Assembly (NCBI GenBank): GCA_951406725.2
Contig: OX597814.1
Span: 156,674,001-156,738,000 of the forward strand
Source of the DNA: Octopus vulgaris
Taxonomy: Eukaryota
Length of the DNA: 64,000 nucleotides
Direction of reading: 5' to 3'
Shown here: piece after piece, positions 1-64,000 of the stretch
Position numbering within the stretch: the first letter of the stretch is position 1
Layout: every line of letters starts with the position of its first letter
Position numbers and translations under genes: made by a program
Notes under the pieces: model-generated
Database searches by the model: none
Told to the model about the DNA's origin: nothing
Seen by the model: the letters and a program-made list of their open reading frames with translations, nothing else

Positions 1-618
1 ATGTGGCAGTTAACATGTTATGTTATAATACTTTCACTGATAGTCCTATGCCTTTCTAACGAGGGACTCTAGAGCTTTTCAGCAGCTGTAGCAGGATGAA
101 AAGAGATTAAGCATCCCACTTGTCTTCAAATATGTGCACTGATTGTGGGCAAACATCACCGTTTATACAAATAGTGTTATTTATTTCTATTCCTCAGACT
201 AAGGGAAATATTACCTTGCTTGAAAAGGTGTGATGATAATGATGATGCATAAATAAGAATTCAATGCATCTATGATAAAGTTCTAAGTGGTACTTCAACA
301 AAAACAAAATTCATAAGTTCTGCTCTTTTTTCAAATCCCAACACAAGACTACTTAAGTTCCAGTCTGTGCTTAAAACTTGCACTTTACATGGATAACACA
401 TCTAGACACAAATAGGGTATGATAGCAGCATAACAGAACTACATAATATGAGTTAATGTGAAATACACTAAAATAAACATTTAAATCATCAAATCTAACA
501 ATCACTAAGCAATGCATCATGCCAGAACACACAACACACTTCCAAACACCATGTGAGCCAACATACACATAGATATACATACATATATTTAAGCATAAAA
601 ACATACATACATATATAC

Positions 619-740
619 ATCATCATCATCATCATCATTTAACGTTAGCTTTCCATGCTGGCATGGGTTGGACGATTTGACTGAGCACTGGTGAACCAGA
701 TGGCTGCACCAGGCTCCAATCTGATCTGGCAAGGTTTCAC
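619..740 (-). mobile_element. RTE-LINE 3' tail fragment
   Basis: Reverse complement of the ...CCAACCCATGCCAGCATGGAAAG...CGTTAAA(TGA)n tail also seen at the end of 52694-53437. Confidence 0.75.
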
Positions 741-1144
741 ATATATCATATATACATACATGTAGGCTCATACATTTATACATATATAAATATGCATACT
801 GATATACATACATACATGCACACACACACACACACTGTCCTCATCTCATTTGGTGTGAATCCACAGTTTGACTAAGACAAAGAGTACAAGTCATAAGATT
901 GTTTATAAGTTTACACCATCTTATATATATATTTCATTAGCATCAAATAATATAAACTATATAATCAAAACATACTGTCATTTGAAAGATGGTTGCTATC
1001 CTGCAATCTTATAAATAAAAGTTACACATCTTTGAAGATTTAACAGTACATTTTTATTATATAATTTATAATTCTTTCTTAGTGAAACACATGTAAGAAA
1101 GTGTAACTAAATAAATTATAAGTGATCGTGATTGTTATGTTCTG

Positions 1145-1184
<40 letters not shown>

Positions 1185-1267
1185 TTTTATTCTTGTAATC
1201 ATTTCAGCTATGCGTTTGCGGTCATGCTGGAGCACAACCGTGAAGACACACACACACACACACACAC

Positions 1268-1900
1268 TATGTGGTAGAAAGTTTTCTTACAGACCACATG
1301 GTTCCAGGTTCAATCACAGTGAGTGACACCTTGGGAAAATGATTTCCACTCTAGATACAAAGCCTTGTGAGTAGATTTGATAGATAGAAACTGAACAATG
1401 CCCATCATGTATACGTATATGTGTATAAATATATATAAGTGTGTGTCTTTGTATTTGCCCCAGCATTGCTTGACAACCAGTGTTGGTTTGTTCATATCCC
1501 TGTAACTTTGCAATTCAGCAAAAGAGTTTGAAAGAATAAGTACCAGAGCTGGCAGAAACATTAGCACGCTGGGTGAAATGCTTAGCGGTATTTCGTCTGC
1601 CACTACGTTCTGAGTTCAAATTCCGCCTAGGTTGACTTTGCTTTTCATCCTTTCAGGGTCGATTAAATAAGTACCAGTTATGCACTGGGGTCAATATAAT
1701 CAACTTAATTCGTTTGTCTGTCCTTGATTGTCCCCTCCGTGTGTAGCCCCTTGTGTACAGTAAAGAAATAAGAATAAGTACCAGATTCAAATAAGAAATA
1801 CTGAGGTTGATTCATTCGGCTAAAAACCCTTGAAGGTGTTGCCCCAATATGGCCACAAACTAATGACAAACAAGTTAAGAGATAAAAGAAAACAATAAAT
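1268..1900 (+). mobile_element. tRNA-derived SINE (family B) with a nested family-A SINE at 1548-1769
   Basis: Matches the family-B copies at 33396 and 40494. The nested insert is flanked by the 16-bp duplication AAGAATAAGTACCAGA (1532-1547 and 1770-1785). Confidence 0.8.
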
Positions 1901-2599
1901 ATATACATATGTATGTATATATGTATGCATGCATTGAAGCACTAATGATAGATTCTTCTGGTGAAAAAAGAATCTATCATGCCGTGGAAAGGGAATGATT
2001 AAAGAGTATGTGTGTGTGAGTTAGAGACAGAGAGAGTAATTCAAATGAAGAAAAAAACAAGCATATACACAAAACACACATGTGAACATTGGTGGTGCAC
2101 AAATACATACTGTGTATGTATATTTGAGAGTGGGGTACATGTATATGTATTCATGTGATCAGCACTTGTATGTGTATGAGTATGTGTATATGTGCCAGTA
2201 GAGTAGTTTAACTTTCTCTCTCTCACTGTTTATCTAACAATTTTCTATATGCATCTTTGGTGCAAACTGTCAAAGATTGAATATCTGGTTATGTATTTTA
2301 TTATCTATATCTTAATGATTGCATTACTAACTTTCTTCATAACGTGTACACCAGCATATCCCAGATAGTTTTCTCAACTAACATTGAAGCTGAAGGTGCA
2401 TTCACAGAATAATTTTATAAGAAAGCAGAACAAGAGCATAAATCTTTATTAAAATATATTTGGTTTCTGCTATATATATATATGTGTGTGTGTATAAATA
2501 CATACATGTATATACACACAAACACATATATATACACATACATATTTATATACATATATACAGATGTTTATATACATATATATAAATGTTTATATACAT

Positions 2600-3225
2600 C
2601 CGTGTCGGTGGCACGTAAAAGCACCATCCGTTCGTGGCCGTTTGCCAGCTCTGTCTGGCCCCGTGTCGGTGGCACGTAAAAGCACCATCCGTCCGTGTCC
2701 GTTGCCAGCCTCGGCTGGCCCCCGTGCCGGTGACACGTAAAAGCACCGTCCACTCGTGGCCGTTTGCCAGCTCTGTCTGGCAACCGTGTCGGTGGCACGT
2801 AAAAGCACCATCCGTTCGCGTCCGTTGCCAGCCTCGGCTGGCCCCCGTGCCGGTGACACGTAAAAGCACCGTCCGTTCGTGGCCGGTTGCCAGCTCTATC
2901 TGGCCCCGTGTCGGTGGCACGTAAAAGCACCATCCGTTCGTGTCCGTTGCCAGCATCGCCTGGCCCCGTGCCGGTGACATGTAAAAGCACCATCCATTCG
3001 TGGCTGTTCGCCAGCTCTGTCTGGCACCTGTGCAGGTGGCACGTAAAAAACACCCACTACACTCGCGGAGTGGTTGGCGTTAGGAAGGGCATCCAGCCGT
3101 AGAAACACTGCCAGATCTGACTGGGCCTGACGAAGCCTTCCAGCTTCACAGACCCCAGTTGACCCGTCCAACCCATGCTAGCATGGAAAGCGGACGCTAA
3201 ACGATGATGATGATTATGATGATGA
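2600..3225 (+). mobile_element. Young 5'-truncated RTE-LINE 3'UTR with about 8 tandem 61-62 bp units and a (GAT)n tail
   Basis: Repeated CCGTGYCGGTGRCACGTAAAAGCACC units, then GGTTGGCGTTAGGAAGGGCATCCAGC...GGACGCTAAACGATGATGAT; CpGs well preserved. Confidence 0.8.
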
Positions 3226-3811
3226 TACATATTTATATTTATACACACACACACACACACATACATATTTATATGCACAAACACACGCATATACATACAT
3301 TTATATATACACACACACATAAGTGTGAGTGTGTGTGTATAAGTCTGTATTTATTATATATCATATTTACAAATAAATAATTCTTTATAGAATATTCACT
3401 TTCCAATAATCAAAGGTGAGAGCTGCTATATGAATTTCAATTTTTTTTCAATGTTTATAATTAATTTCTTTTGTTTTGATCATGCTCCATCATTGGATTT
3501 TTTATATTTTTCTTTCATCTCCACAAATATCAAAAAAAAAGATATTTTTCAAGAAATAGAGCATAGAGTGAGCAAAGGAAAGAGAGCAAGAGAGAGAGAG
3601 AGGCGGGGTTGCAAGCGAAATATATTCAAAAGCGTGATTATTAAAAGATTTGAATATAAACATGTTTACTTAATGAAATGAGATGTTGAAGTAACCAACA
3701 CATCATCTCCCCTTCTCACACTCTCTCTTTCTCCCATCCCCTCTTATTCTTCCCTACTTACTGTACCATTATTATTAGTAGTAGTAGTAGCAGTAGTAGT
3801 TGTAATATTAT

Positions 3812-4023
3812 TAAGCTGATGAGCTGGCAGAATCATTAGCATACTGGACAAAATACTTAGCAGTATTTCGCCTGTTGCTATATTCTAAATTCAAAATCTG
3901 CCAAGGTCGACTTTGCTGTTCATCATTTCAGGGTCGACACACTGGGGTTGCTGTAGTTGACTCATCCCCACCTTTCCCAAGCTACCCTTGTGGCAAAATT
4001 TTGAAATAATAATAATAATAATA

Positions 4024-4057
<34 letters not shown>

Positions 4058-4920
4058 ATAGTGGTGGTGGTGGTAGTAGTAGTAGCAAGGTGGTGAACTT
4101 GCAGAATTGTTAGCATGCCGGACAAACATACTTAGCGGTATTTCGCCCGTTACATTCTGAGTTCAAATTCCACCAAAGTCAACTTTACCTTTCATCCTTT
4201 CAGGATTGATAAACTAAGTACCAGTTGTTATTGGGAGTCGATGCAATCAGCTATCTCCACCCCCAAATTTCAGGCTTTGTCCCTATAGTAGAAAGGATTA
4301 TTATTATTTTTAAGGCAGTAAGCTGGGAGAATCATTAGTATGCCAGGCAAAATGCTCAGTGGTATCTCGCCCATCACTATGTTCTGAATTCAAATTCTGC
4401 CAAGGTTGACTTTGCCTTTCATCCTTTCAGGGTCAATAAATTAAGTACCAGTTATGTACTGGGATCAATCTAATTGACTGACCCCCTCCCCAAAAATTTC
4501 AGGCCTTGTGCCTATAGTTGAAAGGATTATTATTATCATTATTATTATAAAGGTAGCAAGCTGGCAGAATTGTTAGACAAAATGCTTTAGCAGCATTTCT
4601 TTCAGCTCTTTAGCTTCAGGGTTTAAATAGCACTGAGGTCAGCTTTACCTTTCTATTTTTGGGAGTTGATAAAATAAAGTACCAATTGAGTACAGGAGTT
4701 GGTGTAATTAACTGACATCCTCCCTCTAAAATTGCTGGTCTTGAGCCAAAATTGGAGACTATTAATATTATCATTATTATGATGGTGAGCTGGTACAACT
4801 TTTAGCATGATGGGCAAAATGCTTAGGGGGCATTTCGTTTGTTTCTATATTCAGGGCCAATAAAATAAATATCAGTCAAGTATCCTCCCCACAAAATTTC
4901 AGGCCTTTTGCCTATAAGAG
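3812..4920 (+). mobile_element. Head-to-tail cluster of about 5 family-A tRNA-SINEs (Nin/Deu-like core)
   Basis: Repeated GAGCTGGCAGAAT...GAGTTCAAATTC (A/B boxes) and GCCTTTCATCCTTTCAGGGTC...AAGTACCAG core, separated by (TTA)n/(TAG)n. Confidence 0.8.
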
Positions 4921-5548
4921 AATATTATTATTATTATTATTACTATTATTATTATCATCATTGTTTGCCTTAATTCATACAAGCTGCACCCAAGTCTCAA
5001 ACAGAGAGGTCAAGGCACAATGGTTTTGCATCTACAGATGCAAACAAGAGAGGTGCAATGCAATAGAGAAAACTGATGCCCATATATAAAAAATTCTTCT
5101 CAATTATCCACCCAGCCATCCTTATATATTGCGCAGAAGCCATACATCATCTTTATAGAAAGGTACATGTGCCTATCCCTCCATCATACTCTACCCTCTG
5201 AACACATACCATAAAGCTGCCTCTCTCTCCCCACAACTACAACCTCATTCAGTTGAGTAAGATTTTTCTTTGTCTTGCAAATTCGTTGAAGACCTCAAAA
5301 GTAGAGGTGCCTTGAAAATAGCACCCAGTACACACTGCAAAGTCACTGACATCCAATCTGTAGAAGCCATGACAAAACAGACAATGTAGCCCTTTGGCTA
5401 GTCAGATCCTGTCAAGCCATCCAACCCATGCCAGCAGAGAAGACAGACATTAAATGATAATATATATATGTATTTATTTTGTCAGTCAAGTTTCACATAA
5501 CAGTAGTTTTTGAGCAGGAATCATATACTCTACACATATTGAACTCTC

Positions 5549-5712
<164 letters not shown>

Positions 5713-5851
5713 TTATGCTTGTTTCTCCACCACTTGACAACCAGTGTTGATATGTTTGATCAACACTACAAAGCAATACTATAGCATAACTGCAGTCCAA
5801 TGACAGAACAAGTATAAGCATGTGTCCATGTGTGTGTGTGTGTGTATATAT

Positions 5852-5897
<46 letters not shown>

Positions 5898-7360
5898 GCA
5901 AATGCATACGTATAACTATGAATGTATATACATGTATGAGTGTGTGGATGCATAGACTGTGAACATGTCTATGTTCAAATCTGATCATTTTTATTAAATA
6001 TTTTTCATATTCTTAACTAGTCCTTTACATTCAGTTAGGAATACTATCACTCCTAAATCCATAAACCCATTAATGTATCAAAGGTATTTCAACACCACCC
6101 TTGGAATGACATGATTGTTAAACAGTATGTTTTCACACATTTTGCTTTGGATCACAAAGAGTGAGAAAAGTGTTGGTGATTTTTGTTGTTTTTGACAAGC
6201 ATTTAAAAATTATTCAACAGTTAAGTCTGATAGAGTTTTTTTTTTTTGTTAATTTCATTTGTGTTTTACCTGTGGGTTTATGTTGTTTTTTAGGTTTTAT
6301 TTTCTGTTGAATATTCTCAATATTTGTGTAATCCTGTATAGAACTTTACTGATGATGCTGTTCCTAACTAATGTATTTTTATCAAGTTGTTTACCATGTA
6401 TTGCATTGTAGCATGTTACAATGGCTCTGTTTAAATACATAGACATTCAAGTAGTGTTGAATTTAGCAGTTTGATTCATTAAGTTTACAATTTTCATGTT
6501 TGGAATTGTAAATTTCATAAGTATTGCCAAAGTATTTTCTGGAATTCATTGGTTTGTGATTTTGAATTAATGAGATTTTCCATAATATGTGCCAAGTAAA
6601 AAGCATTGTTGTTGGTGCTGGTGCCACGTAAAAAGCACTGGTGATGATGTCACATAAAAAGCACTCAGTACACTCTGTAAAGTGGTTAATGTTAGGAAGG
6701 ACATCCAGTTATAGAAATCAAGCTAAAACAGACTATGGTACTTGGTGTGGCTCCTGGCCTTGCCACTTCCTATAAAGCTGCCCAACCAACACCAGCATGG
6801 AAAATGGACAGTAAATGATGATAATATTCTAACAGTGGGTTTGTGGTTAGAAGTGATACATATGTCCACTTGACCTGTTTCATCAGTCATGTCAGTAACA
6901 AAAACATTATAAAAATTGATAACAAAAAGTATAGTGACTTATTCACAGGTAAAGAGTAACAAGTACTGCCATATTTGCAATTAGTAAAATTTGGTGAATT
7001 GAGAGTAAGCTTTAAGAAGCTTAGCATGAACTAAATAACAACCTCTATATTGTAATCCAAAAAGGTTAACAACAACAATCCTTGGACATTACTGTACCAT
7101 GTCCAAACACGGCTGCTCAGTTTGCACAGTATGAAAGTGATTAGGATCATAAAATCCCCTTCAATGGGGTACCAGTCTGTCATTGGACACTCATCTAAAG
7201 CCAAGTGGACTGGAGCAACATAAATTGAAGTGTTTTGTTCAATATCACAATGCACCCTTTGGCCCAGGAATTGAAACGACAATCTTACAATGAGTGCAAC
7301 ACTCTAATCATTAAGTCACATGTCTTCACTAAAACAAAATTATTACATTGCAAAATATCA

Positions 7361-7945
7361 GCAAGCCAAGTGAGACCGTAACCTTGTGGCCTATGCCAGG
7401 GGTGTAACCAGCCCACGTATGTGTACCTTTCCTTCATTGGACACTAAACTTTGCTTGCAAAGACCTGTTGAGGCGAGTGAAATCAAAATCAAATTCAATG
7501 ACTGGCATCCGTGCTAGTAGAACATTAAGAGCACCATCCAAGTGTGATCGTTGCCAGAGCAGCTAACTGAACCGGTGGCACATAAAATGCACCATCCGTG
7601 CATGATCATTACCAGTATCACCTTACTGGAACTTATGCCAGTAGCATGTGAAAAAACATTTGAGTGAGCTCATTGCAAGTGTAGATAGCATGTCAAAAAC
7701 ATCATTTGAGCGTGGGCGTTGCCAGTACCGCCTGACTGGCCCTCGTGCCGGTGGCACATAAAAGCACCCACTACACTCTCGGAGTGGTTGGCATTAGGAA
7801 GGGCATCCAGCTGTAGAAACTCTGCCATATCAAATTGGAGCCTGGTGCAGATATCTGGTTTGCCAGTCCTCAATCAAATCGTCCAACCTATGCTAGCATG
7901 AAAGGCGGACGTTAAACGATGATGATGATAATGCTGATGATGATA
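7361..7945 (+). mobile_element. RTE-LINE 3'UTR, truncated near the ORF stop
   Basis: Begins GCAAGCCAAGTGAGAC, the same sequence as the ORF end in 52694-53437, followed by GGCACATAAAAGCACC units and the (GAT)n tail. Confidence 0.8.
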
Positions 7946-10900
7946 CTACAAGACAGTCCAAAATGTTTTTTAAATTACAACAAACAACAGTAAAATTGAA
8001 AATTATCTCATGGTAGATAGCTTTCACTTTATAATATTATTAGAAAGCTTTTTAACACCTTCCAGCTGAAGAAGCATGTTAAAATCTTTATGTGCATAAA
8101 TAGTACAATAATCTTGTACTAGATTTACGAAGGTAGCTCTCATATCTGTTTCATATGAAATAATCTTGATTTTTTCAAATCCATTTTATAGCTAGTGTGC
8201 ATGTGCACACACACACACACACTATCCATATAATATGCACTTGCATTTATATCTTGGTGTGAACAGATATAAACATAAATGCATTGGTTGCTTGTTAAAT
8301 TTTGGAAAGCTGTTATTACCATTTCTTCTGAAGATGTCTGCAATCAAAAACTAATAGTTCCTAAAATAACTGTAGCTAGCTTTCATGGACTTTTTGTTGA
8401 AGATTTTAGTATCTGCAAGTAGCCAAGAAGTATCTTTGCACCAGGTTTAAGAATGTTTTATTGATATTGGATATACTTAGGATTTCAGGAGGATTAAACC
8501 AGGTGATGTTACCATGCTATCTTGGACAATAAATTCTTCAGTAAGGATTTGGTTTACAGTGCTAATATAAAGATTATCAGTCTACAATAAATGATCTTTT
8601 TTTTTTAGAATTAGTAGAACATACCTTTCAGAACAGGTATAAACAGTACACATTTTTTTAAGATATCCACAGAATGAAACAACATCTGATTCACAAGAGA
8701 TCTTAAGACTGAGGCATAAAGGCACCACAAACTTTAAGACACTGTGGTCATTGTTATAATTTACCTACGCATATTCTGAAGGATCTAGATTATGCTGCTA
8801 TTACAACCTTGTAAAATTCCTCATATTAACCTCTAGATTTAACTTGATGTCTAGGAAAACTATTTTTTCTTCATATTTGGATAAAGAACTTGAATTTGGC
8901 AATTGAATCAATTTTGCTTTATTTCATTGAACCATTGATTAGCTGTTTTTCCTGTCCTGTTAATATACATGTCACTGTCCACCTCAACATTTTTCTTCTT
9001 TCATTCTTCCACCTCAACATTTTTTTCCTTCATTCTTCCATTTTTTTCCTTTAACTTTCTCTTTATCACTTACCTCAACCATCAGTACTCTGAATACATT
9101 CACAATTTTCTCACCACTGTCTCTTTCTTGATTCAGCCCATTACTTACATATTCACAAACCATGAATTTTCTTATTCACTTCCACACTCCTCACGTTTCT
9201 CTACAATTCTACTGTAGCTAATTGTATTAAACTTTCAGTGTAGTCCAGCAAGCAATCTTCTACCTACCTCTCTTTTCTAACAACTTCTTTTTCTCTTTCT
9301 CTTTATACTTTTTTATATTTCTGTATCCTTTTCTTCCTCTTCTCTTACCCCACCCTGTTTTCTCTTTCTCCTTACCTTCTTTCAGGTATTGCTTCATTAT
9401 ATTGCAGTTTTTCTTGCTCTATCACTTTTATTTCTAGTTTTGAATCTAAATATCTTCTCAAACATTGAATATTATGAAATTTCAAATATTAGAATCTCAG
9501 TATACAGAAACTTTATGTTGACTAAATATACAGCACTTGTATAAGCTGTAATCTATAACAAAACCTTTAGTTGGATCAACAATAGCAACAGGAATTTCAG
9601 AGCAAGAACAGTGCAAAATATCAGTTTAATTTCTCATACTACATAAACACTCACACACTAATAGTAAAAATGGCTGAATGCTACAAATATAAAGAAAAGC
9701 TGATCCATAAAATTTTATCAACTGATTTTCAAAGGATTGTCTTTAAGAAAATATGTTGCAGATTTGCATTCTTGCAGTATTAAATTTCTTCAGATTGTGA
9801 AAACAGATTATAATATCCTTTCTGAGAATTAATGTTTAAAGATGAAAATTTGGCATCAAATATTATTGTAAGAAATAAAAAAAATATACAGGAATTAAGA
9901 ATTAAAATTTATGAAAATATTTATGTAGAAGTAAAGAGCATAAATATGGAAAGAGTCTCCATCTATATAATGTTATGAATTATCTAAATAACAAAGACGC
10001 TTGTGGCAATGTTGCTTTGCTAAGAATGGATGTACAAAATTACTTCAAAAGACGATACTAAAAAACTTAAAAACAACAAAAGTGACATGAAATATACAAT
10101 GATAAAACCCACCATTTAATATAACAGCAAACTATTAAATTTCACTCTAAGTTATTTACCAAACATTTATACTCCTTCAGAAATACAATAAAATTTTTAA
10201 GAATACCATTAAACATTCATACTCTACTTATCAATGTTTACATACATACTTCTCTTACTTGCATAAATTTAATACATAAATCAACATCCAATCCTTTTAG
10301 GTGTAAATGTAGCTGTAATGATAATGTCATGTGTTCACTGGATCTCAATTGTCTTGAAAGATGCACTCTACCAAAGTGAAACAAAGACCCATAATACATC
10401 TGTGTGTTTGTGTGTGAAGCTCATGTCAAACTCCTTTAAAACCTGCTACAATCCACATACATTCATTCAGAAATAAACAATAAGGAAAAACAACACCTTT
10501 CATTTGGGATATGAAAAACAAGAAACAATTCAATAACAAGTTTAACATCAATCAGGGCTAAATCCTACAACTCTAGTGAGAAAAAAAAAATCATGTAATC
10601 TATATCTTATAGAAACTTTTAAAATATTTTCGGTAAACTCATTGACAAATGTTCTGAAAGAATATCTTCATGTCAAAATAAATATATTAAACTCGGATAT
10701 TTTGAGCACACAATATATCCTAAACACACATCACTTCATCCTATTTGTCTACAAGTTCTTCACCCAGTCAACTTCTAGTAATTGCAATACCTATAGCACT
10801 ACATAATTTTAAATGTAAACTAACCATATCTAGTTCTTCTTAAGCAAATATTCATATCCATATAGGACTTTTAGTATTATTTATGAAGCTTGTAAATTAA

Positions 10901-11109
10901 GTAGGTAGTCTGAATTTGTTGAGATTAGGTGATCCCGCATGACTACTTACATAGTAAAGGTAAACTAAAACACTGATAGAAGCTTTCAGTTTTTTTCCCA
11001 AAATGGTTTTCAAAGCTTTCTTTATATTTATTCAAAAGTTTCAATAATCATCAACACCAGTCATCTAATTTCTATGGACAGTATATTATTTCATACCTTT
11101 TAATACCAA

Positions 11110-11469
11110 CTAGCACTATGATCCGGTGTTGCCGAGTCATAGTGCTAGTGCATGCATATACAGCTGCGTGCATGCGCACATATACACGAGTACTGTCCAA
11201 ATCTCCGACCAATCACATACAGCTAACTGGCATTCAATTGGCGTATCAAGTTTCGGGCATTTTGATTGGGTTTTGGATAGAAAATTCACAAAAAAGTCAC
11301 TTCTATTGATTTTTTAATGGGGTGACTGGGGAAATGTAAAGATGTGCACAACCACCCTTGGACAGTTTTGAATGACCATAGAAAGTGCAAGCCCTCTAAC
11401 TGAAAAATTGCGGATTTGTATAAAGGATACACACACAGACAGACATTTTGCCATTTATATATATAGAGA
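11110..11469 (-). mobile_element. Complete 360-bp non-autonomous Helitron
   Basis: Minus strand reads A|TCTCTATATAT...hairpin...CTAG|T: canonical 5'-TC, 3'-CTAG, A/T insertion site, no TSD. Terminal hairpin CTAGCACTATGA...TCATAGTGCTAG at 11110-11148. Confidence 0.75.
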
Positions 11470-12281
11470 TGTCATATTTTTGTAAACTTTTAAGCATTAA
11501 AAGAGAAATGATGACAAGATTCCATTTTTTAAAAGCTGAACAAATTTATGTAACATAAACCTGAAAGCAATACATTTAAAAAAAATTTTAAGTTTTTCAA
11601 TATTCTATTTATCAGCTTCTCTTTGTAACTAAATAGGAGGTTGACAATTTATCACCCACTTTTAACACATATCTGAATATAGTTTAGTTTTTTGTTTTCA
11701 GCCATTTAATATAATGAGTATAAAGTATGTCTAATTGTAATGTTGCTAAACCAGTTGATATTTATACCTACCAACTAAATTACTAGACGACAGTGATGAC
11801 ACATGAGTTAGAACCACATGCCTGAGTTGATGATAAAAAAGAAAAAAATACCAAAATCCTTAATGATCAAAATAACAAGTTAATTAAGTTAGTGTTAATA
11901 AATCTACCATAGTGAATTACTAAATAAATATATAAATCACATATGAATCAATAAGAGAGCCTCTGTGCGATTGCTTATCTACTGAAAAAAAAAAGCAACT
12001 AAATCTTCCTAAAAATCACACTTTACCATCTTTAGTATGTTAGGACTCATCCTAGTCCTAGACATACTGTGTCTAATAAAAGATGGATAGTTACAGCTGG
12101 AACATCTTTGAACATCATTTGATCAGAATTAACCTGAATCTGAATAATAACAGTAACAACTAAAGTTAAGTTTTCTACCTGATATTTCAGTGGAATTTTT
12201 TCTTTTGCTAAAATTAAAATAAGAACGATAGAATGATAAAACATCTTTATAGAAATATCAATAAATATTAAGCATATTTAC

Positions 12282-13246
12282 CTTGATCCTAAAAGTGATT
12301 GGTTAGAAAGCTGTTTCTTCACGAGATCTTGAAGCTTGCTCTCTCTTGTTGCTAACAAGATATTGTCTGTAGACTGAACACTGAATCTGTCCTTATTTTC
12401 AATGTTCTTTTCACATACACTCATGCATCTCTGGTTGCCTGGTAACACAGAACTGCTACAGTTTGTACTAGAAATATCTACGTTACTGTCATTGGCAGCA
12501 GTCATAGATTTTGGACCATATTTTGAGATGCTTACGGAATCTCCATCTCTATCTTCACCAGAAAACTCTATAGAGTCAAAATGTGCTAGTGGAGCATGAA
12601 GACTGACATCATCAACAAAAATATCAGAAACTTGACTTGTTGCACGATCCATGCTGGTGACCATAGTTCGTGTCCAGTCCAGACTGTCAGTAGACTTCCA
12701 GGAAAGCCTGCTAGACTTCCTCTCAATACGTCCTTTGCATTTTGGTTTACGGTGAATAACGCTAGTTTCATAAGGTCTCCTAGGCTGTGGTGGTAGTTTT
12801 GCAGCAGAAGATCTTGATGCTGATGTCCAATCAACATTACTCTCAGGTAGTTTGGTCAAGTATTCAAACTTGCAATGACCATTTATTTCACAGTTCTCTC
12901 CACAAGCACATGGTCCATTGTCGATGAGTTCGAATGTGTCTGTTGCTTCCCGTAACTCACTGTTTTCAGCAAGCTCTTTAGTCTCTTTGTTACACTGTGA
13001 AGATATTAGACTTTCAATACCACTGTCAATTGTATTGATCTTGACTTCCTCTCCTTTCTCTTGTCCACTTACAGCACTTGACTGAGACGCTGAGGCCGGT
13101 TGCCCACTCTGATCTTTGACAGGTTTATACACGTATAGTGATCCATTTGGTTGGTGGCGCCCTCCAGCAGAATCTTTAGGAATTGGCGGACTCCTCGTGT
13201 TACTCTCAGCCGCATCATGACCTGACTTAGAGTAACACGTTCCCAT
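12282..13246 (-). CDS. First coding exon of an unidentified multi-exon gene; about 321 aa N-terminal region (MGTCYSKS...), Ser-rich and probably disordered, predicted N-myristoylated
   Basis: The only long non-repetitive ORF (322 codons) in the window. Acceptor TTCTTTCTATATTTCAG|G starts the exon at 13283. An in-frame TGA (13264-13262) lies upstream of the ATG, whose context is AATCATGG. The donor AAG|GTAAAT at 12282/12281 means the ORF's TAA is intronic (phase-2 intron). No domain recognised. Confidence 0.85.
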
Positions 13247-13283
13247 GATTAATTCAGGGTATCAGTCCAGTTTTATAAGTGAC
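13247..13283 (-). other. 5'UTR part of the coding exon (implies at least one upstream non-coding exon at higher coordinates)
   Basis: 37 nt between the pyrimidine-tract/CAG acceptor and the ATG. Confidence 0.65.
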
Positions 13284-13417
13284 CTGAAATATAGAAAGAA
13301 TAATGATAATAATAATGAAAAAATAATAATAATAATAATAACAATAATAATAAATGATAATAAATAATAATAATAAATAATAATAATAATTATAATAATA
13401 ATAATAATAATAATAAT

Positions 13418-13778
13418 GAAAAAATGTGGTATCTCAAGTGACTACAGTACCAGTGATTGTAGGATCTCTAGGAATGATAAAAAAGGTACTGAAACCTATT
13501 TGAAAATGATACCAGGCTTACCATCCCTACAGGAAGTGCAAAAAATTGTATTAACTGGAATGGCTCACGTACTGAGAAGAGCATTATTGCTGTGAAAACA
13601 ACATCCATTCATGAATTTATTTATTTATTAATTTTTAAATGCATATTTTTCCTGTGAATTTGTGTATGTAATCTGGGAATGCATACAATGAGCTTCTCTG
13701 CCCTAGGTGTATGAAAAACACTCAGCGAGAAACGGAAGAAAATTTGAAGAAAGGTAAAAAAAAATAATAATAATAATG
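13418..13778 (+). mobile_element. 3' end of an R4/Dong-like (restriction-like endonuclease) LINE inserted in (TAA)n
   Basis: Translates, with frameshifts, to VTTVPVIVGSLGMIKK...IPGLPSLQEVQKIVLTGMAHVLRRALLL*; flanked on both sides by (TAA)n. Confidence 0.7.
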
Positions 13779-14211
13779 GTTTTGAATTTTGGGAGAATGG
13801 GTAAGTCAATTGCATTGATCTCAGTGCTCAACTGGTATTTATTTTATTGACCTGAAAGGATGAAAGACAAAGCTGACCTCACTAGAATTTGAACATTGAA
13901 AGTAAATATAAATGAAATGCCACTAAGCATTTTGCCTGGCAAGCTAACAATTCTACCAGCTAGTCACCTTAATAATAATAAGAAGAAATAATATTAATGC
14001 AGATATTTATGTTAAAGACCATCAGGAAAAGAAATTCTTATTAATTACAGTATTCGTACCAACAAATGATAATCTTTAACCAAAAGAACAGAGAATATAT
14101 CTTAAGAGGTAACACAAATGCAGGAGTTAAAAGCATAAAGAATCTGTATAATAACAGGTATATCGAGAAATGATGATTAAACATGCAGACAAACATATGA
14201 CCAAAACTCTA

Positions 14212-14690
14212 GAATGAATATGGTGGATAATGGAAAACTTCCAACTCCTGTAGTTTCGCCAATATCATTTTTGCAATGTGTGCTCTGGCATTGTCTTGCA
14301 ATAAAATATGAGTGGATCTGTTGACTAATCTAGGCTGTTTTGTTTTTGTAAGTTTCTGTATCATTTGGTCCAGTTGGCTGCAGTATAGTTTGGCCGTGAC
14401 TGACAAGCCAGGTTTAATGAAATCATAACAGATCACACCTGTGTCAGACCACCAAACACACCATCAGCCTCTTTTGATGCATTTTGCTTTTGAGACTGTA
14501 TTTTGGTGGCTCATCTTTGTCCAACCATTGTGCCGAATCTTTACACTTGTTGTATTCAATCCATTTTTCATCACATGTTACAGTTCAATTCAAAGAGGAT
14601 TCATTTTTGTGACAAGAATGTAGCAAAATGCAGGCTTCCAAACGTTGCTGTTTCTGATTTTCATTGAATTCATGTGGAACCCAATTCATG
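14212..14690 (-). pseudogene. Mariner transposase fossil
   Basis: Motifs WVPHEF, VTCDEKW, LLQDNARAH and YPPYS (cf. WVPHEL, TGDEKW, HDNARPH, YSPDL), broken by a stop and a frameshift. Confidence 0.9.
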
Positions 14691-15190
14691 TGGTAAGCGA
14701 AACGAGAGCTAAGGAAGCATTTTAGGTTTCCGATATAGCAGATATATATTTGTGAAAGAGGACAACAAACAGCAAGGCATAACAAGCATCATACACATCA
14801 TTATTCTTTGATTAGTCGTGGTCTTACAGCTATTTCTGGGATATCCCAAGTGATAGGTGAGCATGCCTGAATATGGGATATTCTATCATCAGAGACAAAT
14901 AGACAAAATATGAAGGATCTAGAAATGGAAATAATCAGATACAAGATCTAGACATGGAAAATTCACAGATAATAGGCAATGAAATAGAAGAGCAGAGAAT
15001 AAGGAAATAAGAAAAAGTACACAGTTCATATTTCCGAGGGTATGGGTGCTAGTCTGTATGTCCTTAGGTAAAATCCTAGGGAAATCCAGGTAGTATTATA
15101 ACAAAGAATGGTTAGTGTTTTCACAGTATAAATATCCAGGCAATATTTTGACAGAAAATATATACACACAAATATATATATGCATGTATA

Positions 15191-16089
15191 CAAGGGGTTC
15201 AGGCTAAATTTGAAAAAAGAAGACAAGAAATCTCATCCAAAAATAAAAGTATGTAGCAAACAAGGTAGTTGTTGTCTTTCTCAACTATGCCCCGCCACAT
15301 AGTAATCCATGGGATTACAATTGGGGAATTAGGAAGCCAGAAATTGGGGTTGGTGAATTAACACGAATTCTCAGACAGTCGCTTCTGACTTGCTAATGAT
15401 TCTGCCAGCTCATCTCTACTTAAATTAATACTAATAATAAACTTACTCTGATAGGCACAAAGCTCAAAATTTTGATGGGAAGGGGCCAGTCAATTATATA
15501 GACCTCGATGCTCAACTGGTACTTATCTAACTGATCCCAAAAGGATGAAAAGCAAAGTGGATCTTGATGGCATTTGAACACAAAACAAAAAACTGGAAGC
15601 AAGGAGTCAAATCCTGTTGCCACACATATGGTCTTTCAGCAGCAACCCTTTCCAGCCAGGGATTGACCACAGTCTCCAGCAGCCTCACACACCCATCTAA
15701 ACTGAGCCTAAGACCTTGTCCAATGATGTAGGGATAAATTCTGGTATGCAGAAGCAAACAGGATATCTTCTGTGTCCCTTACTGCTGGTTATAACTTCGT
15801 AGTCTCTGGTGCAGCTGTCCATCTCACATCTTACAGCCTTTAGAGTATTCACAGAGCATTGAGTAGCAGTAATGGTCTCAGCATTTTGATAGCTGGCATG
15901 AATCATCATGATAAATATGTCTTTTCCAATATTCAGACGGCTTCCATTCCTCCATGTCAGCTACCTTTTTCTTAACTATGACATTAATTTCTATACTCTC
16001 CGATGCCATTACTTGTTCAACAATACCTCAAGCTGTTCTTGGAGAAAGGAGACATAAAGAAATGTCAAACTTAGCCCAAACATCCTATG
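15191..16089 (-). mobile_element. Degenerate, internally deleted Tc1/maT-like DNA transposon
   Basis: Peptide GLRLSLDGCVRLLETVVNPWLERVAAERPYVWQQDLTPC resembles the DD-superfamily QQDxAPxH region. Imperfect terminal inverted repeats (CAAGGGGTTCAGGCTAAATTTGA / TCAAACTTAGCCCAAACATCCTATG) are each flanked by TA. Confidence 0.7.
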
Positions 16090-17169
16090 TATATATGTGT
16101 GTGCATGTATGCTTCTATACATGCTTATACAATGGCAAGGTAGATTGACATGTATGAATATCAATGTCTTTCTCCTTATGTCATTATGTACTGATTATAA
16201 AGTATATGAACAAGTTGATTTTACAATCACTTATTTGGCTAAAAAGGAAAGCTATGTCCCCCTCAAATCATATTGTAATAAAAAAAAAATATACATTAGT
16301 GTTGTTCCCAACAGGCAAAACAACAAGATGACTACAGCAAGAATGCATTTAATCATTAGATCTTGATCAGAACTGACATGCTGCTAAACAACAGATTCAA
16401 AGAAATGAGAAATTTTTCATGCATTGCTGGTCCTACTAGAGGTAGCAACAAAGTCTCCTTCAAATAACCACATTCTCCTATCTTAAAAAAGAAAATGAGA
16501 AACACATGGGACAATGTAATCCAAAATATATTGAATGATCATGGTTATTATATATTTGAACATATTTCCACTCAGTCAAGCATAACCAGCAGATAAATAA
16601 CAAGAAGCAAGCATTGAAATAAAACATTGCTAACAGACATAAGAATCATGTTAACATAAGAGTGTGCAGGAAGCAATGAGAGAAATTATGTATTATCCGA
16701 GATTAAACAGAGGCAATTAGTCATTGAAACCAAACTACAGAGGTGATGATACATTCAAGACAGATCATGACGCCAGGAATTATTATCAGGGAAGCTAGTT
16801 TGTTGAATTAGTAATTAAAATTAGAAAAACATAGTTCTAAATATCACGCAACTCTATGCCTTGATGCATAATGAATAAACAGATAAATAAAACAAATAAA
16901 TAAATAATCTACTTAAGAATAAACAAATAAACTTCCTTTTGTGGTCATCTCAGAAAGTAGTAAATTTGGAGGAAGGCCAATGAAATATATTTTGTTCAAA
17001 ACATAATTACACATGCACAACACACACACACACACACATGATTTTTTTAATATAAATATATAAATGTGTGTATGTGTGTGTGTGTATATTCTTTGATATC
17101 TTTCAAAATATTATATATATGCAGATATAGTATTCTATAATTTTATTCATATATATATACATGCCCATG

Positions 17170-17405
17170 GGCATATAGCATAGTGGTTAAGAGTGCAGGC
17201 TACTAACCCCAAGATTCCGAGTTTGATTCCAGGCAGTGAACTCAATAATAATAATAACAACAACATCAAAAAATACTTTAGGAATGAGAACCCAGGTTTG
17301 AAATTTCCCCAAGACACCTGATGAAGGCTGGAGGGTATATCAGCCGAAACGTTGTGTTAACAACAAACAAGATGCGAACAAATATCCGTCAATTTTAAAT
17401 AGTGT
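17170..17405 (+). mobile_element. tRNA-headed SINE with (AAT/AAC)n linker and hammerhead-containing tail
   Basis: A box TAGCATAGTGG and B box GAGTTTGATTCC; two more copies at 60297-60793. Confidence 0.8.
17313..17358 (+). ncRNA. Minimal type I hammerhead ribozyme (Penelope-type)
   Basis: Stem I GACAC/GTGTT; core CTGATGA (17318-17324) plus an extra A; stem II GGCTG/CAGCC with a 10-nt loop; GAAA; palindromic ACGT in place of stem III; predicted cleavage after GUU (17353). Confidence 0.75.
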
Positions 17406-17406
17406 A

Positions 17407-17952
17407 TCATCATCATCATCATCGTTTAACGTCCGTTCTCCATGCTAGCATGGGTTGGACGGTTCGACCGGGGATCTGGGAAGCCAGAAGGCTGCACCAG
17501 GCTCCAGTCTTATCTGGCAGTGTTTCTACAGCTGGATGCCCTTCCTAACGCCAACCACTCCGTGAGTGTAGTGGGTGCTTTTTACGTGCCACCTGCACAG
17601 GTGCCAGGCAAGGCTGGCAACGGCCACGGTCGGATTGGTGTATTTTATGTGCCACCGGCACGGAAGCCAGACGAGGCGGTGCTGGCATCGGCCACGAGTC
17701 GTATAGTGCTTTTTACGTACCACCAGACCAGGGATCCTGGCTGGTTCAATTCGATTTCGATTTCGCTTGCCCCAAAATGTCTTCGCAAGCAAGGGGGTTG
17801 GCATGGGTGCCTGTCGTACGGTCAGATTGGTGTATTTTACGTGCCACCGGCACGGAAGCCAGTGGAGGTGGCGCTGGCATCGGCCACGAGTCGGATAGTG
17901 CTTTTTACGTACCACCAGACCAGGGATCCTGGCTGGTTCAATTCGATTTCGA
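17407..17952 (-). mobile_element. Young RTE-LINE 3'UTR with an internal duplication (about 17627-17762 and 17817-17952)
   Basis: Reverse complement of the RTE tail; duplicated block ...CCAGACCAGGGATCCTGGCTGGTTCAATTCGATTTCGATTT. Confidence 0.8.
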
Positions 17953-17966
17953 TTTATATGTATATA

Positions 17967-18016
<50 letters not shown>

Positions 18017-20466
18017 GCTTCTTTCACTTTTCATCTATCAAATCCACTCACAAGGCTTTGGTCAGCCTGAGACTATAGTAGAAGACACTTGTCTAAGATG
18101 CCATACAGCAGGACTGAACCCAGAACCATGTGGTTGGGAAGCAAGCTTCTTACTACACAATCACATCTGTGCCTTTATTTACTTACATACAAGAGAAAAA
18201 ATACTCAATTCATGTAGTAATTGTATTCATATATTTATTACTATATAAGTGTGTGTGTGTGTGTGTACATCATCATTGTCACTTTTATGCTAGCTTTTTC
18301 CATGCTAACATAGGCTGGGTGAGACTGATTGAGGTAATATTTCTAAGACTGGATGACCTTCCTGACACAGACCTTTATTAGCTTTCAAGTTAGATACACC
18401 ATTACCTGTCTCTACGGCTTTGATTCACCAAAATGCTAATCATTTTGTTCATATGTGGCATAAAGATGTTAACCACAATCCAAACATTATCAAAGAGAAG
18501 ACTTACTCATATTGCCAGATACATTGAGACACAAACAGCCAGTAACATAGGACACACAAACAATTGTGTAGACAAAGAGGTAATATACAGTAACTAACAG
18601 ACTAACAAATACAAAGACTAACACACTAAGTAAAAATAAAATAAACGCTATCAAAATTTGTGGAGCAACAGACTGAGCTCTGGATTGGATGAAACAAGGT
18701 TGTAAAAGAAAGGGCTGCTGCAAACTATAATTTAAGTATGACTAAGAGCAGGTTCTAAAAATAAGCATGTCCACAGAGAAAACCTTTAACTCAGAACCCT
18801 CATACCCTGAAAAAAGGAAAAAAAAAACATAAGGTATGGCTGGGCTAAAAATGGATTTTTACACAAAGTTTGAGGAAGAGGTAAACTGTAGAATTGCAGC
18901 AGTGTTGGTGGGGGGAAAACAGTAGATGGAGAGAGAGAGAGAGAGAGAGAGAGGGATTTGGTTCATATTACCTCTAAACTAGGTGCTTGTTTTTGAAGAA
19001 GAGGTTAGTAACTCCATCTGGTATAGGATGATGTTGATGTTTGATCTTCTGCCTGGAAGTCAGTCAGAATATGACATTCATGATAATTCACTTTCAAGTC
19101 AAAGAGAGTAAATGAGTACCAGATAGGGATTAAACAGAACAAGCACACACACACACACACACACACACATCTTATTCATGTACAGGAACATATAACACTT
19201 CCGAGTGTGTGTATATATGTGTATACACACACACACACACATACATTATACCTGTGTTTATTTTAGTATATGAGGAGGGGAGATAAAGAGGGGACGAAAA
19301 CATTTCTAATCCCTAAAACAAACCCAACCCAATTCAATTTGTCCCTACCACCCACTCCCCAAAATGGCCCCTGTTTCTTAAACATACACACACAGATATG
19401 ATAAAATGCTTATCATCAATAACTTGTAGTGACAAGCATAAAATAGGTGGGGGGGGGGGACATGCAGTGCCAACATGAAATTAGACAAATTTGGGTATCT
19501 ACAATAAAACTTATTTCAAAGTATAAAAAAGTAGTATAAAATAAATTATAATAAAACAAAATAATTTAAAAAATCTAGAAAGGAGAAATTGTCCCCTGTT
19601 GAGAAAAAAATAATACTGATAGCTCCCCTGATAAGTTGTTACTGATAAGGCAAAAGTAAATAATGTACCAAGATATGAATTAGAAAAAAGGGAGTTAGGG
19701 AATTATTTTGCTCATCGTTTCTTGAATTCTCACCCCAGTGTTAAATAAATATGAGTTTTAAGATGACTAAAAACAAAATGTTTATGAAAATCTCTTCCTC
19801 AACAGCATGTTTATGAACAGGACTTTGCCAGCTGGGAAAGAAACTACTGTCTTTGATAAACTACCAGATAAATACTACAATCTATACTACTACTACTACT
19901 ACTACTAGTGATGCTGCCATTACTCCAAACAGGAAGAGTCAGTTGTTAAACTATAAAAATGAATTTTATAAATTTTTTCACAACTTCCTTTTCAGATTTC
20001 TTATATCAGCCTATCTGAGATTACCCATAGCTCTGTGGTATAAAATTTCCAATTCTAAAATAGTCACTTTTAAATTAAAACTGTCCATCAAATTTTATAG
20101 AAGAATATTTTGTTAATTTATATTCCAAACATTAATTTAATAGTGATGAAATTACTTTCAGTGTTAATTTGAAAGTCAAGCAGCATATTTCATCAGTAAT
20201 ATGGTAATGAAAGAGTTAAGACAGAAGCATGACAAATCTTAAAAAATTATTAAAAAAATTTTTGTAACTTCATAGATAGAGGCATGGTGGTATGGGTAAG
20301 AAGTTCACATGGTAGTCACATGATTTGGGGTTCAATCCTGCAATGTGGTCTCTTGGACAAGTGTCTTCTATTATAGATGACTTGTGAGCGAATTTAGTGG
20401 ATGGAAACTGTGAGGAAGTTCATTACGTGTGTGTGCGTATGCATATGTCATCATCAGCAGCAGCAT

Positions 20467-20840
20467 GGAGGCGCAATGGCCCAGTGGTTAGGGCAGCGGA
20501 CTGGCATTTGGAGGATTGTGGTTTCGATTCCCAGACCGGGCATTGTGTGTGTTTATTAAGCGAAAACACCTAAAGCTCCACGAGGCTCCGGCAAGGGGTG
20601 GTGGCGACCCCTGTTGTACTCTTTCGCCCCAACTTTCTCTCACTCTTTCTTCCTGTTTCTTGTCCCCGACTTCCTACACAACCGCAGAGCCTGGATGCAC
20701 ATTCATCCATCCATCGATGCTCTCAGTGTCGGGGGTTGACCTGCTTTCTCTTCTGCGGGTCTTACTAATAGCAAAGGACCATGTATCGGACTTCTCCCAC
20801 TACGGACAAAGACTGCTTCACTCAACAAACAAACAAAGAA
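20467..20840 (+). mobile_element. tRNA-derived SINE (family C), nested in an older family-B copy (about 20280-21130)
   Basis: GGAGGCGCAATGGCCCAGTGGTTAGGGCAGCGGACT...GGTTTCGATTCC head; related heads at 57474 (+) and 60023 (-). Confidence 0.7.
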
Positions 20841-21169
20841 ATTATCAGCAGCATCATTGTTTAATGTCCTCCTTTCATGTTGGCATGGGCTGGATGATTT
20901 GACAGGAGCTGGCCATATCTTTGTGTGTCTTTGTCCCGGTTTGTCTTGTCACTGCTTGACAACCAGTGCTAGTTTGCTCATGTCCCTGTAACTTAGTGGT
21001 TTGACAAAAGACACCAACAGAATAAGTACAAGATTAAAGAAGTAAGTACTGGGGTTGATTAGTTTGACCAAAACCCTTGAAGGTGGTGCCCCAGCATGGC
21101 TAGAGTCCAGTGACTAAAACAAGTAAAAGATATTTTTTTCAAATGTTGGTGCAGGTTGTATGAATGTAC

Positions 21170-21395
21170 TCTTTTACTTTTTTGCTTGTTTCAGTCATTT
21201 GACTGAGGCCATGCTGGAGCACCCATTTTAGTCGAGCAAATCAACCCCAGGTCTTATTCTTTGGAAGCCTAGTACTTATTCTATTGGTCTCTTTTGCTGA
21301 ACCACTAAGTTACGGGGATGTAAACACACCAGCATCGGTTGTCAAGCAATGTTGGGGTTGGGGGAGGGCACAAACACAGACACACAAACACACAC

Positions 21396-21430
<35 letters not shown>

Positions 21431-21592
21431 GACGGGCTTCTTTTAGTTTCTGTCTACCAAATCCACTCACAAGGCTTTGGTCGGCCCAAGGCTATTGTAG
21501 AAGACACTTGCCCAAAGTGCCACGCAGCGGGACTGAACCCGGAACCATGTGGTTGGTAAGCAAGCTACTTACTACACAGCAAGTCTTGCGCC
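21170..21592 (-). mobile_element. Full-length family-B tRNA-SINE
   Basis: Reverse complement of 40494-40880, with an internal (TA)n(TG)n and a (GTAAAAGA)n-like tail. Confidence 0.85.
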
Positions 21593-22132
21593 TATGTTAT
21601 TTGTAAATATTTATTTGCCATCTATGAATACTGCAGTAGAAAAGCTGTGATGCTAAAACAATGTTGGACTTCTGCCCAGATGGTTATGTAGTTCAAAGCT
21701 TATGGCTTACAAACAATCTGTAATGCTTCTTAACAAGATGTCTAACTTAATACATTGCACTGTCTGTTACACTCAGACATGGTGGACAATTGATCCCACT
21801 TCTAAGTGATTAAAATAGGAAGGGTGTATGGCTGTAAATAGCAAAAAGAAACCAAAAATAAAGTAAATGGCAAATGTTCCAACAATACTCAAATGCCAAA
21901 ATTTTCAAGCACAGTGTAAGCTCGCATTAAAAAAATAGAATACGCAAACACAGTTATGAGAATATATTTCTGTCATGAATTTGAAAGAGTGATGAAGTAT
22001 TTTTTCTGTTGAGACATTAGTGGCATGGCTGAAGAAGAAAGCTGTACTTTTAAAAATCCTGTTGTTTCACTGATTTTGTTATGATAATTGGGGTAATGGA
22101 GAGGCTCCCAGAGAAGTTCAGATCCAACCATA

Positions 22133-22343
22133 TTCTTTTACTCTTTTACTTGTTTCAGTCATTTGACTGTGGCCATGCTGGAGCATCACCTTTAGTCAAG
22201 CAAATCGATCCCAGGACTTATTCTTTGTAAGCCTAGTACTTATTCTATCAGTCTCTTTTGCCGAACAGCTAAGTTACAGGGATGTAAACACACCAGCATC
22301 GGTTGTCAAGCGATGTTGGGAGGGGGGACAAACACAGACACAC

Positions 22344-22409
<66 letters not shown>

Positions 22410-22567
22410 GACGGGCTTCTTTCAGTTTCTGTCTACCAAATCCACTCACAAGGCTTTGGTCAGCCCGAGGCTATAGTAGAAGACACCTGCCTGAGGTGCC
22501 ACGCAGTGGGACTGAACCCGGAACCATGTGGTTGGTAAGTAAGCTACTTACCATACAGCCACTCCTG
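22133..22567 (-). mobile_element. Full-length family-B tRNA-SINE
   Basis: Same structure as 21170-21592. Confidence 0.85.
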
Positions 22568-23765
22568 TGCTGTATTTTACTTAGCTCTTTATATACCCAT
22601 AGTCACTAATATTGGTTTGAAATTTTGGCACAAAGCCAGCAAGATGGCAGAGTAAAGCAATTACAAATACTCCATTTCCTAATTGGTGCTTATTTTACTG
22701 ACCCCAGAAGGGTGAAAGGCAAAATCAACCTCAACAATATTTGAAATCATAATATAAAGAGCCAAAAGAAATGCCACTAAGAATTTTGATCCAACATGCT
22801 AACGATTCAGCCAGCTTCACATGGCCAATTATATTACTACCTGTTTTGTATTGGAGTTCAATCAATTGATTACACAATCTACTTTCAAATTTTGGGCCTT
22901 GTGTCAGACAAAATGCTTTGAAGTATTTAGTTATGAATCTTTACATTCTGAGTTCAAATCCTGCCGAGGTCAACTTTGATTTTCATCCCTTAGAGGTTGA
23001 TAAAATACAATATTACTCATCTACTGGATCTACTTAAATGACTATCCCACAGCAGACACACATAAACAAATTTCAGATCCTGTGCCAGAGTAAGAAACAA
23101 CTGCTATGATCATCTCAGTGATAGATAAAGAGATTATTAAAATTCATGAGGTCACTACACAAACATCCCATTTTATAAATATACAAAAGAGAAAACAGTC
23201 AAAAGACATCTTAACCCAGCTGGTATCATCAAAAATATCAATACAATATAAAACATATAAAATGAATTAAAAAAAAAAACCCAAACGTACCAAGCCTGTT
23301 AAAAAAACACTCTCTAACAAAGGGTTCTGCCAAAAGCATCCTTCTTTCAGCTCCTTGTAAGGGAAATTACATGCACATTCTATTTCTAAAAATCAAAATA
23401 TTTATATTTCTTATCACAGAAAGGTAAGTGGGAATAAAGGACAATTACTTTCCCATTTTTATGTAAGATAAGATTATTATTATTTCTATTATTAACATTA
23501 TTTTTGTACAGTTATCATTGTTATCATTATTCAGTTGTCTTATTTTGCTTGTGATTTCACTGCACTATGAAGCATAGTGCACAGTGTTCGTTTTGTTTTG
23601 TTTATTATCATTATTATTTAAGATGTCGAACAGTATCCAATATCGTGATGTTGATTGAAGATATTGTGTCTACTGGGGGTTTGTACTGTCTGTCCTGTTT
23701 CAACAAGGACCTCAGACAGTATTTTATGGAACTATACATATATTGTAATTATTATTATTATTATT

Positions 23766-24780
23766 AAGGCAGCGAGCTGGCAGGATTGTTAGCATGCTGG
23801 ACGAAATGCTTAGCAGTATTTCGCCCATTGCCATGTTCTGCAAATTCTGCCAAGGTCAACTTTGCCTTTTATCCTTTCAGGGTGAATAAAATAAGTACCA
23901 GTTGAACACTGGGGTCGATGTAATCAACTCATCCTCACTTCCCTAAAGCTGCCCTTGTGGCAAAAATTTGAAATAATAATTATCATTATTATTATCATCA
24001 TCATTATTATTATTATTAAGGTAGGTGAGCTGGCAGAAAAGTTAGCGCGCTGGGCGAAATGCTTAGCAATATTTCGTCTGCCATTACGTTCTGAGTTCAA
24101 ATTTCACCAAGGTCAACTTTGCCTTTCATCCTTTTGGGGTTGATTAAATAAGTACCAGTTACGCACTGGGGTCGATATAATCGACTTAATCCGTTTGTCT
24201 GTCCTTGTTTGTCCCTTCTGTGTTTAGCCCCTTGTGGGTAGTAAAGAAATAGATGAGCTGGCAGAATCATTAACATGCCACACAAAATGCTTAGCAGCAT
24301 TGCTTCCAGTTTTTTGTTTTGTGTTCAAATGCCATCAAGGTTCACTTTGCCTTTCATCCTTTTGGGATCAATTAAATAAGTACCAGTTGGGCATCAGGGT
24401 CTATATAATCGACTGGCCCCTTCTCATCAAAATTTTGAGCTTTGTGCCTATCAGAGTAAGTTAATTATTAATATCAATTTAAGTAGAGATGAGCTGGCAG
24501 AATCATTTGCAAGTCAAACAAAATGCTTAGCAGCATTTATTCTGGGTCTTTACATTCTGATTTCAAATTCCATTAAGGTCGACTTGGCATATCATCCTTT
24601 TAAGGTAAATAAAACAAGTACCAGTTGAATATTGGGGCTGATGTAAAATTACCAGTCTTGTACCAAAATTTGAAACCACTATTGTTTGAGGAGGTGGATT
24701 AACAGAATTGCTAAAGTGTAGGATAAAATAACTTGCAGTATTTAGATATGACTCTTTATGTTCTGAGTTCAAATCCCACC
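23766..24780 (+). mobile_element. Head-to-tail cluster of about 5 family-A SINEs
   Basis: Repeated GAGCTGGCAGAA heads and TTTCATCCTTT...AAGTACCAG cores. Confidence 0.8.
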
Positions 24781-25052
24781 TTCGTTATTGGTTATAGATT
24801 TCCATCAATTCAATCATTTATTCACTGCATTTGCAATGGCAAGAGTGTTAGATTGTATACACTACTCTGGCAGGATAAGTGTTTTTGTTTGCATACAGCT
24901 GTTTAACAGATTTCTTGGTGTTGCATATATCTATGTATGTTTAGTATACTAGTTTAATAGTACAGAGAAAAACTTATGGCTATCTATAATACATATAATG
25001 CACACATACATAAATATATATCTATATACATGCATATTCATATGTGTGTGTC

Positions 25053-25101
<49 letters not shown>

Positions 25102-25275
25102 GTATATGCATATATACACATATATATATGTGTGTGTATGATGGGTTTCAACATAGTTGCTCAACTTGGTAGAAATAACAACTGAATTTCTCTCTTATCA
25201 CATCCCACTTCCTTTACATTTCACAATGCACTCCTAGATATAAAATGTTTCTTTGATAACAGGTCTCCTCAGTTA

Positions 25276-25608
25276 GGATGGCTCAGTGGTTAAAGCATCG
25301 AGCTTATGATTGTGAGGTTGTGAGTTTGAATCCTGGACCAGGCTGCGTGTTGTGTTCTTGAGCAAGACACTTTATTTCACGTTGCTCCAGTTCACTCAAC
25401 CGTAGAAATGAGTTGCGACGTCACAGGTGTGAAGCTGTATCGGCCTTTGCCTTTCCCTTGGATAACACTGGTGGCATGGAGAGGGGAGGCCGGTATGCAT
25501 GGGCGATTGCTGGTCTTCCATAAGCAACCTTGCCCAGACTTGTGCCTGGGAGGGTAACTTTCTAGGTGTGATCCCACAGTCAGTCATGACTGAAGAGGGG
25601 GGGGTCTC
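25276..25608 (+). mobile_element. tRNA-derived SINE (family D); other copies at about 31930-32200 (-) and 49590-49930 (-)
   Basis: A box TGGCTCAGTGG, B box GAGTTTGAATCC, then GTGTTGTGTTCTTGAGCAAGACACTT. Confidence 0.75.
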
Positions 25609-25766
25609 AAAGCTAAACAAGAAGATCACTAATACCAATAACAACACCATCACAATCATCAGCAATTATTGGCATCATTATGCTAACGCCATCATCCTGA
25701 TTGCTAACCAAGGCCATCAAACAACAACCACAAACTGTTTATGAAATAAATAGTCTAAATGCACAC

Positions 25767-25801
<35 letters not shown>

Positions 25802-28800
25802 CAACAACAAGATCAACGGCCAGAAAACAATAATTTCTTCAGCTAGAGAAAAGATGAAGAGGAGAGAAAAATTGGCTTAATCTAGTCTGTCCACTTTGCT
25901 GACATGTAAATAATGTCCACTCTACTGATGTGTAAATAAGATGAGAAACAAGCAAGAATTAAGTTGAAATAGTGGAGTGAATAGCTTATGCAAATATTGA
26001 ACTAAAGAATAGTGCACGGTTCTTTAAATCTGCTTGTGGCAGAATGACATAGATGTACAAGTGATGGGTAATGAATGTGGAGGAGAGCGAGATAAAGATA
26101 ACATCAAGGTAGTGATTATGATGGTAATAATGATTGCAATTTCATGATGATGATGATGACCAATTGATTGATTACTCTGAATTGGCCAATATGATGCTGG
26201 ATGGTGATGGTGGAGATATGGTAATGTATTTTTAAGAGCAGACCTAATCTGATCAAGGTGACCTATGATCAAAGGGGTTCCAGCTGTGACCATCCAGCCA
26301 TTTTTCTGTCCAGGGATTATATATCTAGGACTACATTATCCAATGTAATTCTTTAATTTTGATTTCATGAACCTGCTACTAATAAATTCCATAAATGTCT
26401 CAGTGATAATGTTAATGTTGTCATTATTGTTTTACCCCAAGTAGGTTCTCATTAAGCAGAACTATGATCAAAAGACATTCCAGCCATGAGCATCCCATCA
26501 CTTTTCTTAGATGTGGTGTATCCAAACTATAATATTCAATGTATCTGGTTGATAAAAAAGATAGGTGTGGTTTCAATAAGATTTACCTGCTAACTCTAGC
26601 AGGTCGAACAAGCACTTAGAGGCTCCCTTAATTGCTTTGTGTTAATGTCTTTGATAAAGGTGGTTGATGTACATCTCCAAGTGATATTGGTAAATGGAGT
26701 TGCTAATAATGGATTCAAAGACATTTATAATTACTTTAAAAATGCAACACATTAAAGAAGGCACCACCTTCAGCTATATCACACAAAAGTTACTAGAACC
26801 AGCAAGTCTGTTTCCATAACAAATACACTAATTACAAGATCAACAACTTACATTAAGCAGTAAGACTTAATATCAAAGAAGCTCAAATTTTAAAGAAACA
26901 ATCTATAAAGAGTATTTAGCTTTTTATAACCTCCAGATATGAAGAATGGACAGAATAATAATGGCATTTATATTGAAGTTACTTATAAACTTATAATGAA
27001 GGATATAGAGCTGTCATGAAGAGGGTATTTTTATTATTTGCACAATGATGATAGATTAGACTCTTCCAGATTGGCACTATTTTATACATTATTGATTTCT
27101 TTTATTAGAATAAGGTTTACAGAAGAAACAGAAAATGAGATAGTTTAATGTCCATACCCTCCCAAGGGAATAAAATCTAACCCTTTAAAACTTTTCAGAT
27201 ATTAAATATTTTAAATAAATATTCAACTAACTGCATTTTTATCACCAGGATAAAAGAAAGATGAAGGTAAATGAGTGAAAATAGGGAAAGATTAAACTTG
27301 ATGTGTAATCCAGATGATTAAAAAGTACTTCGAAGAGCTAATGACAAGAACATTATTTAACCAAAGTTTTAATGAAATACAATGTCCAAAATCAAGAATG
27401 GTAACATAACTAACTTTTGTCATAATGAAACTGGTGTTTGGAATATATTGTTATAACCAAGGATTTCTCCTTGTATTTAATATAGCTAAGATTATATCCT
27501 AATGACTGGTCTTTCCTTTCAAAGTAAAACCTACTTCAAAAATCAAAAATTAATGACATTTTATAAAGCTCAGGTGAGTCCCACAATGGAGTACAACTCT
27601 CATGTCTGGAACAGTGCTGCTGCTGCATACACAAACTTCCTAAACCACATTTGAAAAGGGCCAATCAGCTGACTGGCATAAGCTCACTCATAAATACACT
27701 CTAGCTGCTGGCCTACAGGTATGCTCTGTACTCCCTGCCTTTTCTAATGCTATTACAACAGCCTCTGCTCCTCAAATCTGGCTGGGCCCATGCCACCTCC
27801 ACTCAGGTATTTAAATTTTGGCACAAGGTCAGCCATTTGAGGAGAGGGGGCAAGTTGATTACATCAACCCCAGTATTTGACAGGTACTTTATTTTATCAA
27901 CCTTAAAGAAATGAAAGGAAAAGTAAACCTTGGCAAGATTTTATAAGAATATTAATAATAAAATGGATGGCCATAGCTAGATCTCAGATTAACATCTATT
28001 AAATCAGGGCTGAACAGGAGCTTAGAGTTAACCAAAGAAAGCTTTGTGAGTACAATTTAGTAAATGGAAAATGTTCAGAAGCCTATGAGAGAAACTGCTT
28101 TTGTTCCTTAATCTGTCATCCAGTATAACAACACCAACTGGCCCCTGAGTACCTTTAACAGAATCAACTCTGTTGCAATTTGTTTTGAATCTGAAGATAA
28201 CTTCTCCCCTTCTTCCTCTGCCTAAGCCATGTAAAAATATTTTTTTTAAATTCATTCTCATAAGTGACCACCCTGTCTCATTGTACATTCAAGACTGCAT
28301 TATACAATGTGACCTTTATATAAGACAGAAGAATATGGATTGATGTGAGAGAAATTTGGCTTGTATTTCTAGTAGGCGGATTGACCATAGTGAGTTCATT
28401 TAAGGTAGTGTGCATGTGTGTACACCTAAGTGCAATCAGACAGAGGTGTGTATGTGTAGTAAACAATTATGTACTATGTCTCTGGATATATTCATAAAGT
28501 GATACACACACACATACATCCATACATACACGTATGTATGTTGCAAAGAACCATTCAAGCTATTCACATAGACAAAAACTGAAAACAGCAAGTGTTTCAG
28601 AATGATAACTTAACTTAAAGTTGCTATGAGATCTAATCAACTGTGAAATGTCTAACAAGGTGTGTGATGCCCCACTGAACATTAGTATCCCTCATCATCA
28701 TCTGAGGAGATACAATATCATTACAACCAAGATACTGAGAGGACTATTCAAGTGCGTATGCATTAATAACACATCGATTTTTCACTACAAGATTGTGTAA

Positions 28801-29029
28801 AGAAATGAAGCAGTCTGTCGAATGGGTTTAGATTGGAATTTAGATAAATTTCAGTTGTGCAGCTATTAATGGAGACTTTCAGGACAAATTTCATAAATTC
28901 AGCAGCAGATCATCACTAGTATTGATGTTTAAGATGATGACAATATTAATGACAATATGTGCCATTTGGAACAAATGAAAAATACCTTGTACAGCTTAAT
29001 ACTTGTTTGAACATTTATCAACCAATATA

Positions 29030-29146
29030 CACCACCCTAAAGTCCAGCCCCTCCTCAAAGCGGTAGGGTGGTGTAAATGGGCAGCGTCAGAGCTATGCCG
29101 TCGGGAACTTCGGTTCCTGGTAGGGTCACCCAAAGCGAACTGGTCT
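29030..29146 (+). ncRNA. Candidate HDV-like self-cleaving ribozyme (possibly mutated)
   Basis: P1 ACCCTA/TAGGGT (extendable to 10 bp); P2 AGTCCAG/CTGGTCT (1 mismatch); P3 CCCC/GCGG (1 mismatch); L3 TCCTCAAA; GG after P1; extended P4 capped by cUUCGg; J4/2 GCGAA with C at 29136. Confidence 0.6.
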
Positions 29147-29416
29147 GGCACCGAGCGGTATTAGGGCCGCAGCCTGGCCAACGGGGCTCTGGTGAAAATT
29201 CCAAGAGGCGCCTGATCGGCAACCGGCAGCTTCGAGGTCATTCTGTCCCTGCATCTGTGGAGACTCCGTGGCAAACAGGGCATCCCATTACTCGGGATAT
29301 GCATGCGGAATGTCGGGGACCACTTGTGAATTCAATATTCTCACAAAACTTCTTCAAAAAGAGAAGAAGTTGGCTCAACCTGTCCAGGGTGAACGCCATC
29401 ACAAGTACAAGTAAGT
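29030..29416 (+). mobile_element. Complete 387-bp non-autonomous RTE-related retroposon
   Basis: GC- and CpG-rich island flanked by the 10-bp direct repeat AACCAATATA (29020-29029 and 29417-29426); short-repeat tail ACAAGTACAAGTAAGT; no Pol III A/B boxes recognised. Confidence 0.75.
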
Positions 29417-29489
29417 AACCAATATATAAGCAAAGAAGACTATATCTGTGGATCACACCTAGTCATTTTTCAATAACTGTAAATGTTTT

Positions 29490-30631
29490 GTAAACCTTGA
29501 GCTCCAGCTGTTGTTTAGCACCAGGCCATCTCTGATCAAGTAAACTAATGATCAGGATCATACCAGCAGTAAGCTCCTCATTTTGTTTTTTTCAAGAATA
29601 GTGTGTATATATCTAGATCATTATACAGTGTATAAGTCTGCATAATCAGAGCTGACCTACAGCTATTTACAAATGGAAGTTTACTCAACACCACTGGGCA
29701 TTATTGCTAAAACAAAAACTCAATAAGACTAGCACTCTCTGCAGTAAGCAATAACATGTGAGAAGTGGTGAAATGACAAAGTAAGATTATTGGACAACTA
29801 TGATATAGACCTTGAGTCCAAATTTACTGTCTAAATTTTAATGTACATCTGAATCATACATATGATTCTACATGCGACACTCTACCACACTGAGGAAACA
29901 TGAAACGTTTAAAAGAGATTCGGTCACTAGTTTCAACTGGTCAAACGATCCTACAAAGGCTCCTTTATTGGTTAAAAAATGTTGTTCTTATATAGATCCA
30001 GAAGCCATTAACCCTTTAGCATTCAGATTATTAATTCAAATGTAAGGCTTATTTATTCATATTTTTTTAATTAATAATACATTATCTTGTAGCTTTGAGA
30101 TTTCAATGGTGCTTTAGTTTTAGAATGACATTGTAGTGTAAGTGGCTGAATCTTGCCAATTTGAACATAAAACAGTTGGCTGTTTGAAATGCTTAAGGGA
30201 CACTAATGAAATGTTTGGTTTCATGTAATTTACCTTGAACAATCAGCATGATACAGCTCATGTCATTGTAAGACCTCTACTTACAAGCAGAATTGAACTA
30301 GGATATAGAAATATTTTATATACAAGCAATTGTCTCTCATCTAATTAACATTCTGAAACTACACCAAAAAATCTGCTATTACAAACACAAAGTCCAGCCA
30401 ACAAAGAAGACAATCTGCTAGCTTGAACTGCTAAAAATAGCAACCAAATATCTTTCATGTAACACTGTTTTATCTGAAAAATAAAGGACACACTGTATAA
30501 TGTTCTAGATATATACACACTATTCTTGAAAAAAACAAAATGAGGAGCTTACTGCTGGTATGATCTTGATCATTAGTTTACTTGATTAGAGATGGCCTGG
30601 TGCTAAACAACAGCTGCAGCTCAAGGTTTAC
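29490..30631. repeat. 142-bp inverted repeat (29490-29631 / 30490-30631)
   Basis: Arms are reverse complements with 4 mismatches counted by eye. Confidence 0.9.
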
Positions 30632-30945
30632 TTTCTGTTTTATCAATGCCATAAGGATGGATTGGAGAATGAAAATAATAATAAACGATGACAGTAATGA
30701 TGATAGATGATATTATTTGACTACTGTATTTGATGGAGAACAAGAAACATCTCTTTTAAAAGAAAGTAACTCAGAAAGATTTCTTAACCCTGCAACTTGC
30801 ATGCATAAGTTAAGGCTTCTTGCAGACCAATGTTAACTATGGAATAATGACTTTAATAGACTACCAGTGAGTCCACAAAGCTCAACTCCTTCATATTGTG
30901 ACATCATTTAGTTAAATATTATTACCAGTGCTTATTATTATTATT

Positions 30946-31479
30946 AAGGCAGCGAGCTGGCAGAATCGTTAGCATGCTGGGCGAACTGCTTAGTGGTATT
31001 CCGCCTGTTGCTACATTCTGAGTTCAAATTCCATCAAGGTTAACTTTACCTTTCATCCTTTCAGGGTCAATAAATTAAGTACCAGTTGAGTACTGGGGTT
31101 GATATATCCCTTTCCCCCATATTTCAGGCCTTGTGCCAATAATAGAAAGTATTATGATTATTATCAAAGCAGCAAGTTGGCAGAATCGTTAGCATGTTGG
31201 GCGAACTGTTTAATAGTATTCCGCCCCTCACTACATTCTGAGTTCAAATTCCAAGGTCGACTTTCCCTTTCATCCTTTTGGGCTCAATAAATTAAGTACC
31301 GGTGAAACACTGGAGTCAATGTAATTGACTAGTCCCCTCCCAAAATAAAGATTATCATTATTATTATTATCATTATTATTATTATTATTGTTGTTGTTGT
31401 TACTGCTGTTGTTATCTTTAATGAAGAAAGGATGTATATAAATTAAATTGACTAGTCCCCTCTGCATTTATCAGAAAGG

Positions 31480-31515
<36 letters not shown>

Positions 31516-32533
31516 AATAATAGTGGCATTTCATCTGTCATAACATTCTGAGTTCAAATTCTACTGAGGTCAACTTTGTCTTTCATATTTTCAGGGTCAA
31601 TGAAAGTAAAGTTGAGCACTGGGGTTGATGAAATCAACTAGCCTCTTCCCTTAAAATTTCTGGCCTTGTGCCTATCATAGCACAATTATTATTAAGGAAG
31701 TGGGCTCACAGAATCCTTAACATGCCAGACAAAATGTTTTAGTGGCATTTTATCAGTCATTACATTCTCAGTTCAAATTCAACTGAGGTCAACTTTGCCT
31801 TTCATCTTTTTGAGATCAAATAAGTACCAGTTGATTACTGGAGTCAATGAAATCAACTGTCTCTCTCCCACAAAATCTCAGGCCTTGAGCCTATTGTAGA
31901 AAGGATCATTATTGTCATTATTATTAAAGGGTAAAGACCTCCTTCAGTCACAAATGACCATTGACCATGGGATTGCACCTAGAAAGTTACCCTCCAAGGC
32001 GCAAGTCCGGGCAAGGTTGTTTATGAAAGATCAGCAGTTACCCATGCATACCAGCCTCCCTTCTATACATCATCAATGTTATCCAAAGGAACAGCAAAGG
32101 TATATACAGTTTGGCACCAGTGATGTCACACCTCATTTCTACAGCTGAGTGAACAGGAACAACATGAAATAAAGTGTCTTGCTCAAGAACATGACACAGA
32201 ATTGTTAAAGTATCAGACAAAAGGCTCAGTGATATTTCTCACATTCTGATTTCAAATTCATTGATAAAAAAAAAGTATCAGTTGAGTATTGGTGTCAATG
32301 TAATTAAGTTACCTCTCTCACTAAAATTTTGGTATTTGTACCAAAATCTGAAATGTAGGTGGCAAGCTGGTAGAAGTGTTAGCACACCAAGCAAAATACT
32401 TAGCAGCATTTCACCCATTTTGACATTCAGAGTTAAAATTCTGCCCCTTTTGTTGTCATTAAAATCAGTAACCAGTTGAGCACAGGGGTCAATGTAATTG
32501 ACTTTCCTACACCTCAAAATTGCTGGACTTGTA
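30946..32533 (+). mobile_element. Cluster of family-A SINEs with an inverted family-D insert
   Basis: Repeated family-A heads and cores between (TTA)n tracts. Confidence 0.75.
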
Positions 32534-33290
32534 CCAAAATAAAGATTATCATTATTATTATTATCATTATTATTATTATTGTTGTTGTTGTTACTGCTGT
32601 TGTTATCTTTAATGAAGAAAGGATGTATATAAATTAAATCTTGTAGTCTCGAGACTAATTTCATTCACACAGCCCAAAATCTTCATAAGTAATCAAATCT
32701 GAACTGTTGCAAGTATTAAGCATCTCTATTTATGTCTTAACAACCACAATTATCTTACTTTTATCACTTGGAAGCATCTGTTAGATTTTTGAAAGAAATT
32801 TCAAATTAGAATAATAATGGTGAGTAACAAGAAAATTCACTTTTATTGCCACCACTTCTGAAGACTCAACATTATCTCCTATGTGTGCTACAATTATATT
32901 CAGGTTCATGATCAATTACTGTTGTTTAACCATGGGTTAGCTCTTTGTAGGCACATCTGTGATCAAGAGCACTCCAGTTCAGACTATCCACTTTTTTATT
33001 TTTCTGCCTGACTACATCGTCTAATGTGAAGGCATGTGGCCTAGTGGTTGGGAGTATTGCACTCACAATTGCAAGATTATGGTTTCAATTCTGGGGCTGA
33101 TCAGTGCATTGTGTTCATGAGCAAAACATGATTTCACATTCTTCCAGTCTACTCAGCTATAAATGAGTAACCCTGCAAGCGACTGGCATCCTGTCCAGTA
33201 GAGTGAAGTGATCTCATTCACTTATATGTCATAATATCTAAGTAACCAAATCTATGAATGCAAGGACTCTAGACGGTATTTACTTTTATA

Positions 33291-33340
33291 CTAGCATTAA
33301 AGACCCGTTGTTGCTGGGTCATAGTGCTAGTGCATGTATA
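33291..33340 (-). mobile_element. 3'-end fragment of the Helitron family at 11110
   Basis: ACTAGCA...GACCCG...GGGTCATAGTGCTAGTGCATG matches 11109-11155. Confidence 0.6.
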
Positions 33341-33395
33341 TATGTGTATATATATGTGTGTGTTCATATGACATTAACATATTACATGTACATTA

Positions 33396-33783
33396 CAGGA
33401 GTGGCTGTGTGGTAAGTAGCTTGGTAACCAACAACATGGTTCCGGGTTCAGTCCCACTGCTATAGCCCTGGGCCGACCAATGCCTTGTGAGTGGATTTGG
33501 TAGACGGAAACTGAAAGAAGCCTGTCGTATATGTGTATATATATATATATGTATATATGTATGTGTGTGTGTTTGAGTGTCTGTGTTTGTCCCCCTAGCA
33601 TTGCTTGATAACCGATGCTGGTGTGTTTACGTCCCCGTCACTTAGCGGTTCGGCAAAAGATACCGATAGAATAAGTACTGGGCTTACAAAGAATAAGTCC
33701 CAGGGTTGATTTGCTTGACTAAAAGGCGGTGCTCCAGCATGGCCACAGTCAAATGACTGAAACAAGTAAAAGAGTAAAAGAGT
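33396..33783 (+). mobile_element. Family-B tRNA-SINE
   Basis: CAGGAGTGGCTGTGTGGTAAG...GGGTTCAGTCCC head and ...GACTGAAACAAGTAAAAGAG tail. Confidence 0.85.
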
Positions 33784-34690
33784 ATCTATATATATACATC
33801 TACACATAAAATGCAAAATACAAAGTTATATCTTGATATCGCTAGTGGTAACAATACTCAAACTATATAACAGACTGGAATTGTTAGCTCTTTTTTTTTT
33901 CTCTACATTGTATACTTTATAGACAATAGTCTTTTCTTTAATTTAATTTTTTATTATCCATCTGGACTATTCCATTTCTGCACGCTAATTTTATTTTTAA
34001 TTTATTCATATTCATGTGAAATCACTTATTCAAGTTCAAATCATTGATGCAATTTTATACCAATTGCTATTTTTACTTTTGTTATGTTACGGTTATATTA
34101 TACTTTAGTTTGATTTTAATTATTACTTATTACATAGATGGAATGTCTTTGTTTTTAGGTATACTCATTCAGGGTTAACTGACTTAGAGTTAAACAAGAA
34201 CAAAAGGTACATGAATGCAGAAAACCAGAAATGAAAAAGCAATTTGTGGATGTAACTCACAATGTTTAGTCCTATATTGCTTAGAGCACTTTTTTAAAGA
34301 TAGGTGAAAATACAAAGGATTAAAATAAATGTGTTTCTACCAAGATAATAAACAAATTAACGCAACAAAAAATTTCAAGAGTTTAGCATAAATATTATGT
34401 TATTATTATTAGTGTTACTTGGTTCTTTATAACAGAGGGTTATTAAAATCATCCACTGCACAAAAAGTGCCTAAAAGATTATGAAAATAAAATATTAGAA
34501 TTTCAATACATTTCAAAATTAATGCATAAAAAAGAAATTTATAATAAAACTCTCTTATTATGCTGAAGGTGCAGAATTGCAAGTGATTGATTTTAGAGCA
34601 GAAAATTCAGACTAAAGAAAAAAAATAAATCCATGTGGTGTTGTTCACATTTATTGAAATGACTAGATTAACAAAGCTGGAATTAATTTA

Positions 34691-35130
34691 TCATCATCAT
34701 TGTTTAACGTCCTTCTTCCATGCTAGAATGGGTGGGACGGTACCACAGGAGTCGGTCAGGCTGAAGCTTGCACCAGACTTCTGTGACTGTTTTGGCAGGA
34801 TTTTTACAATTGGATGCCCTTCCTAACACCAACCACTCAGCAGAGTGGACTTGGTTCTTTTACGTAGCACTCTCTTCTATCAGTTCAGGTTGAGCAGGTG
34901 GTACATAAAAAGCACCATTTGAGTGTGGCTATTGCCAGTACCGCCTGACCGGCCCTCATGCCGGTGGCACATAAAAGCACCCACTACACTCTTGGAGTGG
35001 TTGGTGTTAGGAAGGGCATCCAGCTGTAGAAACTCTGCCAGATCAGACTGGAGTCTGGTGCAGTCGTCTGGTTTGCCAAACCTCAGTCAAATCGTCCAAC
35101 CCATACTAGCATGGAAAGCGGACGTTAGAT
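34691..35130. mobile_element. Two RTE 3' fragments in opposite orientation (about 34691-34870 minus, about 34893-35130 plus)
   Basis: Both carry the GGAAGGGCATCCA / GCATGGAA...GGACGTTA tail motifs. Confidence 0.7.
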
Positions 35131-37216
35131 GGCAGTGGCGACGACGACCAATAAGAAGAAAATGTGAGGACTGAAAACTTGTTTTTCCAAGGATTTGAGA
35201 AGCTGAATGCAGCCTTTAGGTATGCTTGAATAAACCATTTAAGTAAAATGTATGAAATCAATAGAGAAACAAATAAGAGAGTCATATCAGAACCTTGTAT
35301 CAACAGGAAAAAGAGAAAAGTTACTGTTATATAGGTATATAAGAAGTAAAAGGGATTTAAGTATATAATTGGTTATGGCTTTGATGGCTCTGAAGTCAAT
35401 GCATTGTTTAAAAATGGTGATACCAGAAGTAATAATGTTGATTTTGTTCAGTTTCTTGGTCATGCTATGAAGATTATCCCAGATATTTTTGTCAATCTTG
35501 TAGTAAAGTGTATCGGTAGCCTGCTTTTTATAAAGTGACTTTTCTTAGTTATATTCTATATCATTGCAGAGTCACTTTAGCTGTGTAAGAATCTACAAAA
35601 ACTGTTACAATCAATTGCTTTTTGTTTATCTTTTAATAGCTATATCTATTATAAAGCATGAAAATGTTTGGTTGTGCTTCTGTAGTTTGGTCACTGATAT
35701 AATTTCACAGCATCAAATCACTTTCCAAATAACTACAATCTGAAATAAACTTCTGTTTTCCCTTATAATGTTTAATTCATTTTTTCACAATAGGCACAAG
35801 TGTGTTTGTGTGATTAAGAAACTTGCTTCTCAACCATGTGATCTCAGGTTCAATCCACAGTGTGGCCAACACAAAAATTGTAATAAACTTGTTGCATGCA
35901 CATGCATGTGTGTTTGTGTGCATGTGTGTATGTATGCATGCGTGAATGTATTTATTTGGTTGTACCCCAGTTTGGATATCAATTAGTTGTTGTCTATTAG
36001 TATCACCATCATACAAGCAATGTAGTTCATTTCCAATCTTCCACGAAAAGATGTCTGAGCACAGGGAAATATTATCTTACTTGGAAACAGGTGATGGATG
36101 GTTGGTGACAGGAAGAACATCCTGCTGCAGAAAATCTCTGCTTCAACGAATCCTATCTGACCCATGGAAGCATGTAAAAATGAATGCAAAAAGAGGATGA
36201 TGATGATGATGATGATGTAAATAACGATTTGGTCATATTTGATTTTTTTTCTTTGTGGTTCAAACTATATTGGCAGTTGCTTATTTCTTGTTTCTTTTTT
36301 AATCTAAATAATAACATGACTACTTCTATTTTCTCTTTTAAATGACAGTCGTATTGCTAAAAGGTTATTCTTTTCAAAAACCTGCCATCATTGTTGCGTC
36401 TTTTATGCAGGCTTATTTCTGCAATGCTGTAATTATATGTTTCAATGAACATTAACTCCTCGAAGTACAGGAAAAATTCCTTTTTTCTTACTATATCTTT
36501 ACTAATATAAGTGAAATGGAGAGTGTATAATATACCCTTGTTCCTTATATATCATCAATTGCAATAAATCCAGCAAGCAACATATGACCTGTTAATGTGT
36601 GTATATTAAGATTGAAGATTCTTTCAAGGAAGTAAAAAAAAAAGACTGAAATTACTTTCTACTGGATTTCCTATATTCACAGAAAGAACTGAAATTACCA
36701 CAGCAGCTAACAATGGAGGCTCTGATATTGGCTAGAAATAGTTGTCAAATCTCCCTCAAATTACATCTTCTTCTTCTAAGAAAAAAGACACACTAGATAA
36801 TGTAGTTTGTGATACACTATTTCTGAAAATAAGATAATCATGGCCTGAATGCTTTCATTACGCTGTGTAACACGATTTTTGTCCTTGTGTAATAACTGTT
36901 ATTTCCTATTTGCCTAGCCCAAGAAAGTATGAAAAATGGCTAAGATTTCCTTCAAACTTTTCTTATTACAGTTATCTAAACCCCAAAGAATCCCTCTCAA
37001 CACATGGCTACAATGCTCTCCCACTATTCCTGTTCATGATCAGTGATACACATACTGTCAGTCACTAAAGTACATGCTCAAGTGGTTAAGGTCAAGCAAC
37101 TGACAACCATATAATGGAAAATAAATCAGTTTCAATACATTAATGCCCAAAAGCAAAGTTTGAAGGGAATAGTAGTCATTTCCTTTAATTTCTAAATAGA
37201 AGCAAATAGGTGTCTA

Positions 37217-37785
37217 TCAAGGCTATACCTAATACATAAATCCACAAGTGCGTTTTCAGGCTATTTATCTTATTGTTATTATTATTAATGGATTAAAGTT
37301 AAAAATACATATGATAAGTCATATTAAATAGAAAAATAAGAATATGAATAAAAATATAATGAAAATATATAAATTACAAATATTTTTTTTTTTAATTTTA
37401 AAAATTAATAAAATTTAAAAAATCAAACACCTAAAATTACAATACCGATATATATAGAAAATGCTAAACCTAAGGAAACCCTAAATGACTATATTATAAA
37501 CACATAAAATCCTACAACCTATCTATATAAACATTACAGGAATTAGTAATTTAATGTAAGATTTATCCCTATCTATACAAGTAAAAATTACCATTTTTTA
37601 TGTCAAATCTAAGTTAATAGTATTTAAAAGATTATTTAGTAAAAACCACTATATACATTATAAATTTATTGAATAAAACTAATAAAAAAAATCTAGTAAA
37701 AAAAATTTACAAAGGAAGAATACTTATCGACGTAATGTTTACTCCTTCTTGTTCCTGTGGATTTATGTATTAGGTATAGCCTTGA
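37217..37785. mobile_element. 569-bp MITE (Tc1/mariner-type) with perfect 30-bp terminal inverted repeats and TA duplication
   Basis: TCAAGGCTATACCTAATACATAAATCCACA (37217-37246) has its exact reverse complement at 37756-37785; TA at 37215-37216 and 37786-37787; AT-rich non-coding interior. Confidence 0.85.
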
Positions 37786-38099
37786 TAACCACCCCACCAA
37801 TGCAGAAACACGTGTAGCATTGATTAAAAATATCTTCTTTACTCACAGGCTATTTTTCAAATAGCTTTATTGTATTTTATAGTAGGGTTTTTAAATGCAT
37901 AGATTATTTTATTGGATATAACTTCCTTTGTGTATTCCATACAACAAGGTTGTTCTGAAATAGGAGTTGCGGTTCTCTTGGTAAAATCCCAAATTTGTAA
38001 TAATATTACAAATGATACAATTTACATTGCATTAGTAAAGTGTAAAACAGTAAATGTCCTGATAACATGGAATACTTATTATTCCCTTAGATTTAAAAT

Positions 38100-38160
<61 letters not shown>

Positions 38161-38177
38161 TATACACATATATATAT

Positions 38178-38480
38178 CGCGCTTCAGGACCAGTTACTGC
38201 AGCAGCCTGGGTTTCAGGGACCCACAGCTTTTTAATATTCTCCCAAAGAGCCTGAGGAACCAACACAAAGTAGATGCAGGTATTTTTAAATCAAGGCTGG
38301 ACCTCTTCCTATCGAGTCCCAGATGAAACTACCTCACAGCAAGAGGTGCAAATGAGGGTAGCTACATCAAACCCCATTCTTCAGCAAGTACCAGATATTG
38401 GAGAAGGCTCTCAGTAATAACTGTATAGCAAAATGCTGGTGCATCAGCATGGCAACGGCTCCAAGCTAAAACTACAAAGA
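38178..38480 (+). mobile_element. CR1/L2-group LINE 3' fragment
   Basis: Frameshifted peptide resembling RFRTSYCSSLGF..PQLFNILPKSLRN..FKSRLDLFL..VPDE; flanked by (TA)n. Confidence 0.55.
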
Positions 38481-38496
38481 ATATATATATATATAT

Positions 38497-39958
38497 AAAA
38501 AGTTCAACCTTTGCATATTCCCTTTAATTCGATCTCCACCATTCACTATCATTTCTTCCCCTGGCTTACAGCGATGTCCATGAGCAGGCTACGATTTCTC
38601 CCTTCTTTTTTCATACATACATACATACATTTGTCTACCGTTTAAATGTTTTGAACTTGTAACCACCAATCTGCTTTGCTTTCCTTTTCTTTCTACATGC
38701 CACCCTAAAAACATCGCCATTCCCGCCCGTTTCTCTAAAAGTTCAACCTTTGCATATTCCCTTTAATTCGATCTCCACCATTCACTATCATTTCTTCCCC
38801 TGGCTTACAGCGATGTCCATGAGCAGGCTACGATTTCTCCCTTCTTTTTTCATACATACATACATACATTTGTCTACCGTTTAAATGTTTTGAACTTGTA
38901 ACCACCAATCTGCTTTGCTTTCCTTTTCTTTCTACATGCCACCCTAAAAACATCGCCATTCCCGCCCGTTTCTCTTTAAAGTTCAACCTTCGCATATTCC
39001 CTTTAATTCGATCTCCACCATTCACTATCATTTCTTCCCCTGGCTTACAGCGATGTCCATGAGCAGGCTACGATTTCTCCCTTCTTTTTTCATACATACA
39101 TACATACATTTGTCTACCGTTTAAATGTTTTGAACTTGTAACCACCAATCTGCTTTGCTTTCCTTTTCTTTCTACATGCCACCCTAAAAACATCGCCATT
39201 CCCGCCCGTTTCTCTAAAAGTTCAACCTTTGCATATTCCCTTTAATTCGATCTCCACCATTCACTATCATTTCTTCCCCTGGCTTACAGCGATGTCCATG
39301 AGCAGGCTACGATTTCTCCCTTCTTTTTTCATACATACATACATACATTTGTCTACCGTTTAAATGTTTTGAACTTGTAACCACCAATCTGCTTTGCTTT
39401 CCTTTTCTTTCTACATGCCACCCTAAAAACATCGCCATTCCCGCCCGTTTCTCTAAAAGTTCAACCTTTGCATATTCCCTTTAATTCGATCTCCACCATT
39501 CACTATCATTTCTTCCCCTGGCTTACAGCGATGTCCATGAGCAGGCTACGATTTCTCCCTTCTTTTTTCATACATACATACATACATTTGTCTACCGTTT
39601 AAATGTTTTGAACTTGTAACCACCAATCTGCTTTGCTTTCCTTTTCTTTCTACATGCCACCCTAAAAACATCGCCATTCCCGCCCGTTTCTCTAAAAGTT
39701 CAACCTTTGCATATTCCCTTTAATTCGATCTCCACCATTCACTATCATTTCTTCCCCTGGCTTACAGCGATGTCCATGAGCAGGCTACGATTTCTCCCTT
39801 CTTTTTTCATACATACATACATACATTTGTCTACCGTTTAAATGTTTTGAACTTGTAACCACCAATCTGCTTTGCTTTCCTTTTCTTTCTACATGCCACC
39901 CTAAAAACATCGCCATTCCCGCCCGTTTCTCTTTAAAGTTCAACCTTCGCATATTCCC
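38497..39958. repeat. Tandem array of six near-identical 239/240-bp units plus a partial unit
   Basis: GTTCAACC recurs at 38502, 38741, 38981, 39220, 39459, 39698 and 39938. Confidence 0.95.
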
Positions 39959-40212
39959 GGTGCACCCGCCCTTGCCCACCCCCACCACCAATACCGGATA
40001 TCTCTATATTTTTGTTCCATCTATACCGGATGTCGCTTCTCCCACCACCATTATAGGTGTCTACTCTTCGAACCCCCCTCTTCAACACGCTATTTCACCA
40101 TGCATTACCCTCTCTTGATATCCTACGTTCTACTTGCCTAGAACCTGTCATCATTTCTCTGAACCACCCCTCCCCACTGGTGCTCCCCTATATATTTCTG
40201 CATCCCCCCCCC

Positions 40213-40465
40213 CACATAAAAAAGCACCATCCGAACGTGGCCGATGCCAGACCCCTCTGGCACCTGTGCAGGTGGCACGTAAAAAACACCCACTACACTC
40301 GCGGAGTGGTTGGCGTTAGGAAGGGCATCCAGCTGTAGAAACACTGCCAGACTAGACTGGAGCCTGGGGCAGTCCCGAGCTCCCCAGACCCCGGTCGAAA
40401 CCGTCCAACCCGTGCTAGCGCGGAAAACGGACGTTAAACGATGATGATGATGATGATGATGATGA
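40213..40465 (+). mobile_element. Young RTE-LINE 3' tail
   Basis: GGCACGTAAAAAACACCCACTACACTCGCGGAGTGGTTGGCGTTAGGAAGGGC...CGTTAAAC(GAT)n. Confidence 0.8.
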
Positions 40466-40493
40466 TATATATATATATATATCTTTATCATAT

Positions 40494-40880
40494 AGGCGCA
40501 GGAGTGGCTGTGTGGTAAGTAGCTTGCTAACCAACCACATGGTTCCGGGTTCAGTCCCACTGTGTGGCATCTTGGGCAAGTGTCTCCTGCTATAGCCCCG
40601 GGCCGACCAATGCCTTGTGAGTGGATTTGGTAGACGGAAACTGAAAGAAGCCTGTCGTATATATGTATATATATATATGTGCGTGTGTATGTTTGTGTGT
40701 CTGTGTTTGTCCCCCTAGCTGGTGTGTTTACGTCCCCGTCACTTAGCGGTTTGGCAAAACAGACCGATAGAATAAGTACTGGGCTTACAAAAAATAAGTC
40801 TCGGGGTCGATTTGCTCGACTAAAGGCGGTGCTCCAGCATGGCCGCAGTCAAATGACTGAAACAAGTAAAAGAAATAAAA
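40494..40880 (+). mobile_element. Full-length family-B tRNA-SINE
   Basis: GGCGCAGGAGTGGCTGTGTGG head with A/B boxes; complete tail. Confidence 0.85.
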
Positions 40881-40894
40881 GAAATATATATTAC

Positions 40895-40935
<41 letters not shown>

Positions 40936-43062
40936 TATCATATATATAAATTCTATATATATATGATATATATATATTATATAGATATCGCCTCACTGGC
41001 ACTTGTGCCAGTGGCACGTGAAAAACAATATTCAAGCGAGGTTGTTGCCAGTGCTGCTGGACTGGCTCCTGTGCAGGTGGCACATAAAAAGCACCATTTG
41101 AATGTAACCATTGCCTTGTGCTAGTGGCACGTAGAAGCACCCACTACACTCTCGGACTGGTTGGTGCTAGGAAGGGCATCCAGCAGTAGAAGCTCTGCCA
41201 GATCAGATTGGAGCCTGGTGCAGCCATCTGACTCGCCAATCCTCAGTCAAATTGTCCAACCCATGCTAAAATGCTGCCTCAACAACCTATTTTCTGAAAT
41301 GAAAATAGACATTAAACAAATGAATTAATTAACAAATGTGCAATGCCATTATAAAAAGTGTATTGTCATTGCTTACAAGTCATATGTCATCAGTTAATAC
41401 ATTACTTTAAAGCAGTATTTGTTAAATAAATTTTATTATATTTTTTCAGTGCCATTCCCCTTGTAAACAACCCTCAGGTTTTAGAAGTTATTTTATAATT
41501 CCATTTTTAAGAAACAGTTATTTATAGTTTGAAAAAAATCTAAACTGCTGGGAATTATGAACTATGGTCATGGAAACATCACAGAGACAAAATAATGATT
41601 ATCAACCTTTTAGATTCAGTAATCAAACATATTATTGACTTAAATACTAATATATTTCTCAGTTTTATAACTAAACTAATGAAAATTACCATTAAAAGAT
41701 CATAAACTATATTTTAATAAACATCAGTGCTGTGATCAACTTATCTGCTCACACTTTCATGCAAAAAATGGAAAAGACAAAGCAGCATTATTAGTAGCGG
41801 CATTGTTTTTATTATTATCAATATCATCTTCATCTTTATTTTCCCGTTGATTATGCCAGAAATATCTAAAGCAATTTAACGATTTAAAGTCGAAAGGTTA
41901 ACTTCAATAGATGCGTAAATAATGCAATAGGATGGGCAGAGAGGACAAAAGCTACAAAGAAACAGCCTAATAATCACGACACATATTGAGTAAAGTTGTA
42001 TTATTAATCTCTTGTTTGGCATCCACTGGCTATATTGCCTCGGAGATAACAGCTTCGATCTTACTGACTAACTCTAGGAATCTGCCGAAATAGAATCCTT
42101 TTAAGAAGTGCTGCACTGTCGACCAGACTACACGCCACTGACATAAATTTGGCACATTACCCGAATAATATTAGTGATTTTCTAATATATGTATACACAC
42201 ACACACACACAAATACTCTCGCACATACATACATTTTCATCTCATGCAGAAAATTTCCAAATAAAATGGAAGAAAAGTGATGGAGCCATATCTTCTGAAT
42301 ACACATAATAAACCTCCATAATGACTGAAACACAATATTGGGAACGCATAAATAAATGTCTACAGCCTTGAGTTCCAATTTTAGAAGAGTTATTTTCAAT
42401 TCATTTCTATAATGTTCTGTGCTGTCTATCTTATGCAGATTTCTTATATGTTCTTGCGTACGCATTCTAGCACTCTCATTTGCACGCATAAACATAAATA
42501 CACACACACAACTTCAGTAACACATTCACACAGACACATGCATATACAAGCATGTGCTCACCAAAGGTTAGTTGTCATACAATTGTTGTTATATAATTAT
42601 ATGCATATATATAGAGAGAGATAGATAGATAGATATAGATATGCATGCAAATACATAGACAGACAGACACACACACACATATTCTTTTTAGAGTTTAGAG
42701 CCAGAAGAGGAAGAGTAGGACCTATAACCTTTGCAGAATTTCTGAGAATGGTGAGAGGAGTGGAATAGACCACTACCCACGAGTTGTTGGAGTAGGAAAT
42801 GTTACATCAAGATATCCAGTTATCTCCTGTTTGTAACAGCATGGACTGGCTAAAGATATGCAATCATCAAAACATGATGTTTGTTCTTGAGGATACTCTG
42901 CAACTCACTGAGTATGTTGGGACTATGGGAATGAAATAACACACGCAATCACACATACACACACACACATGTGCAAAGGAGCAATACACATAAAGAACAC
43001 GCAGGAAATTTATATATAGAGAGATTATATATATATATATATATATATTCTTTTTTTTTCTT

Positions 43063-43420
43063 GGATGCTTAGGAGGTTCCCTAGAAGTTGTAGATAATTT
43101 CTTTTACCTAGGTGACCTAACGAGCAATAGAGGAGGAAGTTCTGAAAACTGGAAGTATAGTTGCTAGAATAAAAAGAGACAGGAGAAAGTTCAGAGAGCT
43201 ATTACCTCTGTTGATAACAAAAGGTCTCCATTTCCAAATGAAAGGTAAAGTGTATGTTCTTTGTGTATGAGCAGCAATGGTACATGGTAGTGAGACATGG
43301 ACATTGAATGCAAAGAGCATGCAAAGATTAGAAAGAATGAAGCTCGTAAGCTTTGACAAATGTGGAGCATCATGGTGCATGTATGACAAAGTGCAATTAT
43401 GTTGAGAGAAATCATCAGTG
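43063..43420 (+). pseudogene. RTE-clade reverse transcriptase C-terminal fossil
   Basis: Frameshifted peptides LEVVDNFFYLGD, RKFRELLPLLITKGL..KGKVY and AMVHGSETWTLNAKSMQRLERM. Confidence 0.8.
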
Positions 43421-44282
43421 GCAAGTCCTGACATGTTTCAAAGTTATAATGATCTCATAAGCAGAGGTATAAAGTACAACAAACTTGCTGAAGTAGTGAT
43501 AGTAGAACCACTTAGTAAATGTACAAGATTTACACTTTTTGGCACAGAAAGGTAGTAATGTTTTAGGCAGTGGTTCTGAAGCCAAGTGCCACGGATTACA
43601 GGTGCACTGAAATAGGTGTATAGCAAAACTGTGGATTTATGAATGTATAATTTAAGGCTTCAGAAAATTCATGCTAATACAAGAGTTTATTTTTACTTTT
43701 GCATTTTTTTTTAAACTATGTTGTTTACAATTGTTACATACAACTGTGATTACTAAAACAATGCAAGCACTGGTTTCATTCTAAATTTTTAGCTTTAGGA
43801 AATAGTTTTCTATTTAAAATTTCCAGGTAAAGAGCACAAGAACTATTTTTTTATATTTCAAGAATGCCAAAAAATAAACAGATTGAATGCCACTGGTTTG
43901 GAGAACAAATAACTCAAAGTGACTGTCTGCAAGAAAACAATCAATGAAGAAAATAATGATTGTGGTGGCGTTTGTAATAATGATGATAATATTGATGTTA
44001 TGAGGTCATGGTAATGAAAACAATTGAAATCTAAGGAAATGTGGAACAATCAAAATGAAGAAAGTGATTAAAAGTAACTATCTCCAAAATAGCATATGAC
44101 CCATTGATAAAAATAAATCAATGAATTGACTACATTTGTTTACTACTGAAGCATAAAATTTCGATTCAATGCAGCATCTTTAAATACTATGAATGTACAT
44201 TTGATATTCAAGCAGCAACAAATCAGCAAGTCATTAGAGGGTCCCTTGACCTGACAAAAATAGCACTGAAATCTCCATCATA

Positions 44283-44443
44283 TCATCATCATCATCATCA
44301 TCGTTTAACGTCCGTTTTCCGCGCTAGCACGGGTTGGACGGTTCAACCGGGGTCTGGGAAGCCAGGAGCTGCACCAGGCTCCAGTCTGATCTGGCAGAGT
44401 TTCTACAGCTGGATGCCCTTCCTAACGCCAACCACTCCGCGAG
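44283..44443 (-). mobile_element. Young RTE 3' tail fragment
   Basis: Close reverse complement of 40300-40460. Confidence 0.8.
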
Positions 44444-47000
44444 TATCCTGATATTTGAAAACTAAATAAGCTCAGCAGTGTGGACCCTGATACACAAAAG
44501 GATGAGATGGTCATGACTAGATCAGCTTTGATTATAGCTATGTTGAATGGGGACAGATTTGGGGTGAAACAACAATGTTGACCAGACACTTTATTTATTT
44601 TGCATAAATAATGCAATTATAGCCTGTTATTTAACTGAAATATTGCTGGAACCTCTTATCTAATTTAGACAATGCTAAAGTTTCTATCTAATTGAAATAA
44701 TGTTAAACCAAGCATTTAATTTAAATAATGCTAGAGCCTTACAGCTAGTTCAAATAATATCGAAGCCTCTTGCCTATTTCGATCTAGCATGAAATAAAAC
44801 TATCCACTTGAATACTCTTAGTTCTTTCACCAACAAACAGCTTTCAGTCTTTTGGGTTTTTTTCTTTCTTTTCTTTCTTGGCTCTTTGTCAAAATGCGTC
44901 ATCTGTTTGGTGGAATGAGGAAAAACTTCTTCGAGAAAACGACTGAAGGAGGATGCAGTTCTTGACAAGATTAATAGAATGTTTAATTTATGGTTTGTGC
45001 AGAAGAAGGACAAAAAAGAGAATGAGGAGAAGCGAAAAGGTTGATTCATTAACTAGTCACAGTTGTTGTGAAGCTCCATAGTAAATTTAATCAAACAGCT
45101 ACAAAGACACATAGCTAAATGTTTAAAGGACCGAATGTGACCTACACATCTGTTGATACAGATATACTATGCTTCTGTATTATGCATCAGTAAAAGCAAT
45201 AACGAAGATGGGGACACTACAACTAATACATAATATAAAAATTCCTGATCTCAGAAATATAGAATTGTATACTATACCTCTACCTAACTGAGAATCAAAT
45301 GACATACCCTGGAGGCAATCATTCCCAACTCACTCCAAAGAAAGGTCACTTAAATGATTGGTATGAGATTACTCACCAGCTCACTCAAACTTCTGACTAA
45401 CAGAAGTTGGAGTGTGTTATAACCTCTCTCTGGGTCTTCTACAGCTGCAACATTAACTTCAGCTCCTTGGGAGTGGCTAATCTTATGACACCTCAACTCA
45501 AGCATTCCAGATACACTAATCTTTCTTAACCTTATCACCCAGTATCCACCCCCCAAGTCTAGGTCCAAGCTCTGCATTAACCATCATAACTTGACCTTCC
45601 TTCTCAGTATGACAGCTCTCTGTAATTACTTTCATGCAATCTTTTTCTTTCTGCAGCTGCCAACTTGCAGCTAATCTAGAAGAATGTTAACAATACCTCA
45701 CATCAGCTTCAGAAGGCCTGTTAACAAAAAATGGAGGATACATGTAGTTGTTGATATCCCTAAAAAGACAGAATGGTCATGGCTGGAATGCCTTTGATCA
45801 TAGATTTATGCAATCTGCACCAGATTGTTACAAAACAACAACAAACACTAACATATTTAATGACATAAGAAACACATAGGCATATTAGATATGCCTATAT
45901 TTCATCTGTCTTTACATTCTTAGTTCAAATTCCACCGAGGTCGACTTTGCCTTTCATCCTTTCAGGGTCAATAAATTAAGTACCAGTTGCGTCCTAGGGT
46001 CGATCTAATTGACTAGCCCCCTCCCCCAAAATTTCGAATTTTTTTAACATGGGGTGTTTGATTTTGAGGGAGAGCTGGTTAAGATTTCTAGCAAATCAAT
46101 TAACCACATGTAACTTCTCATATACACTCATAAATCAGTGTTTACAAAGCTTACTCATCAAGTGGGCTGATTTTTTCCCCCTGTATGTTCAAAGTCTAGA
46201 ATATAAATATACAGGATTAGTGCTCTAATGCACATTGTATTTGCTCATTAAAGGATTAGCAGTGGCTTCATTGGTAAAAAAAAATTTCTTGGCCACAAAC
46301 CCAAACCTTCCAATCATTATGATGTCATTTTAACAATGTTTAGTCATTCAATCATTCAAGCTGAGATCGACTGAGAAGTTTTTTCTTTCTTTTTTTTTTT
46401 ATGTACAAACTCACCCCTCCATCCTATCAAGAGAATTATGGAAGTAAATCAATAGAAATCCACAATGAAACAAGCAGAACAAAAACTGAGAGGGTGTATA
46501 TAGAAAGATGAATATTGAACAATTGCACTCCTATTTCTGATAAAACAATTACAAATCAATTAAGAGTTCAATTGCTTGTTAGACATAAAGGTCATGATCA
46601 CAGAAGTTTTGAGATCAACTGAACATTATTCATTAGAAAGCAACAATAACTAACGAAGCTAGTTTACTGGCAACTATTCATGACCAGTATATTATATGTT
46701 TAATTTATTAATGAACTATTAATTAAGGTAATGTGTGACTGTAAACAGAAGGTAAAGGCAATGGAGAATTTTTACATCAGTGCTTCATGTTATGTTGTTT
46801 GTTGTTTTTTTTTGTATTGGTTTTTCTTTTGCTTGCTTGTTACTACAACTGGTTATACAGGTAACACAAAAGTCAATATAAATTGGAATTATTGATGAAT
46901 GTAATCAGTATTAAGTCAAAATAGCTTCACATTGTATTTGGTTCAATTCTACTAGATAAGTGAAAGCTTATCTCCCTCCATTCTTCTCCCACTCACTCAT

Positions 47001-47054
<54 letters not shown>

Positions 47055-47778
47055 GAGTGGGAGAGACAGCTAGTCAGACACATCAGGTCGAGTGGACTGA
47101 AAGTTTGCTTTATAAGCACATGATTTCAAGTTCTATCACACTGCATGGCGCCATGAGCAATCATATTCTACTATAGCCTCAGTCTGATCAATTCCCTATG
47201 AATGGAATTGGCTGGCAGAAACTGTATGAAAGATCATTATAGACAAATGTTTGTGTGTGTGTGTGTATGTGTTTACGTGTTTACCTGTGTATTAAGAGTA
47301 ATGAGTGAGTATGATAAAATAGTTGGCATTGTATATATAACTTACCAGAATTTTACTTCAATCTAAATAAAGTTGATACAAGTTACATCACTGTTCAGTC
47401 ATCTAGTTGTGAGAGACAACCTGAGCACTGTGCACTAAATATTCACTAAATAAACTTATGTATGTCTAGCTATCTAGATCAGTGGGTCCCTTTAATGTAT
47501 CCTTTGTCATTCATGGTGTACTTTAGAGCAACTAAAAATATTTTAGTGCACTTTGTACAAAAGGTTAAAAGGTATTTTGAAAAAATGGAATCTATGTATT
47601 TTAGCCTATAAATACAAATAATATAGACTACAGGAAATATTTTAAGCATGCATTTCTATAAATAGAGAATAGATAAAATAGTTATGTAGAATTTCAGTTT
47701 GTGCTTTTCACTATTTCAAATAAAAATGTTTACATATACGTGTCTGTGTCTATAATTATTAATATATATATATATATA

Positions 47779-47915
47779 TATACACGAATATAAGTGAGTG
47801 TCCACTATGTGGTCAACTCTTGCGCTAAAAATAGATCTGCTATAGAGACCATAGCGGATCTATTTTTAGCACAAGAGTCGACCACATAGTGGACACTCTC
47901 TTATATTCGTGTATA
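47779..47915. repeat. Fold-back palindrome with 65-bp arms and a 7-nt loop, next to (TA)n
   Basis: 47779-47843 is the reverse complement of 47851-47915 with 4 mismatches. Confidence 0.9.
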
Positions 47916-50764
47916 AATTTTACTATATCCCTGGTTTTTATACGCTAAACCACTTGGTGTTAAATTGATATTATTAAATTAATATCCAATTTTTTATCAT
48001 TTTACATCTATCTTTCACACTGGCATGGGCTGGAGACAGACTATCCAACAGATAGGAAGAACAAGTCTTGTTCCAATGTTTCAGTTCTGGCATGCACACA
48101 TACATATATATACACACACATACAACTATATGCATGAGAATGCATACATAAAACAAAACATACAAATCTGTACACATATGTATGTACATATGTACATACA
48201 ACCACTTTGTACTATCTCAAGAACATAAATAAAACTTAAAGAAAAACCACCCATCCATCTATCCATATCTACATGCACACATGCATGCATACAAGGGTTC
48301 ATCAACAAGGAGGATTCAGTTGAACAAGTGAACTCTTGAATTTATGCGTAAGTGACTGAGCATTCCACAGACATGTGCTCCCTTTATGTAATTTTCAGGT
48401 AGAATCATTGTGACACAATGTGTCTATATCATTGACTTACAGGTATAATCCATCCAATGGGCTTCTATACAGTTTCCATCTTCTGAAGATCACTTATATG
48501 ATATGAACCAATCTGAGGTAACAGAAAATGACATTTGCCAAAGATGCCATACCTGGGGATTGAACCCCAATAGTGCAGTGTAGTGTTAATATTATAACTG
48601 ACGGTTTCAAATAAAAATGTTTACATGTCTGTGTCTAATTATTTCTATGTACGTCATCATTATCATTTTACATCTATCTTTCACACAGGCATGGGCTGGA
48701 GACTGACAGTGTCCAACAGATAGGAAGACCAAGTCTTCTCTCTGTTTAATAGAAATGGTGGGAAGAGATGATATTGAGAATAGGGTGATAGATGCCAAAA
48801 GCAAGTGGCTCCAAGGAGAGAGAGATAACTGGTACAACAAAAGGACATGTAATATGTGTGGTTTTGCTCTTGTCTGATCTCATTTAATTATAGCAGTTGA
48901 ACAGTAGTGTAGTTAGAAGAGTGATGGGTCCAAGGAACATGAAAGGTGATGAGGGCTTGACAGGGATACAATAGAAGCAAAGCAATGTTCAGGACTTCTT
49001 TTCAGTTTTCATCTCCTATATTCATTCACAGGGCTTTAGTGGCTTTGAGGCTATAGCAGAAAACACTTGCTCAAAGTGGCACATAGTGGAACTCATCCTA
49101 AAACCATGTGATTGCATAGCAGACTTCTTAACCTCACAACCAAGTCTCTGTGTGTGTGGGGTGGGTGGGTGTAGGGAAATATATGTGGGTGGGGGGTCGT
49201 GCATGCTACACCGATATGGAGAACCATAGTTGGCCTACATCTGACATGATCCAAATTTCTAATAACCAAAACAGAAAGAAACTCAAGCTAATGCTTTCTT
49301 TAACTCCACTTAATAACTACTCAGTTGTTGATCCTCTTCCCCAACTCCATTCTTTAAAAGTTGTGTGGAAACAAATATTGTGATTTACTTTTAAAGCCAG
49401 TTATCCTTCATCCTTGAATTAATCTTGTGTGAAGAGGAGTTCCACATGTGTATCTAGCCCCGGAATATACTCCATTGTAGGATATCATGCGGGGGCCAAA
49501 TAATGACATAAGAGCTTTTATATGCAGGTTATGAGGTTTTCACCCCAATTATACTAATATATATGTGTGTGTGTGTGTGTGTGTGTATAAATGGTAAGAT
49601 CTCCTTTAGTCATGAATGAGCATGGGATTGCACCTAAAAAGTTCACCTCTGAGGCATAAGTCCAGGCAAGGTTATTTACAGAAGACCAGCAGTCACCCAT
49701 GCATATCAACCTCCCTCACCATGCGACCGATGTTATCCAAGAGAAAGGTAAAGGTCATTTCAGCTTGGCACCAGTGATGTTACAACTCATTTCTACAGAT
49801 GTGTGAACAGGAGCAATATAAATTAAAGTGTCTTACTCAAGAACACAACATATACCCCAGTCCAGGAATTGAACTCACTACCTCATGATTGTGAGCTTGA
49901 CACTCTAACCACTGAGTCATGTGCTTTCACTACATGTGTGCATGTGTGTGCGTGTGTGGCAGCCTACTAGTGCCAGTGTCACAAAATAAAAGAAGCACCC
50001 AATACACTGTAAAGTGATTTGACCTTAGGGAACGCATCTAGTCATTGAAAACATTCCAAGGTTGACATTGCAGCATGACACATCTTTGTGGCTCAGCAGA
50101 TCCTGTCAAACCATTCTACCTAAGCCACCAAGGGAAACAGATGTCAAATGTTTAAATGTTGATGATGATGATGATATATAAAACATCTTAAAATGAATTA
50201 AAAGCATAATATCAATCAGTTCTTTGGAAAGCATTTTAAAAGCAGTGTTTCAATATAACATATGTAGTGACAGTTGTTGAGATGAAATTAACTGAATTAG
50301 AGAGCTTAGACAAAGGATTAAAGTGACCAATACAAGTAAATCTCACGTAATTTGTTGTCAAGTAAAAATATATATAGATTCAGAAAGTATCTTCGACAGA
50401 ACAGTGCAATAATATCAATTCAGCTGTCAACCATTACTAATACTATCTTTCATTTAGAAAGCTATAGTGACAGTAATAGCTTACACAACTAAAACTTTAA
50501 AGCCAGTTCAACCATTGATGGGTTTGGCTCATTTTCTTTGGCGTTTCCTTTCTCTCTGTCTTTCTTTTCCCTCTTTTCTTTTACAGTGACTTGACTAACA
50601 AAGAAAGAAAGAAAATTGTTGCATCAAGCAAAGATTCTAGATTTTCTATTTTTGCTGCAATTATTATTTTTGCTATCACTATTCATATAATTATCATCAT
50701 CATCATCATCATCATCAATAACAATAATAATAATAATAATAGTAATAATAATAATAATAATAAT

Positions 50765-51310
50765 AAATGCCCTGATGCAGTACCAGGCAGTGGCTCTTGT
50801 GGCTTCTGATCTTAACTGATTGGAAATGTTATCATGTACATTGTTTTGTCTTGGTATAAAAGATGGGCTACAGCAAATATTCCGCTCAATACCACAGATT
50901 TGCTTGTCAGTTGTTTGACCTTAACCAGTTGACCATGTCCCTTAGTGGCCGACGATATGTGCATCTCTGATCACGAGCAGAAGTAGTGGGGGAGCATCAT
51001 AGCCGTGTGTTGAAAGGAATTCTTAGAGGTTTGGATAATTCACCTTTGGAAACATGGGTGGTTTGTTCAACATCTTTGAACATTCCTTATTCAGGGACCT
51101 TTGAAGTGGGATGGGCTACTCGACCAGAAGAAAATTCTAACTGGGCCCTACCTGCAAGGTCATGTGCTGTTTATCTTGATATGAGATCACCATGTCGCAC
51201 ACATATGGTTGTGATGCATGTGCCTGGTGTACCCTTATCAGACGGGTAGTCATGATGGGTATACTGGGCTTCGTATATTTTACCCCAGTGTCACTTTGAT
51301 GGCATGCAAT
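50765..51310 (+). mobile_element. Unclassified interspersed repeat (probable LINE 3' end) between (TAA)n and (TAG)n; partial inverted copy at about 36940-37110
   Basis: Shares GTCAGTTG..TGACCTTAACCA...GAGCATYRTAGCCRTGTGTTGA with 36940-37110; microsatellite flanks. Confidence 0.55.
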
Positions 51311-51381
<71 letters not shown>

Positions 51382-51815
51382 TTTATTATTATTATTTCAA
51401 TAGTGTTATTTTCATTGTATGCTTTCACTGTGCAGCCTAACATAACTCCATGTGCCTTGGGTATGTGCAGTGTTCTGTGCCTACCAATTGAAATGAAAGT
51501 CCTTCATATAATGTGTGCAGTACCCACTCTTGTTATTTTCTATACAGTGAGTTTGAAAATCCTGGTATTTTTTTTTTTATTATATATTAGCTTGAATCTT
51601 TTTCAATCATTCCTAAGGTACTGCACCTATTATATTATAGAAGAATGTGATAAAAATGATTAGTGGTGGGCAGGCTGTGAATGATGATATGAGCAAGGTT
51701 ACGGAACTGACAGAGCAGTGTTGTTGATAGAGAGGTGGTATCAGTAAGATGATGGCACTGGTTGAGTCACAGCAAGGTCACCAAGTAACTTGCAAGATAC
51801 AATCCCTCAACTGAC

Positions 51816-51857
<42 letters not shown>

Positions 51858-51859
<2 letters not shown>

Positions 51860-52014
51860 CAATAAGAAAATGGAGGGGATCAATAGGTGGTTCATCAACT
51901 TTTAGACATTATATTATGTTAACTTATTTATAGTAAATAAATAAATAAGTTAACGTAATATAATGTCTAAAAGTTGATGAACCACCTATTGATCCCCTCC
52001 ATTTTCTTATTGCT
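51858..52014. repeat. Fold-back palindrome with 74-bp arms and a 9-nt loop, in a (TA)n-flanked insert extending to about 52188
   Basis: 51858-51931 is the reverse complement of 51941-52014 with 1 mismatch. Confidence 0.9.
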
Positions 52015-52184
52015 CTATAAATTAATGGTAAAATATCTCTTTACCTTCACCCATTTAGTACACTAGGTAATGTAATTTCAATGCAATAAAAAAAAAACAC
52101 TTGTGTATTAATAATTGGGTATTCTACCAGCAGTATATTGGATATATATTATCCCTTAGTGGGTTGGATTCACAACCTCTAACT

Positions 52185-52231
<47 letters not shown>

Positions 52232-52693
52232 CATTTCATCATCATCATTTAACATCCGTTGTCCATGCTAGCATGGGTTAGACAGTTTGACCAGGGCTGG
52301 TAAGCTGCATCAGACTCCAGTCTGATTTGACATGGTTTTCTATTTATCTCTCACCAGATGGAGTAATTTTGTTTTTGTTGATCTTACCATCATGGAACAG
52401 TACATTTTATATACATATATACCCACACATATTATATACATATCTATCTTTTACTTTTTACTTGTGTCGTTCTCTTCACTGTGGCCATGGCTGGGGTACA
52501 GCCTCGAAGAATTTTTAGTTGAATGAATTGACTCTTTTATTCCGTTTTTTAAGCCTGGTACTTATTCTATTAGTTGCTTTTGCTAAACCACTAAGATACA
52601 GGTATGGACATACATCAACTACAGATGTTGAGCAATGATGGAGAACAAACACAGACACGAAGATATACACACAGATATAAATATATATACATG

Positions 52694-53437
52694 ACAGTGT
52701 AAGGACCCTGAGAGAAAAGTTGGACATAAGAAGCATCAGATGTGGTGTACAAGAGAGACGACAGTGCTGGTATGGTCACATGTTGTGTATGGAATAGTGT
52801 CACACTCTAACGGTGGAGGGAACCTGCATAAGAGGTAGATCCAGGAAGACCTGGGATCAGGTGGTGAAGCATGACCTCCAAACTTTGGGTCTCATGGAGG
52901 TGATGACAAGCGACCGATACCTTAGGAGATATGCTGTGCTTGAGAAGACCTGGCAAGCCAAGTGAGACTGTAACCATGACCTATGCCTACATAGCATAAC
53001 TGGCCCATTTAAGACTATCATTCAATCATTGGGCAATAAACTGTACTTGAGAAGACCTGTTGAGTCAAGTGAAATCATTGTCATGGTCAATGCTAGTTCC
53101 AGCTGACTGGCACCTGTGACAGTGGCATGTAAAAAGCACCATTCGAGTGTGGTTAATGCCAGTGTCACCTGACTGGTCCCATGCCGGTGGCACATAAAAA
53201 GCATCATTCAAGCATGGTCATTGCCAGTGCCACCTGACTGGCTCCCATGCTGGTACCACCTGACTGGCCTTCATGCACCCGCCACCCTCTCGTAGTAGTT
53301 AGCACTAGGAAGGCATCCAGCTGTACAAACCTTGCCAGATCAGATTGGAGCCTGGTACAACCTTCTGACTTGCCAGTCCTCAGTCAAACCATCCAACCCA
53401 TGTCACCATGGAAAGCAGATGTTAAATGATGATGATA
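52694..53437 (+). mobile_element. RTE-LINE 3' end: ORF C-terminus, repeat-containing 3'UTR and (GAT)n tail
   Basis: Peptides SVRTLREKLDIRSIRCGVQERR..WYGH and TVEGTCIRGRSRKTWDQVVKHDLQTLGL...YAVLEKTWQAK*, followed by GGCACATAAAAAGCA units and the tail. Confidence 0.85.
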
Positions 53438-54931
53438 ACAGGGTTCTTTCAGTTTCCATTTACCAAATCCACTCAAAGCTTTGATCAGCTCAAGGCTTTA
53501 GAAGAAGACACTTGCCCAAGGTGCTCTGCAGTGGGACTGAACTGGAACCATGTGGTTGGCAAGCAAGCTTCTCGCTACACAGCCATGCCAGTTTGTATAT
53601 ATATATGTATGTATATAAATACATACACACACATATATACATACATGCATATATATATATACATAATAAATGTGTGTGTGTGTGTGTGTGATTGGTTGCA
53701 TTTGTGTGTTTGTATAAAATTTATAATTTCGGGGTATTAGTGTTATTATCATTATTTTTATAATAATTATTATTATTATTATTATTATTAAGGCAGTGAG
53801 CTGACAGAATCGTTAGCATGCTGGGCAAAATGCTTAGCGGTATTTCATCTATCTTTGCCTTTTGAATTCAAATTCCACCAAGGTCAACTTTACTGTTCAT
53901 CCTTCGGGGTCGTGAAATAAGTACCAGTTGAAGACTGTGGTCAATGTAATCAATTAGTCTCTTCCCCTAAAACTTTCAGGCCTTATGCCTAAATTGAAAA
54001 GATCATCATTATCATCATCATCAGTTGAAGACTGGAGGCAATATAATCAATTAGTCCCTTCCCTCCAAAATTTCAGGCCTTGTGCCTAAATTGAAAGGAC
54101 CACTGCCACCACCGCCTCCACCACCACCACCATCATCATTATGACAGGCTGAATAATTATACAAATCACACAGTTGTTTACTTCAAACACAAGAATGAAG
54201 TACCTAAGAAACGATCAGATGTCAAAGCACCTGGTGAATCCATAACATCCAGCGCCCATATAATCTCCAGTCAGTCTGAATACAGCTTAACATTTGCTGA
54301 TCTAATGGAAAATTATATTTTCAGAGCTTACTACCGCTATACCTGCTTTACTTTCTGGCAAACAGATAATCCAAGATATATCACCTAATATCTCAAAAAT
54401 AAAACCACTTTATTCAAATATCAAAAGCAGTAATATTAGTCAAATGAAACAAAATAGCATAATAACCATCATAATTTTTATTATTCCGTTTCTACACCAA
54501 AATGATCAGATTTTTTTTCCTTCTTGTTTTCAGTTGGATATGTCTATCTATCATACAACAGTCACCATATCATAACTTCATCTAATCAGTAACGTTAATT
54601 TAATTATGTCTGATTTAATTACTGTGCTACAAGTTATTTTTTTGGCTTACCCTTTGATTCAATCGCTCTCCAACATCCTGCTAATCAACCAACAAACCAA
54701 CCAGCCAGCAAATTTTTACACTTGTTTTTCACTCCCACTCAGATGAATCATTTATAGATGTTATAAATATCAAGAGAAACTAAATGCTTTGTAACTAGGC
54801 CTAGAATCTTTGAAATATTTTAAATTGTTTCTTAGCGACCTTCTATCAATAAAGGTATATATATATGTGTGTGTGTGTGTGTGTATTGGTATATGTATAT
54901 ACATGTGTATATACATATATATATATATATG

Positions 54932-55240
54932 TATAGTTAATCCAAACATGAACAAAGAGAAAACGCAACAACGCGAGGACATGGAACAAGTATAGTGTTA
55001 TCAGATGCTCAGGAAAGGAAAGAAAGAAGGAGGATTTAATGTTTCGTGCGGAACTCTTCGTCAGAAACATAGAAAAAGGAAAGGTCCAAGGAAGGAAAGA
55101 CGGAGAAAGAAAATCGTCAACGATACACACGTGGTCACATATTGTGAATGCTGGTGTAGGTGTAAATGGTGGCGACAAAAGGAGAAAAGTGGAAATAGAA
55201 GAAAGAAGAAAGGTAAAAAGAGGACAGAAAAAAGTGGAAA
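54932..55240 (-). mobile_element. Probable Penelope-like pseudo-LTR fragment in (TA)n with a degenerate hammerhead at 55034-55068
   Basis: Minus strand reads GTTT-CTGACGA-A-GAGT-TCC-GCAC-GAAAC-ATT-AAAT; (TA)n on both sides. Confidence 0.55.
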
Positions 55241-55291
55241 TATATATATATATATACCCTTACTCATCACTTACCCTAGTACACAAGTAAA

Positions 55292-55329
55292 TAGTCCTTA
55301 CTAATCCCATATGGGATTAGTAAGGACTA
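55292..55329. repeat. Perfect 38-bp palindrome
   Basis: TAGTCCTTACTAATCCCAT|ATGGGATTAGTAAGGACTA. Confidence 0.95.
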
Positions 55330-55847
55330 ACTCTGTTATAAACAAAATTTATAAATATCCAACAACATTATCATCACCATCTTCTTTATTATCAACAACA
55401 CAGAAATAGTTGACCGAATCTAGCAAGCATTTGTAAAATACTTTAAATTCTTCATGATCCTGCTTGTGAACATTCTTTTAAAACATTTAAAACTAAAATT
55501 CATTTGCATATGTAATCAGATTTTTAATGTTCGCTGCATTAATAGGTTAATTCTGACATATATATTGCTTTTTAATACAGATGGCAATTCTGAGTAATTC
55601 ACTACAGTGATTCTTTCTGACATGTTACAAGATAAAAATTTAAAAGTACATTAGTCAAGGAGTGGATAGGCCAATGCTGTTTTCAGTGAGATAACAATAA
55701 ACATCTATCAATAAGAGTGAGGAAGAGACCTAGGGGCATGCACAGAAATCACCATTACCTTTGGCTGTGAAACTTGGAACACCAACAGACACTTGCAATA
55801 GCTTATCAATGATAAAAAGAAGTGATTCTTTAGATGGATGCTTAAGA

Positions 55848-56295
55848 TCATCATCATCATCATTTAACGTCTGCTTTCTATGCTAGCATGGGTTGGACAA
55901 TTTGACTGAGGACTGGCGAACCAGATGGCTGTACCAGGCTCCAATCTTGATCTGGCAGAGTTTCTACAGCTGGATGCCCTTCCTAATGCCAACCACTCCA
56001 AGAGTGTGCTTTTACGTGCCACTGGCACAGGGACCAATCAGGCGGTACTGGAAACGACCTTGCTCGAATGTTTTATCATATGCCACCAGAAGTGCCAGTA
56101 AGGCGACTCTAGTAATGATCACGCTCGAATGGTGCCTTTTACATGCCACCAGCACGGAAGCAAGTTAGCTGCTCTGGCAACAATCACGCTCGGATGGTGC
56201 TCTTAGCACCCCCACTAGCACGGGGCAAAAGTGCCAGTAAGGCAACACTGGTAACGATCACGCTCGAATGGTGCCTTTTACGTGCCACCGGCATG
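55848..56295 (-). mobile_element. RTE-LINE 3'UTR fragment
   Basis: (CAT)n followed by the reverse-complement tail and GGTGCCTTTTACRTGCCACC units. Confidence 0.8.
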
Positions 56296-58924
56296 AACAC
56301 TTGACAACTGGAAAACTAAAAAATAGAAGGAAGGGAATGACAGAGAGAAAATACTTGAAGGCCTTACCATCTGGTTACAGAAAGACTGAACACAAAATCT
56401 TACTAAGCTGTGTGGGGGACAGGAGGGGATGGCAGTCCATGATGAACAATGCCTATAAGCACAGTACAGAGAAGATCAACCAATCCATCCATCTTCTCTG
56501 CCCACTATTCATGGTAGGGTTGTGGAAGCAGAGACCTCAGGCACTTCCTCAAGACTTTCTATTTGGATTCTTAAGCACAACCAATAAAACTATGGATATT
56601 ATCCAATCATCTCATTGTTTGCTTACCCCTAGGTCTCGAACCAGTTTGCTCAGCTTCATTAATCCATTTTGCAATTCTTTCCTGTAGATAGCATCTATTC
56701 CTTCAGGGATTCTTTTTATTATTATTTTTGATATGCTCTAATATGAGAAGGGAGTTTGTGGGTAGAGATATGCTGCTGAAATGAACTATAGAAAAGTTTA
56801 GAGGAGTTCCTAATTGATATTGTTATTGCAGAGTCATTCTGCTATAACAGACACATGGCAAGAAGAAAATGAACTGATGAAATAATTAAAGAGAGATCTG
56901 TACAATCAGCTCACGGAGTTAAATACAGAAGGGAATCTGTTGAAGGAGATATGGAAATTACACAAGCAAATAAAGTTTTGGCATTTTAGTTATGGCCCCT
57001 GTGTTAATATGCATGTGTGCATGTACATATGATAAATAGATAGGGAGATGGGGCATATAAACAAATAAGCAGAGAAATAATATTGATCTACTTATCAAAA
57101 ACTACTTCACACTGTATTGGAATATTACACAAGGACGTAACTCTAATGCACAAATGAACACGCCTGAAAACAAGAGTGAGTGGTTTCGGTATAATTACTG
57201 GAAGCACTCACCCTTTAAGATGCATGCACAGTTTCTGAATTACATCCAAGAAATAACTTCCATTATTCACACAAAAAAAGTGGATGTGACTTCTTTGTGA
57301 TTACTTGCTATGCTACAAATAGCTGTTAAAATATCTATGATCATTCCCCACCAACTTAAAACTGGAAGGACATGTTAAATAATGTAGTTTTAGTTATATA
57401 CAAACAAAAATAAGAAGATAGAATAGGCAGGTCTAGAATGCCTTAGACCAGGCATGAGCAACCTTTTGCAAGTGGAGGTACATAGCCTAGTGGTTAGAGC
57501 AGCGGACTCGCAGTCGAGGGATCGCAGGTTTGAATCTCAGACCGGGCAGTGTGAGTGTTAATGAGCAAAACACCTAAGCACCACGCAGACATGGCTTGAG
57601 AAGGAAGGAACCATTTGCAAGAAGTAGGTTCCATGAGACATGGATCATCAGGCGGACCACACAACTAAAAGAGTTTGAATAATTTTTCATTTAAGAGTGC
57701 CATTCCGATAGCCCCATAGGTTGTAGGTTGCCTGTGACTGCCTTACATCATACTTCTGTCCAATTAGAGCTGACCTTTAATTAAACAACAAAATACTAAC
57801 TGTCACAATTACCGTCAATCTGATTTCAGACTAAGCTACTGCTACAAAACAAATCTCTATTTACTCTCTTCAGGTTACTGGCTTAATGCCACACTCCAAC
57901 AAAACCTACTCATGTGGTTTTCAACTTCTTCGAGATAACACTTGAATTTCCATTTTATTACACACTACTGTCTTGAAGAAAAAAAAAAAGGATATACTCG
58001 ATAATGTGATCCTGCAAAACTCTAGGATGGGATGGTCATGGTTAAAATAACATTGATTATATATCACTTTAGTCAAGGCTGACTTACAGCTAAACAACAA
58101 TATGCCCATGAATTTTTTATAGAATCTTCTTCCTGAAAATTTGTCCAATTGATCTGCCTCAAAACTATAATATCCCGATTTCTGATACTATTCTTGCATT
58201 TCTTCCAGTTAGAAAAGCGAAGCAACATATCTTGTTTACTAAACTACATTCCATACAATCAATGTGCACAAGCATCATTATATGGTTAACAGATACCAGT
58301 TGAGATTCAATCACCCCAAATGACATTTTAGACAAGTTCTCCTACCATAATATCAGCTCTGCCTGAGAGTGACATTTGGTAGATGGAAACTGTGTGAAAG
58401 CCTTTCAAATGCTTTCGAGGTACTTTTTTTTTTTTTTTTTTGGATTAGTGCTAGATTTAATCAAGTTTAATATGCTAGCTTACCTATGTTAGCAACAGAG
58501 TAAACTTTGATAAAGGCATTCACAAACAATGTAATGATGCTAAACCAGGTGGTAAAATCTGCTTGGCAGTATATTTTGATCGTTAAGGTACATAAAAGTG
58601 CAAAGTAATTAATATTGTGAGCATTCATAAGCAATTACAACCATTGACAGTAACTAATTTAGTTTAACATCAACACCATCATTTAGCCTACAATCTTCCG
58701 AGCTTGCATGGGTCTGGTAAAATTTGTTGATTCAGATTTCAATGGCTAGATGCTCTTCCTGTCACCAACCCTCATTTGTTTCCAAGTAGGGTAATATTTC
58801 CTCATGGTCAGACATGATTTTCACAGAAGATTGGAAATGAAGAACCTTGTTTGTGTGATGAGGATACTCATTTAAAACCATCAAGTGATAGCAAGACAAG
58901 GATACATATATATACATACATACT

Positions 58925-59700
58925 TTGAAGGGTATGCATTTGCAATCCAGGAATAGGAAATATCAACCAAGCACCTGCTACACAAAAGGGATAGAGATGC
59001 AGGAAAAGCCATAAAGTGTGACAACCAATGCAGACTTCGTGGAGGTCATGCTGAAGATATCACCCAAATCATAAGCAGTTGTTCAAAAATATCATCACAG
59101 TATTATCTACCGATGAGACATGGCATTGTAGCTAGGACACTCTATAACAAAATCCATCAGAAGGAAAATCCCGAGGGCAAAGGAATAAGAACCCACAATA
59201 TGGTAGAAGCCATAGTCACTCATAACAAAAGGGAATACTGGTGGAATGTACCAGCGAAGACTCAATAAAATGTAAGTGCAACAGCCCTGATATAATGATT
59301 TGAGATAGAGAAGAGAAACTGTGTACAGTTGTGGAATTAGCTGCCCAGCGGATGTTAACATAAAGCTGAAGATCAGTGAAAAAGAGAGCACTTATGCTGA
59401 ACTATTGAGAAATCTGCAATTACTCTATCCAGATTACAAGTTCGGATTTATACCTGTAATTATTGGGACCCTGGGATATGTAACACACTACTTAAATACC
59501 AAACTTGAGAAATTAGGCTGCTCAAAACCAGAAAGGAGAAAACTAATTCAAAGACTACAGATCCAATCCATCACTGGAACTGTAAAAATCTGGAAAACTT
59601 TCCAGAAGTTCATCATTTAAATATATATGAACATGTCCAGATATGTAACTATATGTATGAGAATACATACATAACACATACAAATCTGTACACACATACA
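58925..59700 (+). pseudogene. R4/Dong-like LINE 3' fragment (zinc knuckle plus restriction-like endonuclease), disrupted
   Basis: EGYAFAIQE, a decayed CRL...EDITQIISSC knuckle, MRHG, YWWNVP, PDI, then SCPADVNIKLKISEKESTY...IPVIIGTLG...FQKFII*; (TACA)n flanks. Confidence 0.8.
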
Positions 59701-59721
59701 TACATACCTACATACATACAT

Positions 59722-60023
59722 CTTCTTGTTCCTTCTCAAGCCACGCCTGGCTCATAAGGGCTGGTTTCCCGGCTTCCTTGGCATATAGGTTCCCCACCTG
59801 GACGGGACGCTGGTCCATCGCAGGTGAGCTGCTAGATGCAGGAGGAAAGAGTGAGAGAAAGTTGTGGCGAAAGAGTCAGCAGAAGTTCGCCATTACCTTC
59901 TGCCAGAGCTACGTGGAGCTTAGGTGTTTTGCTCATAAATACACACATCACCCAGTCTGAGATTCGAACCCGCGATCCCCTGACCGCAAGTCCACTGCTC
60001 TAACCACTGGGCCATATGCCTCC
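59722..60023 (-). mobile_element. tRNA-derived SINE (family-C head)
   Basis: Minus strand GGAGGCATATGGCCCAGTGGTTAGAGCAGTGGACTTGCGGTC...GGGTTCGAATCTC. Confidence 0.75.
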
Positions 60024-60296
60024 ACATATACATACATACAAACACACAAACAAATAAACAAATAAAAATACCCTGTTGCTGATGTCGGAATTCCAATGAA
60101 TTGGATCTAGGTTAGAAACTAGTTCTTTCTCTATTGACAAGAAATCTTGAAGTAAACTGAATAATGGCATACATACATACATGTATGTTTCTTTTAGGTT
60201 TCACCAACTAAATCTCACAAGGCTTTGATCAGTTTGGGGTAGTAGTAGATGACACTTGCTCAACGTGACATGCAGTGGGACTGAACCCAAGACTAT

Positions 60297-60793
60297 GTAC
60301 ATTATTTACAATATTTACATTTGATGGATATTTGTCCTCATCTTGTTTGTTGTTAACAAAACTTTTCGGTTGATATACCCTCCAGCCTTCACCAGTGTCT
60401 TGGGGAAATTTCGAACCTGGGTTCTCATTCCTAAGGTATTTTTCGATGTTATTATTATAATTATTATTATTATTATTCAGGTCACTGCCCGGAATCGAAC
60501 TCGGAATCTTGGGGTTAGTAGCCTGCACTCTTAACCACAGGCATATGGCATAGTGGTTAAGAGCGTGGGCTACTAACCCCAAGATTCTGAGTTCGATTCC
60601 AGGCAGTGACCTGAATAATAATAATAATAATAGCAACAACAACATCGAAAAATACCTTAGGAATGAGAACTCAGGTTCAAAATTTCCCCAAGACACCTGA
60701 TGAATGCTGGAGGGTTTATCAACCGAAACATTGTGTTAATGAGAAACAATATGAGACAAATATCCATCAAATGTAAATAATGTAAATAATGTT
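60297..60793. mobile_element. Head-to-head inverted dimer of the hammerhead-SINE, inserted in an old family-B SINE
   Basis: Minus copy about 60297-60538 (5'-truncated) and plus copy about 60540-60793; direct repeat CAAGACTAT at 60288-60296 and 60794-60802; decayed hammerheads at 60355-60399 (-) and 60692-60738 (+). Confidence 0.85.
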
Positions 60794-60855
60794 CAAGACT
60801 ATATGGTTGAGATACAAATTTATAAATCTACTGTATCACAACATTTGAGAGTGTT

Positions 60856-60888
<33 letters not shown>

Positions 60889-61406
60889 GAACAACCACTG
60901 GAAGAGTTTCTAGGCAGTCACTGGATCTGTTAGAAATAGCAGCCAAATCTTCCTCAATCCACACTTTACCCTCTTAGAAAAGAAAACATGGAATAATGTA
61001 GTTCGGGATACACTATTATTGGAGGAGAAAAAAAACAAAAAACAGGATGGTCATGGTTGGAAGATCAAGGTTAATATAGGGTTATGCAAAAGCAACAACA
61101 ACAATCCTCATTATATGATTATGGCCAGCTGACAGCAGATAATATAGAAATACATTGTTATTTTAATGGGAGCTGAAAAATCTGATTTCCACCTTACACT
61201 CAACCATATTGTTTCCTTGGCAACAGGACAAGGTAGGATTATAGAGAGGGAAAATATACATCTTATCAAGGATAGGGAAAACGTGCAGTGGGGGGAGGAG
61301 ATTATAAATAATCTTTAATTGATAAGGATAGATAGAAACCAGGATGCTTTAATTATAAAACAGAAACATTGGTTGAGAAGAATCACAAAATATATGTGTG
61401 TGTGTA

Positions 61407-61442
<36 letters not shown>

Positions 61443-61612
61443 CATGATTATCTTGAAGAAAATGGAAATGATATAAAATGATGATGCATATGGACATACA
61501 GGCAGATAGAGATATTTAGCCATACAAACATCTAGACATAAAAGTAGACAGGCAGGTGTGTGTGTATATATATATATCCATAATTATGTATATATATATA
61601 TATATCCATAAT

Positions 61613-61692
<80 letters not shown>

Positions 61693-61964
61693 GAGACAGA
61701 CAGAGAGAGAGACAGACAGACAGAGAAACAGAGACAGACAGCGAGAGACAGACAGACAGATGAGAAGTTAGGTGTAAAAAGCAAAGAGAGAGAGAACAAA
61801 AAAGGATGATCAACAAAATGATGGAAAGACAGGCAGAGAGAAGGATAGAGAGAGAGAAAAAGATGGGCAGTAAAAGTGAAAGACAGTGAGAAACAGAGTA
61901 GGAAAAAGGATGACAAAGTGAAAGAAAAAAATTAAGAGGAAAAATCAGTCAGAACAAGAGAAAG

Positions 61965-62652
61965 ATCAGCTGGTAGAGAGGCTGACCAGCTGGGTGAAAT
62001 CTTGACTGGCCAGCAGAGAGACTGACTAGCTGGCAGAGAGACCAACCAGCTGGCAGAGAGACTGACTTGCTAGTGGAGAGACAGAGCAACTGGCCAGGAC
62101 AGGGACTGACTAGCTGGCAGAGAGACCAACCAGCTGGCAGAGAGACTGACTTGCTAGTGGAGAGACAGAGCAACTGGCCAGGACAGGGACTGACCAGCTG
62201 GGAGAGAGACTGACCAGCTGGGAGAGAGACTGACCAGCTGGGAGAGAGACTGACCAGCTGGGAGAAAGACTGACCAGCTGGGAGAGAGACTGACCAGCTG
62301 GGAGAGAGACTGACCAGCTGGGAGAGAGACCGATCTTCTAGTGGAGAGACAGACTGGCCTGTCAGCAGAGAGACAGACTGACTGGGAGATTGACTGACTG
62401 GTTGGTGGAAAGACCAACCAGCTGGGAGACAAAGAAACTGACTGGGTGACAGACAGACCAGCCGGGAGACAGACAGACCAGCCGGGAGACAGACAGACCA
62501 GCCAGGAGACAGACAGACCAGCCAGGAGACAGACAGACAGACCAGCTGGGAGACAAACAGACCAACTCTGGGAGACAGACAGACCAACCAGAAGACAGAC
62601 AAATCAACCAAGTGAGAGACAGACAGCTGGACTGGAAGACTGACAGACAGGC
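61965..62652. repeat. Minisatellite with a 20-bp core (GAGAGAGACTGACCAGCTGG) grading into (GACA)n-rich variants
   Basis: Near-perfect 20-mers at about 62190-62330; a duplicated block of about 84 bp at 62012-62195. Confidence 0.9.
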
Positions 62653-62991
62653 TGGAAGTAAGAAATAAACATATACTTAATAATACACATTCAGAATATA
62701 AATGGTTAATAAATAAAAAGAAAAATTAATATGATAAAAAAAATTTCGGAGGAAACAAACATACGGTGAGATGACAGAAAGACAAAAACAGTGATGCAAG
62801 CCATTTTCATTCGAAAGCAATCTTATTTATGTAACAAACAATTTTCATTCTGACAAATGGAATATAATGTAGTTGCCCAAGACAACGATTCCATCAGAGT
62901 ATAAGAGGAGGAGCCAAAAATTATATGTCTTCTCTGAATTACAGGTGTGTGTGTGTATGTGAAGATGTGTGTGTGTGTGTGAAGATGTGTT

Positions 62992-63024
<33 letters not shown>

Positions 63025-63840
63025 AAGCTTATGTGGAACAAGTCTTAGGCACCTGAAAGAAAGTGTTCAAGGTCAGGACATTTTTAAGTGCTATATTTAA
63101 CACATGAAAACTGAGCAGCAGTAGCAGCAGTAGCAACATTATTAGTTGCAGTTGAAACAGCAATAATAGCATCAATATCAGCAGCAGTAAAGTCTGAGAA
63201 CACTTTGCCAATATGGCAGTTAAAGTAACAGTTTAAACACCAGCATTGATCTCCTAACTCAGGAGAACTTCATCCTGGAATCTAATTTCACTAGTAATTC
63301 TTCCTATTTTCTTTATCAGCTTTGGAATACTTGCACATAAGCAACAGCATGAGAGAGAGAGAGAGAGAGACAGAGAGAGAGACAGAGACAGACAGACAGA
63401 CAGAGGGGGGAGGAAGAAATGAGAGTGAAAGAAAGAGGAGATAGGGACACACAATATGAAAATCAGAGATTATTAACAAGAGCCATATCAATAAAGCAGG
63501 GAAACAGCTTCTTGCATGCATGTATGTACATGTGCATATACATATATATATATATTCACATATATGCATGGTGGTAAACAGGCATTAAATGATGATGATA
63601 TATATATATACAGAGAGAGAGAGAACAAAGTGTACATACGCTGCTATATATATATATATATAAAATAAAATACAAAATGGGACAAGAACGCAAAACATCC
63701 GGAGAACTAGGTGATACAAAAAGGGACAACAAAACATCCAGATAGACGATACAAAAAAAGCAGGGACGGGTCATTCAAAGCCTTTTATCTTCAGTCAAGA
63801 ACCAGATCATCCTCGCAATTTCGGCTGATTATATATATAT

Positions 63841-64000
63841 TTTTACTTGTTTCAGTCAGTTGACTGTGGCCATGCTGGAGCACCACCTTGAAAGGTTCTA
63901 GTCGAGCAAATCGACCCCAGGACTTAGTTTTTAAGCTTAGCACTTATCCTATTGGTCTCTTTTGTGGAATTGCTCAGTTACGGGAATATAAACATACCAA
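63841..64000 (-). mobile_element. 3' part of a family-B SINE (runs off the window)
   Basis: TTTTACTTGTTTCAGTCA.TTGACTGTGGCCATGCTGGAGCACC. Confidence 0.8.

What the first reader, a model, noticed from the sequence alone, without database searches (positions are those of the whole stretch)
29020..29426. Complete short retroposon headed by an HDV-like ribozyme
Seen: a 387-bp GC-rich insert with a 10-bp target-site duplication and a CAAGTA-type tail. Its first 117 nt map in order onto the HDV nested double pseudoknot: P1, P2, P3, L3 TCCTCAAA (HDV has UCCUCGCU), GG, a long P4 ending in a cUUCGg tetraloop, J4/2 GCGAA (as in genomic HDV, including the catalytic C), then the P2 3' strand. The fold starts at the element's 5' boundary. 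Known: HDV-like ribozymes define the 5' ends of R2, RTE and ingi/L1Tc retrotransposons. Inference: a promoterless, non-coding element made of a LINE 5' end fused to a 3' tail, which cuts itself out of read-through transcripts. P2 and P3 each have one mismatch, so this copy may be inactive.
Basis: partly seen in the sequence, partly recalled or inferred. Interest (0 to 1): 0.75.

Follow-up and report, generated by a model that had tools for sequence, protein, structure and literature searches.

The report
Ribozyme-headed mini-LINE with paired ends
This 387-base insert is one of many shortened copies of a jumping gene, probably in an octopus genome, that keep only its two ends; the front end is predicted to be a self-cutting RNA (larger than first drawn, and likely jammed in this copy), and the parent's two ends likely pair up so that the copying enzyme skips the middle.

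Summary
The insert, its 10-bp duplication and its tail are real. It is nt 1-322 plus the last ~55 nt of a decayed 3.4-kb RTE-type LINE in the same genome: a bipartite element (SIDE), a known kind. Five sister LINE families fix it: P1 29032-38/29065-71, L3 29055-61, a CA:UG P1.1, a ~100-nt branched P4, predicted catalytic C29178 (not C29136), end at 29192. The core resembles trypanosome L1Tc/SIDER ribozymes. Cleavage is untested. Extra finding: the start-codon region pairs with the ORF's last codons, with compensatory changes, and deletion breakpoints cluster there, also in a distant family tested blind (8 of 12), less so in another (3 of 8). This suggests how bipartite elements arise. The scan noted ribozyme-headed RTE derivatives and paired ends before in other genomes.

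The parts
29020..29029 (+). 5' target-site duplication (10 bp)
   Evidence: sequence
29030..29031 (+). two extra bases not in the family; with 29028-29029 they extend P1 to 12 perfect pairs (29028-29039 with 29064-29075), covering the P1.1 partners
   Evidence: (pair probability 1.0); such a 2-nt extension in 2 of 52 copies with an intact start
29032..29192 (+). predicted HDV-like ribozyme, L1Tc-type core; predicted cut 5' of C29032
29032..29038 (+). P1 5' strand, pairs with 29065-29071 (C1:G at the base)
   Evidence: compensatory changes between families A, B, C, E
29044..29051 (+). P2 5' strand: 29044-46 with 29190-92, 29048-51 with 29183-86
   Evidence: outer 3 pairs kept in 5 of 5 families; inner helix changed on both sides in F
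29052..29064 (+). P3 (two C:G pairs plus a U.U mismatch; 3 full pairs in family E) closing the 7-nt L3 29055-29061
29072..29073 (+). P1.1 3' strand (UG), pairs with C29056 and A29057
   Evidence: both pairs in A, B, C, F; one pair in E
   Evidence: replaced by a 21-nt hairpin in family F
29177..29181 (+). J4/2 with predicted catalytic C29178
   Evidence: C and last A invariant, middle bases vary across five families
29193..29355 (+). rest of the LINE 5' UTR, ending just before the start codon
   Evidence: 91.9% to LINE nt 3-322
29347..29371 (+). junction hairpin (29347-55 with 29363-71): the two strands of the parent LINE's long-range helix, now adjacent; deletion junction in the loop
29360..29416 (+). 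LINE 3' end (last codons, stop, short-repeat tail 29401-29416)
   Evidence: 85.2% to LINE nt 3318-3371; frame
29417..29426 (+). 3' target-site duplication
   Evidence: sequence

Best explanation
The insert is a copy of an internally deleted RTE-type LINE that keeps the 5' UTR and the last ~55 bases, and it was likely released from a read-through transcript by a predicted HDV-like ribozyme at nt 1-161 and inserted by the parent LINE's protein. Shown: shared ends with the LINE, duplication, tail, a 5' boundary at the base of P1, and a fold kept by compensatory changes in five families. Inferred: cleavage 5' of C29032 using C29178; mobilisation in trans; and origin of the short forms by a reverse-transcriptase jump across a helix that joins the start-codon region to the last codons of the ORF. 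This copy is predicted to be jammed because flanking bases extend P1 over the P1.1 site.
For: Partner LINE G000:C4 (L031), 3377 nt, one broken APE-RT frame, RVT_1 E 5e-31. 31 of 35 family A and 26 of 29 family B heads are short bipartite forms. An unanchored descriptor gives one parse per family (A, B, C, E, window), whose P1 start equals the element boundary in A, B and E; it is the only hit in 64 kb on both strands and 2-9 of 10,000 shuffles pass. Double changes in P1, P4 closing helix and two P4 hairpins; family F (about 35% aa identity), found after the model was fixed, has the same core, a 21-nt P4 and a P2 changed on both sides. Starts at +1 in 19 of 35 (A), 23 of 29 (B), 10 of 23 (E); G precedes +1 in only 7 of 52, so no cap signature (PMC4859970). 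Long-range helix: 7 of 7 pairs in A, B, E, 5 of 7 in C, 3 double changes A to E; best partner of the start-codon region in the whole LINE lies in the last 120 nt in G, F (L204) and C; 8 of 12 short G copies break within or a few bases from it.
Against: No cleavage or RNA-end data: only contigs were available. The descriptor was tuned on families A-E; only 8 of 35 A, 13 of 29 B, 3 of 17 C, 3 of 23 E copies pass it, and F's P1 has 2 mismatches in 8, beyond its limit. A, B, C and F have a 2-pair P3; family A also lacks the conserved C of L3, and an R2 ribozyme with L3 changes was inactive (PMC3774820). Pairs with double changes (8) do not exceed the shuffle control (402 of 500). The end helix is not the best partner in 4 of 7 long copies (ranks 5, 8, 12, 18), including the A and B copies; only 3 of 8 short F copies break within 15 nt of it; 4 of 12 short G copies share a junction outside it; queries favoured complete 5' UTRs. 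RTE placement rests on anatomy, not on a tree with named references.
Confidence: 0.7

Rival explanations
1. An internal polymerase II promoter sets the 5' end; the HDV-like fold is structural, weak or vestigial, at least in family A.
For: L1Tc carries promoter and ribozyme in the same 77 nt (PMC3383444). Family A has a 2-pair P3 and lacks the conserved L3 C; its starts are more ragged than B's (19 of 35 against 23 of 29).
Against: Compensatory changes keep all five helices across families, with variation confined to positions that HDV-like ribozymes tolerate; no excess of G before +1 (7 of 52); family A still made 100 or more copies with +1 starts.
Confidence: 0.2
2. The short forms arose by DNA-level or microhomology deletion and were then selected for keeping the ends; the end helix serves translation control or protein binding, or is incidental, and does not guide a jump.
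For: Recombination was preferred for R2 SIDEs (PMC3414825) and direct-repeat microhomology for Persaeus (PMC6740152). Many junctions show 1-4 nt microhomology. A, B and E junctions mostly keep both strands. F breakpoints scatter.
Against: In G most junctions cut into the helix and destroy part of it, which fits a jump site better than a retained signal; B shows 16 junction coordinate pairs among 26 copies, all 5' breaks within -1..+30 of the start codon although 3 kb of ORF lie downstream.
Confidence: 0.3
3. One reading: 117-nt ribozyme, L3 29052-59, P1.1 GG, catalytic C29136.
For: All motifs are present; the window copy's P2 differs from the family on both sides and still pairs; overall the structure beats shuffles, through helices shared with the corrected model.
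Against: One P2 and one P3 pair form in 0 of 21 sequences; P2 keeps 2 of its 4 inner pairs in E; the segment is absent from F; the family starts two bases upstream of its P1; its L3 lacks the fixed G (PMC6326823).
Confidence: 0.03

Closest known systems
Bipartite non-autonomous LINEs / SIDEs: RTESINE, WALLSI3, Bov-A (RTE), NARTc and RIME (L1Tc/ingi), R2 SIDEs, Persaeus (CR1) (PMC5786205, PMC3414825, PMC6740152)
   Same: 5' end plus 3' end of a LINE, no ORF, no tRNA head, partner LINE in the genome; R2 SIDEs and NARTc keep the 5' ribozyme.
   Different: Here many distinct junctions per family cluster at a helix between the start-codon region and the ORF's last codons; the passages read give no such helix, and PMC5786205 calls the cause unknown.
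Trypanosomatid L1Tc/ingi/SIDER HDV-like ribozymes (PMC3185411, PMC4035085)
   Same: C at +1, L3 with A at its third position followed by U after P1, J4/2 of the G-C-Y-A-A form; L3 of families C and E is identical to that of TvSIDER1.
   Different: Two P1.1 pairs in A, B, C, F; P3 cut to two pairs; ~100-nt branched P4 (21 nt in F); 8-pair P1 in B; host is an animal RTE-type LINE.
HDV-like ribozymes at RTE and R2 5' ends (Ruminski 2011, not held, known only through PMC5786205, PMC6765202, PMC3774820)
   Same: Position at the exact 5' end, topology, cleavage-defined boundary.
   Different: Fails the standard descriptor (G1, CC:GG P1.1, 3-pair P3); whether Ruminski's RTE examples share this core could not be checked.
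Schistosoma Perere-3 RTE (PMC8501958)
   Same: Single APE-RT ORF, GTAA-type tail, ribozyme-defined 5' end; the closest named proteins are from flatworms (52-53%).
   Different: Perere-3 uses a twister variant; this family uses an HDV-like fold.

Membership tests
Bipartite non-autonomous LINE (SIDE) | 5' and 3' ends of an autonomous LINE with the ORF deleted | tested here: met
Bipartite non-autonomous LINE (SIDE) | amplified by retrotransposition: dispersed copies, duplications, tails | tested here: met
Bipartite non-autonomous LINE (SIDE) | mobilised in trans by the partner protein | not testable with these tools
   inferred from shared 3' end
HDV-like ribozyme (fold) | P1, P2, P3, P1.1, P4 in nested double-pseudoknot order starting at the 5' boundary | tested here: met
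HDV-like ribozyme (fold) | U and G of the L3 reverse wobble; J4/2 catalytic C and final A | tested here: met
   5 of 5 families
HDV-like ribozyme (fold) | Mg2+- and C-dependent self-cleavage at +1 | not testable with these tools
   no assay; no raw RNA reads
Standard HDV descriptor (PMC6326823) | G1-Y pair and CC:GG P1.1 | tested here: not met
   C1:G in A and E (G1:C in B); CA:UG P1.1
Standard HDV descriptor (PMC6326823) | three-pair P3 and fixed C in L3 | tested here: not met
   window and family A: two pairs, A in place of C; E meets both
L1Tc/ingi-type HDV-like core | C1:G, L3 U-C-A-n-n-G-Y, A:U P1.1, G-C-n-A-A J4/2 | tested here: met
   compared by eye with the supplement of PMC4035085; likeness of core, not membership of the Pr77 family
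RTE clade (partner LINE) | single APE-RT ORF without ORF1, about 3.4 kb, short-repeat tail, short duplications | tested here: met
RTE clade (partner LINE) | RT groups with named RTE references rather than Vingi/Ingi | not tested
   no named reference sequence came out
tRNA-derived SINE | tRNA-like head | tested here: not met
   the head is LINE 5' UTR from nt 1
Twister or hammerhead ribozyme | match to the Rfam models | tested here: not met
   no match at E<=10

The most novel reading that the evidence does not exclude
RTE-type LINE RNAs are closed into a loop by a helix that buries the start codon against the last codons of the ORF; the reverse transcriptase jumps across it again and again, which is why this clade spawns two-ended parasites and SINE bodies, with or without a ribozyme head. 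The heads of five families are active HDV-like ribozymes of the trypanosome type, some with only a two-pair P3, that standard searches miss.
Probability: 0.4. Interest if true: 0.72.

Novelty: new variant of a known kind. Interest (0 to 1): 0.5.

Why it matters
The element itself is ordinary: ribozyme-headed internally deleted LINEs are in print. Two things add value. The five-family series gives natural variants of an HDV-like core outside the standard descriptor (inverted P1.1, two-pair P3, P4 of 21 or about 100 nt), easy to assay side by side. And the start-codon/3'-end helix offers a testable answer to why few LINE clades make bipartite elements, stated as unknown in PMC5786205; the young family G with intact frames makes the test practical.

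Tried and rejected
Rfam at E<=10: nothing relevant. Fold energy against shuffles: uninformative (z 0.18); nested folding cannot show the pseudoknot. Catalytic C29130 (C-C-A-A inside P4) was considered and dropped: family E would pair those bases and F lacks them; the pair constraint was not honoured, so it served only as a list of candidates. Metagenome scans: 0 pattern matches, 1 distant locus. No RNA holder on record; all 24 runs were contigs, so ends and strand could not be read; lack of cover on the flanks in three runs says nothing. Family D copies were 5'-truncated; L208 and L210 gave no usable 5' end. In one search the family A 5' strand was mis-stacked by an indel; one search replaces it. 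Host gene: 94 of 117 open frames scanned, only a mariner-type transposase fragment passed its cut-off. Ruminski 2011 and Webb and Luptak 2011 are not held. No covariance model was built.

Full report
Observation. The 10-bp duplication (29020-29029, 29417-29426), the 387-bp insert (54.5% GC against 36.2%) and the tail are as described. The insert is repeated: 40 of 1584 candidates were scored, at 85-92% identity. A family-specific 20-mer has 43 exact matches in the genome and is exact in 12 of 35 sampled copies, so family A has roughly 100-150 or more copies (my arithmetic; the sample favours good copies). Rfam finds no ribozyme and ARAGORN no tRNA. The host is probably an octopus: named hits include Octopus vulgaris and a cuttlefish, and earlier notes on this genome say so.

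Partner LINE. One hit runs on into an ORF. L031 holds a decayed 3377-nt LINE with one broken APE-RT frame, no ORF1 and the same tail. The window element equals LINE nt 3-322 (91.9%) plus 3318-3371 (85.2%). Full-length relatives carry only endonuclease and RT domains. This is RTE anatomy (single ORF and GTAA-type tail as in Perere-3, PMC8501958); I built no tree, so Vingi is not formally excluded. No intact family A frame appeared among 135 scored of 39,956 candidates. Copies differ from their family majority by 4.4% (A), 2.2% (B), 4.8% (C), 12.9% (E).

Sister families. Protein and DNA searches gave four families whose heads are 84-89% alike (A, B, C, E) and later F. Short forms dominate: 31 of 35 A heads and 26 of 29 B heads (the A query included the tail, the B query did not). 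B has 277 exact matches to its 20-mer.

On 21 copies of four families, one pair of its P2 and one of its P3 form in 0 of 21; P2 is paired in 65.9% of cells. The mismatches are therefore family-wide. Family A starts at the base equivalent to 29032, two bases before its P1. Family F lacks its J4/2-P2 segment altogether.

The corrected register. P1 29032-38/29065-71, P3 two C:G pairs plus U.U, L3 29055-61, P1.1 CA:UG, P4 29078-29176, J4/2 29177-81 with C29178, P2 29044-51/29183-92. Family E has a full three-pair P3 and one A:U P1.1 pair. A descriptor loosened to admit this core gives one parse in each of A, B, C, E and the window, with P1 beginning at the element boundary in A, B and E (C's start is poorly resolved, 17 copies); it has one hit in 64 kb on both strands, 2-9 of 10,000 dinucleotide shuffles pass, and no parse appears with A, G or U at the catalytic place. 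It was tuned on these families, so the shuffle figure is not a blind test. On the 21-row alignment the structure is paired in 88.8% of cells with 46 double-change cells (0 of 500 shuffles), but the count of pairs with double changes (8) is not above shuffles, and the P4 closing helix scores 64.8% because C and E are misaligned there. The blind support is F, met after the model was written down (note): same L3 as B, CA:UG, a 7-pair P4 hairpin, catalytic C 46 nt after L3 instead of 120-124, and an inner P2 changed on both sides. F's P1 pairs at only 6 of 8 positions.

Likeness to known cores. The standard descriptor fixes G1-Y, CC:GG and U, C, G in L3 (PMC6326823); the window fails G1, CC:GG, the C and the third P3 pair. 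The trypanosomatid ribozymes cut at C1 and have one or two P1.1 pairs (PMC3185411); their supplement shows the same L3 as families C and E in TvSIDER1, which was active, and the same J4/2 forms. An active R2 ribozyme has a P3 mismatch, while one with L3 changes was inactive (PMC3774820). Activity is thus likely for B, E and F and less sure for A.

5' ends. Copies begin at +1 with at most one mismatch in 19 of 35 (A), 23 of 29 (B), 10 of 23 (E), with no shared sequence upstream. The base before +1 is G in 7 of 52 and T in 28 of 52; capped LINE-1 and SVA RNAs leave an extra G (PMC4859970), so there is no cap signature. This fits cleavage but does not exclude a promoter.

This copy. It differs from the A majority at 8 places in the ribozyme. 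Bases 29028-31 extend P1 to 12 perfect pairs over the P1.1 partners (probability 1.0; P3 falls to 0.01). Such extension is reported to lower cleavage in L1Tc and R2 (PMC3185411). The copy is predicted to be jammed. No host gene was recognised in the window (94 of 117 frames).

Paired ends. Junctions cluster: 5' breaks lie at 0..+12 of the start codon in 29 of 29 A copies and -1..+30 in 26 of 26 B copies; 3' breaks lie within -30..+3 of one site in 24 of 29 and 20 of 26; B shows 16 coordinate pairs, some perhaps one junction blurred by mutation. The bases before or over the start codon are complementary to that 3' site, inside the last codons: 7 of 7 pairs in A, B, E and 5 of 7 in C, against 4-5 when families are swapped, except A/B, which are identical. 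Three double changes separate A and E (simulated P 0.001; C 0.08; both post hoc). As a blind control, family G (34% aa identity) has its best partner for the start-codon region 36 nt from the 3' end, rank 1 of 91 sites, 14 of 15 pairs. Over seven long copies the rank was 1 for G, F-L204 and C, and 5, 8, 12, 18 for F-L206, B, E and A. I then predicted G's junctions: of 30 loci 14 are long; 9 were called bipartite and 3 more join the tail on inspection; 8 of these 12 break within or a few bases from the helix, mostly cutting into it, and 4 share one junction elsewhere. In F only 3 of 8 break within 15 nt of the helix. A jump of the reverse transcriptase across the looped RNA is the simplest reading (about 55%); selection or microhomology deletion remain open.

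Literature. PMC5786205 lists RTE bipartite elements, notes predicted RTE ribozymes and says the cause of internal deletion is unknown. PMC3414825 and PMC6740152 discuss template jumps, recombination and direct repeats; I saw no end-to-end helix in the parts read. Searches returned no paper on an octopus RTE ribozyme or on such a helix; the library is partial, Ruminski 2011 was not held, and Repbase/Dfam could not be searched. Seen: PMC3774820 abstract, five sections, passages; PMC5786205 one section, passages; PMC4035085 one section, passages, supplement parts 2-3 (figures and colours not visible); PMC3185411 one section, passages; PMC3414825 abstract, discussion; passages only of PMC6326823, PMC10879173, PMC3383444, PMC8501958, PMC6765202, PMC9115989, PMC4908430, PMC6007223, PMC4859970, PMC6740152. 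Helix names and the RTE/Vingi distinction are partly from recall.

Earlier notes. The scan reported ribozyme-headed RTE derivatives in other genomes and paired ends in a shark LINE and another RTE (seen after my own tests); none matched this sequence. They are not counted as support.

Verdict. The end helix is the part most worth testing. Interest 0.5.

Noticed in passing
L204 (G000:C9:62.05 Mb), L212-L241: Family F, a distant RTE-type LINE, starts with a compact ~90-nt version of the same HDV-like core (21-nt P4); its P1 has two mismatches. 16 of 30 loci are head fragments without a recognised 3' tail, 10 ending within 25 nt of the start codon.
   Followed up: partly
L044, L045, L173-L202: Family G: young LINE with intact 1050-aa frames, 14-of-15-pair helix between start codon and 3' end, a different 5' UTR and a shared upstream extension; probably the monomer-array RTE of note e1-8670260.
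   Followed up: partly
L063, L072, L073, L087, L092, L129: A family C subgroup has a ~200-nt 5' extension in place of P1 and P2 5' strands, with a full three-pair P3; the extension's start resembles the sequence upstream of family G's UTR. Possibly a 5' swap or a long J1/2.
   Followed up: no
window 29028-29033: The 5' junction is a perfect complement of the bases after P1, including one base that differs from the family: possibly cDNA fold-back during insertion. One contig of run X19 bridges this junction and reads T at 29030.
   Followed up: partly
G000:C5:50015142-50015562; L061; joint 29168 to 29076: Tandem repeats (about 130-140 nt period) of part of the head occur in some copies; contig depth over the UUCG hairpin far exceeds the rest of the element.
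   Followed up: no
L029, L030, L073, L074, L079, L083: Heads directly preceded by the reverse complement of the element's own 3' end (inverted arrangements).
   Followed up: no
window 14212-14463 (-): Mariner-type transposase fragment, Transposase_1 E 1e-11.
   Followed up: no
The RT is 52-61% identical to proteins from flatworms and unnamed metagenome contigs, which may reflect horizontal transfer.
   Followed up: no
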